A stretch of DNA of 64,000 nucleotides, taken from contig ADNK01002940.1 of NCBI GenBank assembly GCA_000320545.1, positions 1-64,000 on the forward strand, in the 5' to 3' direction. Positions 1-64,000 of the stretch are shown piece by piece. The translations under genes were made by a program, and so were the position numbers. Numbering within the stretch: position 1 is the first letter of the stretch; the number at the start of each line of letters is the position of its first letter. This stretch comes from Bigelowiella natans CCMP2755 (taxonomy: Eukaryota; Protista; Cercozoa). The notes beneath the pieces are model-generated. The model worked only from the letters and a program-made list of their open reading frames with translations, had not been told where the DNA came from and did not search any database.

Positions 1-230
1 AATCATTATCCTGTTAATGGGTGGCCCCGGGTTTGGATTTCCGAAAAACCTACTAAATTTTTTTTTTATTTTTGGCCAAGTGCCCCGCTGGTAAAACCAT
101 AACGGATTTATGCAAAGAAAATAAGAGGGGGAAAGAAGTTTTTTTTTCCCCCCTTTTTTTCTTTTTTTTTTTTTTTTTTTTTTTCCCTACCCTTTAAAGC
201 CACAAAAAAAGGCCCCCCCCCCCCCCCCCC
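1..230. other. Homopolymer-rich, probably low-quality contig end
   Basis: Consecutive poly-T, poly-C and poly-A runs unlike the rest of the window. Confidence 0.6.
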
Positions 231-262
231 GTCTCATCATATCTCCATTAGATGATGACACA

Positions 263-1715
263 TCATATGATGCTGTAGTAATGAACCATGTATGGTCGGA
301 ATGCAAACTGCTGATTGTAGACCACCGCATGCCTTATTATTCGGTAGTAGGACAACAAACAACATACACACACACAATAACATAACCACGCGTACAAATA
401 CAGTACAGATATCGTTGGGCAAAGATTCATTTGGATATACTCATTGTTCGCAACTAGCAAATAATGTCTGAAAATCATTCAGGTGGTTGGCTGCTCGAGA
501 TTGGTTGCTCTTCCTAAGTTGTTTCTTCATCATATAGCTTATGTTGTTGTCTTTTGCCCATACTGTCGAATCGGTGCTGGAAGCCACAGCGTAACACTCA
601 TTGCGATGTCATCGATGGAAACTAATACATAAGAGAAGGAGGAGAAAAGAAGGATTTCAATATTCATTGCTAAAATCTTTTAACTATATAAGTTGTAGCA
701 GCAATAGCAGCAGCAGTGGCGGCATGTGAGAAGTATTTCTCTTTGACAACGCTTGCGATTCGATCAAACCTATTTTATATCTCGACAAGATGGCCACGCT
801 GAAGGTCTCATTGTGCAATTTGTAGTCGCTCTCATACGGCACACGGGTGGTGGTGCATCTGACGTCACATCATGCAGGACGAAAAACTTGAGTGTGGACA
901 GTAGGATTATATTGAAGAAGAAGGGGAAGAAGAAGAAAGAGATGATGATGATGATGATGATGATAAATTTGATGAGCATAGTGACGACATCGACCCTCTT
1001 TCTAAGTCGCAGCTTCGAGGCCAAGATACAACAGAACCTGCGATGGGTAATTGTACGTCGCTAGGCAATGCTTGTTTGTTGGAACCGCTATGCATATGCA
1101 TGATGGCTTACTGTATTTGCTTTTCAGGCGTTCGTAAACCAGATCTGCTACTCCGCCTTCCGACTGACATAGAAGCATATGATTAAGAGGAAGAACAAAC
1201 AGACGTATCTGCACGGACAGCCAAGATTTTCAGCCTCGATATTCCTATGGTGATATAAGGAGCGAGCTTCCTCCCAACACACCTGCAAAGCCACGATATC
1301 CGGAAATTCGGTCTTCTCTAGCACGTCCATAGTGAAGGTTACCATCTCTGAGAGCTCATACTGGAGAACAACAACGTGCCCACATAAGATAGAAATCATA
1401 AGGAGGAGGAGGAGGAGAAGGATAATCGCACTTTCACAGCTACAAACTCAGCCATACCCATGGATTGTTATATCTGTTGTTGATGGAGTGAAGGGGGTCT
1501 CGGTCGAGATTGAGAGTGAGAACTGAGACTCTGGAATCATTAGACGACAACCCCTCACAAGGGCTCGTCATCATCATCATCGGCAGCAGCATGACAACGG
1601 GGAAAAAGCGGGGGGATAAGCCTGATAAGAGGCGTAGAGATGACGACGGTGCAAATGTCCCTGACGACGACGATGGCCGCACAAGGGGGGCATTTGTCCT
1701 TGCAGAACAACACAT
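263..1715 (-). CDS. Endonuclease/exonuclease/phosphatase (EEP) family protein, spliced, 3' end uncertain
   Basis: Exons encode VSVLTLNL, FPDIVALQ and FSVAILSRYKI, the EEP motifs in the expected order. Confidence 0.6.
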
Positions 1716-2098
1716 TCTACTGTGTGTGTGCGTGTGTGTGCGTCCTTCCTTCCCTATCGCCGAGCTTCCTGATGCATTGTTATCGAGTATTCAGCGTGAG
1801 TCGGTGTTTTCAGGAGAGCAGAAGAAAAGGCGGTATTTACTCTGCGACAATATCTATCCTATGACTCATATCCTTAATGTTCTGTATACTCGCCCCCGAT
1901 GCGAACCGCATGAAACAAGAATGACGTCGGCACGCCGAGCTGACGCTTCGCTCCTGGTCTGAAGGATGTTTCTGGCTCAAAAATGTGGCTGGCTTGAAAA
2001 TTAGAAAATAGGAGAACAGAAGGTGATTAGATAATAGCGACATGAAAATAGCCACTTTTTTGTGAGGGAATTGGACCCACCTCACAACCCATCTGCAC

Positions 2099-2502
2099 AT
2101 GTCACAGGGCGGGACTGATAAGCGGCCACGCTACTCAAGGGGGGGGCTAGGGATCCGTTTTGCATTTGGGGTGTGTGTTCGATGAAGGCCTTAAAGCGGA
2201 TGAGATAGTGAGCGAATCTTTGTTTTGATAAGTTTAATGTTTGCAGGCGTGCCTTGGAACATGCACGGGGATCATGCTGGGAGTCATGGACGCTTTCGGA
2301 TTAGGCCAGATGGGCACAGGGGCGGCTACTACCGCAGGTGTTGCTTGTTCGTTGCAGTAAATAGATCTTCTGGTTCCAGCTCCTCTTCTCACTGCCATTA
2401 TTCCTCTTCTCTCACCACCACCACCACCACTCAGCTAAGGTTGCAAGGAAGTTCAGACCCCAAGAGAGCAAGGTTTCCGTCATTGCTCGGAGTGGGTAAG
2501 AA

Positions 2503-2539
<37 letters not shown>

Positions 2540-2690
2540 GGGAAGACGGTATCTTGGTTTGTTCCCTGTCGTCTAATCATTCGTGATTTAGCGTTATGTT
2601 CGGAGTCTTCGGAGCTCTCTACCAAGGCACGCGCCATGCTGTGGATAAGACTACTGGAAGGGTACTAAAATATTCAATAAAAGTAACGTC

Positions 2691-2723
<33 letters not shown>

Positions 2724-3575
2724 ATAGTAGTAGTAGTAGTAATAGCATCAGCAGCAGCAGTAGCCCCAATGGTACGGAATAGATGTTTATCCTACTGATT
2801 TTATGCAAAGATAGAGTAAAGATCCCTCGATCGATGATTCTCTCTCGTAATTGGGGGAAGAGTTTATGCCGATTTTTATTTCCTAAACAACTGGTGTCCT
2901 CTCCATATTCTCGACAACCAAAAATCGTAAGAAATGCTGCTTTCTTGCTTGGACACATAGTCGAATCCTGGAAATGCTGCAATAGCAGCCTCTCTAAGCC
3001 TGCTGCCCTTCGCTAAGGTGTGTGGCCACTACGTATTATGATGATGATGATGATGATGATGATGATGTTGATGATGCTAATGATGATGAAACAGTAAACT
3101 GAACCGGCATTGACAAACAACAGAGATATTATGACTACGACAATGATTGCCCTCCTTCAACATCACGCATGTTGTTTGTACAGGGTCTCAACCACTTCCT
3201 AGTCGTACTGTACGTCCGTCGCCTTTAGCCGTTTAAAAACCATCGTTCTCTTGCTATTCTGTAGGTTATTTTGCAGAGACGCTTCAACCTCTTCTACGCA
3301 CTTGGTAGTACGATATATAAGATACTACACATATATCTTTAAGTCTAATGGAATAAGTGAGAGAAGAGCGGGTTAATTACGACATATGCTATTATCACCC
3401 GAACGTGTGATTTGTTCTTGATGAAGAGATTCCATGAATAAGATTCAATCATCTCCCCGCCCCCCCCCACAGACGCTCACATTCCCAACTTCATCATCCT
3501 TTAGGCATAGTTGTGTTTGATGAAATCAACGACTACCAGAAGGCCAAAGAGCTAGAGGATTATAATTTAGACTGA
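2099..3575 (+). CDS. Tim17/Tim22/Tim23 (PRAT)-like small membrane protein, 7 exons
   Basis: Spliced product MSQGGTDKRP..FAFGACLGTCTGIMLG..ARSGVMFGVFGALYQGTRHAVDKTTGRSNPGNAAIAASL..GIVVFDEIND..; GT-AG phases consistent. Confidence 0.5.
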
Positions 3576-4120
3576 TGCATGAAGGATGCTAAGAGATGCG
3601 CCCTTGAGAAGGAATAAAACTGATGAAATCCTCCTATTAAATGCATTCTTGACCACTTCCGTATGTGAGCTACAGGGGATTTTATTTTACTGCTTCTAGC
3701 TACTAGAAAGCAGGTACTTATCCATACCATAGCTATAACAGTACGTAGTAGCTACTTGCCAGCCTAAAATAAGCAGCAGCAGCTTGAAATATCGATCAAT
3801 GTGACCTCACTAGAGTATTAAAAACGATGAAAGATGCTATTTTACCATGATTGCTCTGGGCATGCTATTTAGAGCAACCATATGTACAAATATGACGTGA
3901 CGATATATAAGTTGTATATTATATGTATGTAGCTGCTTGGTTATTGCGGCTACAGCGAGACGCACCCCCATCGCTGTGTAATGAGAGCACATTTGAAGCT
4001 AGACGAAATGTCACACAGCAAATGCATCTGCGCTGCATGCACACGTGTACTATGTAGCTACAACTTGTTTTATACACACGACAGTTGCATGCCCAGCAGC
4101 ATTATATATAGCTACATATA

Positions 4121-4157
4121 TGAGACGGATGTAAAAAATTTTGGATACAACAACGCC

Positions 4158-4200
<43 letters not shown>

Positions 4201-4274
4201 CTGTGACGCTGCTTTGCACAGCTACATTAGGATGACCATTGAAAAAATTTAAACATTTCATTACATCCGTCTCA
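4121..4274. mobile_element. 154-bp MITE-like element
   Basis: Perfect 14-bp terminal inverted repeats TGAGACGGATGTAA (4121-4134) / TTACATCCGTCTCA (4261-4274), TATA on both flanks, internal (TA)n. Confidence 0.55.
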
Positions 4275-4304
4275 TATACTGTGACGCACACATACGATGT
4301 GCAC

Positions 4305-4341
<37 letters not shown>

Positions 4342-5499
4342 CGTGTGTATGTGTGCACATGTGTCTATGCATGCATGTATAGCGCACTGACGGTGCACAT
4401 GTATAAAGACATGTCTCTATGCGTGTACAGAACACTAGAACATCTGGACAAATTTGTTTGGTGCATGTGTGGTCAGTCAAAGACAGGAAAGAGCACATGT
4501 GTGCACAGAAGTGGGCACAGGTGAAGACATTGGTACATGTGTGTTGCACGCATGCACACGCATGGCATGGAGACAATGGAGACATGTCTCTACACACATT
4601 CGTGCAGCAGCATCATGGACGGCAACAAAATGCAATGCAGCGCAACATGGCACAGGCAATCAGTAGCTGTGGAACGATGATGGCAGCAAAAAATAACAGA
4701 GATTCGATGAGCGCAAGGTTGATCTCAGCATCCCACTGACGATTCCCTGTTGCTACATATATACTTACTAGCAGTGCATTCAGAGCATGTACTTATATGC
4801 AAGCTTGCTTTCTTGAGAAGCTTACATGTAGGACGCAGATCTATCGATGTAACTACCAAATTATTCTATCTGGCTAAAAACGTGTACTCGCCATTCATTA
4901 CCATGCTGCTCCAGGCCAAGCAAAATAATAGAATGTGACGTATCGTCGCATTGAATCAACAGACACAAAGCCCACATTTAACTCATGATCCTCAGGAAAC
5001 AAGGGAGTCCCACCTATCACAACCTGACACCGTACATTTATATCATGAAAAGTCAATTAGCAGGGAGGGACGACTATAGCTTCGAATGATGACTTTTGCA
5101 CGGAATGAACTGTACATATATTTATACAAATTTATGTGTGTGCTCGTACCTCATTGAGCTGATAGACATGAGATTTAACCTCAATCTTTCCTGTATTCTT
5201 ATTCCGGAATACGCTTACCATGTCCTTGTATATAGCCTGGATATATGTGCAAAATGTGTTGGTCATGAAAACAACGATGAAGAGGATGCTTGTTATGATA
5301 ATGATGATGATGATGAACAACGATAAGGGAGAAATAACCCTCCGTACAAAGTTACAGCTATTCTTTCCGTCCGTCGTGCAAAGTACGTCTTATACATATG
5401 CATAGTGTAATATTCCTACAATTCTTTGTATACTTTTTTCAGAATCATCACCATCATCATCATTCTAAATCAGCTAATGATCGGTACTTTGCAGGTGTC

Positions 5500-6999
5500 A
5501 AGATATGGCGTCAGGAAGTCTTCATACTGGCAAAGCGAGCCTAAAATCAGCATGTGTGTGGCATTGTTGTATGTTGTCCCTGCACCCCCAAAAAAATTGT
5601 ATTAAAAATACTGCAATCTTGTATCTGTGAATCCATCATCATCGCCAATGGCAAATTCTCTCATTTTGATCCTCATAAACTAGTGGCTGGTGTGCTGATA
5701 TTATACGTTGGTTGTTACTAATTCATCTCCTCCATCGGTTTGGTAGTCGTGTGTACCTCCTCCAAAGACAAGATGCCGGAAAAGTCGGAATATCACCTCT
5801 TTCCTGTCCTCCTCGTTGAAAAGCTACGAGCCAGACAGTAGTTCACAGTCAAAAGCATTTGACAACAACAACAGAGAGTTAATGAAGTATATGAGATATA
5901 TTCATTGTGGTCATTATGGTGTAGCAAGTCGGCAAGCTGGCTCTCTGGGTTATGGAGAGAAATTTCCTTTTTTTCCTTCTGTCTTCGTACATCGTATTGC
6001 TCAGAATCTTCATCAACAAGGGCCTTCCTCAGCAGAGAGTTAATGGTCATTCCGTCTATAACGTCCTCAAAACAGCCGCGCAGCTTGCACTCTCCATTGG
6101 AGCTCACTAACCTGGGGAAGCAGTTTTGTGATGAGGAATAGAATAACGGAAGAATTCAAATAGAATAGATGATGACTTAAAATGTTTACTCTTTACAATT
6201 TGTGTGTTACAGCTTGGCTGTTGCTACTACAAGTACTACCCAGCATCCTGAATACGATCGAAGAAGCTCATGCTCGTCACTGTGGATTTGAGCGTCTCGC
6301 AACCGACCTAAAAAGAATAGTGACAACATATGAAGAAGATCTCCACAGCTTACTGTGTGCATGCTATAAGCTAGTGATGGCATATTATATGCCAGACTGC
6401 AATGAATCCTAATTCCCTTTTTAGAAAAGCATTTTTATCATCGTTCGTCGGTGCTACCGTGGATGATATTTTCCCCTGAATTCTTGAACTAGGCTTCCTC
6501 TGACCACGCGCACTCGTTCGGCATGCAAATTGCTGAAAATCCTGCAATATTAGTCCAAGTTAAATCATGAAATTTGTATCAAAGGGATTATTATTTCCAC
6601 ATATGATCTCGGCTACTACTCTCCTCCCTAACCTTGCTGCTAAGTAAGTCTTTAAGAAATATATCCTTCGTCACAGGGTCAAATGGTTCGCTGAAGCGGT
6701 ACCTTGGAGCAGCAGCAACAACAATCACAACAACCAATCGCAAAAGCAGATTTCATTTAGTATAAATGATTAAGAGCTGAGTATAATGAGCTATATCAAG
6801 CTAAACAAACAACTTTGTCGTGCAACAGATTGAATGCGCCTATCAAATAAATCAGCCCAGTGTTTTTCAGGTGTGACAGGATGATGGCTATCAAGAATGA
6901 TGTTGGCCTGTGAAGATACCTCGATATATGATAGTTAATTCCCCACTTTTCCGTGTGTTTTTTTACTTCTTTCGAGTTCAATCTGAAAATGAACACACG

Positions 7000-7042
<43 letters not shown>

Positions 7043-8524
7043 CACTCTGTCCTCATACAAGCTGGAAGAAATTTGTAGGCTGCTATGGCCATTCCTCTCT
7101 TTGTTCAGCGCACATATATATGCACATTAAGCTGTCACATTACTCTCTATTCCTGCTCAAGTGTATATATACCCACTAAAATTGGCTGCTGCCAGATGTT
7201 TGAATGTGAACCCGCCAATCTCTCGAATCTTCTTCTTGCTGTCAAATAGATCAGCTGTGACGTCATCTTTGTCCGTATTGGGGTTATCCTTGTTGTTCTT
7301 TTCCTCCTTCTCTCCTGCCACATTCCCATCTCCATCACCATTGCTTCCGGTTTTTAGCACAACCTTGAAGGTAGGGTCCTACAAGGAGTAGCCGCCAACG
7401 CACAATTAGGCACTAAATCTAAAAACGATGACAACGCATGTATGCATTTTTGATTAACTTTTATTACTATTATCACCTTCACAGGGCAACTTTCCTTCCG
7501 GGAGGAAGATGGTTCTGCACTTTCTGGATTTTCTTCTCCCTCCTCATCTCCCTCGCTGCTTTGCTGCAGTAGAGACGCGGCATCGAGTACGGAAATACGC
7601 TCATCCTGAATAGAAGACCTAGGCTGTTGCTGCTTGACATCGGGTGCAGATGCTGCAACTTCTTGCTGTTTCAAAGGAGAATCTTTACTATTGCTATGAG
7701 TTTGACTATAATGCTGGTGAGAGTTCTCATCAAGAAGCTTTTGCTTTCTCTCCTCGTCCATTGAGCTGCTGCTCGGGTTGCTCCGTCGTACTACAGCTTT
7801 AGGAAGTCCCATTCCCACCACCTCATCTTCATTATCGTAATATGTCGGCATGCTGAGACGTCGACACTGCCGTTTCTTCCAATTTTTCCTGCGTCGTCTT
7901 GTTAGCAGGGGAGGGGGTGGTGCCTGGATTTTGCCACGACGATCGTACTCTTCCCTGCTTGTGATGAGGATGCAGCCGTTTCTCTTCTTCCCCGTTAATG
8001 GCCGTATTTAGCTTATTTTAGGATATATGTCCTACGTTTATCCACTGCGACAACTCAGAATTTGCACTCTTCGGATCTTTTTTTAAGTTCACTCCTAAAT
8101 AACGTCTTTCGTGAACTGATCATCGCCTTGTTTTTGGTTGTCGCAAGGTCATAAATCGCCTTCATATTTTGTTGTCGCATCGAAGGAAATCACCTGCGTG
8201 TTGGACGTCAGCTTCTTCCGATCCGAACCTACCCCACTTTCTTCTTCTTCTTCTTCTTCTTCATTGGCTACGTACTGCTTGCCCCATTCGTTGGCTAGGG
8301 ACAGGAAGCAGTGATCCTGGGAGTGAAATTGGAAAACTTTGTAATAGGCATACAGTTTGGGCATAGCAGCATGAAGTAGTTGACAGAGAGAGTAGCATGA
8401 TTGCAACAAGGACTTACTACTGGTCTTCTTCAACTTTATATTCTCACAACAGGGGTAGAAAGGCTTACTAGGCTATACTATCGTTGGCTCTTCCGTTTAA
8501 TGACGCCCTCAGATTTCCCCACAT
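5500..8524 (-). CDS. Hypothetical multi-exon protein with acidic/low-complexity regions; boundaries approximate, may be disrupted
   Basis: Non-repeat ORFs 8149-8433, 7354-7851, 7157-7360 and 5793-6107 with plausible splice sites; no family recognised. Confidence 0.4.
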
Positions 8525-8576
8525 TCTCCTTATTCCGAGTGAGAATCGTCGGTCATTCCTGAGCCCGAAAACGACG

Positions 8577-10054
8577 ATGAGAGGGTCCGTACTGCTGCCA
8601 CTATTTATCATGGCAGCGATAGCTTCTGCTGAGAGGAAGAAGCTTACCAACGATGATTTTCCTGAGGCAGTAGTAAATGATAAGGTGCAGGCACCATCAT
8701 TCGATGAGGATGATTATGCTGCGAGCAGTTCTTGCATTGCAACTGATGATGAGGACGACAACTCTAAAATGGCCTCACAGCGATGCCTCCTTTTCCCTAT
8801 TGGAGCAAATGTAATAGCAATAGTAGTAATAGTACTAGTAATAGGACTGCAGCAGTAATAGCACTGATGGTGTTGTTATTGGTGGTGAGGGTGCACGACA
8901 ACGATTTCAGGCAGTTGACATAAAAGAACTCAGAAGATGGCGCTACTGTTGTGGTTGTGGTTGTGTTATTTTGCCGTACAGGTTGAAGCTGTCTGGGTAG
9001 GAGATGGAAACTGGTACCAGGCTAAGGTGATGATGCTGGTTCACCGTGTGATGACAGTTGCAACTACAGACATTTCGAATAGTAGCAGCCACTGGGTATA
9101 AGAGTATGTTTCCTTTCATTTTGCCAACGAATACAAGGTGTGTTGTATTCCATGATATCGATGCACGTATTGTGAACCCCCCCCCCTCCTCCCCCTCTAT
9201 TTAAGGTCTTACAAATATGGGAACCAGAAAGCCCAGAGTTTACCGTAAAGTACATGGTGCATTATATCGGGTAGTCTATCAACAACCACGGAGAGAGACT
9301 CTTAAGTTGTTCACGCCACTACCACTACTACTACTACTAGTAGTAGTATTCTCAATAAGCAGCAGCAGCAGCAGCCACTGATTTATCATCCTACGAACGA
9401 TCATCTTCAATGGTTTCTCTTCTTCTTCTTCTTCTTCTTCTTCTCTTTCTTGTTCAAGTTCCCCTTTGTTTGAGTCTATTCATTTGCCAACAAAGTACGT
9501 ATGCTGCTGATGATTGTAGTACATATTGTTCCGATTATGACGACGACAATAACAACAACAATAAAAACTATTACTATATGTTGTTGTTGTTGTCGATGTT
9601 GTTGTTGTTGTTGAACATCATCGCCCGCCGCAGCTACTCAAAGGCCGAAGACCAAATTGTATCGAGGCATCATGTCCGCGCATTGGATGGTGAGGAGGGG
9701 GACAACGATATTAGCGATAAAAACGAAGATAACGACGACTATGACGACGATAATGATGATGATGATGATGATGACCTAGTAGCTGTGGTGGAAGTAGTAG
9801 TAGTAGTAATTGTAGTATTGTGCAAATGCCCCCTATCTTGCTTGTACGTAACGATCATGCCTGTTTCTGATGAGGATAATTATGATGACGCGATGATGAA
9901 TTATGGTGTTATCTAAAGCTCCCCTCCCCCTCTCCCCCCCTATTTTCTTTCTTCAAAGCAGCATCTTCCTGGTTCGAAGATGAAGATGATTACGACAAAG
10001 AAGAAGAAGATGATGAAGGAGGAGGAGAAGAAGGAGAAGCGAATGATAACGGCG

Positions 10055-10093
<39 letters not shown>

Positions 10094-11403
10094 TGGAACT
10101 GGAAGAGGAGGTTGACGACATTATCTCAAGAAATGATCCAATACCAATTCATCATCCTCGTCGTCGTTTCCTTCTTTTCTCTTCGGTGGGAGAGCAATGC
10201 CTGGACACCGTTGAGCGCTTTTGGCTGAGGTTGTTCTTACGTTCTTAGCATCGCTAATTTGGGGGGGGGGGGGGGACTGCTTCATAGTTATTCTTATCTG
10301 AGAACGTATTATTCGGTGATGATGACACTTGTGTATATGATGTTATTTGTGTGTAGGGATACTGATGATGACGGCGCTTCAAAGGCGGAGTTTGACATAG
10401 TTCTGGTATTTTACGCACAAATGACCTCCTCACAAGTGTACGATAGGCTGAAGGAAATCGCACAAAAGTAAGCAATACCATCGATGATCTACTCGTCGGT
10501 AGAGATATACGGCTAATAACGAGACAAGCTTCCTTCTCTCATTTCTGCTTTTATTATTATCATTATTCTCATAATTTCTCTTCTGATTTGGAGTAGCCGT
10601 TGATCTTGAAGGTCAGATACATATTGTATGCTGATGGTGTTTCTTACGATATAGAAACAGAGGATTCATGACATTGATTGCGAGAAAAGACTTCAAATGG
10701 CCCAATTTTCGTTGGTATATGTTCAATACACCTACAAGTACACTACGACAATGATGATCATCATCAGCACCGTTATCATCATCAAATAAATTAAAAATAG
10801 GTGGGTTTTTGAAAGTGGAAGAGTATCAAGAAGCCATCATGATTCTACACAGCTCTCAGAAGAAGGTAGTTTTAAGGACAACTTCTTCTTCTTCTTCTTC
10901 TTCATCATCGTCATCATTAACAAAATGCATACTTCTCAGGTGATGGTGGTAGCAACACAATTCGCAGCTCTATCAAAGCCTTAAAATCAAAGTAGTAGTA
11001 GTAGTAGTAGCAGCAGCAAGTAGTAATAATAGCGATAATAAAGCGACGATGGTTTTTTCTTGTACATTAGGATGATTAATACATAGATTGGCCGATGTTA
11101 AATGATATCTGAATAATGATGACGTCAATGATGATGATAATGATGATGATAGTGATGATAACTGATACCTCGCCACAGAATGGTTGTTGATCTTGTTTGT
11201 TTGAATGATATGTATATGTGATGTGATTGTGCAGATATGAGGCCATTTGGGTACCTGACGATGATATGAGGTGCTGCTATAGTTGTAGTTGTAGTAGTAA
11301 AAGTAGTAGTAGTAGTAGTAGTAATAGAAGAAGAACAAGAAGAAGAAGAAGAAGTGGGTAACACATCACACTTCTGTAAAGGATGGTTCTCCACCCGACC
11401 CAA

Positions 11404-11443
<40 letters not shown>

Positions 11444-11811
11444 ATATGCTGGTTGTTGGATGATAACATAGAGAACTAAGTGATATTCGCAACAATCCTC
11501 ATTTATTACCATGATGAATCGTTACATCCTCATCCTCATCATCATCATCATCATCATCATCTATTTCAAATAGAATGAGCACCACAGATATCAACAACTT
11601 GTTTCACGTAGTTCTCAGGTAGTCCTATTACGACTTTTTATGCATATGTGCGTGCGTGTGTGTGTGTGTGTGTGCGTGTGTGTGTGTGTGTTTATTTCCC
11701 GTAATATGATGATGATGACCAAAAAAGGACAACTACTAGTAGAAACACAATGTGTTGCTACCATTGCTACTACTGCTACTCTTGCAAACTTTCTTCTTCA
11801 TTGTGCTCTTT

Positions 11812-11844
<33 letters not shown>

Positions 11845-13064
11845 CTTCTTGTTGTTGGCCAGACATCCAAATATTCTCATAGCCTCTCCATCATTCACTC
11901 CGACAAGTGAAGGTCAGAAAGCAAGGAATAGAGGACAAAGAAAGGCGACAACAGTGATGACGACGATGATGACGACGATGAAGATGATGATGATGATGAA
12001 GATATTTGTTCGCAGGTGTGTGGAGATACCATGACGTACACCAAGGTGCTAATACTCTTCTCAGGTACTCTTACATTCTTTCCATGGTTTCCTATGATGA
12101 TGATGATGATGATGATGAAGATGATGGTGATTAAGAATGCTGCCATTCTATTGATCAGATACACAAACTTCGTTGAAAATTCTGCGGCTCTCCTCCGACC
12201 TGTCAGTAAGCAAAGAAAGCATGCTGAATAATCGTATTATGAACATTTATGATACGTCGTTATCGTTGTGGAAGTTGCCAGTATCCATTGTTATCATTCG
12301 TATGCTGCAAGCTGCTGCTTCATGCTGATGATAGATGATAATGATGATGACGACAACGATGATGATGAACGTGTAGCTGTGTTGTGATTTGTTAGGCTGT
12401 TCTTGAGGATGAAATGTTTCGCCGATGTTTGGAGGTAGTACCAGCGTCGTTGTCATCGTCATAGTAGTAGTAGTAGTAGTAAAAGTGTATGATCAAAGTC
12501 CAATAGGCAAAGATGATATTGCTTAATATGCGGCGTCTTTAGTCGGTGATATCCCACAGCACTTAAAGCAAAGATGAATGGGTCGTTGTTACTTCTTCCA
12601 AATCAAAGAATAGGAGTATATATTAATGGGATTGCTCTCCAGCTTGCATATCTCCTCCTCATGTCATCGTGATTATGCTGTTGTAACGTGTTGTAACACT
12701 ACTTACTTCTCCTCTCCCCCCCCCTCCCCCCCTCCCCCCTCTAGGCTGTCATCAGTGGATGTTATCTTGATTTCTGCTTCTTCGCTGCTGTTGGGTACAA
12801 CGATGGGGATGATGACGACGAGGATGATGATGATGATAACGAGGAAGAAGATGATGATTGTGTGATGGTTTACCACGGGATAATAATATCGATTAATGAG
12901 GGAACAGCAGCTAGTAGGCAGTAAATATATGTGAATTCGAGACAAAGAGTATAATCCAATGCGTAGTAGTAGCAGCAGCAGTAGTAGTAGTAGTAATAGT
13001 AGTAGTAGAAATGGAAAGTATAAAGAATCTAGTATACCCATCATTCCAATGGGGCTGTCAAGAC

Positions 13065-13110
<46 letters not shown>

Positions 13111-13834
13111 TCAATATTTTAGCTACTCGGAAGAGCGTATTGCTATCGTGGATACCTCCATATGCATGCACCCGCACAGGTACTACTACTTCTACTACTA
13201 CTACTACTAGTATGAGATTGATTCTCAAAGAATCATCCTCGTTTCTTTATTCTACTTACTACAATAAATGGCCCGCAGTTGTGATGTTATATATAATATA
13301 TATCATTATCAATCATCTTCATGGCACGTTATTACACGCGTCTTTTCGGAAAGAAGAAGTTTAATGCAGATCTATGCATTATGGTGGTGGAATATGATGA
13401 TTATAGTGCTGAGAGTAGAAGTAGCAACAACGCCCAAAGGAATATTTGTATATATACATATACTCACTTCATGAATATACCCTAAAATGCATGATTCGAA
13501 AAGCGAGTACACATTGAGACTCTACCACTACTACTACTACTACTACAACTACTACTAACTGATGTTTCCACGTAGATCTGAAGAGACGAAGTCAGAACTT
13601 GTGAGAGAGCTTGGGATGGATTGGAAAGTAACTATAACAATTACTCTAACGAGATGAAGATGAATGTGTGAATCAGTACTGAGCAGACCCATCAGAATCC
13701 CATGCTTTTTTTTATTGATCACTCCACTGCCCTTGCAACCTCAAACAGGATCACTGGAAGGACATGGAATCGTTTGACCACCACAATGTACCGAGAGATG
13801 TCTACTGGTGGGTATTATGCGTATCATATGCGTA

Positions 13835-13879
<45 letters not shown>

Positions 13880-14095
13880 TGGCTAGAACAAGAAGGAGGA
13901 CCTTGTGACAAGTTGAAGAGTAAAAGGGGAGGGCAGCTAGTGTGAATATTAAGATTTATCATATGCGATGATGATGCCATGGTTTTGATTTTCTTAGATA
14001 TTATTACACGTGTTGTTGTTAATATTGATTGGTTGATTGATTGATTGATTAGGTGGAGAGAGCCTGTCGTGTTCGATACCGTAAAGTTTGCTTAG
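8577..14095 (+). CDS. Signal peptide + Tudor/chromo-barrel-like domain + DUF707-like (glycosyltransferase-like, DxD) domain
   Basis: MRGSVLLPLFIMAAIASA; DKVEAVWVGDGNWYQAKV..YMVHYIGYSKAEDQIV; RRFLLFSSVG, FDIVLVFY, KDFKWPN, YEAIWVPDDDM, INNLF, IASPSF, RYTNFVE, IAIVD..HP; stop TAG 14093-14095. Confidence 0.65.
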
Positions 14096-15010
14096 ACTTA
14101 GCGCCTGAAACACATCAGACAACATAGAGGAATAAGAAGTCGGGTACTCGTGTCCCTCCTACAACCTCAGAGCGAGCAAGTGGCACCTATGTTGTGGTTG
14201 CTATTCCACCAAATTAGACCTGCTGAATCAACGTCCTCCCCGCACTTGCGCCTGTTTGTTTGGAGGTAGTTTGACTGCGCTTTATTACTTATCTAGTCGC
14301 TATCTACTCAACACAGCATGAATGGCTACAAAAACAATCTGGTCATGTAAGTGTATGCATAAAAGCACGCTGTAAGCGCACCGTAGCAACATGCATACAT
14401 AAATGCTAGTATGGGTGAATGCATCAATATTAAGTACAAAGATTATGCATGCAAGATGGGTATGATAACGCTAGAACGTCACTACGTCGTATGTGTGGCA
14501 CCTCATTGCGTTATTATATATGTCAATGGTGCAATAACACAGAGAAAGCGTCCGACTATGCGCTACATATATATGGGATAGAAACTGCCGGTATTTGCTT
14601 TGTATGCATGAGCATAGCTAGATAGACGGGGACAACATACACGAGCACAGCTGATGACTGCAAATAATGGAAAAACAAAGATAGCAGCAGTAGCACAGCA
14701 CCAGAGCAATAACCACACCGCGCATGCGAACGTTGATATTCGATTTTAACAAACATTCCCGCAAACAGCAGGCCGCACTAGCGCAGAGCAAATAGGGCAA
14801 TGATGATGATGATGCCAGAAACATCATCAATGGCCGTTTACTGCAAAGCAATTGCACCATCTACGCAGCTGCATGTTAAAGGGTGGCGGGTGGCCTCAGA
14901 GCACGTGCATGGGATGGGGAAAAGTATCCTACACAACTACGGGAATGCAATTTCAATATGACTGTTGTGTGTAACTGCAAGGCTGTTGTTACGTGCTCAT
15001 TGGGCTGTTG

Positions 15011-15043
<33 letters not shown>

Positions 15044-15059
15044 GCAGCTTCTTACTCAC

Positions 15060-15459
15060 TCACTCCGGGCTAATACTGTAAAATCTTCTATGACGATATG
15101 CTACTGCACAGGCGCATGCAATACCCACAACTCCTGTCATCGAGGCAGACACCAAGAAAGTTGTCTATTGTGTGTGTATATATATATAATATTTGCATAT
15201 ATTCAATAGGAAATGAGGAATGAGTCATGATGGTGGTGGTGGTGGAAGGTTGCACGTGCTTTGATATGAATCCATATTTATGAGCCAATTGATTCTGTGT
15301 TAAACATGACCATCATCATCATCATCACCATCACCATCATAATAACAACCTGGTAGCATGCTTGTCCAAGACAGCAGTTCTCTCCTTCTTCTTCGTGATA
15401 GCCATATACGTACGATGCCAACCCCACACTGCGTTATGATGATGATTATTATTATTATT

Positions 15460-15492
<33 letters not shown>

Positions 15493-16395
15493 CCACAGCA
15501 CCGCTTGTTACATCAATATGATCAAGATAATAGCCAGAGAGTAGAACAACACATTAAACACACTAGGAAAATCAACCACGACTCATCACCACTTAACACA
15601 TTCTTGCCATCAAGGAGATATACTACTGCTACTACCACTGCTACTACTACTACATAACACAGACGCAATCTGATGGATACCTAAACACAGTGCTTCCAAT
15701 GGCAGGGGCGACGTTCATTACGCTGTAGAGTGATCCAAATGACTTAGACCCATACATTTCCATAACCTTGGGTTTGAGGATTAGGGTTATTAGTGTGTGT
15801 GTGTGTGTGTGTGAGTGTGTATTATCGTTTTGTGTTATTGTTATCGATCGTCGGGCTGAGTCATAGGCTAGCAATAGCATCATGATTAATCTTGCAGTAT
15901 GAGTAGCAGTCTCAATATGGATGATGTTGTTGTTGTTCTTCTACTACCAAACACGGATTGAGACACCAGAATGCGCCATCTATGTTGTGAAATTTACCAA
16001 AAATAAGTAAATGAGGGAGGGAGAGAGAGAGAGAGAGAGAGAGTACAGCAAGAGAACAATATGATGAAGAGAAGAGAAGTAAAAATTGGGGCAAGTATCA
16101 TTATTACGAGTGATTGCTCACAAGAAAAGCAACAGCTATGATGATGATGATACGGTGTGATGACTTGCTCTAATTAGCTCATCATTGTCCTCTTCCTCGT
16201 CGTCGTCGTCTTCTTCTTCTTCTTCTTCTTCTTCTACTGCTAGTTACTACTGGTACTACTTGGAGAACAACTACTACTCACATGCAAATCCACACAACAC
16301 ACATCCAAAGTAGATGCTAATACTGGACCCAAGAGCTGTGGCAATCTGTTATCGTTTGATGCATCATGCATCAACGCTAAGTGTTGGCATGTGTG

Positions 16396-16434
<39 letters not shown>

Positions 16435-17714
16435 TGATGATGGGATGTGATGAGCGTCATCACGTATGGTAAGGATCCCAAAACAACATTATTGACGACG
16501 CCAAACACTACCTACACCATTACATGTACATCTTTGTGATGAGGAGGATGATGATGATGATAAACAATTATCATAACAGCGTGCAGGTGGTCGTATGCGC
16601 TACTACTAATACTACGTACAAACATACCTGGCCGAGATTGTTCAGTGTCATTAATCCAGCACCCGTGCCGCAAAATTGAGCTAGATTAGGATGATAACGA
16701 TGATGGATCACGGCCATGAAAAAAAGGGGGGGGGAGGGTATGGAGAGGAGCATCAACATGTGCACGATAAATAGTAAGAACAACACAGCAGCAGCAGCAT
16801 ATAGCGCATCTATGTATACATATCTTTCTATCTATCATAGTCACGTTCTTCTTTTTGATAATACACTGATATTATTATTACTATTATTATTATTATACTA
16901 CTTCTTACCAGTGAACAATAAGTAGAAGTCTGCTGTCTGGATAGCTTCGCAGAACCCTGCCTCCCTCACAGATACTACTACGACGCCACCACCACCACCA
17001 CCAGAATGTCTTCTAGCGCTACCACTATATTCATAATCATCGTTGTTTCCTCCCCCTCCTGTAGTATCTTCTGCACGACTGCTCTCATATACGTCATCAC
17101 CAATCAAATCGTCGGTTCCTTTCATATCATCATGCCCCCCCAATGCAGCTTGCTCATAAGCACTAGACCTTGACGACGGGTGGAAGAGGAGGAGGGGGGG
17201 GGTGAGGACAAGAGAATATTTACAAATAAAGACTAACAAATTTCGTCGTGATTACAATAAATACACACTCCTCATTACTAACATCATGCTGCACGTACAA
17301 TGCATGCTGCTATTATTATTACTACTACTACTAGTAGTACTAGTACCTCTGATCTGAATCGTCACCAGAATCTGCAGAGAAATGTGCGAGCGACATGGTC
17401 ATAAGAGCGACGATAAAGAGCCCCGAGATACCCACAAATGATGCAGATTCCAAGCTTGTGTATCATATAGAAGAATAGAAGAAGAGGAGGGGGGGAGGTT
17501 GAATTCATGCGGGAGGATAGATATGTGATGATTTGATGATATTGACGATGATATTGCTATGTTGTTGTTGGTAACTAGACTATAAGTAAAGTAGTAGTAA
17601 CAAACCGATGATTTTGCAATGTAGCCTTTGCTTGCCAGCTGTTTTGAATGGCTCCTGCTACTGCCAGCGACACGCACAGTAACCCAACAAGCAAATACCC
17701 TCCCTATAAGTATA

Positions 17715-17791
<77 letters not shown>

Positions 17792-18326
17792 ATATGAATG
17801 ACGACGACGCAAAGTAATAAACCAACATATCGGTGAGTCAGTGAGATGAGAATGATGATGATGATGATGATGATGATAACGACGATGATGACGATAGACA
17901 ACATACCTCCCTCTACCTCCTACCCCCCCCCACCTCCCCCACCACCTTGATAAACTTTCGCTGTGGTTTCGAAATAGGCGTGCGACGATTTTGCGGAATG
18001 AGGTTGAGGAATGACGTTCCAATGGCGACTAGAGATCCGCATGTGATTGCAAAAAACCTACAACATCATCCATCATCATCATGATCATGATCATCATCAT
18101 GATCATCGTCGCCAACAAGAACAACAGCAGCAGATGTGTGGTGACTGTGTGTGGTGAATTCGATAGCATTATTTATTGGTACTACTGCTTTTATTGTAAT
18201 TGGTGTTGTTATTGTTGATGCTGTCTGTTACAGGAGAATCGGCACTCCATCATCTCCACCATTGGAGCTCTTCACAGGGCATGATGAGGACCCATTTTCT
18301 GGTGCAAACTACGCACAGCAGCGCAT

Positions 18327-18371
<45 letters not shown>

Positions 18372-19055
18372 AAGAGGAGGAGGAGGAGGAGGAAGAAGAG
18401 AAGAGTAAATAGTAGCCAGGACTCGGCTTAATATGAGTGATGCGTGGTTAGTTAATATTCATGCTTTTGCTCTTTGCTGATTTGTTGTAATTGTTGTTTG
18501 AAAAGATTGGCCAGGACTAAAACTTCCGCATAAGTCTTCTTCCCAAAAATTAATAAAGTAATAAACTATTAACACTCCGATTTAGACATCGTTGTCTATC
18601 ATCATTACTGTTTCTTCTTCTTCTTCTTCTTCTTCTTTTACTACCACAACTACTGCTGGTGCTGTTGCTGGTGCTATTACTACTAACATTATCATCATAC
18701 CGAGAATGCAATCGAGCCCATGGTGAAAGTCAACAAAGCAGCAGCATAAAACATAGGTCTGCTAATCACGGCCTTGAAACGGTCACTTAAAGAGCTGAGA
18801 GGAGGCACAAAAGTTGTTATTGTTGTTGTTGTTGATGATGATGATGATGATGTATTATTGATGAAGATGATGCTTTTGAGAGCCATGATGTGTATATTCT
18901 TACGTATTATCAAGGTATCAATATGGATCTTTGTCATCATCATCATCATCACCATCATCACATCATCTTTACATTAATCATATCATCATTGCTCTCATGC
19001 GACAGAATCCCCACCACGACACAACGACGACTAATATTATTACTACTTCTATTTT

Positions 19056-19090
<35 letters not shown>

Positions 19091-19250
19091 ATCGTCTTTG
19101 CTAAGTAATCAACCCACCCTGCGCAAATTCTCCCAGCACAATTGGCCACACCGAATATACTGACAAGTGTGGCCCCCAAAACGTTGGTTTTCTTTGCATC
19201 TCCACTAACGTAAAAAGACAGGTACACTTGTGCGAATATAGAACCTGTAA

Positions 19251-19285
<35 letters not shown>

Positions 19286-19461
19286 GCTTGTGCGTAGTAC
19301 ATGATCTCGACGATGGACGAAATGCCGCATGCTCATGGTAAACAGGAGCAGAATGAATCAAATATAATACGCGCTCTCGCCTCTTATTACAGAACCACAA
19401 TACACATATATATGTGTGTTTGGTAATAATAACAACCGGATAATCCAAAGAACGACAATAC

Positions 19462-19495
<34 letters not shown>

Positions 19496-19687
19496 TTGGT
19501 AATAATAATAACAACCGGATAATCCAAAGAACGACTTTAGAATGCCGAGGACTACACCTCTTTCGTGAGGGAAGTTGACTATATTCACTGACACCTGAAA
19601 GACAAGGCAGCAGTTGTATCGTCGATGATAATTAGTATTAACCAACCAACTGACATACATACTACTGCATAATGCCGACTTGGATGC

Positions 19688-19721
<34 letters not shown>

Positions 19722-19942
19722 TCTTCTCCTCCCCCCCCCTCTTTCCCCCAAAAAAGCATATTGTTACTACTATCATTATTATACCGATGCTGCATCAAGC
19801 CATGATCCACCATGCCAAGCTATAAAGAAAGCCACTGCAATAACACTGATAGACGAATGACTGTGCTCAGAAACCTAAAATGATTGAGTGAGTCAGATAA
19901 TATAACATCATATGTGATATAAACAGCTCTTGTTTATTCAAT

Positions 19943-19974
<32 letters not shown>

Positions 19975-20938
19975 TTACCAGGTTCGTAGTTCCTGATGCA
20001 CCCAGAAATGCCATGATATATCCAAATACTACAATGCAACCTCCAATGAAAGCTGTGATCTTAGGGCCATAATAGTCGAAACAAATTCCAGCAGGAACTG
20101 CAAAATATCTGATATATCAGTAAATATTTGGCGTGAAGATTTTGATGAAAACTCTTATTACCATAAATAGTACATATAATCTATACATCGGAATTTCAGA
20201 CTTCATTTGCTACTATGATGTCCTCCCCTAAGAGCTTTCGAAAAGCAGATAATGTATAACATTCTGGGCAGATTTTTGTTTGCGTAATCCCCCCCCCCCC
20301 CGCCACCCCATACAGTTACTCAGATTGACTATAATATATAACATTATAGTGATACATAGTTGAATAAAGTTGTTTTAGATTGTTGTTTCCAGTAGTAGGT
20401 AGGTAGGTAGTAGGTAGTGATCAAAGTAACCCACCCTCCAATGTTGCCGACACTTGAAATGGTGTTGAGCTGTGTTTGGTTAATCCCAAGCGAGTGCTTC
20501 AATTGTGAACTGTAGACTCCGAAGGCATATGCTAACGTGTGTGTGTATGTGTGTGTGTGTGTGTGTGTATGTGTGTGTGTTGTTCGCACGTATGTGTGTA
20601 GGATTATGATGATGATGATGATGGTGTACAATTTAGGATGAACAAATAACAGAAGTTGTTGTTCTTAAAACCTATCATCATCATCAGCATCATGATCATA
20701 ATAAAGATATGCAAATTAAGTCCTCACCAGATCCAGCTGCAAGCTCAACGTATAGCCCCATTGGTATTGTAACCCATCTTGAACCCGCCCATGACTGACA
20801 GCTTCTGCTGTTTTCGCCAAGGCCAATATCATAGACCGCTGTCAAATTCTCCTCCTCCTCCTCCTCCTCCTTATTGCCCCTATTTTCCCATTTCTTGTCG
20901 CGATGATCACCCATATCGTTGTTTACAGCATATTTCAT
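15060..20938 (-). CDS. Nodulin-like/Mch1-type MFS transporter, 18 exons, internally permuted helix order
   Basis: Exons in transcription order: 20938-20728, 20531-20435, 20108-19979, 19874-19785, 19594-19516, 19244-19118, 18794-18701, 18308-18232, 18057-17946, 17703-17606, 17454-17347, 17168-16909, 16680-16628, 16345-16282, 15979-15948, 15766-15681, 15428-15350, 15164-15060. Motifs YAFGVYSSQLK, NFPHERGVVLGILKSFFGLSG, DFYLLF..GTGAGLMTLNNLGQ, EMYGSKSFGSLY, CLGQACY. Confidence 0.9.
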
Positions 20939-22104
20939 TGCAGCGTGTGCGTCACGACAGCCGATCTAAAATACCATATTATTTTCACGTCGAGAATAAA
21001 CCGTGGCAGTTCGGGGGGAAGCAAGTTGCCGATGTAATTTCGATGTACATGTTTTGCTTTTTCTTTCCCTCATTCAAAACACATCATCATCTACTACTAC
21101 TACTACTACTATCCACGATGATTAATTAATACTTAAAGGCAGAAGAGGACCTAAGCCATTTACAAGGAGGCTTCGATACTACGGTTGCTATTAGTTATGT
21201 TGTCGTCCACTGAGTACTTATTCCAATTGCCTGTAGCATAATCATTCAGTGAGAGGTGCTGCCAAATTCGAGGCAGCAGCCGAAGCAATGATAATCGTTG
21301 CAGTAAGCACACAACCGTCATTTCTGTCTGACACTACTACTTCAAATATATACTTTACGTCCAAGCAGGAGGACTAATCTGATTTAAAATAATAAGGGCG
21401 ACGCCAAGCAAACAATTTTCTGCTTGATCTGCACCTTTCCTCTCCCCCTCCTTTCTTCCAAGTACAATGTTGCTCGGCGCCGCGTGTTTCCGAACAAGAG
21501 TACTATTTAGGAGATACGATGGCATTTTAAGAATACGACAACTAAAATACTGTGTATACATTTATTTGCAAGACAGTGGTCATACTTATACTGCGACATG
21601 GCTCTATTTCTTAGATCGTTCATATTTTGTCCATCCAATGTTTCCCTCGTTCTGATGAGTGGACATAACTTTGAACATCAGTTTCGTAAAGGAAAAATCC
21701 TCAGCCCGTCAAGTTCATCCAGAAATGAAGCTGATATTCAGCAAATATTATGCAAAGAATAACTCGGGCGAAAAGATATTTAGAAGAAAAACATACAGCT
21801 CTGATTTGGAGGGAAACTATATTGTTCTGGACAACTTTCCGCTCTAAGATAACTGTGAGTTCCCATCTACGAAAGAAAACAACCAAATAAGGGTGTATTT
21901 CAAACCGTCGTCCTGTCGCAATTCCACAAATGTTATTGTATTTGATGGTTTTTGCCTGTATTTAGATACGCATTAGGGTTTATTTGAACTGAATAACAGA
22001 AGCGAAAGACAAAGCTTGACCCCACACAGTAGACTCCCGTTCCGAATAGCTCTGTCACCATAACGCTTTTAGCAAACGTTCGAAGGAGGTCTGGTAGGGT
22101 TCCC

Positions 22105-23079
22105 ATGCAGGACAATGGACAGTACACATATGTCGAGGACCCGCGCCACCCTGGAGTGTCCGTTCCCCTGAAGAACAAGCTTCGAAAAGCGTAATCCGTA
22201 GTTCTCTTTAGCCAATAGTAATTATTCCACGATTTCTTTTTATACTGTTCAGTTCCAGCAGAAAGAAGCGTGTCAGATGGACCACGGAAGAGGTGAAACA
22301 TGAATCTATGCCCTCCGAACATTTTTGAATAAATTTCTCAACCCTCTCTTCAGGACGACAAGCTGCGGAAGGCTGTCTATCAGCACAAAGGGAAAAATTG
22401 GAAGAAAATAGCGGAGACAGCTTTCAACAACGAAAAAACTGACGTTCAGTGCCTTCATCGGTGGCAGAAGGTGCTGGACCCAAAGTTGGTTAAGGGTCCA
22501 TGGACTAAAGCGGTAGACTCATAAATTCTTGCAGGGGTTAAAAACTTACAATTAAACTAAAACAGGAGGACGAAAAAGTGGTAGAGTTGGTTAAAAAACA
22601 TGGGGCAAAGCAGTGGTCGCTTATTGCAAAGCACCTTCCTGGGCGCATAGGGAAACAATGCCGAGAGAGGTAAATAGAGTTGGACGTTTGGTTAGTACCA
22701 GTTTCTGAGTCATTGAACACCTTCGTAGATGGCACAATCACTTGAATCCCGAAATCAAGAAAACGGCGTGGACTGAAGAAGAAGATAGGATTATCCTCGA
22801 AATCCACAAGCAGATCGGAAATAGATGGGCTGAAATTGCTACGTTTCTACCAGGAAGGTATCTCACTTTCTGTAAAATAATACGAAGAAATTTTTCCTTA
22901 ATATATAACGAATTGCAGGACCGACAACGCAATCAAAAATCATTTCAATTCTTCAATGAAACGAAAATATGGATTGGCTGGAGCCTCATCTAGCTCTTCC
23001 ACAAGGAAACGAAAAAGCTCAAAAAAGAGAGGCGGTGCAGGTGTTACTTCAAAAATTTAAAAAAATCTTTCTCAATCTC

Positions 23080-23166
<87 letters not shown>

Positions 23167-25107
23167 TAGGCAAAAGATCAAAACGCGAGTCTCTTCAGTC
23201 CATTGCAGCTAAGGCTGCTAAGAAAGGGTCTGAAGGAAATGTCATATCGAAAGGTAAATCTTCTACGTTATCGAGAAAGGGCTCAGTATCAGTGCCCTCG
23301 ACAATGGCGCGATCAAGAAACGGCAGAATCAAATCCAATGAAACAAAGACCACAGTATCCTCAAAACAAAAATCGGTTGCTGCTATGCCATATGCTATCA
23401 CCGTGCCTCCAATTTTTGGACCGCACACAATCATTGCCAAAGCTATGCCTTTACCGTTAGCATCCGAGGCGACTGTTGCCTTGGGAAAATATTCCCATCA
23501 CAACCGGCACGCTCTTTCCCACACAAATGTACAAGCAAAACCGCAGCAGGAATCATCGACGTACGCTATTGCCAGCCTTCCCGCTGTGAGCGCAGATTTT
23601 GAAGAAGACACATTCAGTGGATTTGAGAAAGTCTTTAAAGACATTACAAACGAGAAGGTTAGCACTGAAGAGCTTTTGCATCTCTCTCATTCTTCCACGT
23701 CGAGTCATACATCACAGCTCAATTCCATTCTTCGGGGAAGTAATAGGTGAGAATTCACAAACCCACATACTTTGTTTATCGACGATTTAATTTTACTTCT
23801 TTATCGGCAGGGATGGCCAGATGAAAAGTTGGGAGACAAAAGAGTTGGCAAAATCGGGAGTAAAAAATGAATCGAAACAACTTGGTATTCAAATGCGGGT
23901 GACACCTGCTTCGAATTCATCGATTCCTGTAAGCAATACGGTCGGCAACTCTCTTTGTCCGCAGCCATCTTCAAGCAACGAGAAGGTAAATGATAGATGC
24001 TAACATATGAGAGTGATTACAGGTTGAATGAAAGTAGCAAATAGCGAGCAACTAATGTGTTGCAGGTAACTAATCCGTATATGGACGTGTTCAAGCAATC
24101 ACAGAGTTCCCCTCACGTTCTAAAACAGCAGCAGCAGGATGAAGACACGTTTTGGACAGCACATAGCTACTCTTTTTCAAGTCAAAATGCTGCTAATCTG
24201 AAGGAGCCTTTCTTACTCTCTGGATCAAAGCCTCCTCGAACCCCCCGAACATGCACGAAGAAAAATAAATACAGTTTGAATTGCAGTCCACCTCCTGGAG
24301 TATTCCTCTCTGGAGACATATCGAACAGGAGTTCTGAAAGCTTGATGCCAAAGTTGTTTTCGCCCATCCCTGACAAGAAAAATCTTGTGAAGGATCCACT
24401 CTCGAGCATATCTGAGGAAACGAAATCTCTTTTTGGACGCGGATATTTCCACAGCACATCCTCTGTAATTAATAAGAAATCTTCCAAAACAAGCAGAACA
24501 TAACAATTTTCTATTTTTTGCATTTTTTGTAGGGGATAACAAACTCACCAGCACAACAGTTTCAAACTGGGGATTTGCTGAGCCCTCCAACAAAATTGAT
24601 AAGAAAACTAGCCGCATCTCCTTGCTCACCTCCAACTCCTATAACGTCCCCACTTGGAATCTTTACAATGACACAAAATTCTACGTTATCTTCATTAAGA
24701 TCAGTACGAGGAATTTTCGGAAAGGTAAAAAACGAAGTAAAGCTATTCAATTTTTTCTGACTTGAATGATATTCAATTTAAGGATACGAATCAGCATCAC
24801 TCGGGAGACGAATTCATGCTCCATCGAAGACCCGGAAAGCAGCCCAGAGACAAACCAGAGCCGCCATTAGATATGTAAGTCACTAAATCTTTGCTACAAA
24901 AACGTTTAACCAATTCAAAAAAATCATTGTCCCATCAGGATATCTTCAAATAAAGGCTTGTATCCAGAGTCATTATTCTCTCCCGTATCCAAAATAAACG
25001 GACTTACAAAAGCCACTCCAACAAATGTTCCTCGAAGAAATACAATACATCCACAACTCACTCCGGCGCAGTTAACACGAAGATTTGACTCTGCGTTTAT
25101 TCCCTAA
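22105..25107 (+). CDS. MYB3R: Three-repeat MYB (R1R2R3) transcription factor, about 12 exons
   Basis: [113 protein letters not shown]/TP-rich tail; start codon inferred. Confidence 0.92.
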
Positions 25108-25155
25108 TTGGTAACCTCTCCCAATTACTGCAGTAGTATCTTTGGAGACCTCAAG

Positions 25156-25193
<38 letters not shown>

Positions 25194-25299
25194 GAGAAGT
25201 AAACGAATCATATTTTATCATTAATGTCACGCGCCAAAAAATAATAACGTAACACGAACAAATCGCCAAAATAAATCTCCCGTAATGTATGTGCCATTC

Positions 25300-26700
25300 G
25301 ACTGACGTACGTGATTTTCCATAACTGGATAAGTTTTAGCCGTCATTTGCATCATTTGCATCACATGCTAGCATGTAAGTTGATTTGACATTTGCGCCAA
25401 TGTGGGTCAAAATGCACAATTTTGATGCATGGGCAAAAGTGCCTGCCTAACGCCATGATCAAGTCTAGAAGTCTAGAAGTGCGTGACAGGAATGCACAAA
25501 AAGCACAGCTATTAAAGCTAGCATTATGTGGTGTGATCGCTAGATCATGTGCAACAAGCAACGACAGCACTAGACAGCACTAGCGAGCTAGAGCACTAGA
25601 GCACCAGAGCACCAGAGCACATCTAGAAATTTCTAGATTTGTGAAACATATCTAGACATGTCTAGATGTGTCTAGCGGTGTGCGATGCACGCCTGCACGC
25701 CCACGTACCGCCTCTAGCTAGGCTTGAGCTAGCACTAGAGCACTCCACTAGTCTGGAACTTGATCATGCTAGCTAGCTAGCATGCATCTCTAGATCTAGA
25801 CGTACGCACGCGCCACGCGTGCAGATGCACAGAAGCATGCAAACAACGCATGTGTCTAGATGTGTGCAACGCATGCTAGCATGTAACAAGCAACAATGCT
25901 CGACCGCAATTTCTTGACCTAGCGCGCTCTGGAGCCTGGAGCTGCACGTCTGACTAGCTGAGCCCCTCCAGCTAGCTAGCTAGCTAGCCCTGCCGCTGCC
26001 AGTCCAGCAGTGCCAGCACCACTAGACTAGAGCACGCTCGCATGGCAAGTCTAGAGCCACAGCAGAGAGGTCTGCTAGCGGTGCGTGACGCAATGAGCAT
26101 GTAGTTGAGTTGTGTGGTCAAGTTGGATCATGGACCACCATTTCTGTCATTTGGCAAGCACACGAGCGAGCAGGGGGCGGCTTCTGTCGGCATGTAGCGC
26201 GTACCACTACGCGGGCACAAGTCACGTGCGACAACAAAGGGGTTGTCGCGGATATAGAATATAGATAACGTAGATATTAATACAGCATAGGCACGTGGGT
26301 TCCGGCGGGACTCATGGCAGCACACCGGAAGTGTGCTGCCCCACGTGCGGCGGCATTCGCGAAAGCTTCGCGAATGATTACGCAGTGCACGATTTAATAA
26401 AAATATAATCTTTAATAAAAATAAACACAACTCTTCAAAAGGAAGCAAACGTGCCTTTCCCCCCCCCTGCCTACTTGTGCACGTAGCGCCTCGGCCTGTG
26501 AACACCTTACGCGCAACAGGCAGACGTGTCGCAGAAAGTGCATGGCAGCTCTGGAGCCAACGACTTGCTACTAGGCTAGCGCTCCAGAGCTGGACACAAC
26601 TAGACAAGGCAAATTGGTAGGGCACTCCAGCTAGCAGCTTGGATCGCGATCCGATCAATCGCACATCGGCCACAAGCAGCAGGTTGGTTGAGACTGGAAA
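25300..26700. repeat. CTAG/TGCA/CATG-rich degenerate intergenic island
   Basis: Dense GCTAGCTAGC, TCTAGA and GCATGC runs; no credible ORF. Confidence 0.6.
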
Positions 26701-27173
26701 TGCACTTCCTGTCAGGCGGCGCAGGTCAAGGAAGGACCGTAAGATTCATTGTATTTAGAAAGACGTCGGGTAAAAACAACATGCATTTAACAAGTTCTGT
26801 ATTCATGTCGGACCCCAAGAAAGGAGTATGTACCGCTTAACAATACCAACGTTCCGTAATGAGACATAAAAGCACATCGAGTAATGCGTACGGGGATTTT
26901 AGCCTAAAATGACATTTTCTGCCTTCTAAACGTACAAATTGCAGGGAATTTCCTTTCATTTTGATCACAGCAGCACACAATTTTATCCTCATACGGCATA
27001 ATTATTTATGAAATTGATCTTACGACAAGCTAGATACCATGTCGCATCGTAGGAACACTGTGCATTTTGGCACTTTTTGCAACTGGCACGGATCCATAGA
27101 TTCTGTACCCCCTCTCGCAACGAAACCCAAATCCCAAAGACATTTGAGACTGCCTCCTACTACATTGTGCATT

Positions 27174-28248
27174 ATGTCTGCTGAAAAGAAGAAGCTGCGC
27201 ATCTGCATTGGTGGCGGTGGGGGATTCATCGGCGGAAACCTCGCCCGTCGTCTCCACAACGAAAGGACATCACGTTGTGTGCGCCGATTGGAAACGCAAT
27301 GAGTACATGGAAGAGAAGGAATTCTGCTCGGAGTTTCATCTTGTTGACCTTCGCAATTACGAGAACTGCATCAAGGCAACAAAGGGCTGTGATGAGGTCT
27401 ACAATCTTGCGGCAGATATGGGAGGAATGGGCTTCATTCAATCCAACCACTCTGTCATCCTCTACAATAACACCATGATCTCCTTCAACATGATGGAAGC
27501 TGCTCGTGTCAACAAGGTTGGCCTGTTCTTCTACTCTTCCTCTGCATGCATCTACCCCGAATTCAAGCAGACTGAAGATGAGATCGTTGGGCTTAAGGAG
27601 TCAGATGGTTGGCCTGCTCAGCCGCAAGACGCATACGGCCTTGAGAAGCTGGTCTCTGAAGAACTCGCTATTCACTATGAGAAGGACTTCGGCATGAAAT
27701 GCCGAATTGCTCGCTTCCACAATATTTATGGACCTTTTGGAACTTGGAAGGGAGGCCGGGAAAAAGCCCCTGCTGCTTTTTGTCGCAAGGCTCTGACCTC
27801 CACGAAGGACTTTGAAGTCTGGGGAAACGGAAAGCAGACTCGTTCCTTCTGCTACGTCGACGACTGTGTTGAGGGAATCCTTCGTATCGCTCACTCCGAT
27901 TACACCAAGCCTATCAACCTCGGTTCCGACGTTGCTATTAGCATGAACGGCATGGCTAAGCTTTGCATGAAACTCGCTGGAAAAGAAATCCCAATCCGCA
28001 ACATTCCTGGTCCTGAGGGGGTTCGTGGTCGCAACAGTGACAACACGCTGATAAAGAAGGTGCTGGGATGGGCACCTAGTATCACTCTTGAGGATGGTCT
28101 CGGCCGTACAATCAAGTGGATCAAGGGCCAGATCGAGAAGCTTCCTGAAAAAGAAAAGGCGAAGCTTACTTCCTCTGTGATTGTGAAGCAAGAAGACGCC
28201 ATGAAACAAAATGCAGCTTGCGCGGCCGCTACTAAGGAAGCAAAGTAA
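27174..28248 (+). CDS. GME: GDP-mannose 3,5-epimerase, intronless, +1 frameshift at 27261-27264
   Basis: MSAEKKKLRICIGGGGGFIGGNLARRLHNE then GHHVVCADWK..LAADMGGMGFIQSNHSVILYNN..SSACIYPE..YGLEK..RFHNIYGPFGTWKGGREKAPAAFCRK..GPEGVRGRNSDN. Confidence 0.95.
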
Positions 28249-28319
28249 ATTTACTTTTAATACGGTCAATGTTATTCGCCAAAAAATCCTATTTGGAATC
28301 AATGTTGCACTTTTGTCGC

Positions 28320-28372
28320 ATCGCACGATTCTAGGATTTGCTCACATACATGCACAAATGTGCGCGTGACTT

Positions 28373-28415
<43 letters not shown>

Positions 28416-29330
28416 CGCTAGGCGTGCAGCCACGCTACGTACGAACATCGATCTACGGTAGACATGCATAGCATCTTCACTTTCTAGCTTTCTAGATCCA
28501 ACAGACCTCAAGCATCGACACATCTAGCTAGATGTGCCTGACATACTAGATGCCTAGCTAGCTAGAGCGTGTGCATACGACACATTGTTCTTAGAGATTT
28601 AGACGTCTATGGCAGACGTGCACTACAACGTTGTTGCTGCGCTGTGGCATGATGAAGTTAGTAAGCGTAGCTGTGCTAGCTAGCCTAGCTAGCTAGTAGC
28701 TAGCTAGTCTAGAGTTGTGAAGACACAAAAATGCATGTGGAATGCACTAGCTAGCTAGTGCACTTCACACATCTAGACATGCTGACATACGCCATCTAGC
28801 CAAACTAGCAAAGCTAGAGAGCTGTGGAGCTACGTGCTTGGCATGCTGCTTTGCTCTAGCTAGCTCTAGCTAGAGCTAGTGCTGATGAATGCAACCCAGC
28901 TAGCTAGCAGTCTAGCAATGTTGTTTAGCTAGCTAGCTAGCTAGCTGTGTTTGCCCACATGCTAGCACATAGCATGCATTGATTTGTGTGTTAATTCTCT
29001 AGAGCTAGCTAGCTAGCGTAGATTATAAGATAAAATGTGTAGCTAGTTCAAACTGTGCTAGTGTGAGACGGATGTAATGAACAAACTGAATCTTTTTAAT
29101 GTTCAACCCAATCTAGCAATGAGCCATGCTAGCATGCAAAGCTGCGGCTACAGCCATCTAGCCATCCTAGCATATAAGCACAGCATGTGATCACCATGTC
29201 TACTTGTCTAGATGCGTGCAACCTGTGCCTTGCAATGAATGTAGCTACACTAGTACATGTGATGTGTACTAATGTACATATCTGGATGTCTAGATGTGCG
29301 TGCACCTGGTACACACATGCCACAATCTGG
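28320..29330. repeat. CTAG-rich degenerate intergenic island containing a MITE-end copy at 29064
   Basis: (CTAG)n runs; TGAGACGGATGTAATGAA at 29064 is identical to the reverse complement of the MITE right end. Confidence 0.55.
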
Positions 29331-29666
29331 CAATGGTGATGACGAGGGCTTCCCGCACATTTCCAAAATTTTGAATCATCATCCCAACTTGTTATCGGTA
29401 ACATTGATTATAGCTATCATCAACATATCACGCAATATAAGTTTCAATTCGCTTCAGCTCTAGCAGAGTTACCTCATCACATGCTTCGATTCGCTTTTTA
29501 CATGTACATTTTGCTAAAAACTCGAAGCAGACCTTATGGACTCTTGTGAGCGTGATGTACCCGACCGGGCATTGTGGAGCAGGCATAAAGTTTGCAGCTA
29601 TCTCTATGCTAACTCTGCCAGCTTCATAGATTTGATTTCCCTTTGCGTAACAATAGCAGATCCTAC

Positions 29667-31626
29667 TTACTTTCTATTTTTGCCAGTGCTAGAGGTAGGA
29701 GGAGAACTGTATGTGACAGGTTTCACCACTTCAACCTGAATCATTTGTTGTAAGTATATCGATCAAACGGTATTTGTGACTTAAAATAATATGATTGTCT
29801 CATTATGATAACGAGGATGATGATGGTAAGCATGACATCATATGTGTATATAATATATATATATATATATCTCATATTTAGAAGGAAACCTTTGGAACTT
29901 GTCTTCGTAACTCTTGATGTTCCTTTTCACTAAGAATCTTAGGGATATCCAGCAAAGATCGGACGAATGGAATCCTGCAGAAAATATGAGATTTGTTATC
30001 TGAAGTAAATATTTATGTTGATTCTAACGATTACAATTGCTGCCAAAAAAACATTTATATTAAAGTACACACTTCAAGAAAGCTGTCTGTAGAAGAGATG
30101 TCACATTTGAAGACACCCAATACGTGTGCACGGCCTATTGTGTAAAGACAACGTCAATTAAGTAGATTTTAGAACTTGATAATCTTGAGTTCTTGGATTA
30201 TGATATACACAATGAAAACGACGACCGTCATCCTGCACACTATTGATTGTTCATCTTCGTTCGACGCACTAACTCCCAACAAATCCACATTTTATTCTTA
30301 AACGGCATTCTGCTTCTCCTTCTTTCATTCTATGTTCAAATGCTACTTTTTCTTACTTACCGCTGGAAAGCTGGCAGTTGCTGGAATAATCATTATGGAG
30401 AAGAATCTCATGAACATCTTCATGCTGAAAAGGAGAAAGGAGAGGAGGTTAAAAGTGAGTGAGCGTATCAGTTGCTTTCTGATTTTAAAATGGCGGCAGT
30501 TGGTTATTACACGCGTGTACATGAACATTGATTTTGACTCACGTCAACATGTATAGATGACATTGTGGGGGGGGGGGAGATGGATCGGGAGAAGGAAGAG
30601 AAAAAGATTGAAAAGAAGTACAAACAGTCCATGATAATAGTGCAATTTTCACATCCCAACCGATCTGAGGTAGCACTATTTGGATTGCCGACGGAACCAA
30701 CCTAATGACAACAACAACAACAATTATGATGATGATAATGTGTCACTTCATTGAAGCACGCATGCATTGCTCTCCTCCTCCTCCTCTTCCTCCTCCTACG
30801 ACAACGTTCAGTGACTAGTTAAAAACAAATCAATAATTTCTATTGCAGGATGTAAATCGCAGTTACTAATCAAGCATGAGTGGCGGATAATGCACGTACA
30901 TACACAACAAAAAGGATCATCGATAAAAACAAAGAATATTGAAAGTGGTTGCTGCTTAAGAATTGAAAGTACTTCAATTGTGAGCAACATGCTGATGGCA
31001 GAGGTAATGGGCAGCACCCAGTAAGGATCCTATCGTTCACATATTATCAGAGTATAGTTTAAACAGTAGACAACTGTATAACAACAACAACAACAACAAC
31101 AATCACTACCAACAACCATATAATGATACGATACTGTGCGTGCATGATGGAGATAAAATGAGACAAGATGTTCTCCAAGCTACAACCTGCTGACTCAGAT
31201 CAAGAAACCATGCATAGCCTCCACTGGAGATATCAGGAAACCGATCTTGGTAGGAGGAGAAATGGGTAAGTACGACCACCATTGTTGTTGTTGTTGTTGT
31301 TGTTGCAATAAATTGTTGTATAACAAAGTAGTAAAATCATGACATGGCAGCTATTTTATGTCTGTAATTACAGGCTTGGTTTACAATGCTACAACCGCAC
31401 ATTCATTCCTCTTTCATTTCATCAACGGACACCTCATCGCACAAACAGCAACATATTAAGTTGTCACCTGCTAAGGCTCTGCACCCGAAGAAAAAGGAGA
31501 CGAAAATGGGCATTTGAGTGAAAGGCATCAGGAAGGCCAACATATTGATCTTGTGCTGTTGTTTCAGTAGTAGTAATACATGGATTAGAAGGAACATATT
31601 GACTTACGCTGTTGTTTCAGTACTGC

Positions 31627-31669
<43 letters not shown>

Positions 31670-32515
31670 AGTAGCATTAGTAGTAGTGGAACATGAATTA
31701 TAATGTAAACGACGTAGTATTATCTGTCATTCGACCATTATCATGATAATCATCATGATCATGTATCACCTTCTTGAAAATCGCTGCCTGTCTATGGGCT
31801 ACTTCCATCCGTTTTTCCGTCGTCAGATTGCCACTCGCTGATTTGATACATACATCAAAGTTTCATACTTTCCAGAGATCATAATCTGACTTGATGTCCT
31901 CATCATCCATCACAGTGCGAGTGACAACCTTTCATTTCCTGGATTTGCTCTTCAATTTTTTTCATTTCTGGTCGTGCATTTGTCATCCTTGTTGTACATA
32001 CAGGAGGTATTAGTTGTAGCATTTTTAGGAGAAATATAACTGCGACAGATTTACAAGAATCTTACTACTACTACTTCTATTACTACTACTAGTACTACTA
32101 CTGCTGCTGCTACTACTAACAGCACCACTTCATCTGATATGATACTACTAGTATATTAAGTTACCTAGCTGTGCTTCTATGCTGCATAACTGCTACTGGA
32201 AACAACAGCATGCGGACCATTATGGTAGCACCTCCTAAGGTAGTAGCGAGTTAGTACTTACTTAGTTAGTTAGTAGCACTCTCAGCTATGCTCGTCCATA
32301 CTACTACGATACGTCAAACTTATTATTACCTATTGCAACGAACCATGGAACGTCTGCGGTAACATGAATGTAGTTGATAAAATCTTGGACGTATAACTAT
32401 GATGATAATCAATTCTCCATTTTATTAGTAAATGGCATATGATTACAATTAATACTTCATTTATTAGTGAATGATGACCACTACGACAACCACCACCACC
32501 ACCACCACCACCTCA

Positions 32516-32556
<41 letters not shown>

Positions 32557-33140
32557 AATACTGCTGGTGCTACCGAAGGCCAATGAAATCCCGCTTCTGC
32601 TGCTGGTGGAGGTACGACTGCCTCTGTGGCTGCAAGGGATATACATGATAATGAATTATGATACAAGTTCAACAATGAAATTGTCACAAGAGAGAGAAGG
32701 AATAACGCCTACCACTCAGCATAAACGATGATACATCGTCCATAATTGTGGTTTCAGCTGCACTTGATGATGAGGCAGCGTCGATGGATAGAGCCGACGA
32801 CGACGATGACGACGACATTGCCGTTGAAGAAGCCTCCTCCTGCTGCTGCTGCTGCTGGCATAGCACCGAATGGCTGCAGTCTGTAAATTGACAACATAAA
32901 TATGATTGCCTGATATCCATCTTTCATTTTTTAAGTGCTTTCTTACCAATGGCAGACGACGAGGACATGTAGCGCAGTGATTGCATAGCTCCTCCCCTTC
33001 CTACTCCTCCAATCTTGTTTGTATAGCTTCTCAGAAGATGAGCACTGTAATTGATAATTGTCATATAACAGCCATCTTCATAGTTACATGGGAAGGGGTT
33101 TAGAAACTGACCTTTTTCTTCGCAGCATCATCATCATCAT
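29667..33140 (-). CDS. OXA1: Mitochondrial inner-membrane insertase Oxa1 (YidC/Oxa1/Alb3 family)
   Basis: Arg/Ser-rich presequence; VPWFVAIGGATIMVRMLLFP, QMPIFVSFFFGCR, GGYAWFLDLSQQDPYWVLP, FPAAVHTYWVSSNVTSLLQ. Confidence 0.88.
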
Positions 33141-33596
33141 CCTCACCCTCCCCCCTTGGTGCGTGTTTGAATGGGAGGATATTGTCGACTTGCTTAAACA
33201 ATTGTCGTATCACCGAAATCCCCTTTGTTTCTATCATAAAGACAGCATTGGTCGTAGGTCAAACATCCTATTCTGTTTTGCTAAGACGTCTCGAATAAAA
33301 GGTTGTCGTAGGATGAAAATCAGCAACAGTGCTAGTCTGGGAGCGTTGTCCACGTGTCGCTCATCCACAGGGCTTTCGGGGAAAAGGAGGAGAGCAAGGG
33401 GGAGGAGAACAACCCGCACGTCTTTGCACGAGAGCGATTGTGGCTTGTGTGGCTCTGAAGCACGCTGTTCTCCTTGGTCCTCTCAAAGCAATGCTTGCTG
33501 ATGCTCTCCTCGGTTTGAACGAAAAATGAATAATAATGTCAGGATGTACACATTACATGTTATCACGTCATTTGTAATTGAAAGCTCCCCTCCTCC

Positions 33597-34948
33597 ATGT
33601 TTCTTCTTATTCTTCCTCTTCTCCTGCTTCACCTGATCCCTCTCCGTTGTCTCAGGCAACAACTTCGCAGAGGTGCCTCCTCCTCCTCCTCCTCCTCCTC
33701 CTTCTCTTATGATGATGACATTGCTTTTGATGTCGAGAACAGTCTTTTCGATTGGGGCTGCTACTACTGTAACAATTGATCACTTCTCTAGAAGCAAACA
33801 AGTAAATGTGGAAAGTAGGAGCTCAGCATGCTGTACACTTAGCAGCAGGCAGCTGAATGGTGGTGAAGTTGTATTAGGACGGAATGCTCTCATCGAAAGA
33901 CAACGACGGCGACGACGAATATCATCATCGTTTCAGCTACCAGTGAATAAGGCCCATCGCAACAGCAAGAACAACTTTGGCGTTCGAAGCGAAGAATGGC
34001 CTGATCATCGCCACCACCACCGCCAGGGGCAGCAGCATCGGGATTTGAGCCCCCCTCCTCCTCCTCCTCCTCCTCCTCCTCCTCCTCCTTACTTGGATGA
34101 CTTAGCAAACAGACTCGCACTACATGCATCTATAGCATACTGTATTGTCACATCATCATTTACGAACAAAAAATAATCAAACATTTAGTGGTTGTTGTCC
34201 AATTGAATGTGATATCTACGCCTTCTTTTTCCTCTAAAATTGCATCATATTACTCTATTTCTAACAGATGATGACACCTCCAATGTCATCCATGCACACA
34301 ATTATGTTATTCACTATTTTTCAAGAATAAGAACAAAACTTAATCGTTATTGTTGTTTTTGATGATGTTACATCGTTGTGTTACTTTTGTTTGCCATACA
34401 GGCGACGGGAACGAGATAGCCGCATGGAAAGACCCCCTTGGGTGATGATTGCTCAAGAGACGATTAGGCATCTGTGAACTGCTGCACCATCGTCTCCTGA
34501 AATAATCCAAATATAGAATACCAGATAATTCATTAGTGTCATACATATACATTTCATTTCGTATATACATACCGTACATGATGATCTCTGTCTCTCTCTC
34601 TGTGCGTATGTACTGATATTGTACAATGATGATCCAATGTAAAAGGTATACGGACAAAATCCCTGGATTTGAAGTTGTGAAGGTTCTCCACTACTTAAAG
34701 ACAGGATCTTGCTGTTACGTGGGTATATCACATGGTAATTTATCATATGCATTTCACAGTAGTACAAAAGATAGATGATGTTGATACAAATAATTTATTT
34801 CCTCGTAGAAGAAAACATGGATGTAGCTACGCATATAGAGAGTCATTATTTGTGATTTCTTTACAACGCCACCTTCTGATTTGACAACTACCTCCTTCCA
34901 CATACAAAACAATTTGAATGTGGGATGAAAAGTACATGAAAAGTACGA

Positions 34949-34990
<42 letters not shown>

Positions 34991-35205
34991 GAATCAGCAA
35001 CACTTATTAGGTCTCTCTCTCCATTCTTTATTCGACAACAACTGAGTAGTACGTAGTACTTCAATTCGAACAATAACCCTTCATCGGTCCTCCTCCTCCT
35101 CCTCGTCTTTACTATATGTAGAAAAACAAGAAATTGTTGTGTCCTTCCGCGGAAGTGGCAGCTTGGCGGCATTCAAAACGAACTTGAGACTCAACGTACT
35201 ACTTC

Positions 35206-35247
<42 letters not shown>

Positions 35248-35644
35248 TCATATATGCAATAGCAAGCGAGATAAGGGTGATGACAATGATGATGACGAAG
35301 ACTTTCTCGACGCCAATAGAGGCGAAGAAGGAGGATAACAAGAAGAAGTTAATCCAACGCTTATTGACCTGCTCCCCTCTTCTAATCCAATAGAATATGG
35401 ATGATGATACTCCTACACATCATAACAGAATAGGATAATACCATAGTACTGCCATCATCATCATCATCATCACCATCATTATCATCATCATCATCATCAT
35501 CATCATTCATTTCATGAAACAACTGATCCCACCTCCTTGTTCTCTGCTGTACTACTACAATACTTCCACATTCAGCTCGTTGATTTACCAGCATATCTTC
35601 TATTCCCACCACCGCCATCATTATCCTCCTCCTCCTCCTCCTCC

Positions 35645-35675
<31 letters not shown>

Positions 35676-35960
35676 TATCAATGGGAAATGGTGCGGGTGC
35701 TAAGGTAGTATTAATCACTTAAATTAAGTATTGAACAAGACGGTACTGATAATAAGCTTTGGTGATGATGGATGATGTAGGTGCATGCAGGATTCTTGGA
35801 AGCATCTTCCAAGTTATTTGTCCAACTTGACGTAAGTAGGAAATAGTTTGATATGATAGCCAGATATGTAATGATGACGATGATGATGATGATGCCCTTA
35901 GCTGCTGCTGCTGTGTTTATGAATGGATATTGATTCTTACTTGCTTCCCCTGATCCACTG

Positions 35961-35993
<33 letters not shown>

Positions 35994-36723
35994 TGATTCC
36001 AACGACTACAACTACGATCTATCAGCCAATCCTTAAGAATTTGATGGAATCAAATCATGATTACCGATTATATTTCACGGGGCACAGGTACTACTAACTA
36101 TAATAATTCTACTACTACTATCAGCAAAAACAGCAGAGGTGATGATAATGAATTGTAGTTTGCATGAATATATTTATATCATTGTTTTTTATCAATCGGA
36201 AGTTGTATGCATGTGCTCATCCGTGCTATCAACGAATATTGAAGAACTGAAAATATATCACTACCACTCACTACCACTCACAACCACGCACTACCACTAC
36301 TACTACTACTTCTGCTGCTGCTACTACTACAAAGCTGCTGACGCTGAAGAATCTACTAAATGACATCAAACTACAACCAACTCTTTTCAATAAATCAGTA
36401 AAGGAGGAGGTGTTGCGACGTTATCTGCTGTTTTTACTGCTCAAAGTCATCCCAATTGGGTGTGTACGTAGTACGTAGTAGTGTGTGTGTTTGAGGGGGG
36501 GAGGGGGGGTGGGGAGCGGATATGATTAGAGTAGGATATGCGTGTCTTTATGAGATAGATCAACCATTTTTATAAAGTGATCAGGACATCGCTCTATTGT
36601 GGCACAAACAATATATAAGATCCATATCGCCCTTCCTTTTCTTTTTCTTCTTCTTTTTCTTCTTTTTCTTCTTTTTCTTCCGTAGCATGCACGTACATAA
36701 ATTGATATCTTTCATCAATTGAT

Positions 36724-36756
<33 letters not shown>

Positions 36757-37618
36757 TAGAGGCCATCTCTCATCACATTTGCCCCTCCGCGCGTCGGAAA
36801 TAGGGAATTTCGCCGCTTGTTTGACAAGTTTTTTGCTTCTACAACAACAACAACAACTTCTACTACTACTGGCACTGCGGAGAGGACTTCAGATGTTACT
36901 GCTGCTGCTGCTGCTACTACTACTACTACTACTAGCTTTGCACTTGGGTACTTTCATCGACAAGATCCTGTATTGTATTTCAATCAAGACCTCTGGAATT
37001 CTCTCAAATACGAGTAAGATTACTAGAAGCTTTATGTTGTTGTTGTTGTTGTTTTTGTATGATTAATTTAAAAGTCCTCTTCTTATTCTTTCCTTCTTTG
37101 TGAGCAAGCTGCATGAATTGTAACTATTAATGAGAGCTTGAATGATCTCCATTGCTACCATGACTCGTCTCTGCCGGATGATTAAGATTCATGTTTAATA
37201 ATACATTTCTGTTTATCTAGGGTTGTAGGTACAGAAGTAGAATGTGTTCCCGATGCTCATCAAATATCAAAGATTCAATCATCGTCGTCATATTGGTCTT
37301 CTTCTTCTTCTTCTTCTTCTTCTTCTCCTACTACTCCCTTCGACTATAAAATACTTGTTCCCCCACTCAATATATTCCAGCATTTGAGGTACGTACGTAC
37401 TTAAAATGGCGGTCACTAGAGACTAGATTATTCATTTAACTGTCCTTCTTTATAGCACCAATCTACCTACTTTTGCGACTATAACACTTAACGAGATCCA
37501 CTATAAAACTTGTACTACGATTCATGAGTACATGCCTTGCTATTCTGTCGATTGCTCGCTCCTAAATTATACTCCTTATATTGTTTCCCCTGCAAAGATC
37601 GATCTTATTGTTACGACC

Positions 37619-37652
<34 letters not shown>

Positions 37653-37814
37653 AATATGGCTACTACTACTACTACTACCACTTCTACTACTGCCAAATGC
37701 AGATACTTAGGAGTTTACATGGGTCCTAGAGTGGTAATGATAAAGACAGTTGCATCGACGACTGCTACATGGCTACGACAGCTCCATTCTTTTTGGAACA
37801 AGATCAAAAAGTAG
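33597..37814 (+). CDS. Class 3 lipase (alpha/beta hydrolase); 5' end uncertain
   Basis: IVVSFRGS, VHAGF, FTGHSKGG, ITFAPPRVGN, QDPV, QHLRYLG across GT-AG exons; stop at 37814. Confidence 0.85.
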
Positions 37815-38720
37815 CAGAGAACAAATTAAATGATGATGATGATGATGATGATGATTATGATCAACACAGCAAATCGCAGAATGACATTTCCATCCCAGTT
37901 AGTACCTAGCTGCATTATTGGGCGGAGAGACGAAGGCTAGTAGCTCATCATGTCACTTATCAATGCATGTATAGATTCTATATAGCTACACATAGCGTTA
38001 GGCCACGATGTCACAAATGGCAAAGGCATCAATGAGTCGATGAAACTGAGCGGAGCAACCTTCTGCTAGCCATCAAGATTCGAAAAAGCTTTGCAGCATG
38101 CATGGCACTCACTTTAATTGTCCAGCACGTGATGCTACTAGGAGCTTGCGTTTTTGTTGTTGTCGCAGTGTTCGTCCGCAAGCAATGACAATGCTCCAAG
38201 CAAAGTGAATGCATTGTCCGCCGTGCCATGCGGCGATCGATCTGACTTGCACACATGCATGCACATGCATCGGGAGGGTGATGCATGTGCTAATCACGTG
38301 AAATAACGCAAAGCAGCAGCCCACTGCATTGGACTACGTGCATGGGCACAGCGCGCCATGTATCTTCATGACACACGACGCTCATTGGCAACCAGATCAT
38401 CATTATCATCATCATCATCATCATCATCCAATTTCATCACAAATCAAAAAGGTTACTACTGCTATCTAGATAGACTAGCTACCACGCGTACGATGTTAAA
38501 TTAATTTCGCTCATTGCTATGCACCGAGGCTCACGATATTTCATAATGACTCAATTCATTGTGGTAATTCTCCCTTAATGTAGCCACATCACTTGTGGAC
38601 TTCATCATATCTTGGTAGGAATGAAGAACCTAACATAGTATGTGTTAAAGCCATACATTCTTACCACTTTGGTGGTTGTTGTCGTCTCCAAATGAATCAT
38701 ATATTTTATGCTTATAAATA

Positions 38721-41136
38721 CTACGAAAATACCTCACATGCAGTTGTCAGAATGCGTTGTCCGCTGAAGTAAACGATAAGAAAGCCGACAAACAGAGCTA
38801 GATGGACTGAGTACAAAAGAATGGGTAGTATTATTTGCAAGATGATGCAATAGAACCCGACGAAAGAACACAACCAACGAAAATGCTGCAAAGTTACTTG
38901 GGTACTACCAATCACAAAGATGCCACTTTGTTCGATTAGTTTCCGAGATTCATCATCATCATCATCCTTATATATTAGTAGTAGCAGCAGCAGCAGTAGT
39001 AGTAGTAATATGAGTATCAGCAAAGACCGTTGATGTTCCCAATAGGCTGCTGCTACGAACAAACCAACAAACCAACAAACAAACAAACAACCTACTACTA
39101 CTACTACTACTACTACTACAGCTCATACGAGACGGAAGAATAGCCATTGGGTTGTTGGTAGCGTATTTCTCTTCTTCTTCTTCTTCTTCTATTGTTACCA
39201 GGCATTTTGTTGTAACTAGCACTCCAACTGTTGACATTAGCAGAGAAATCTTCATTGCCTATTATTATCATTATTATTATTATCACCACATTCTAAGAGG
39301 AGAATCACCAATCTAGACAAGTATCTGCATGGACAAGAAAATACAAGCTGGCATTACCTGGCTTTACCATTACTCATGCAAAATATAAGAGCAAGGTGGT
39401 GGGCATGATATTACTTGTACTTGTAGTACTACCTCCAACAACACCAAGCAGCAACCTCCCAGTGCGGCCAAATTGACATTATCTTTGTAAAAGAAGTTTG
39501 GTTAAGGTTTCTCATAATGGTTATCATCAAATTTTTACGACCAAGTTTGTTGATTAGAGAAATCAACAATCTCGTATTCACTATCATCATCATTACGTTC
39601 ATCATAGTCTCTCTAATCATGGAATGTCGCTGTGTTTTCTTCTCACTCCGCAGCATTCTTTATTTGAGAACCATTTACCTGACATGTGCCGACGAAAATC
39701 TTCCGAGAGTAATGTTGATAGTAACGAAGAATCGATGAGGCCAGTCTCCTCATCATCGTCCGTATCATCATCCACGACGACGTCTATAGGGTCCAATTTC
39801 TACATTCACATGGTTAATAAAGAAAGTAACACATCATCATCCTCAGGGATCATGTATAATATGATAATATTCATCCTTTAAGTCAACACCAAATTTAATT
39901 ATTGACCAACATTTCGAATATGGAAGTACCATAGAACTAGCAGTGAGTGTAAACGTGTTTCATTTAGCTATCTAAGCACATCATACACTCTTACTGCGTA
40001 ATTTAATTATGTACTACCCGATTTAAAAAACGTCCTCTTGTATTAAGAGGGGCAGCAAAATTGGAGTGACGGCGATGTGCATCCTTCCTCTCAATGTCTT
40101 CGTTCTGTACCATCAAGCTTTGGTTGCAGAAAGAAAGAAAGCAAGGAGATAATATTTAGTAGCTGCCCCAAGAAGTATAATTTGGATAGTAACCTCACAT
40201 TGAGTGTATTTATGCATCTATTTGGATGATTTATGTGTGTGTGTGTTGTTTTAGCGTGTGCGTTCACCTGGTAGACATTAAGGGAAATATATATAAATAT
40301 ATATGTGTATATATATATATATGTGTGTTTGCGTGATGTGTTCCATTGATAAATGATAAATTCTGCTATATATCAATATTTTCATCAGTGATCACGGTAA
40401 GTTATCCCCTCCTCTTTATCTACAATTGTGCAGCACTACATACTTAAATCTTCTTGCGTGAGGACGAAGGAACCATGATATCCTCTCTGGGTAGCTAAAA
40501 ATTGCCCTGACACACATGCACATCAATGTGCTCACAGTTCCACTTAGGATAAGAACAGCTCCGGATACATACCTATGATGTGTGCAATAGGGATGATGGA
40601 GAGTGGGTGCAAGATGAGGGAACTTTGTCAAAATCATGAAATATAAAAAAACATCTATCTATCATATTACGCAGGGAGGAATATTTATAACACAGCTGCA
40701 TACATACACATACAATATATACATACAATTCATTTAATGCGGTGGAAAGAAATTTCGTTAGCATCGTCGTTTGTACGTTATTTTTAATACAGTCATCATA
40801 CTCACATTGCTTCGCGTAGCTGAGCAACACAGCTATCAGCCTTATGTGACTCAAAAAATAACACATATGCCCAAATTCCGAGGCCCAGATTGAATGAAGA
40901 TAGAATCAGGAAACACGTCACTGCTCTGTAAGTAGAGGGAGGGAAACAATGGATGTGATTCGTGGGACAACAATTGACATGATATCTTGGTGTTCTTCAT
41001 TGTTTTTACGAAATCCAACCTTATTTTTGAATTTCTTGCCGCCCTCATGGTAGCTAAAAAATCTATGCATGGGGGCAGATCCATTGATGGCTGTTTTGCA
41101 GACATTACAGAAGCCGTTCGAGCAGCAGCCGGACAA
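38721..41136 (-). CDS. Hypothetical multi-pass membrane protein, spliced
   Basis: Hydrophobic exons such as YVSGAVLILSGTVSTLMCMCV and FYCIILQIILPILLYSVHLALFVGFLIVYF; no family recognised. Confidence 0.4.
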
Positions 41137-41620
41137 GTTGGTGCCTCGCCCCTCTCTACTACCCTATTATTCGATTCAAATTATTTAAACGACGAAGACG
41201 AATTTAGGATAACTCACCGCATCATCATCCCACTAACCAGATCCTTTTACGAAGAATAGTCGCACCAATAAAATGCCCTCTGATTTATTCAAATAAAGGA
41301 ACAGCAGGCACATCACACTTCATTTGTTCATTTATCATTCTTTCTCGGCAGTTTTGACTTCGGAGAAATTCAAAATTAATTATTCGGGTTCCGAGTCTCA
41401 CGCACAAGGATATCAGGATCTCGGTTCTCGAAAGTGTGGCTTATATTTTTAAAATAAGGGATATTATCTAGAACGACAACGATTCTTAGATGTTTAATAT
41501 GTTAGTTTGAGAGATTTTCGTCCTAAAAGCCCACACTACTAATCTCAAAATCTTAAGGTTGGCTGCACCTTCCTGTCCCCCTCCACTTGAACTAACCTAA
41601 AGCTTAACCCAATAGACACC

Positions 41621-42214
41621 ATGTCCAAGCGAGGAAGGGGCGGAACATCTGGCAACAAATTTAAGATGGCCCTCGGGCTTCCCGTAGCTGCGGTTATCAA
41701 CTGCGCTGATAACACTGGAGCCAAGAACCTATACATCATCTCCGTCTATGGTGTCGGTGGCCGCTTAAATCGGCTGCCTTCTGCTGGTGTAGGAGATATG
41801 GTTATGGCTACGGTTAAGAAGGGAAAGCCAGAGTTAAGGAAAAAAGGTAGGCTAGAATTATAAAGCATATATGAAGGATGCCTGATTGGCTATTCTGATG
41901 AATGAATTCAGTTCACCCTGCTATCGTAATTCGTCAACGCAAAGCTTGGAGGCGTAAAAATGGAACCTACATTCACTTCGAGGGTAATTTTTTTCGATTT
42001 TCCTCATAATTTTGTGGTTTACATCATGCAATTACGGTACAGAAGTAGTTCAGATCGGCAGAAAATTAATTTTGTGTATTATTACTTAGATAACGCCGGT
42101 GTAATCGTGAACGAAAAAGGAGAGCCTAAGGGATCCGCTGTTACTGGCCCTCTTGCTAAAGAATGCGCAGATTTGTGGCCGCGTATTGCAAGCGCAGCTG
42201 GATCGGTGTTTTAG
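41621..42214 (+). CDS. RPL23: 60S ribosomal protein L23 (uL14); exons 41621-41846, 41912-41983, 42090-42214
   Basis: [67 protein letters not shown]. Confidence 0.98.
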
Positions 42215-43402
42215 ATTTTAGATGATCTTAGTTTATCGCCGCCTGGCTTGCTCTGAATTACACATGTAAAAAATGTTAACAAGCCGCCCTTATGTGTCTG
42301 AAATAGCTTCATCGACCCGATGAATATATGTTTGTATGGATATAATGGATACAATTAATTTTCGGAAATGTATCAACGGATAAGAGGGGTCATTGAGAGA
42401 GATTGGATACTTCGCCTGACTCCCCCCCCCCCCCCCCCCAACTCTCTCTCTCTCTTACACCCACATACAAATACACTCGCCCAGAGAAAAATAGAGAGAA
42501 AGAGGTATAAAAAACATGTGGTATGAGTAGTCTTTATTTGATACTGAGGATATACGTGAATAGATCCATTATTTATGAATGAGTATAAGATGGGCAGAGC
42601 TGGGGTTGTGGCACTTTTAATCCTTTGTATTGCGTGCCAGCAAGCATACAGCATACAATCTGTAAGGTAGCTATTTATAGAATATTGAAACATAGCATCA
42701 TAGATTATAGAACATCAATCAAATGGATCACATGCAGCTAACTAGCTATAAGCGCTCGTACGCCTGAGGCAGGCTAGCACATAGCCTACCAGATTTTGAT
42801 CACTTAGTGATGCGCTTTTGAGATAATTTTTTGAGTTCCAATTTTTCGTTCAAACGGCAGCAGGAAGTTATCGTCTAGCAGGTCGTTGGTGATGAAACTG
42901 AGCCAGCGAAATGCAGATGCTTACTTTGTTGCGCAGGAATTTTATTGGTTTATTATCATATTCGATCCTCAATGATACGTGCGGAAACCAAAACTTGTAT
43001 ATGTACTACTCCAATTGTGTGTTTCTTCATATCCGGCACGTGGCATAGCCAGCATTGATCCATGCAAGCGTTGGTGTGCGCTATAGCAAGCATCACATTG
43101 CATGTGCATGTAGTGTCGCGCATTGCATGCCCTTCATAACGCGCATCATTGCATTCTACTAAATATAAAGTGCATTGCGCATGTACATGCGGCAACACGC
43201 TGTCACATCTACCGGTACTAATATAATGTTCAATATTTTCATCATGTCTAGTGTCTTTGCGTAGCTTTCGACCCACTTTAGTTATATCATGACACAAGAA
43301 TCTACGGAAAAGCTACCCGATCTCCGCGATCCCCTAAATTTCAAGATTTAAAAAAAATGCTTGTTTAACTTTCTAAAAAGGCAAAACATATACTGCTATT
43401 AT

Positions 43403-45567
43403 CTAGATTATTAGATACCTGCTAGTAGTCCCATCGTCGTCGTCCTGTCTTGGCACCGGTCTAGCCACACGAACCAAGTGAAGGGCATCATGGTATTTAC
43501 CGTCGAAGAAATAGTGGCTTACTAGATGCTCAGCCATTTCAAATTTCGATTTATAATACATCTTAATTGCAGCTATGTTGTCCGCCTGATTATTATGTAT
43601 TCCAGAAATAATATTAGATCGTAATATACAAAGCAAACGTGAAACTGCAACGAAATCATTATTCTAGACTTTTTTTTAGGCTGCTTATTCTCGCTAATGA
43701 TAATAATAATGCGTACGCAGGGAAACAACGACTTTACCAATACTACCAAAGCTACAATATGAATCAATTAAAGAGGTGAGCTCATCAGATAATCACTGAC
43801 GCAAAAAATTAATAATACTACGATGCAATAACAAAATCTGCCACAATCACCACCACCACCATTTCATCACCTTCACGTGAAGCCTAGTTGCGGAAACATT
43901 ACGCTCGTTTTCAAGAAGCTCAACTGTATGCTGAATAATGAGGAATGCACAGTCGTAGAAGAATGGCTTAGTGTGAAGATTCAGGACAAGTAGTAGCACA
44001 TTGATTTTATGTACTGGTAGTGGTATTAGTAGTGGTAACAGACAAATTCAACAGCAGCAGCAGTAGTAGCAGTCAGGTTGCTGCTCTAAGGAATGGGGGA
44101 AAGGAAATGGAAGCTTCTTCCGCAGTATTTCTTGTTTCTGATATTTTGTATTTTTCTCAATATTAGTATCATCATTGTTTCAATACCTCTAGCAGAAATC
44201 TACCAAGTCCACACCTACGATATGAAGGTGCTACGCCAAGAGTTGATATATACCTGCAGCAGTGAAACATGTCAAATTAATGATAGGAACAACTTTACAG
44301 CAGCATTTTTACCATATCGACTATAACTACTTAATGCGTAAAACTGTTGCTGTAACTCCTTAGAGAATATTGCTTCCGTTGTTATTTTTGTACGGGAATA
44401 CAACTACACTGGGTCAACATCTCGTGAGTAATAGATAATAATGATGATGATGAAGCAATTGCTACTACCCTTCCCTCCTAGAGTAGCAGCTGCTTTCATT
44501 GTCATCCTCTACGCGGGCAGTCGAAACTCCAATGATCTTAAATCAAACATTGTCGTGAATAATCAAATAGAGAAGTAATGAGTGATATGATTGGCAATGG
44601 ATGCTAGTGATGGTATGTTGGAATGGCGACATGGCGACATGTGAATAGAAGAATTGAAGGATGGTATTTCGATGGCTTAGAAAAAAGAACAAACATAAAT
44701 TGAATTCCGGGAAGAAAAGGGTGCGATATTATAAACATAAATTAATGAAGAGGTTTAAAGTATAGAAGAACCAGCACGAGGAACGAGAGGGAGAATTAAA
44801 ATATGTGTTGCTACCTTCTGTGTCTTCTCATCTATTCCAACAACGGCGAGCATATCCTTGTGCAAAAGGCTATTGTAAAAACTTTCGGAGTACTTTACAG
44901 GGAATAGTATTTCCTAAATAAGATTGCAATATAATATCGTTTATATACATTATGATATAAATTGATACAATAGTATTCCTAAAAAATTAACCATTTGAGT
45001 ATCTAGCAGTTACTCACGTCCACTTGGCACGCAAAAACCATTAAATTGCTACTTACGTGTAATAAAACTAGTTCTTTGATATCTTGTCGAACGACTGGCC
45101 GGAATATAACACCGTCAAAATTCCAATTGTAGAAGTAACATGATAGCCTGCAAAAAAGCGTGAGAGAGGGGGGAAGAAGAAGTGAAGAAATAGGATAGTG
45201 TCATCGTCGTCGTGAAAAGCTTTCCGACATGCAGCAGTAGTAGAAATCCCAGTAAGCAGACAGATGATGTTAGAACCATCTCGCTGCTAACACGATTCTC
45301 GTTTAATTAGAGCAGAATGATCAGTATTTATTACCTTCCAGGAATATTGTTTTTATTGTATTTATTGCCAATGCCAAGCATAGGATTCATTTCGCTTGCG
45401 TCGTAATACTCTGATCCGTGGTTGTTTTTCTCTTCCTTCTCATTATCTTGAGTTGTATTTTTCATACTTTTTCCGGCCACCGCCTCATCCTTCGTCATCA
45501 TCTTGCTCTCAAGTTTGTCAAAGGCTGTGGAGCTTGGCTCAGCTACTACAGCATCATCTCCATGCAT
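43403..45567 (-). CDS. GNAT N-alpha-acetyltransferase, NAA60/NAA50-like
   Basis: FRPVVRQDIKELVLLHEILFPVKYSESFY, GYISTLGVAPSYRRCGLG, LHVKADNIAAIKMYY, HYFFDGKYHDA; last exon uncertain. Confidence 0.8.
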
Positions 45568-46288
45568 CCCTTATCCTAATTCTCGATCAATCAATTCCCC
45601 TAAAGTGAATAAAGTTAAATGAAGAATACATCGCGTTTGGTTTATCGTAAAGGTCGATTGAACGTCCGTCGATATCAGGATAAGGTCCAATTTTCATATG
45701 ATCTCTCTTTCTTTCGATTTCTATTGGTTCTCAAACAAATTGTGTATCGTTGTCAAACATTTAAATCAGACGTGAGCATGATTATCATACCTGTGGCTAT
45801 TCTTGAGGCACACAAACATCCCCACACACAATAACTACTTTCTTTCTTCCATCATCATAACTTTTATTTGTTGCTACGAAGGCACGATTGTCTCCTTTTG
45901 TATTCCCCAGAAAAGAAAGAATTTAAAGGCGAATTATAGTATATACGACAACACTTCGAGCTTAAAACCGACAGAGATTCAAGGACTTTTTCATCTCGAT
46001 TCAAGCTGAAGGATGGGTTTGACTTAACGTCACATCATTGATCTCTGGAGAGGCTCGGGAAAGATAGCTGCCGCTCTCTCAAATCGGCGAATTGGATATG
46101 GAAGTTTTTTTATTTTATCGGCTCCGAAGTCTTATCGCTAGCTGCGCTTGAACTAAAAGTGTCGCACATTTTGAATAAATTAATTATTTTTCTATTGTCG
46201 TAGATAGAAATTATAAGGTGTTACTCCTTTCAGCCTCCTTTCATACTCACTGTAACCCCAACTCTACGCACGGACTGGACTGGACACC

Positions 46289-47050
46289 ATGCTGGTGATG
46301 ATCCCTCCCCCCTCTCATATGCACACATGATGATACTGAATACTTTATTTTTCTTCCAAATTATTTAATATATCGTTGATGAAATGCATACAGGGAGGTT
46401 TTAACATGTTGGGAAGTGAGGGTGGAAAAGTGTAATGTGTGCTGTTGTGCAGGTTTCTGATTCCTCACACTTGTGTTTGTTATCTTAGATTCCTAAAAAG
46501 GCCCGCCTAGATATTCTGACATACCTTTTCAGTGGTGAGTAAAAGTATATAAATCATGTTATATACGTATATATTGATGAAATTGTTTTAATAACTACAT
46601 GCAGAGGGTGTACTCGTTGTTTCTAAGGATCCTCATCTTAAGAAACATAAGCAAATTGGAGTCCCAAATATCTACGTAATGAAGCTTATGCAATCATTGA
46701 GGTCGAATGATTACGTCCATGAAGTTTTTAACTGGCAGTGGATGTACTACTCGCTTACCACTCCTGGTATTGAGTACCTACGAAAAGTGCTTCATCTTCC
46801 TGATGACACAGTGCCTAAGACTCTTAAGAAGCAAGCTGGCCCACCCCCTGGTGAGCGTTATGGAGGTCGCGGTCGCGGTCGCGGTCGCGGTGGCCGTTAC
46901 GGTCGGGATGAATATCGTGGACCTCGTGAGGGAGGAAGCGGATTTGGCGGAGGTTTCCGTGGACGCGGAAGGGGTTCATTCCGTGGCCGTGGCCGTGGCG
47001 GTCGAGGTGGTCGAGGCATGGGAGGTGAAGCTGCTTCTGGAGGGTACTAA
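46289..47050 (+). CDS. RPS10: 40S ribosomal protein S10 (eS10); exons 46289-46294, 46489-46534, 46605-47050
   Basis: MLIPKKARLDILTYLFSEGVLVVSKD..VPNIYVMKLMQSLRS..FNWQWMYYSLT..GIEYLRKVLHLP; RGG tail. Confidence 0.97.
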
Positions 47051-47899
47051 TTTTAAATGAATTTTTGTCGAATCACTTCGTACATGTAGCCACCTCACAA
47101 ATTTAGACGTTCTGGTTGATAGACCTTTTTAGTAAGAGACGGGCTTCCTTCGATCATAGTTTACTAAGGGCAATGATGATAACGAATTATAGGGTGTATT
47201 AGTTGGCAAATACGATAGGGCGATATAGGAGCATTTCTGTTGCTGTAAAAAGTTTTTCTACTAGAATTTATCCTCCTCCACCAAGACTGAATGATGCTGA
47301 TCGATGACCATAGATCACTCGTTCAGCAGCATGTGTGCACTACACACAGAGCATGGAAACATGGAAACAATAAGTATTTTTTAGTTTTTATGTGTGATGT
47401 ATATGGAAAGAAGTGCATGTGCTAAGCAACGGACCTATTTTCTGCGGCATCGCAAGCGCAACAATTTATGATCGAGCAGCTTTTTTTTGACAATATATGG
47501 ACAACATGAAAAGAGAATCGAATAAGGGCCAACTCGGCTACAGCATTGTTAGCAGCGCACATATTATACACAAAATGCACGCCGCCGCTGTGTGCAAAAA
47601 CTAGAAGAACAACAATGAATGCATGCCCTTGCATGGAATGACGGTGAACATATATACAGATGCGATGATGCGATGCGATGCAAATTTAGCACTTTATTAT
47701 TGCGTGCCCGCTGACTGTCTTATTGGACAGCTTTATTACGTACATCTCACAATTAAAAAGATTTGGCCAGTTATAGCACGTGATTCGATCATTGCAATCA
47801 TTGCAGTCCAATCATTGCGCAACCATGATGACACAGCTAGCAACCCGTGACATTTGTCTGGCAATAACAGCCGCTAGGCGTGGCAGCCGCATTGTATGG

Positions 47900-50600
47900 T
47901 TGATTATCAATAGAAGCTGGGTCCATAATTGACTTCTAATAGTCTCTTTCTTACTGAATAATTCCATCCCGGGCGGGATTCAAGATACGTCTTTTCACTA
48001 GATGCCGATCACGTAAGTACAGATTCTTTTTAATACGTATTTTCGAGATGCCCATATTAAATTATGTCAATAGAAGTCCACAGTGCACTTGGACTTGAAT
48101 CATTAAAATTTAGTTAGACATATGGTTATCAGAAAAGAGCTCTGATTTTGTTTTGGATTATGAGGAAGAATATAATTCTTTGGTGCAGAGGCATCAATGT
48201 AACATGAAATTGCGTATGACCAAAACTTATGATTCGGTCAAGCTGCACAATGCCTTGAATAGCTCTTCATTGTCCATTGGTATTTGTTTGGTTTCTGTTC
48301 GTTTTTCAGCTCGTTCTTCATCTTGTCTCGATGGTGAGTACTGTTTTGGTTGCTGTGGAATAGCAATTACGGAGTGACATATTGTAGCAAAGTCTACATA
48401 AAGTTTACCAAATAAATATCGATACCTCTCGATAACTATGAGCACATTTAGAGCTATTTAAATTTTGAACCTATAAAAATAAACTTAGAAATCGTTTGCA
48501 TCGTTCGGCAATGAATAACGATATTGACTACGCTTATTCACCAGCTTTGATCCTCTAGAATTTTTGCGTGCTGACGGAGACATGAAGCCTGTTGCGGTTC
48601 AAAGTTTGAAAATTAAAATGTAAAAAAATGTGGGTCTCCCCACTTACTAAATAATTAAGAATGACTCGACCTTCTTCATTTTCTTTTCTTTTGCGCTTGC
48701 CAGCTAGATTTGATCCTCTGGTTGATTTTCGGGTCAATCCCTGGATTATTGTAAGAGTTGGTTTTCTGTTAAATATCATCTGACTGTTCAACATATGGGT
48801 TATTTGTTTTCCTCACTAAATGTTTAAACATTAGTCGGGATTTCCCCCAGATAGCTTTTAGAACATTTTTGAAAATAAGGATGTTCCTCTATTATTAAAA
48901 ACTCATTTTTAAACCTTATCTTTTCTACACTTTGCCGTTGCTCTGGCTCCGCGGCTCTGATAAATAAATCATAACTTAGCTGGTAGTTCATTGTAACGAT
49001 TCTTCTAGATATACCCTTGAAGTTGTTGGCCGTTTTGAGGTGCTATCAGATTTAGATCTGCTAACTTTTGGTTTTTTCCTACAATACACCAATTCAGATA
49101 CCTCACAAGCTTTTAGAGTTGAACATATTTCTGACCTTTTTCGGCGGTGACTGCAAGGCGACCGAGAATCCTGAAAACATCAAACTCACGAGAAGACCAT
49201 ACTATTTTGGCAATGTGCCTAGCCAACCTTTGTATCTCCTGCAGTCAACATTAACAGAAGTGAAGCCTTTTCTCTATTATCCTTTGCCTGAGGTATACAA
49301 TTGCGCTTACAGAGGGCACGCGACTTTAATTTAGACAGGAAGCATGCCTTTTGTTCAGACGCAGCTAATTCAGAGAGCTTCAGTGACTTGCGTTTGGAAT
49401 TCCCTCTGCCCTTCATACTCTTTCCAGTGCATAGAATAGTAAGCATCCTAAGTATATATGATAAGCGTTGGGTTGTACTCTATTCTCCGATGTATTAAAG
49501 CTACCGGGCCGCATCATGACTTGGAGAGAAAAGCTCCTCAGAGACCCTTGAGAAAGTAGTCGTTTTGAGATTGGGAGCTGGTTCAGTGTTGGAACGCTTA
49601 ATGCGCTCACATTTTTTGCCAACATTTTCCTTGAGTGCAGAGGGTTTTTTAAAAATATTTTTATATAGAACTGCAGTCCTCTTCGCTTGATCTGTCTTCG
49701 TGCAGGCTTGGCTTTGCTCGGACACTGCTAATTTCTCCTGGCGCCAGACTTTGTCTTTTCTATTAGACTCGTTACCCTACGAAAATGATGAATACAAAAT
49801 TGGTAATTCGGCATTAAAGATCCGATTCACATTTCTAAATTTGAATAACCTTTTTGATCCAGGATTCGGTCTCTCCTACACTTCTGGGGTCTACCATCAT
49901 CGCATCAGAAATTATAGAAGCTACTGATACTCGTTGCCTGGTCTCTGCTACCATAGAGATCGGGGGAGAAAATTTGTAATTCCTTGAGAATTCAGGAGAA
50001 GGCAGCTGGAACAGGTCGAGCAGAAATTCCTGATCAGTCTGTAGGTGTTTCATTATCTAAGCTCATCGTCTAGTATCTCTTACAAAAACGATGGAATACC
50101 TCTGAGGCATTATCCTTTTTATCGTTACGTGACGGCGTAATTTTTGTTGGATTGAGTAACTCAGATAACGGGCGCTTTGAAGTTAATCCATCAACTAGGT
50201 CCATTCCACCTTCGTTAATATCTTGCACTTAGTCAAATTGTGCTTATGGTTAGTTTTTCGGATACCTCGCGAGCGCAACTGAAAGGACATCTTGATATCC
50301 CTCAAATTTTAAGTCTGGCCTACCACGATCCTTTCTGGTAGATTCAAGACTTCTAGCTTTACTCGGGATACGGCCTGGGGATGGGTATTCGTTTGGGTTT
50401 TGGCGTACACCTTCCCTCCAAATACCTTGCGATATGATAACCGGGATCCCGGATAGGCTTTCCCACCACAATGTCTTTTACGGTAAATTCACTTAATACC
50501 AGTCTGTTGGTAGTACCGGGCGAATCAAGACTAGAATTGATTCACAACGGCTCACTGTGCTCCTTGCAAAATCAGACGTTAACTTGTCAGCTGTCTTAAA
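47900..50600 (-). CDS. Hypothetical Ser/Lys-rich protein with short microsatellite-free introns; boundaries approximate
   Basis: Phase-consistent exons such as ..KKDNASE|TDQEFLLD..WIKK|GNESNRK..HDAAR|MLTILC; no family recognised. Confidence 0.45.
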
Positions 50601-51399
50601 TTCCTCCCAGTAATATCTATGAGTTGTAATCCATGGTAATTGCTACTATTCTGATATCTTCATCGTCATCGAAGATTTGATGATGATGGTAATGAAGGTG
50701 CAAAAGATTTCTCATAAAATAGTCCTACATGTATAACTAGCAGACAACAACACACATAACAGCTAGTTGGACGGGTATTTGAATAACCAGTAGCCACCCA
50801 ACGTAGGCTGACTCCTCCTCGTGACATTCATCAATCCAGTCAAAGACATAGATACTAAACGCAGGCTGATTTCTCTTTACGACTGATCACCTGCATCTTA
50901 TACGAGTATCTTCACTACTCTTCACTCAAAAATGAGGGAACTACTCGTGCCTTGATGATGATGAGGCCATCTGCTGTTCGGCAAGAAATAGAAGAATCGA
51001 TCAATGATGTCAAGGTAAAACAAGAGAGTCATCAATGCAGAGAGGAGGAGGAGGAGAAGGAATGTATGTCACTGAATCTTACCTACATGCGAAATAATGC
51101 TCTTAAGATGTGTTTGAAAGTTCGCCTGTGCTGGGGAGCCACAAGTTCGATATTTCACGTCAAAAGAGCCCTGGATGGACCCCTACTTCGTAAGAGAAAG
51201 ACCCCTTCCTTTTGTTGTTCATTGGGGGGGGAGGGGGGGTTTTGCTGTAGAAAATACCTGCAAATTGTAGGTTCAAGCAATTGTTACATTGACGGTCAAA
51301 GGTTGCAATGTTGGTGCTGTTAACATCGGAGCTTGCTTCCCGCACGGATATATGCCTGTAATGACGACCAGAAACAATCTTGAAATAATGATGATAATA

Positions 51400-51846
51400 G
51401 CGATCAGAGACATGCAACCTTGACATAGTAGTACATACCTGAGTGTTTCTTATTAGCATCTAGAACGCCCCGCCACCTGTTGTTTGAGTCACGGATATAC
51501 ATCTTTGTATTCAAAATAACTCGTCCACTAACACGGCATACAAGCCTGCTTGCAAAATTTTCCCGGCATTAACAATTTTGTTTGGGAATGCGAATCCAAT
51601 TATTCGTCATCTATACTACATGTATCTTCAGGTTCGTATTGATGTGGAACAAGTCATTTATACATGTATCTTCAGGTTCGTATTGATGTGGAACAAGACG
51701 CAAAAGGGGATAATGCAAAAACCACGGAGAAAATAACACTTATTGTGAAACACGAAAACCAAATGCAAGAATCCATGTACAGCGCTCTCGCAGAACTGGT
51801 TCCAGAGTTTCAAAAACTCAGTCAGGTGATAGATGAATACGTCTCT

Positions 51847-51889
<43 letters not shown>

Positions 51890-52130
51890 ACTACAACGTG
51901 CGAAACAATATTAAATGCCATTTTCAATGGTTTTAATGTGAGCCTTGTTCAGGAAAATCTACGAAGTGCAATGTACACTCTTGCGGAATCGGAAGGAAAA
52001 GGAAAGGGAGGACATGATTTAGTAAATGAAGATGCTGATGAACGCTCTGATTCTAGAAAGTGAGGACATGATTTAGGAAATGAAGATGCTGATGAACGCT
52101 CTGATTCTAGAAAGTATTGCAGCTCTACAA
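51400..52130 (+). CDS. Hypothetical protein (partial model)
   Basis: Exons VRIDVEQ..EFQKLSQ and ENLRSAMYTL..; 5' part unresolved. Confidence 0.3.
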
Positions 52131-52371
52131 ACGAAAAGACTACATCACGATTCTTTCGAATAGATGCCAGTTGTTATTGCGACAACATATATGCAGGATT
52201 GTTTAGTTCGTTCGAGCACCTATTATTATTATTATTATGCACTCTGTGGTACACCTGCATTCACGAAGTTGTTTGACTCATAGCAGCATTGCTTTTTTGA
52301 AAGAAATTGTTTCGAACAAGACAGTAGACACTGCGGCATTGTTATTGTCCGAAATAGGGGGTGGTGGTGGT

Positions 52372-52405
<34 letters not shown>

Positions 52406-53263
52406 TTATTGTGTCCCAAACTGTACGTCTCTTACAGCAAATAGCTTTTTGGAAGAATCTAAGAGAGCGCTACAATATTGAAAACAATATTTTCAAAATG
52501 CTACCATGGCTCACGCTAGCGGTGTGCTGTATTATTATTACTCCCTAACCAACGAGATGAAACTTTACGCATGCGCGCATATATATTGTCGCATCTCGTT
52601 GTTGTCAAAACAGTCACGTCTTTTTTCTGTGCAGCGAAGGTATCAGCTGCGCTACACATTATGTGCAGTAGTGTGTACGACAGTGTAGCTAGTCGTGATC
52701 GTCGTCTGCGCATCATGCACTATATGTATCACGACTCATGATCTGATTCCATGCACTCTATGTCAACTACTAATCTAGCACTGTGTGTACAAGATGTACG
52801 TGACTCGATATATGTCGGCGCTCTCATGACGATGAGCTACTAGCTAGCTAGTGGGTAAAAATGAAGATGAGGAGCGCGCGAGGAAATAATAATCGAACTA
52901 CAAAACGCGTAGCATATGATCTTGCACAGAGCATGTACAGCAACAAACAACACTAAAACAATAAACAACAAAAAATAGAGCTGCCATCCATGCCACAACC
53001 GCCAACAATTTAAAACAGCAGCACGTGCAACGTATATAGGTATGTAGGTCGACATTTATACCGCTCACATCTGAGTACTGAGCACCGCGCTGTCACCTGT
53101 GCAGACTCTGTGCGCATGCACACACATGCGTACGTGGACACCCGAAATGTCTCGGGTATAATGCATGCAAAATAAGTAGTCAAACGAAGAAGGACCTTCC
53201 AGCATCCAAGCGAATTGACGGATCTGCTGCATCATGCATTGCCCTGCTACCTCCTCATGACAA

Positions 53264-53567
53264 TCATTTGTCATTCTCAGCTGCTGTAACTACATCATCA
53301 ACAAACAGTCTTTTGTCCTGGAATTTGAGAACTTCGTTCCCCCATGACCACCAGTTTGGCAACAAATTGCGCGCAAACATTTCCAGACATGCCACAGGCT
53401 TCTTTTTGTTCTCTGTCTTCTTCTTTGCACTGCCATATCGTTGAGGAATAAGTGAATGATCAATATGGCGGTGCTGAGAGCAGCAGTTGGCACGATCGAC
53501 TACTACCTGCTGTTAAATGTTGACATCAAAAAAGATTTAAAGCCGGATGCATATTTCACATACTAAG

Positions 53568-53610
<43 letters not shown>

Positions 53611-54302
53611 ATGAGGGTTTAGAGCACAGGCTCTTCTTTGGCTAACATGATTGGAAAACAGCTTCTTTGGCTAACATGATTGGAAAACAGCAGCTTTTAC
53701 TGCTGCAGCTGCTACTACTTACTCTAGCTGCTACTACTACTACTACTACTTCTACTGGTACTACTGCTATTTCTACTTCTACTACTATAATATGCCTCCT
53801 TCAACCTCTCCGCCTGTGGTAGTAGTAGTAGTAGTAGCAGCAGCATCAGCAGCATCTGGTGGGAGAATGTACTTCTCTGCAAATATCTGACCAATTTTAG
53901 GCTTATTCGAGTGCCTTCCTGTAAGTAAGAAACATAATGTGCCAAAGAAAGAGATGAAGTAAGTAAGGGAGAGATAGGAAGATACGACATTTCGCTGAAA
54001 AAAGAACAAGATCAGGTTGTAAAGGAAAGAAAGAGAGGAGGAGGTCTAAAGGACAACAGCAACAGAATAAACACACACACAAGCACAAACACATATATTA
54101 TATATTACAAGTGCTCTTTCCCCTGCTTATCCTTCTTATCATTTCGCACCACTACACATTCTTGTTGAGATGATCTTCTTTTATGTAGAAGTAGTAGTAG
54201 TAGTAGCAGCAGCAGCAGTACCAGGGGGGGGCACTGCAGCGAAAACCCATCGTCTCGGTGGGTCGTCATCGTTTAGTATGCCCTTCTTCTTTACATGTGA
54301 TG

Positions 54303-54334
<32 letters not shown>

Positions 54335-54680
54335 GATGAAGCGCCTACTGACACTCCTCCTCCTCCCCGACTACTTATACAGTCTTTGCTGCTTTCAGCA
54401 TTCATGCTTACGACAACACCTGTGGGAGGATGAGGATGAGGATGAGGATGAGGATGAGGATAAGGAGGAGGAGGAGGAGGAGGAGAGTTGATAGGCAAAT
54501 GATAGTAATGTAAATGATAGTAATGTAAAAGCTGAAAGATAGATGATGGGATGCTGCTACTGCTGCTGCTGCTGCTGATGATGATGATGATGGGGGTATT
54601 ATTATTAGATGGAAGAGAGTAAGACCCTGATCATGATGATGATGATGATGATGATGAGAGGAGTGCTTTTCATCGACAAC

Positions 54681-54712
<32 letters not shown>

Positions 54713-54930
54713 TAGCTCGTTTCTCCTCCTCCTCCTCCTCCTCCTCCTCCTCGATGTATTCATGGTGATGATGGTTCTTCCTGAATAATAGTTTGCTGCT
54801 CCTTCTTTCAGTAGTAGCTCCAACCTCATCATCCTCCTCCTCCCTTAATCTACTGCTATTATACCTATACAACCTCCTCGTTTCAGCACCACTTTTGCTG
54901 CTAGTGCTGCTGTGCTTCTTCTTCTTCTTC

Positions 54931-54964
<34 letters not shown>

Positions 54965-55390
54965 GGCTAAATGTTCGACCGATGATGACAGGCTCATAGC
55001 TCTTTCTGGCAACGGAGGAGGAGGAGCAGTATTGGGAAGGATGATGATGATGTTGTTGTTGTTGTTGGTGGTGGTGGTGTCGGCTATTCGTGGTGGCTGC
55101 TGTTGAATAACTACCTGTAAATACATGATGATGATGATGTTGTTGTTGTTGTTGTTGGTGGTGTCGGCTATTCATGGTGGCTGCTGTTGAATAACTACCT
55201 GTAAATACACACACACACACACACACAAACGACAACATACAACATGTGTGACGCAATTGTTACAAAGAGAAGATTGGAATCTTCAAGCAGATATTGTTGC
55301 TTTTCTGCATTATTATTGATGTCGTATTTGCAGAATGCTCTTCCTCATCTGCAAAAATACAACTCTAATATTATTATTTTTAGCTCTCTC

Positions 55391-55436
<46 letters not shown>

Positions 55437-55713
55437 CCAATTTGTTCGTAGAGATCTTCATCATCATCATCATCAATATCATCATCATTATCAGCATCAT
55501 CATTATCAGCATCTGCTAATAATTTGTACTACTATGTTTCTGTTATTATGCCATTATTGACTAGTGACTACATGTAGTAGTTGTAGTAGTAGTAGTACTT
55601 TTAAAAGGGATCACGGGGTCCATGCTGTCAGTCACCTTCATTCAGTGATCAAAAGTAGTACGAAGGGGGGGGGGGGGGGGGAGGGAGGCAACTATGAATA
55701 AGAAGAATTGTAT

Positions 55714-55751
<38 letters not shown>

Positions 55752-56739
55752 ACTATGGTGATGACTCAAGTGAGCGAGCGAGTGAGCTCACACAGCAGCA
55801 GCAGCAGCAGCAGCAGGGTGCGAAAAAGTAACTACATTATACTCAGCAGTAATTCTAAGTTAAATAATACAACTATGCTTCTTTCTCCTTCTTCTTCTTC
55901 TTCTTCAATCCTTCATTATTTCACAATGGATGTGTTGCTAATGCTACTTACTAATGATACAATTACCTTCAACCAATACCAGGTGCCGTAATACCTGCAA
56001 ACATGATGATGACGATGATGATGATGATGATGACGATGATGATAATGTCATGCTACCGCAGTGATTTCAATCCATTCGAGCAGCATATATATATATATAT
56101 ATATATATTGATAATATGTTACATTTGTTTTTAAAGATTCCCACCTACAATTATACAACAACATGCAATACTACGCAAGCAAGCACAGAACAGCAGCAGA
56201 CAACAACAACAACAACAACAACGAGGGGTTGTTTGTTTACTGCAAGTAAGCAAAGACTTGTACTACAACTAGTACTATAATAGTAATAGTAGCTTTTCTA
56301 GATTGCCTGATGCTCCTCTCTCTACTGTTAATTAAGTTGTTTATTATTATTATTACTCGCATCTCCACTTTTTAAGCATTTTATGCCGCACCAAACGGTG
56401 CAAATCTGGATCATTTGTGACCCATATCTACAGGGGGGATAGGGGGGGGGGGGGGGGGAAGTAAAAAAAAAAAAAAAAAAAGGTGAATGAAAATAAATGT
56501 TGCAAGCGTTCCTAAAAAAAAAAAAGGGGAATGAAAATAAATGTTGCAAGCGTTCCTAAAGCTGCCAACACTCTCTTTCCGTAGTAAAGGAAGAGGGAGG
56601 AGGAGGAGGAGGAGGGGGAGGAGGAGAGGGTTTTGGCTTCCTAATTCTAATGGGGTCCTCCTCCTCGTCCTCCTCTTCCTCAACCATAGAGGGTAGTATT
56701 ATCTTCTTTTTCAATCTTGTCAGTGCTCTAATCATCATG

Positions 56740-56775
<36 letters not shown>

Positions 56776-56894
56776 ATTATCATCATCTATTCTCCTCATT
56801 ATAATAGTACCAGTAGGTACACTACTACTATTACTACTACTACTACTACTACTACTACTACCACTTGTAGCATATGATTAACCGTGTCACCATT

Positions 56895-56925
<31 letters not shown>

Positions 56926-57732
56926 CACTGTATTATTATCATTAGCAGTATTACCATAACCCACGAGGGAGAAAATTCTGCTGTCTTTCTCTCCTTCTTC
57001 TTCCCCTTCGTAACATCCTCTTCCTCCTCCTCCTCCTCCATGTAATCATCATCATAATATAATAACTTGCGGATGGGAAGATTGATGAGATCCCGGGGGT
57101 TTAATGTCTACGACAACAACAACAAGAAGAAGACGAAGACGACAAGAAAACAGAAGATATATACAGCAGCATTTGGTGACTCTACCACGTAGTACTACTA
57201 CCACCTTGACAACATATAGGATATAATATATTGCAATTACATATATAGTCTGCTAGCACCGATGAGAAAATAGTAAGTAAGTAATCATCATCATCATCAT
57301 CATTAATAATATTACCTTGTATTTGTGACTTCTCGACACACTCATCGAGGGCCATGGAGGATCGAGTACGATTAACCGAAATCCCTTTTAATATTATTAT
57401 TATTATTATCATTATTATACAACAGAACCCTTTTATTATTATTATAATACAACGGCAGCAGCAGTATTGGTCTCGATATTCATTGATGAATGTTTAAGAC
57501 AGAAGAAGAAGGAGAAGAAAACAACAATTGACATGATCATCATGCTGCTCCTGTTTTATGAACAAGCAAATACCAACCGGATTTGGTTTAGCTTTTAGAA
57601 GCGCCCCGAGGCCTTATGTAGACAAGATATTATTGTCATTATTAACACTATAGTTTAGTTGATATTATTGAGAAAAAAATAGTAGAGCATGCTGCAAAAA
57701 AATGAATTGACGACTACTTTTAGAGTGTATAG

Positions 57733-57767
<35 letters not shown>

Positions 57768-57792
57768 GCAGCCTCAGCAACATACGTTTACA

Positions 57793-57827
<35 letters not shown>

Positions 57828-58421
57828 TATCATCATTTCCTGTATGAAGAACACAGCTAAACATCCAACACATGCACTACAAACAAACCAACAAACCTGT
57901 GATATCAGCAAGTAGGAACTTCGCTCCTCTCGGAATGACGAACTGATGCCCACACATGCGGTACACCTCATCATTCCCTGTCTTGTTGTGGCGCATTTCT
58001 ACAATGCGAAGAATGATGAAGGAGGAGAACAACAAGAAGAAAATATCAAGGAATAAACGAGAAGAGGTGGGGAGGAGGAGAGAAAATGGATCTAGTAGTA
58101 GAAGTAGTAGTAGTAGTAGTATTATCTTGGGTTACTCAGCAATAATAAAGATTGCACAACAATAGTATTAGGGAACATCATCTATCTATCTATTCTGTCC
58201 AAATAAAAAAATAATTGAAAAATAATTAAATACTAACAATAATTACAACAATAATAATAGCTCACTTTTCACACAGCAGTCCTTCTTCTCTTGATGATCA
58301 TCATCATCATCATCATCTTTATCTTTGTAGCAACATGCATATTCAACGAGTGGTAGCTCTTCAATGCTAGAACCTATTGCACCGTTAGTAGCACGGACAG
58401 CTGTTATCATCATCTCAGCAT

Positions 58422-58464
<43 letters not shown>

Positions 58465-58849
58465 TCAGCTACTACTACAGCATTGCCCTCCTTCTCCTCC
58501 TTCTCTTAACCATCCTTGTCTTCTATCTCTATTTACATACGTGATAATAAATCCGCATATGCGAGCACATGTTGTATAGTTGAGTTCTTCAACTTTCGGC
58601 GAAGTTTTCCCAATACGTTTCTCACAGCTTCAGCCTTCAACTGTTGCTCTGTCGCTTGGAGACGTGGTGCTAGCTATAATCATATGAATACACAAAGTGT
58701 ATGTACATCAGTTACATCCATCAGGGGGGGGGGGGGGGGGGTAAAAGACTAGTAATTTCAACAGGAGGCAACAACATTTCATATGCTGTATTAGACTAGA
58801 GCGGTCTTGAGCATAAGTAATAAAATATTGGCTGGGGGGGTCAAAAGTC

Positions 58850-58895
<46 letters not shown>

Positions 58896-59842
58896 CAATG
58901 TATATGCAGTAGTACTTCTATGCCTACAACTACAATTCCTTCTACCATCACCCATAACTAACATCACTCTACTATTACTGCTACTACTCTGGTTGGTTTT
59001 TATCATACAGAAATCTGTTGATCATGCGACGGGGAGCACTTAAGCAAGAAGAGCTTTCTTAAGCTCTGAAACGTAGCAAATATATATTCCTCGTCGTAGT
59101 ACATGAAGCTTCGAGCCTGCAGTAGTTTACTTTGTTTGTCGTCGGAATAGGAGGGGGGGGTGAGGGGTCATCACTGATATTTTCTATGCTTATATTGATG
59201 TTGTATAAATATATTCGGCAATTGTTACAACACATATTATAATACCCGATTCATTCCGGGAGAAAATCATTCACATACACAATAACAACATGAAACAACA
59301 TCAATCACCATGTTTTGAACACCTTAGATTTTGACTTTTTCGCCTTCGATGATTTAGTTCCTTGCCCTACTACAAGTTGTTTCACATTCTGGGATTGCCT
59401 GAGCTGCTCATGTTCTTCAGCTATGGACGATTTCGAAGATGACGCCTGCGGTCGTAGTTTGTCCTTTCCCCCCCTTTTCCGTTTTCTTGAAGAGGATGTT
59501 GATCGAAAATAGGGCCGAGAGCGAGAGAAACAGTTTTGCTCCAAGGAGAGATTAAGTCTGATGGATGATGGGGGTTCACGATGACGAATAAACGTGATCA
59601 AGTAGTAGTAGTAGTAGTACTAGTAGTAGTAGTAGTAGTACCGGAATCTACGATAGTCATCCTGCAAGCCTTTTGCGAAATTTATCAACGCCCTGCAACA
59701 AACAACACTCACTCACTAACCCTAATGTTAGTTTGTCACCATATCCCGCTAATGGGACCGCATATGATGCGATTGTGATTGTGACAATGACAGTGACAAT
59801 GGCGACAAGTCATAGGAGACAACGCGAAGAAGAAACTGGGAG

Positions 59843-59873
<31 letters not shown>

Positions 59874-60001
59874 CCTCCGCTGTTCTCTGCCACGATCCCG
59901 CCAGCAACTGCCTCTGTTCTTCTTCTTCTTCTTCTTACTGTTGTTGTTGTTGTTGTTGCTGCTGCTGGAGCTTTCATTTTGAGCTCTTCCCCTGCCTTCA
60001 T
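53264..60001 (-). CDS. METTL4: MT-A70 family N6-adenine methyltransferase METTL4-like
   Basis: FVIPRGAKFLLADI, FRLIVLDPPWPSMSV, IWVTND, TWYWLKVT, RKSYEPVIIGR, HSNKP, CLEMFARNLLPNWWSWGNEVLKFQ; start inferred. Confidence 0.9.
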
Positions 60002-60049
60002 ACGCTGACGTAAGTCCTTGTCACGGGTTGATCATTGAGCAGCATTAAA

Positions 60050-61560
60050 CTTCGCATTGTTGAGGCATTGTTGAGGCAGCCACAGCAGCGTGCCACAAAT
60101 TAATTAAGCGCAAGGATGATTCGACTTGTCGCAGGACAAAAACATCCTAGGATTCTTCTTCTTGTGGGATTGGAGTGATTGGAGTTGTCGCAGGACAAAA
60201 ACATCCTAGGATTCTTCTTGTGGGCAATTCACACGAACCCTCCTCAGTTTGCTGGTCAGTCCTCACCAAAGCTAGTTCTGTTCGAGGCACTTCATTTCGT
60301 GCACTGCAAGTGTCTTGCAACACTTTCAAAATGCAGTTTTTCATCATTGTTCATTGTTCATTGTTCGTGTCCCTTTGAACCACCCACTTGCTCGTTTTCG
60401 TCCTCGTCGACGGTTCACCGCCGCACGCTTCGCTGACTTCGATTTGCCGGACTCACAAGCCAGCAAGCTTTGACGAAGATGGCCGAGAGTCATCAGTTTT
60501 TTGGTGACGTCCATTCAGTGTTTGAGTGGCACTGTGTTTTGAAAAAGTGCTGCAAGTGAAAAAAACAACGAAGAAGTTGAAGTCACCAAAAGTGAGGAAC
60601 ACAAGATGTGGGACACGACACGATGAAGAAACGACTGCTTCTTTGTCGACATCGATGTCCATTGCGTTTTCCAGCCTGTCTAGCTGTCCCTTTGCCTTTT
60701 GTTCTTGAGGGCTGAGGGGTGAGACGATGATTGTGGACGTGTGGTGACGATGGTGGTGGTGGTTGAGGTGGTGATGATGGTGACGACGATGACGCTGTCA
60801 CGTGGACCATTGCATTGTGTCGATGGTTGACGACGACAGGAGTGATGTTTGCTGCACTCATGTTGAACGAATGATGGCGGTGATCATGGTGACACAAGTC
60901 GTGGTGATGATGCTCATTGCTAGTCTGGCACTGTTCGCACACCAACAGCAACGCCAGAACGCACGAGCGTGGCTAGCGTGGGCGTGCACGACGACAGTGC
61001 ACAGCAACGTGCACCACATGCTTCGCTCACTGATTTGACTCAGAGAAGCTAGCAAGCTTTGACGAAGATGGCCAACAGTCATCAGAATTTTGGTGACGTT
61101 CACTCGGTGTTTGAGTGGCCCTGTGTTCTGAGCGCGAGAACTTGGTCTTCGCGCCACGCACTGGCACACACAGCAGTGTCCACGATGTGCTCATGCAAAT
61201 CGCACACGTGAGTCTTCACTCCTCTCATAGCGCTTTGATGAAGCTAGCCAATTGCTCATCACAACTTGTCCATTGCTGCAGTGTGTGGTGCGATCTAGCG
61301 ATGAACATTGCAGCCGAATGATCAAGTTTCCGCAGACCAAAATTTGGCTTCATTTGAAAAACAAGAAATTGCGACGTTTGTTTACTTGCTCAATCTAGAT
61401 GCAAGAGCTACGTACGAACTTTCAAGAGAATTCAAATCGCACATGCAAGTTGTCTTCGCTGCTAATGGTTCATGCGCAAAAGCAGCATGTAAACGTTTAT
61501 CTCGGTGGTAGCGTATGGATGAGAAAATGCGACTTATGTTCACATGAGCGTTCCAGATGT
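60050..61560. mobile_element. Decayed repeat/transposon-like island with internal direct repeats
   Basis: 35-bp repeat at 60126-60160/60185-60219 and a diverged repeat of about 115 bp at 60424-60542/61016-61131; no intact ORF. Confidence 0.35.
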
Positions 61561-61586
61561 GTTTCTTCTTCATCCTTCCTATTCTT

Positions 61587-63399
61587 CTACTTTGTAATGC
61601 GGCGTCGAGAGCTTCGCAAGCTAAGTTGAAGCCTTATGAAAAACAAAACCAATCTGAAAACTAGGACAAAAAACTTATCAATTGAAAGTATCCTCCTATA
61701 ATTGTTACTAGCGACCTTTTATACTTTAAATCGGTTTCTTCAGAGACTGATGGAAATACCTATCCAACGCCAAAGAAAGGATGCGGATAAGAACCACACT
61801 GAATACTTATTACTTCCACCATAAGAATGAGATAAACTAAAGGAGAGCAATAAAATTTTGTTTGTGAATTGTGTATTCACAAGAATGAGATGAAATAAAA
61901 ACAAGTAGAGGGTTCATCATGTAATTTCGTTTGTTACCCTTTTAAGCGCTTCAGTGAAGTCTGCTTTGTCAACATATATTCCAGTTGTCTTCATTCTCTT
62001 TGCTATTCATTTATTTATCAAAAATCATATGCACAATAACCTCAAGCTAGTTTCAATTATATTAACTCGTATGTTTCTACCTGAAATTTTCCCTGAGATC
62101 TCTTGTAGCCGATTAGAGACTCGCCTCAGAGAATTTGTTGTTGCCTCTCTCACTAATGCTGTAAGGTCTGCCCCCGAAAAACCATTGAGCTGCTCGATAA
62201 AGTAACAAAAAAATATGATCACTTGCTTTAAGGACCCGAAACACGAATTCTGCGAATAAACTCCGTTCTTGGAGAGAGCGAATGGATGAACATAATCAGA
62301 CGGTATATCATTCTATCATGAACAATTATTTACCTGAGCGCGTCTTGATATTTCAAAAAGGTCTACGTTGGCTGCTAGAGGGGTCTTTTTAGTTGCCACC
62401 TTATTAAGTAATAGAAAAATAATAATTTAAGATTGATAATTGATTATTCTTAGAACTATTTAAAGAAACTATATTATACACAACATAAGCAAATATTTAT
62501 ATATGTATATAATATATGTATATATATTATACTTGATAATATCATCAGTAATTTTAAGATTGAAGATGTACATAAAAACTACATGATCTAAATCCTACTC
62601 CTACTCCAATAAAATACTGTTTTTACCTTCAGAATTGAGTATCTAGCATCTGGTGAAGGTAATGGCACATACAGGAGCTTATCTAACCGTCCAGGTCGCA
62701 TCTAGGGCAAGCAAAAGGGGATTATGTTGTCCAACGGCGAAATTAAGGTACACCTCAACTCATGATTAAATTTAACGATATATAAATCTGCATACGTGAT
62801 ACGTATTGTCACAAAATAAAATAAATCGCAATTTTGGATGCTGTCATTGAAGACGAAAGTAATAATACCATAGCAGGATCTATAATGTCTGGTCGATTAG
62901 TGGCAGCAATTACAAATATCTGGTATTTTAGCAATCACAATGGACACAGTTAATACTAATCAATAATAATTTACATGGTTCGCTACAAAGTCGTGAAAAC
63001 ATAATCCTAGGCATGTTCAAAATCTCTCTACTCTTCCCCCCTTCCCTCCTACATTTAAAAATCCTGAAATCATGCAGATATCTGTAGGCAAAAGGGATAC
63101 GAAAATTAGTCCCTGTAACACTACTCACTGCTTTCATCCTTAACATTGTTTATATAATTTGGTTCTACATCCTGACCAAATCGATAGTTTTTTTATTTAA
63201 AATTGTTAATTTAGAAAATACACTGATTAATTCAAGTATGAATATTTCCAGGAAAATATTTCTATCGTTAGTGCCTGCTTTCTTGCATCAAGGCCATCCA
63301 TTTCAGTTAATAGCTGGTTAACAACTCGCTCTGAAACCTATTTTATTTAGAATATATTTTGCTCCGATATGCCCGAAGTAAATACGAGAGTGTTTGGGG

Positions 63400-63447
<48 letters not shown>

Positions 63448-63895
63448 CATGCCCGCCTAAATGGTGGTAATTTACCTGACTGCCTTCATTTCCTTGTCCT
63501 CTTTTTGGGCAGAGGGCATCTAATTCGTCGAAAAATATGACGCAGGGAGCCGAAGCACGGGCCCTCGAGAACACCTTATCATGAGGGGAAAAAAAATTAT
63601 TCGAAAAATGGTGGTATCCATGTGTAAATGTTAACTGCTATCGGATAATTGTCATAGTGATTAGAAATAAAAAAATAAATTAATACCTGCCTCACCGCCT
63701 TTTCGGATGCCCCTACATATTTGTTCAGCAACTCGGGGCCCTGTAGTATAGTAATGAAAGTGATGGAAGACGTGGAAGTGACAGTATATTTATAGCGATA
63801 AATTTCAAGCGAAAGAATATAAAACCACAAAAAATGTAGTCACCTTTACTGAGAGAAAAGAAGCTCCACTTTCACTCGCAACCGCTTTAGCAACC
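61587..63895 (-). CDS. NVL: NVL/Rix7 AAA+ ATPase, D2 domain and C-terminus; 5' part lies outside the window
   Basis: [106 protein letters not shown]. Confidence 0.93.
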
Positions 63896-64000
63896 TAATA
63901 TCGAAAGATTATGACGGTAAGAATCAATGATAGTTGTAAGGTATGAATATGGTTGCTAGCATGTTGATAGTTTCAATGTTCTTGTTCCAAACTATCCCTT

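What the first reader, a model, noticed from the sequence alone, without database searches (positions are those of the whole stretch)
16282..19244. Internally scrambled MFS transporter gene: helix blocks swapped at in-frame short repeats inside exons
Seen: on the minus strand the spliced ORF reads ..SIFAQVYLSFYVSGD-AKKTNVLGATLVSIFGVANCAGRICAGSLSDRF..RPMFY..AFSFAPENGS-SSCPVKSSNGGD-DGVPILLFFA..DFYLLF..NNLGQIATALGS-SISIYFGCVLCGFAYG... Established: in Nodulin-like/Mch1 MFS proteins the LLF helix (TM6) and DFxLLF..NNLGQI (TM7) come before VSxxSxxNxxGR (TM8) and RP (TM9); here TM8-9 come first. Seen: GTGGAGATG occurs at 19197-19205 and 18251-18259, and TGGGTCC at 18288-18294 and 16325-16331. Each pair is in the same codon phase, giving the order A-P1-C-P2-X-P1-B-P2-D. 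Swapping B and C at these repeats gives A-P1-B-P2-X-P1-C-P2-D, a canonical transporter. All 18 exons splice in phase, so both orders are open. Inference, three options: (1) pointer-guided DNA or RNA unscrambling outside ciliates; (2) a fixed microhomology-mediated block interchange giving a rewired MFS fold; (3) an assembly artefact, though 7-9 bp repeats are far shorter than assembler overlaps. Exact breakpoints are uncertain; a simpler move of the YVSGD..AFS block also fits.
Basis: partly seen in the sequence, partly recalled or inferred. Interest (0 to 1): 0.9.

Follow-up and report, generated by a model that had tools for sequence, protein, structure and literature searches.

The report
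Transporter gene with relocated helix pair
A membrane transporter gene of the alga Bigelowiella natans really does encode its helices out of the usual order; the rearrangement is old, is transcribed as it stands and is shared with Lotharella, so it is a natural rewiring of a very common protein fold and not a scrambled gene awaiting repair.

Summary
Observation confirmed; interpretation partly supported. The window is Bigelowiella natans. The minus-strand 18-exon gene at 15060-20938 is the annotated Nodulin-like/NFD4-type MFS protein (JGI Bigna1 91004, 633 aa).

**The permutation.** The helix pair TM8-TM9, with its cytoplasmic A-motif, is encoded between TM5 and TM6. TM7 runs straight into TM10. 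All three junctions lie inside exons.

**Evidence that it is real:**
- Ten homologues from other organisms, and a distant paralogue in the same genome, keep the canonical order.
- BLAST and Pfam coordinates are out of order only for this protein.
- A 1724-nt spliced RNA contig, MMETSP transcripts and 14 DNA runs carry the permuted order. This rules out an assembly artefact and finds no unscrambled RNA or DNA.
- Lotharella oceanica and L. globosa orthologues are collinear with it. The hairpin is as conserved as the other helices, so the change is old and retained.

**The "pointer" repeats.** They exist as strings. However, such words are common in this coding sequence, and the Lotharella junctions share none. 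One copy sits in a loop that appears native to TM5-TM6. A simple hairpin move fits better than a four-break swap.

**Not shown.** Whether the hairpin still packs in the C-bundle is inferred only. The scan has one earlier first-reader note on this same stretch and none on other DNA.

The parts
15060..20938 (-). Whole gene, ATG to stop, 18 exons: 20938-20728, 20531-20435, 20108-19979, 19874-19785, 19594-19516, 19244-19118, 18794-18701, 18308-18232, 18057-17946, 17703-17606, 17454-17347, 17168-16909, 16680-16628, 16345-16282, 15979-15948, 15766-15681, 15428-15350, 15164-15060
   Evidence: GT-AG sites and phases. Codon-by-codon match to P0003/P0015. Splice joints in RNA contigs.
18288..19197 (-). 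Relocated block, residues about 219-283: TM8, cytoplasmic A-motif and TM9. It lies in the second part of exon 6, all of exon 7 and the first part of exon 8, with two introns inside.
   Evidence: Best match in each canonical homologue lies between its TM7 and TM10; E is 1e-8 to 5e-13 for P0004, P0022-P0024 and P0052, and weaker to non-significant (4.5e-6 to 0.66) for the other five. Pfam MFS_1 profile positions 239-290 of 347.
19198..19244 (-). First part of exon 6: end of TM5. The TM5|TM8 junction (19198|19197) lies inside this exon.
   Evidence: Nodulin-like profile match ends here, at position 155 of 250. An RNA contig piece covers 19118-19241 without a difference.
18246..18287 (-). Loop X, residues 284-297, with a conserved Cys. 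Probably the native TM5-TM6 loop. Holds the second copy of the 9-bp repeat (18251-18259).
   Evidence: Invariant S-S-C-P-V-K in the three permuted species. A single loop Cys also occurs in the canonical relatives that carry the triple-Cys TM11-12 loop.
17946..18245 (-). TM6: end of exon 8 and exon 9.
   Evidence: Matches TM6 of canonical homologues. Helix 299-316 has high pLDDT.
17347..17703 (-). Exons 10-11: two extra hydrophobic helices in the central loop, also present in canonical relatives.
   Evidence: Helices 332-364 and 368-400 in the model. Collinear with P0004 168-392.
16325..16945 (-). TM7: end of exon 12, exon 13 and the first part of exon 14.
   Evidence: Matches TM7 of all homologues: E 1e-9 to 1e-13 for the seven closer ones, 0.001 to 0.02 for three distant ones. 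NFD4_C profile start.
16282..16324 (-). Second part of exon 14: start of TM10. The TM7|TM10 junction (16325|16324) lies inside the exon, and the 7-bp repeat copy is at 16325-16331.
   Evidence: NFD4_C matches in two stretches with a profile gap, against one continuous stretch in the canonical P0004 and P0022.
15060..15979 (-). Exons 15-18: TM10 end, TM11, the Cys-rich TM11-12 loop and TM12.
   Evidence: joints 15979/16282 and 15766/15948.

Best explanation
**Shown.** This is an intact, transcribed Nodulin-like/NFD4-type MFS transporter gene of Bigelowiella natans. About 65 codons encoding the TM8-TM9 helical hairpin have moved from the C-terminal half into the start of the long extracellular TM5-TM6 loop. 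The encoded helix order is 1-2-3-4-5-8-9-6-(two central helices)-7-10-11-12. Bigelowiella and Lotharella share this order.

**Follows directly.**
- One origin before the two genera split is consistent with the tree.
- A hairpin has two membrane passes, so both its removal and its insertion keep every other helix in its normal orientation.

**Inferred, about 0.6.**
- The protein still folds as an MFS transporter, with the hairpin packing back into the C-bundle.
- The three new links are sterically easy. TM5 and TM8 are neighbours across the domain interface, and I take TM7 and TM10, both central C-bundle helices, to lie close together. The TM9-to-TM6 link has about 21 residues.

**Weakly inferred (route).** Duplication of the hairpin into the loop, then loss of the original. 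Both steps are in frame and neutral for topology.

The substrate is unknown.
For: **Identity.** The exon model equals Bigna1 91004 and the MMETSP transcripts.

**Out-of-order homology.**
- HSP order against P0004.
- Block table for 10 canonical and 2 Lotharella proteins.
- Pfam: Nodulin-like stops at profile position 155 of 250 in P0003 but runs 1-246 in P0004. NFD4_C is split in P0003 but continuous in P0004 and P0022. The hairpin hits MFS_1 positions 239-290.

**Same-genome control.** The paralogue on C352 has TM5-TM6 in one exon and TM7, TM8-TM9 in canonical order.

**Reads.** A 1724-nt spliced contig fits exons 1-14 in genomic order. Fourteen DNA runs of 12 studies hold at least 0.7 of the sampled words.

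**Age and constraint.**
- The Lotharella proteins are collinear at 51% identity.
- Hairpin identity is 57% against 51% for the whole protein, and 88% against 82% within Lotharella.
- The permuted proteins form one clade, support 100/100.

**Fold.** AF2 model pLDDT 70.4, pTM 0.74. OxlT 8hpk_A Z 28.7, rmsd 2.4, 323 residues aligned.

**Geometry.** TMH 5-8 is one of the two inter-domain contacts, and 8-10, 9-10 and 9-12 are static contacts (PMC4889909).
Against: - No transport or structural data exist.
- In the AF2 model the hairpin is the weakest membrane part: pLDDT is about 63 for residues 220-250 and under 50 for 251-266 and 278-289.
- The tools return no coordinates, so the hairpin's position could not be read.
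- The alignment given to AF2 misaligns canonical sequences at the hairpin.
- Only three species carry the form. No intermediate with two hairpins was found.
- No genomic DNA of Lotharella was available.
- Short tethers between the two bundles on the outer face might hinder the rocker-switch.
Confidence: 0.85

Rival explanations
1. Real permutation, but the protein does not work as a normal MFS transporter. The hairpin stays with the N-half or outside the bundles. The product would then be a new fold, a locked receptor-like protein, or a tolerated relic.
For: Low model confidence in the hairpin. The short TM5-TM8 and TM7-TM10 links could restrain domain movement. No functional data.
Against: The frame is intact and the protein is 51% identical across two genera. 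The hairpin and its A-motif are as conserved as the other helices. The gene is expressed. The rest of the model is a strong MFS match.
Confidence: 0.12
2. The change arose as the reader's four-break exchange of two blocks at 9-bp and 7-bp microhomologies, with segment X originally lying between TM7 and TM8.
For: Both repeat pairs exist, each in one codon phase. Two random 36-nt windows of this coding sequence share a 9-mer with probability 0.006.
Against: X carries the single Cys that canonical relatives have in their TM5-TM6 loop, together with a triple-Cys TM11-12 loop. The TM7-TM8 loops of the closest relatives with short loops (P0022, P0023, P0024) are matched without X. Repeated words are common here. 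The junctions were defined from the repeats. The Lotharella junctions share nothing longer than 6 nt. Exact third-position identity is unlikely to survive about 45% protein divergence.
Confidence: 0.08
3. Pointer-guided DNA or RNA unscrambling restores canonical order in the cell.
For: Only the two short repeat pairs.
Against: The spliced RNA contig and all MMETSP/JGI transcripts are in genomic order. No joint between the repeat copies appears in two DNA and two RNA runs. The orthologues are permuted as mature transcripts and lack the repeats.
Confidence: 0.01
4. Assembly artefact.
For: None was found. The contig is from a 3736-contig assembly with microsatellite-rich introns.
Against: All three junctions lie inside exons. 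They are covered by an RNA contig of another study, by MMETSP transcripts, by DNA contigs (X2 spans 18138-18319) and by two other species.
Confidence: 0.005

Closest known systems
Canonical Nodulin-like / NFD4-type MFS proteins (Pfam PF06813 + PF23262), e.g. P0004, P0022, Incisomonas marina P0024, plant P0005
   Same: Same family by Pfam score and by block-wise BLAST. Shared features are the two central-loop helices, the A-motif after TM8 and the Cys motif before TM12.
   Different: They encode TM1-12 in order. Here TM8-TM9 lies between TM5 and TM6.
OxlT, oxalate:formate antiporter (PDB 8hpk), the best structural match of the model
   Same: MFS fold: Z 28.7, rmsd 2.4, 323 of 390 residues aligned.
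   Different: 19% identity and sequential helix order. About two helices' worth of the chain stay unaligned, as expected if order differs. This does not locate the hairpin.
Madej and Kaback 'mix-and-match' hypothesis of reordered triple-helix units in MFS evolution (cited in PMC4889909, PMC8154325)
   Same: The idea that MFS helix units can change order in evolution.
   Different: That is an ancient, disputed inference from structure, concerning three-helix units. Here the moved unit is two helices, with plain sequence homology to canonical relatives.
Split lactose permease (Bibi and Kaback 1990, cited in PMC8154325) and the STP10 lid disulfide
   Same: These show that MFS folding does not need the native chain connectivity, and that a covalent outer-face link between the bundles is tolerated.
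   Different: One is a laboratory construct and the other a disulfide. Neither is a natural reordering of the chain.
Scrambled genes of ciliates with pointer repeats
   Same: Segments out of order, with short direct repeats nearby.
   Different: No unscrambled product, pointers not conserved, and the permuted form is the expressed protein.

Membership tests
Nodulin-like / NFD4 MFS family | PF06813 match over the curated cut-off in the N-terminal half | tested here: met
   P0003:50-216 scores 106.9 bits against a cut-off of 24.7, but only for profile positions 1-155 of 250. Window exon 2 scores 28.8 and exon 5 scores 24.7 bits. Genome search also hits.
Nodulin-like / NFD4 MFS family | PF23262 NFD4_C match in the C-terminal half | tested here: met
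   48.5 bits against a cut-off of 27, in two stretches with a profile gap. P0004 and P0022 match in one stretch, 14-213.
Nodulin-like / NFD4 MFS family | Collinear order of TM1 to TM12 along the chain | tested here: not met
   HSP order 4-169 / 414-462 / 168-392 / 456-589 against P0004. The hairpin lies before TM7 in 3 proteins and after it in 10.
MFS fold | Two six-helix bundles, by structural match to solved MFS transporters | tested here: inconclusive
   The model matches OxlT at Z 28.7 and many other MFS chains above Z 20. The position of the hairpin in the model could not be read, and its pLDDT is low.
MFS fold | A-motif in the cytoplasmic loop after TM8 | tested here: met
   The motif is present in the relocated block and aligned to that of P0004, 43% identity over 49 residues. 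For the motif see PMC8154325.
Pointer-guided scrambled gene (ciliate type) | An unscrambled DNA or RNA form exists | tested here: not met
   Only genomic order appears in RNA contigs, MMETSP transcripts and DNA runs. There are no matching joints. Contigs can hide rare forms.
Pointer-guided scrambled gene (ciliate type) | Matching pointers at each pair of junctions, kept in relatives | tested here: not met
   Present as strings in B. natans. The L. oceanica junctions share no word longer than 6 nt.
Pointer-guided scrambled gene (ciliate type) | Separate germline and somatic genomes | not testable with these tools
   Not known for chlorarachniophytes (my own knowledge). No data here.

The most novel reading that the evidence does not exclude
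This is a natural MFS transporter with interleaved domains. The C-bundle is built from non-contiguous chain segments, because TM8-TM9 is threaded out of the N-half and packs back against TM10 and TM12. The two bundles are therefore tied twice on the outer face and the protein still transports. That would show that chain order is not essential to the MFS fold or to the rocker-switch.
Probability: 0.5. Interest if true: 0.8.

Novelty: new variant of a known kind. Interest (0 to 1): 0.65.

Why it matters
The MFS is the largest family of secondary transporters, and its twelve helices are, as far as I know, always encoded in order. Reordering of helix units in its deep past has been proposed but is disputed.

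This is a recent and sequence-evident case. A two-helix unit has moved across the domain boundary, is kept by selection in at least two genera, and is expressed. Close canonical relatives are available for comparison.

It gives a natural test system for three questions:
- Does covalent helix order matter for membrane insertion and folding?
- Can the two bundles rock when tethered on the outer face?
- How do polytopic proteins evolve through topology-neutral hairpin moves?

I found no description of it in the held literature. That is not proof that none exists.

Tried and rejected
- **Typed peptides.** I redid it by coordinates.
- Its first exon boundaries were off by one or two bases. I corrected them by hand and confirmed them.
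- **Pfam on single exons.** Mostly blank; only exons 2 and 5 hit.
- **Exon-by-exon alignment to the C352 paralogue.** Too divergent to place the short helix exons; z is near 0 for exons 6-9. I read its order from its own exons instead.
- **P0004 against the own genome.** It found only the window gene, so no close canonical copy was seen there.
- **AF2 with five sequences.** Useless, pLDDT 31.7.
- **Sequential structure aligners.** They cannot tell where the hairpin sits, so one search shows only the fold.
- **Cluster members P0011-P0013.** These are unrelated 38-aa peptides. The hoped-for Lotharella genomic contig was not one.
- **Metagenome scan.** Found no relative.
- **Region search of the protein collection.** Found only the three permuted species.
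- **Read joints 17004/20671 and 17202/20673.** They have sides of only 20-21 nt and do not touch the repeats. I did not accept them as unscrambling.
- **Origin of the hairpin from TM2-TM3.** Rejected. The best match in each of the ten canonical homologues lies after its TM7; E is 1e-8 or better for five of them and 4.5e-6 to 0.66 for the rest.
- **Joined exon model.** It was never sent to a search tool. I used exon references and the database proteins P0003 and P0015 instead.

Full report
**What is there**

The window is eukaryotic, with short exons and introns full of microsatellites. On the minus strand I built an 18-exon GT-AG model from 20938 to 15060.

The joined model was not sent to any search tool. 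Searches used single exons by reference or database proteins that the tools returned. In scripts, exons were read in series only to check phase and to count repeated words.

Read codon by codon, the model gives 633 residues and a stop. It is identical to P0015 and differs from P0003 at one residue. P0015 is EukProt Bigelowiella natans P020342, the JGI model Bigna1 91004. P0003 is an MMETSP transcript. So the organism is the chlorarachniophyte B. natans, and the gene is already annotated.

**The order of helices**

Exon 6 runs from the end of TM5 straight into a helix with the family's TM8 signature. Exon 7 carries the A-motif loop and TM9. Exon 8 runs from the TM9 end through a short loop into TM6. 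Exon 14 joins the TM7 end to TM10. All three junctions are therefore inside exons and do not depend on splicing choices.

Three independent comparisons show that the order is unusual:

- **BLAST against a canonical relative.** P0003 against P0004 gives HSPs in the subject order 4-169, 414-462, 168-392, 456-589.
- **Hairpin used alone as query.** It finds its best match between TM7 and TM10 in ten homologues; E is 1e-8 to 5e-13 for the five closest and weaker for the rest. These include Incisomonas marina and a plant protein.
- **Pfam coordinates.** Nodulin-like covers profile positions 1-155 of 250 in P0003 but 1-246 in P0004. NFD4_C is split with a gap in P0003 but continuous in P0004 and P0022. 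The hairpin hits MFS_1 positions 239-290 of 347.

A distant paralogue in the same genome (contig C352) has TM5-TM6 in one exon, and TM7 followed by TM8-TM9.

**Real DNA and real RNA**

Fourteen DNA runs from 12 studies hold 0.70-0.87 of the sampled words. Six RNA-like runs hold about 0.3, which is the exon share of the stretch.

In run X15 a 1724-nt contig lies on the stretch in pieces. Its own coordinates fit exons 1 to 14 of my model exactly and in genomic order. Seven splice joints match my exon ends. A DNA contig of X2 spans exon 8 with its flanks. No joint connects the repeat copies in two DNA and two RNA runs.

This removes the assembly artefact. It also finds no unscrambled RNA or DNA in these runs, although contigs can hide rare forms.

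**Age and constraint**

A search of 1.84 billion representatives with exon 6 alone found one protein, P0001, matching the whole exon across the junction at 78% identity. It is from Lotharella oceanica. L. globosa has one too.

Both are collinear with the B. natans protein over its full length, at 51% identity by BLAST and 55% in alignment A1. The hairpin is as conserved as the other helix blocks: 57% against 51% overall, and 88% against 82% within Lotharella.

For a tree I gave every protein the same block order. The three permuted proteins form one clade (100/100) among canonical relatives whose branching is unresolved. One origin before the Bigelowiella-Lotharella split is the simplest reading.

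**The repeats**

However:

- The coding sequence has 31 repeated 9-mer pairs and 181 repeated 7-mer pairs.
- The L. oceanica transcript shares no word longer than 6 nt between its junction neighbourhoods.
- The residues at those places differ between the genera.

The canonical relatives with long TM5-TM6 loops also have a single Cys there. These same proteins have three Cys, not two, in the TM11-12 loop. P0004 and P0006 lack the loop Cys and lack the adjacent Cys pair of that motif.

I read X as the native TM5-TM6 loop, perhaps disulfide-linked to the TM11-12 loop. That reading is an inference. It favours a simple move of residues about 219-283 into the start of that loop. With the block put back after TM7, the flanks match the short TM7-TM8 loops of P0022, P0023 and P0024 without X.

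**How it probably works**

A hairpin crosses the membrane twice, so taking it out and putting it into an outer loop leaves every other helix with its normal orientation.

In solved MFS proteins, TMH 5-8 is one of the two inter-domain contacts. TMH 8-10, 9-10 and 9-12 are static contacts (PMC4889909). The short TM5-to-TM8 link therefore joins neighbours. The roughly 3-residue TM7-to-TM10 link joins two central helices of the same bundle, which I take to be neighbours; this rests on my own knowledge, not on a quoted passage. The TM9-to-TM6 link has about 21 residues (helix limits).

Split lactose permease and the STP10 lid disulfide show that chain connectivity can be changed, and that an outer-face tether is tolerated (PMC8154325).

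With 26 sequences AF2 gives pLDDT 70.4 and pTM 0.74. The model matches OxlT at Z 28.7 with 323 of 390 residues aligned. The hairpin is the least confident membrane part and its place could not be read. Packing into the C-bundle therefore remains an inference, at about 0.6.

The route is not resolved. The alternatives are duplication into the loop followed by loss of the original, or a single complex rearrangement.

**Comparison and novelty**

By Pfam the protein belongs to the Nodulin-like/NFD4 family, yet it fails the family's collinear order. It is not a ciliate-type scrambled gene.

I found no paper describing it or any natural permuted MFS in the held library. An earlier first-reader note of this scan on the same stretch says the same thing. 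A word search of this genome's notes found nothing else.

**Verdict**

This is a real, old, expressed hairpin relocation: a new variant of a known kind. The unscrambling reading is rejected.

Noticed in passing
window 15000-21000: Most of the 17 introns of this gene carry a di- or trinucleotide microsatellite array of 9-23 copies. Eighteen TRF rows fall in 6 kb, and most lie in introns.
   Followed up: partly
window 16282 (exon 14 donor) and proteins P0016, P0018: Intron retention after exon 14 gives 535-aa truncated products ending two codons into the intron. The 1724-nt RNA contig of run X15 also ends exactly at the end of exon 14.
   Followed up: partly
window 19181-19183 (residue 224) and 20857-20871: Strain or allele differences. 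The window and the JGI model have Val at residue 224 where two MMETSP/JGI transcripts have Gly. P0019 has one more Glu in the GAG-repeat run of exon 1.
   Followed up: no
G000:C352:20700-25100 (+), loci L003/L004: A second, very divergent Nodulin-like gene of B. natans with canonical helix order. TM5-TM6 lie in one exon and TM8-TM9 in one exon.
   Followed up: partly
window 18270-18287 and 15350-15390 (loop Cys and TM11-12 loop): A single Cys in the TM5-TM6 loop co-occurs with a third Cys in the TM11-12 loop across the close subfamily. Both are missing in P0004 and P0006. This may mark a disulfide between the two halves.
   Followed up: partly
window 17004/20671 and 17202/20673: Contigs of DNA and RNA-like runs join these places with only 20-21 nt on the shorter side, and seven other letters between for the first joint. 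They are probably other loci sharing low-complexity words. This is unexplained.
   Followed up: no
window 15511-15582: An alternative acceptor inside intron 16 would read a short hydrophobic tail and an early stop. It is not used in any transcript seen.
   Followed up: no
window 1-64000: No tRNA gene and no Rfam family at gathering score anywhere in the window.
   Followed up: yes
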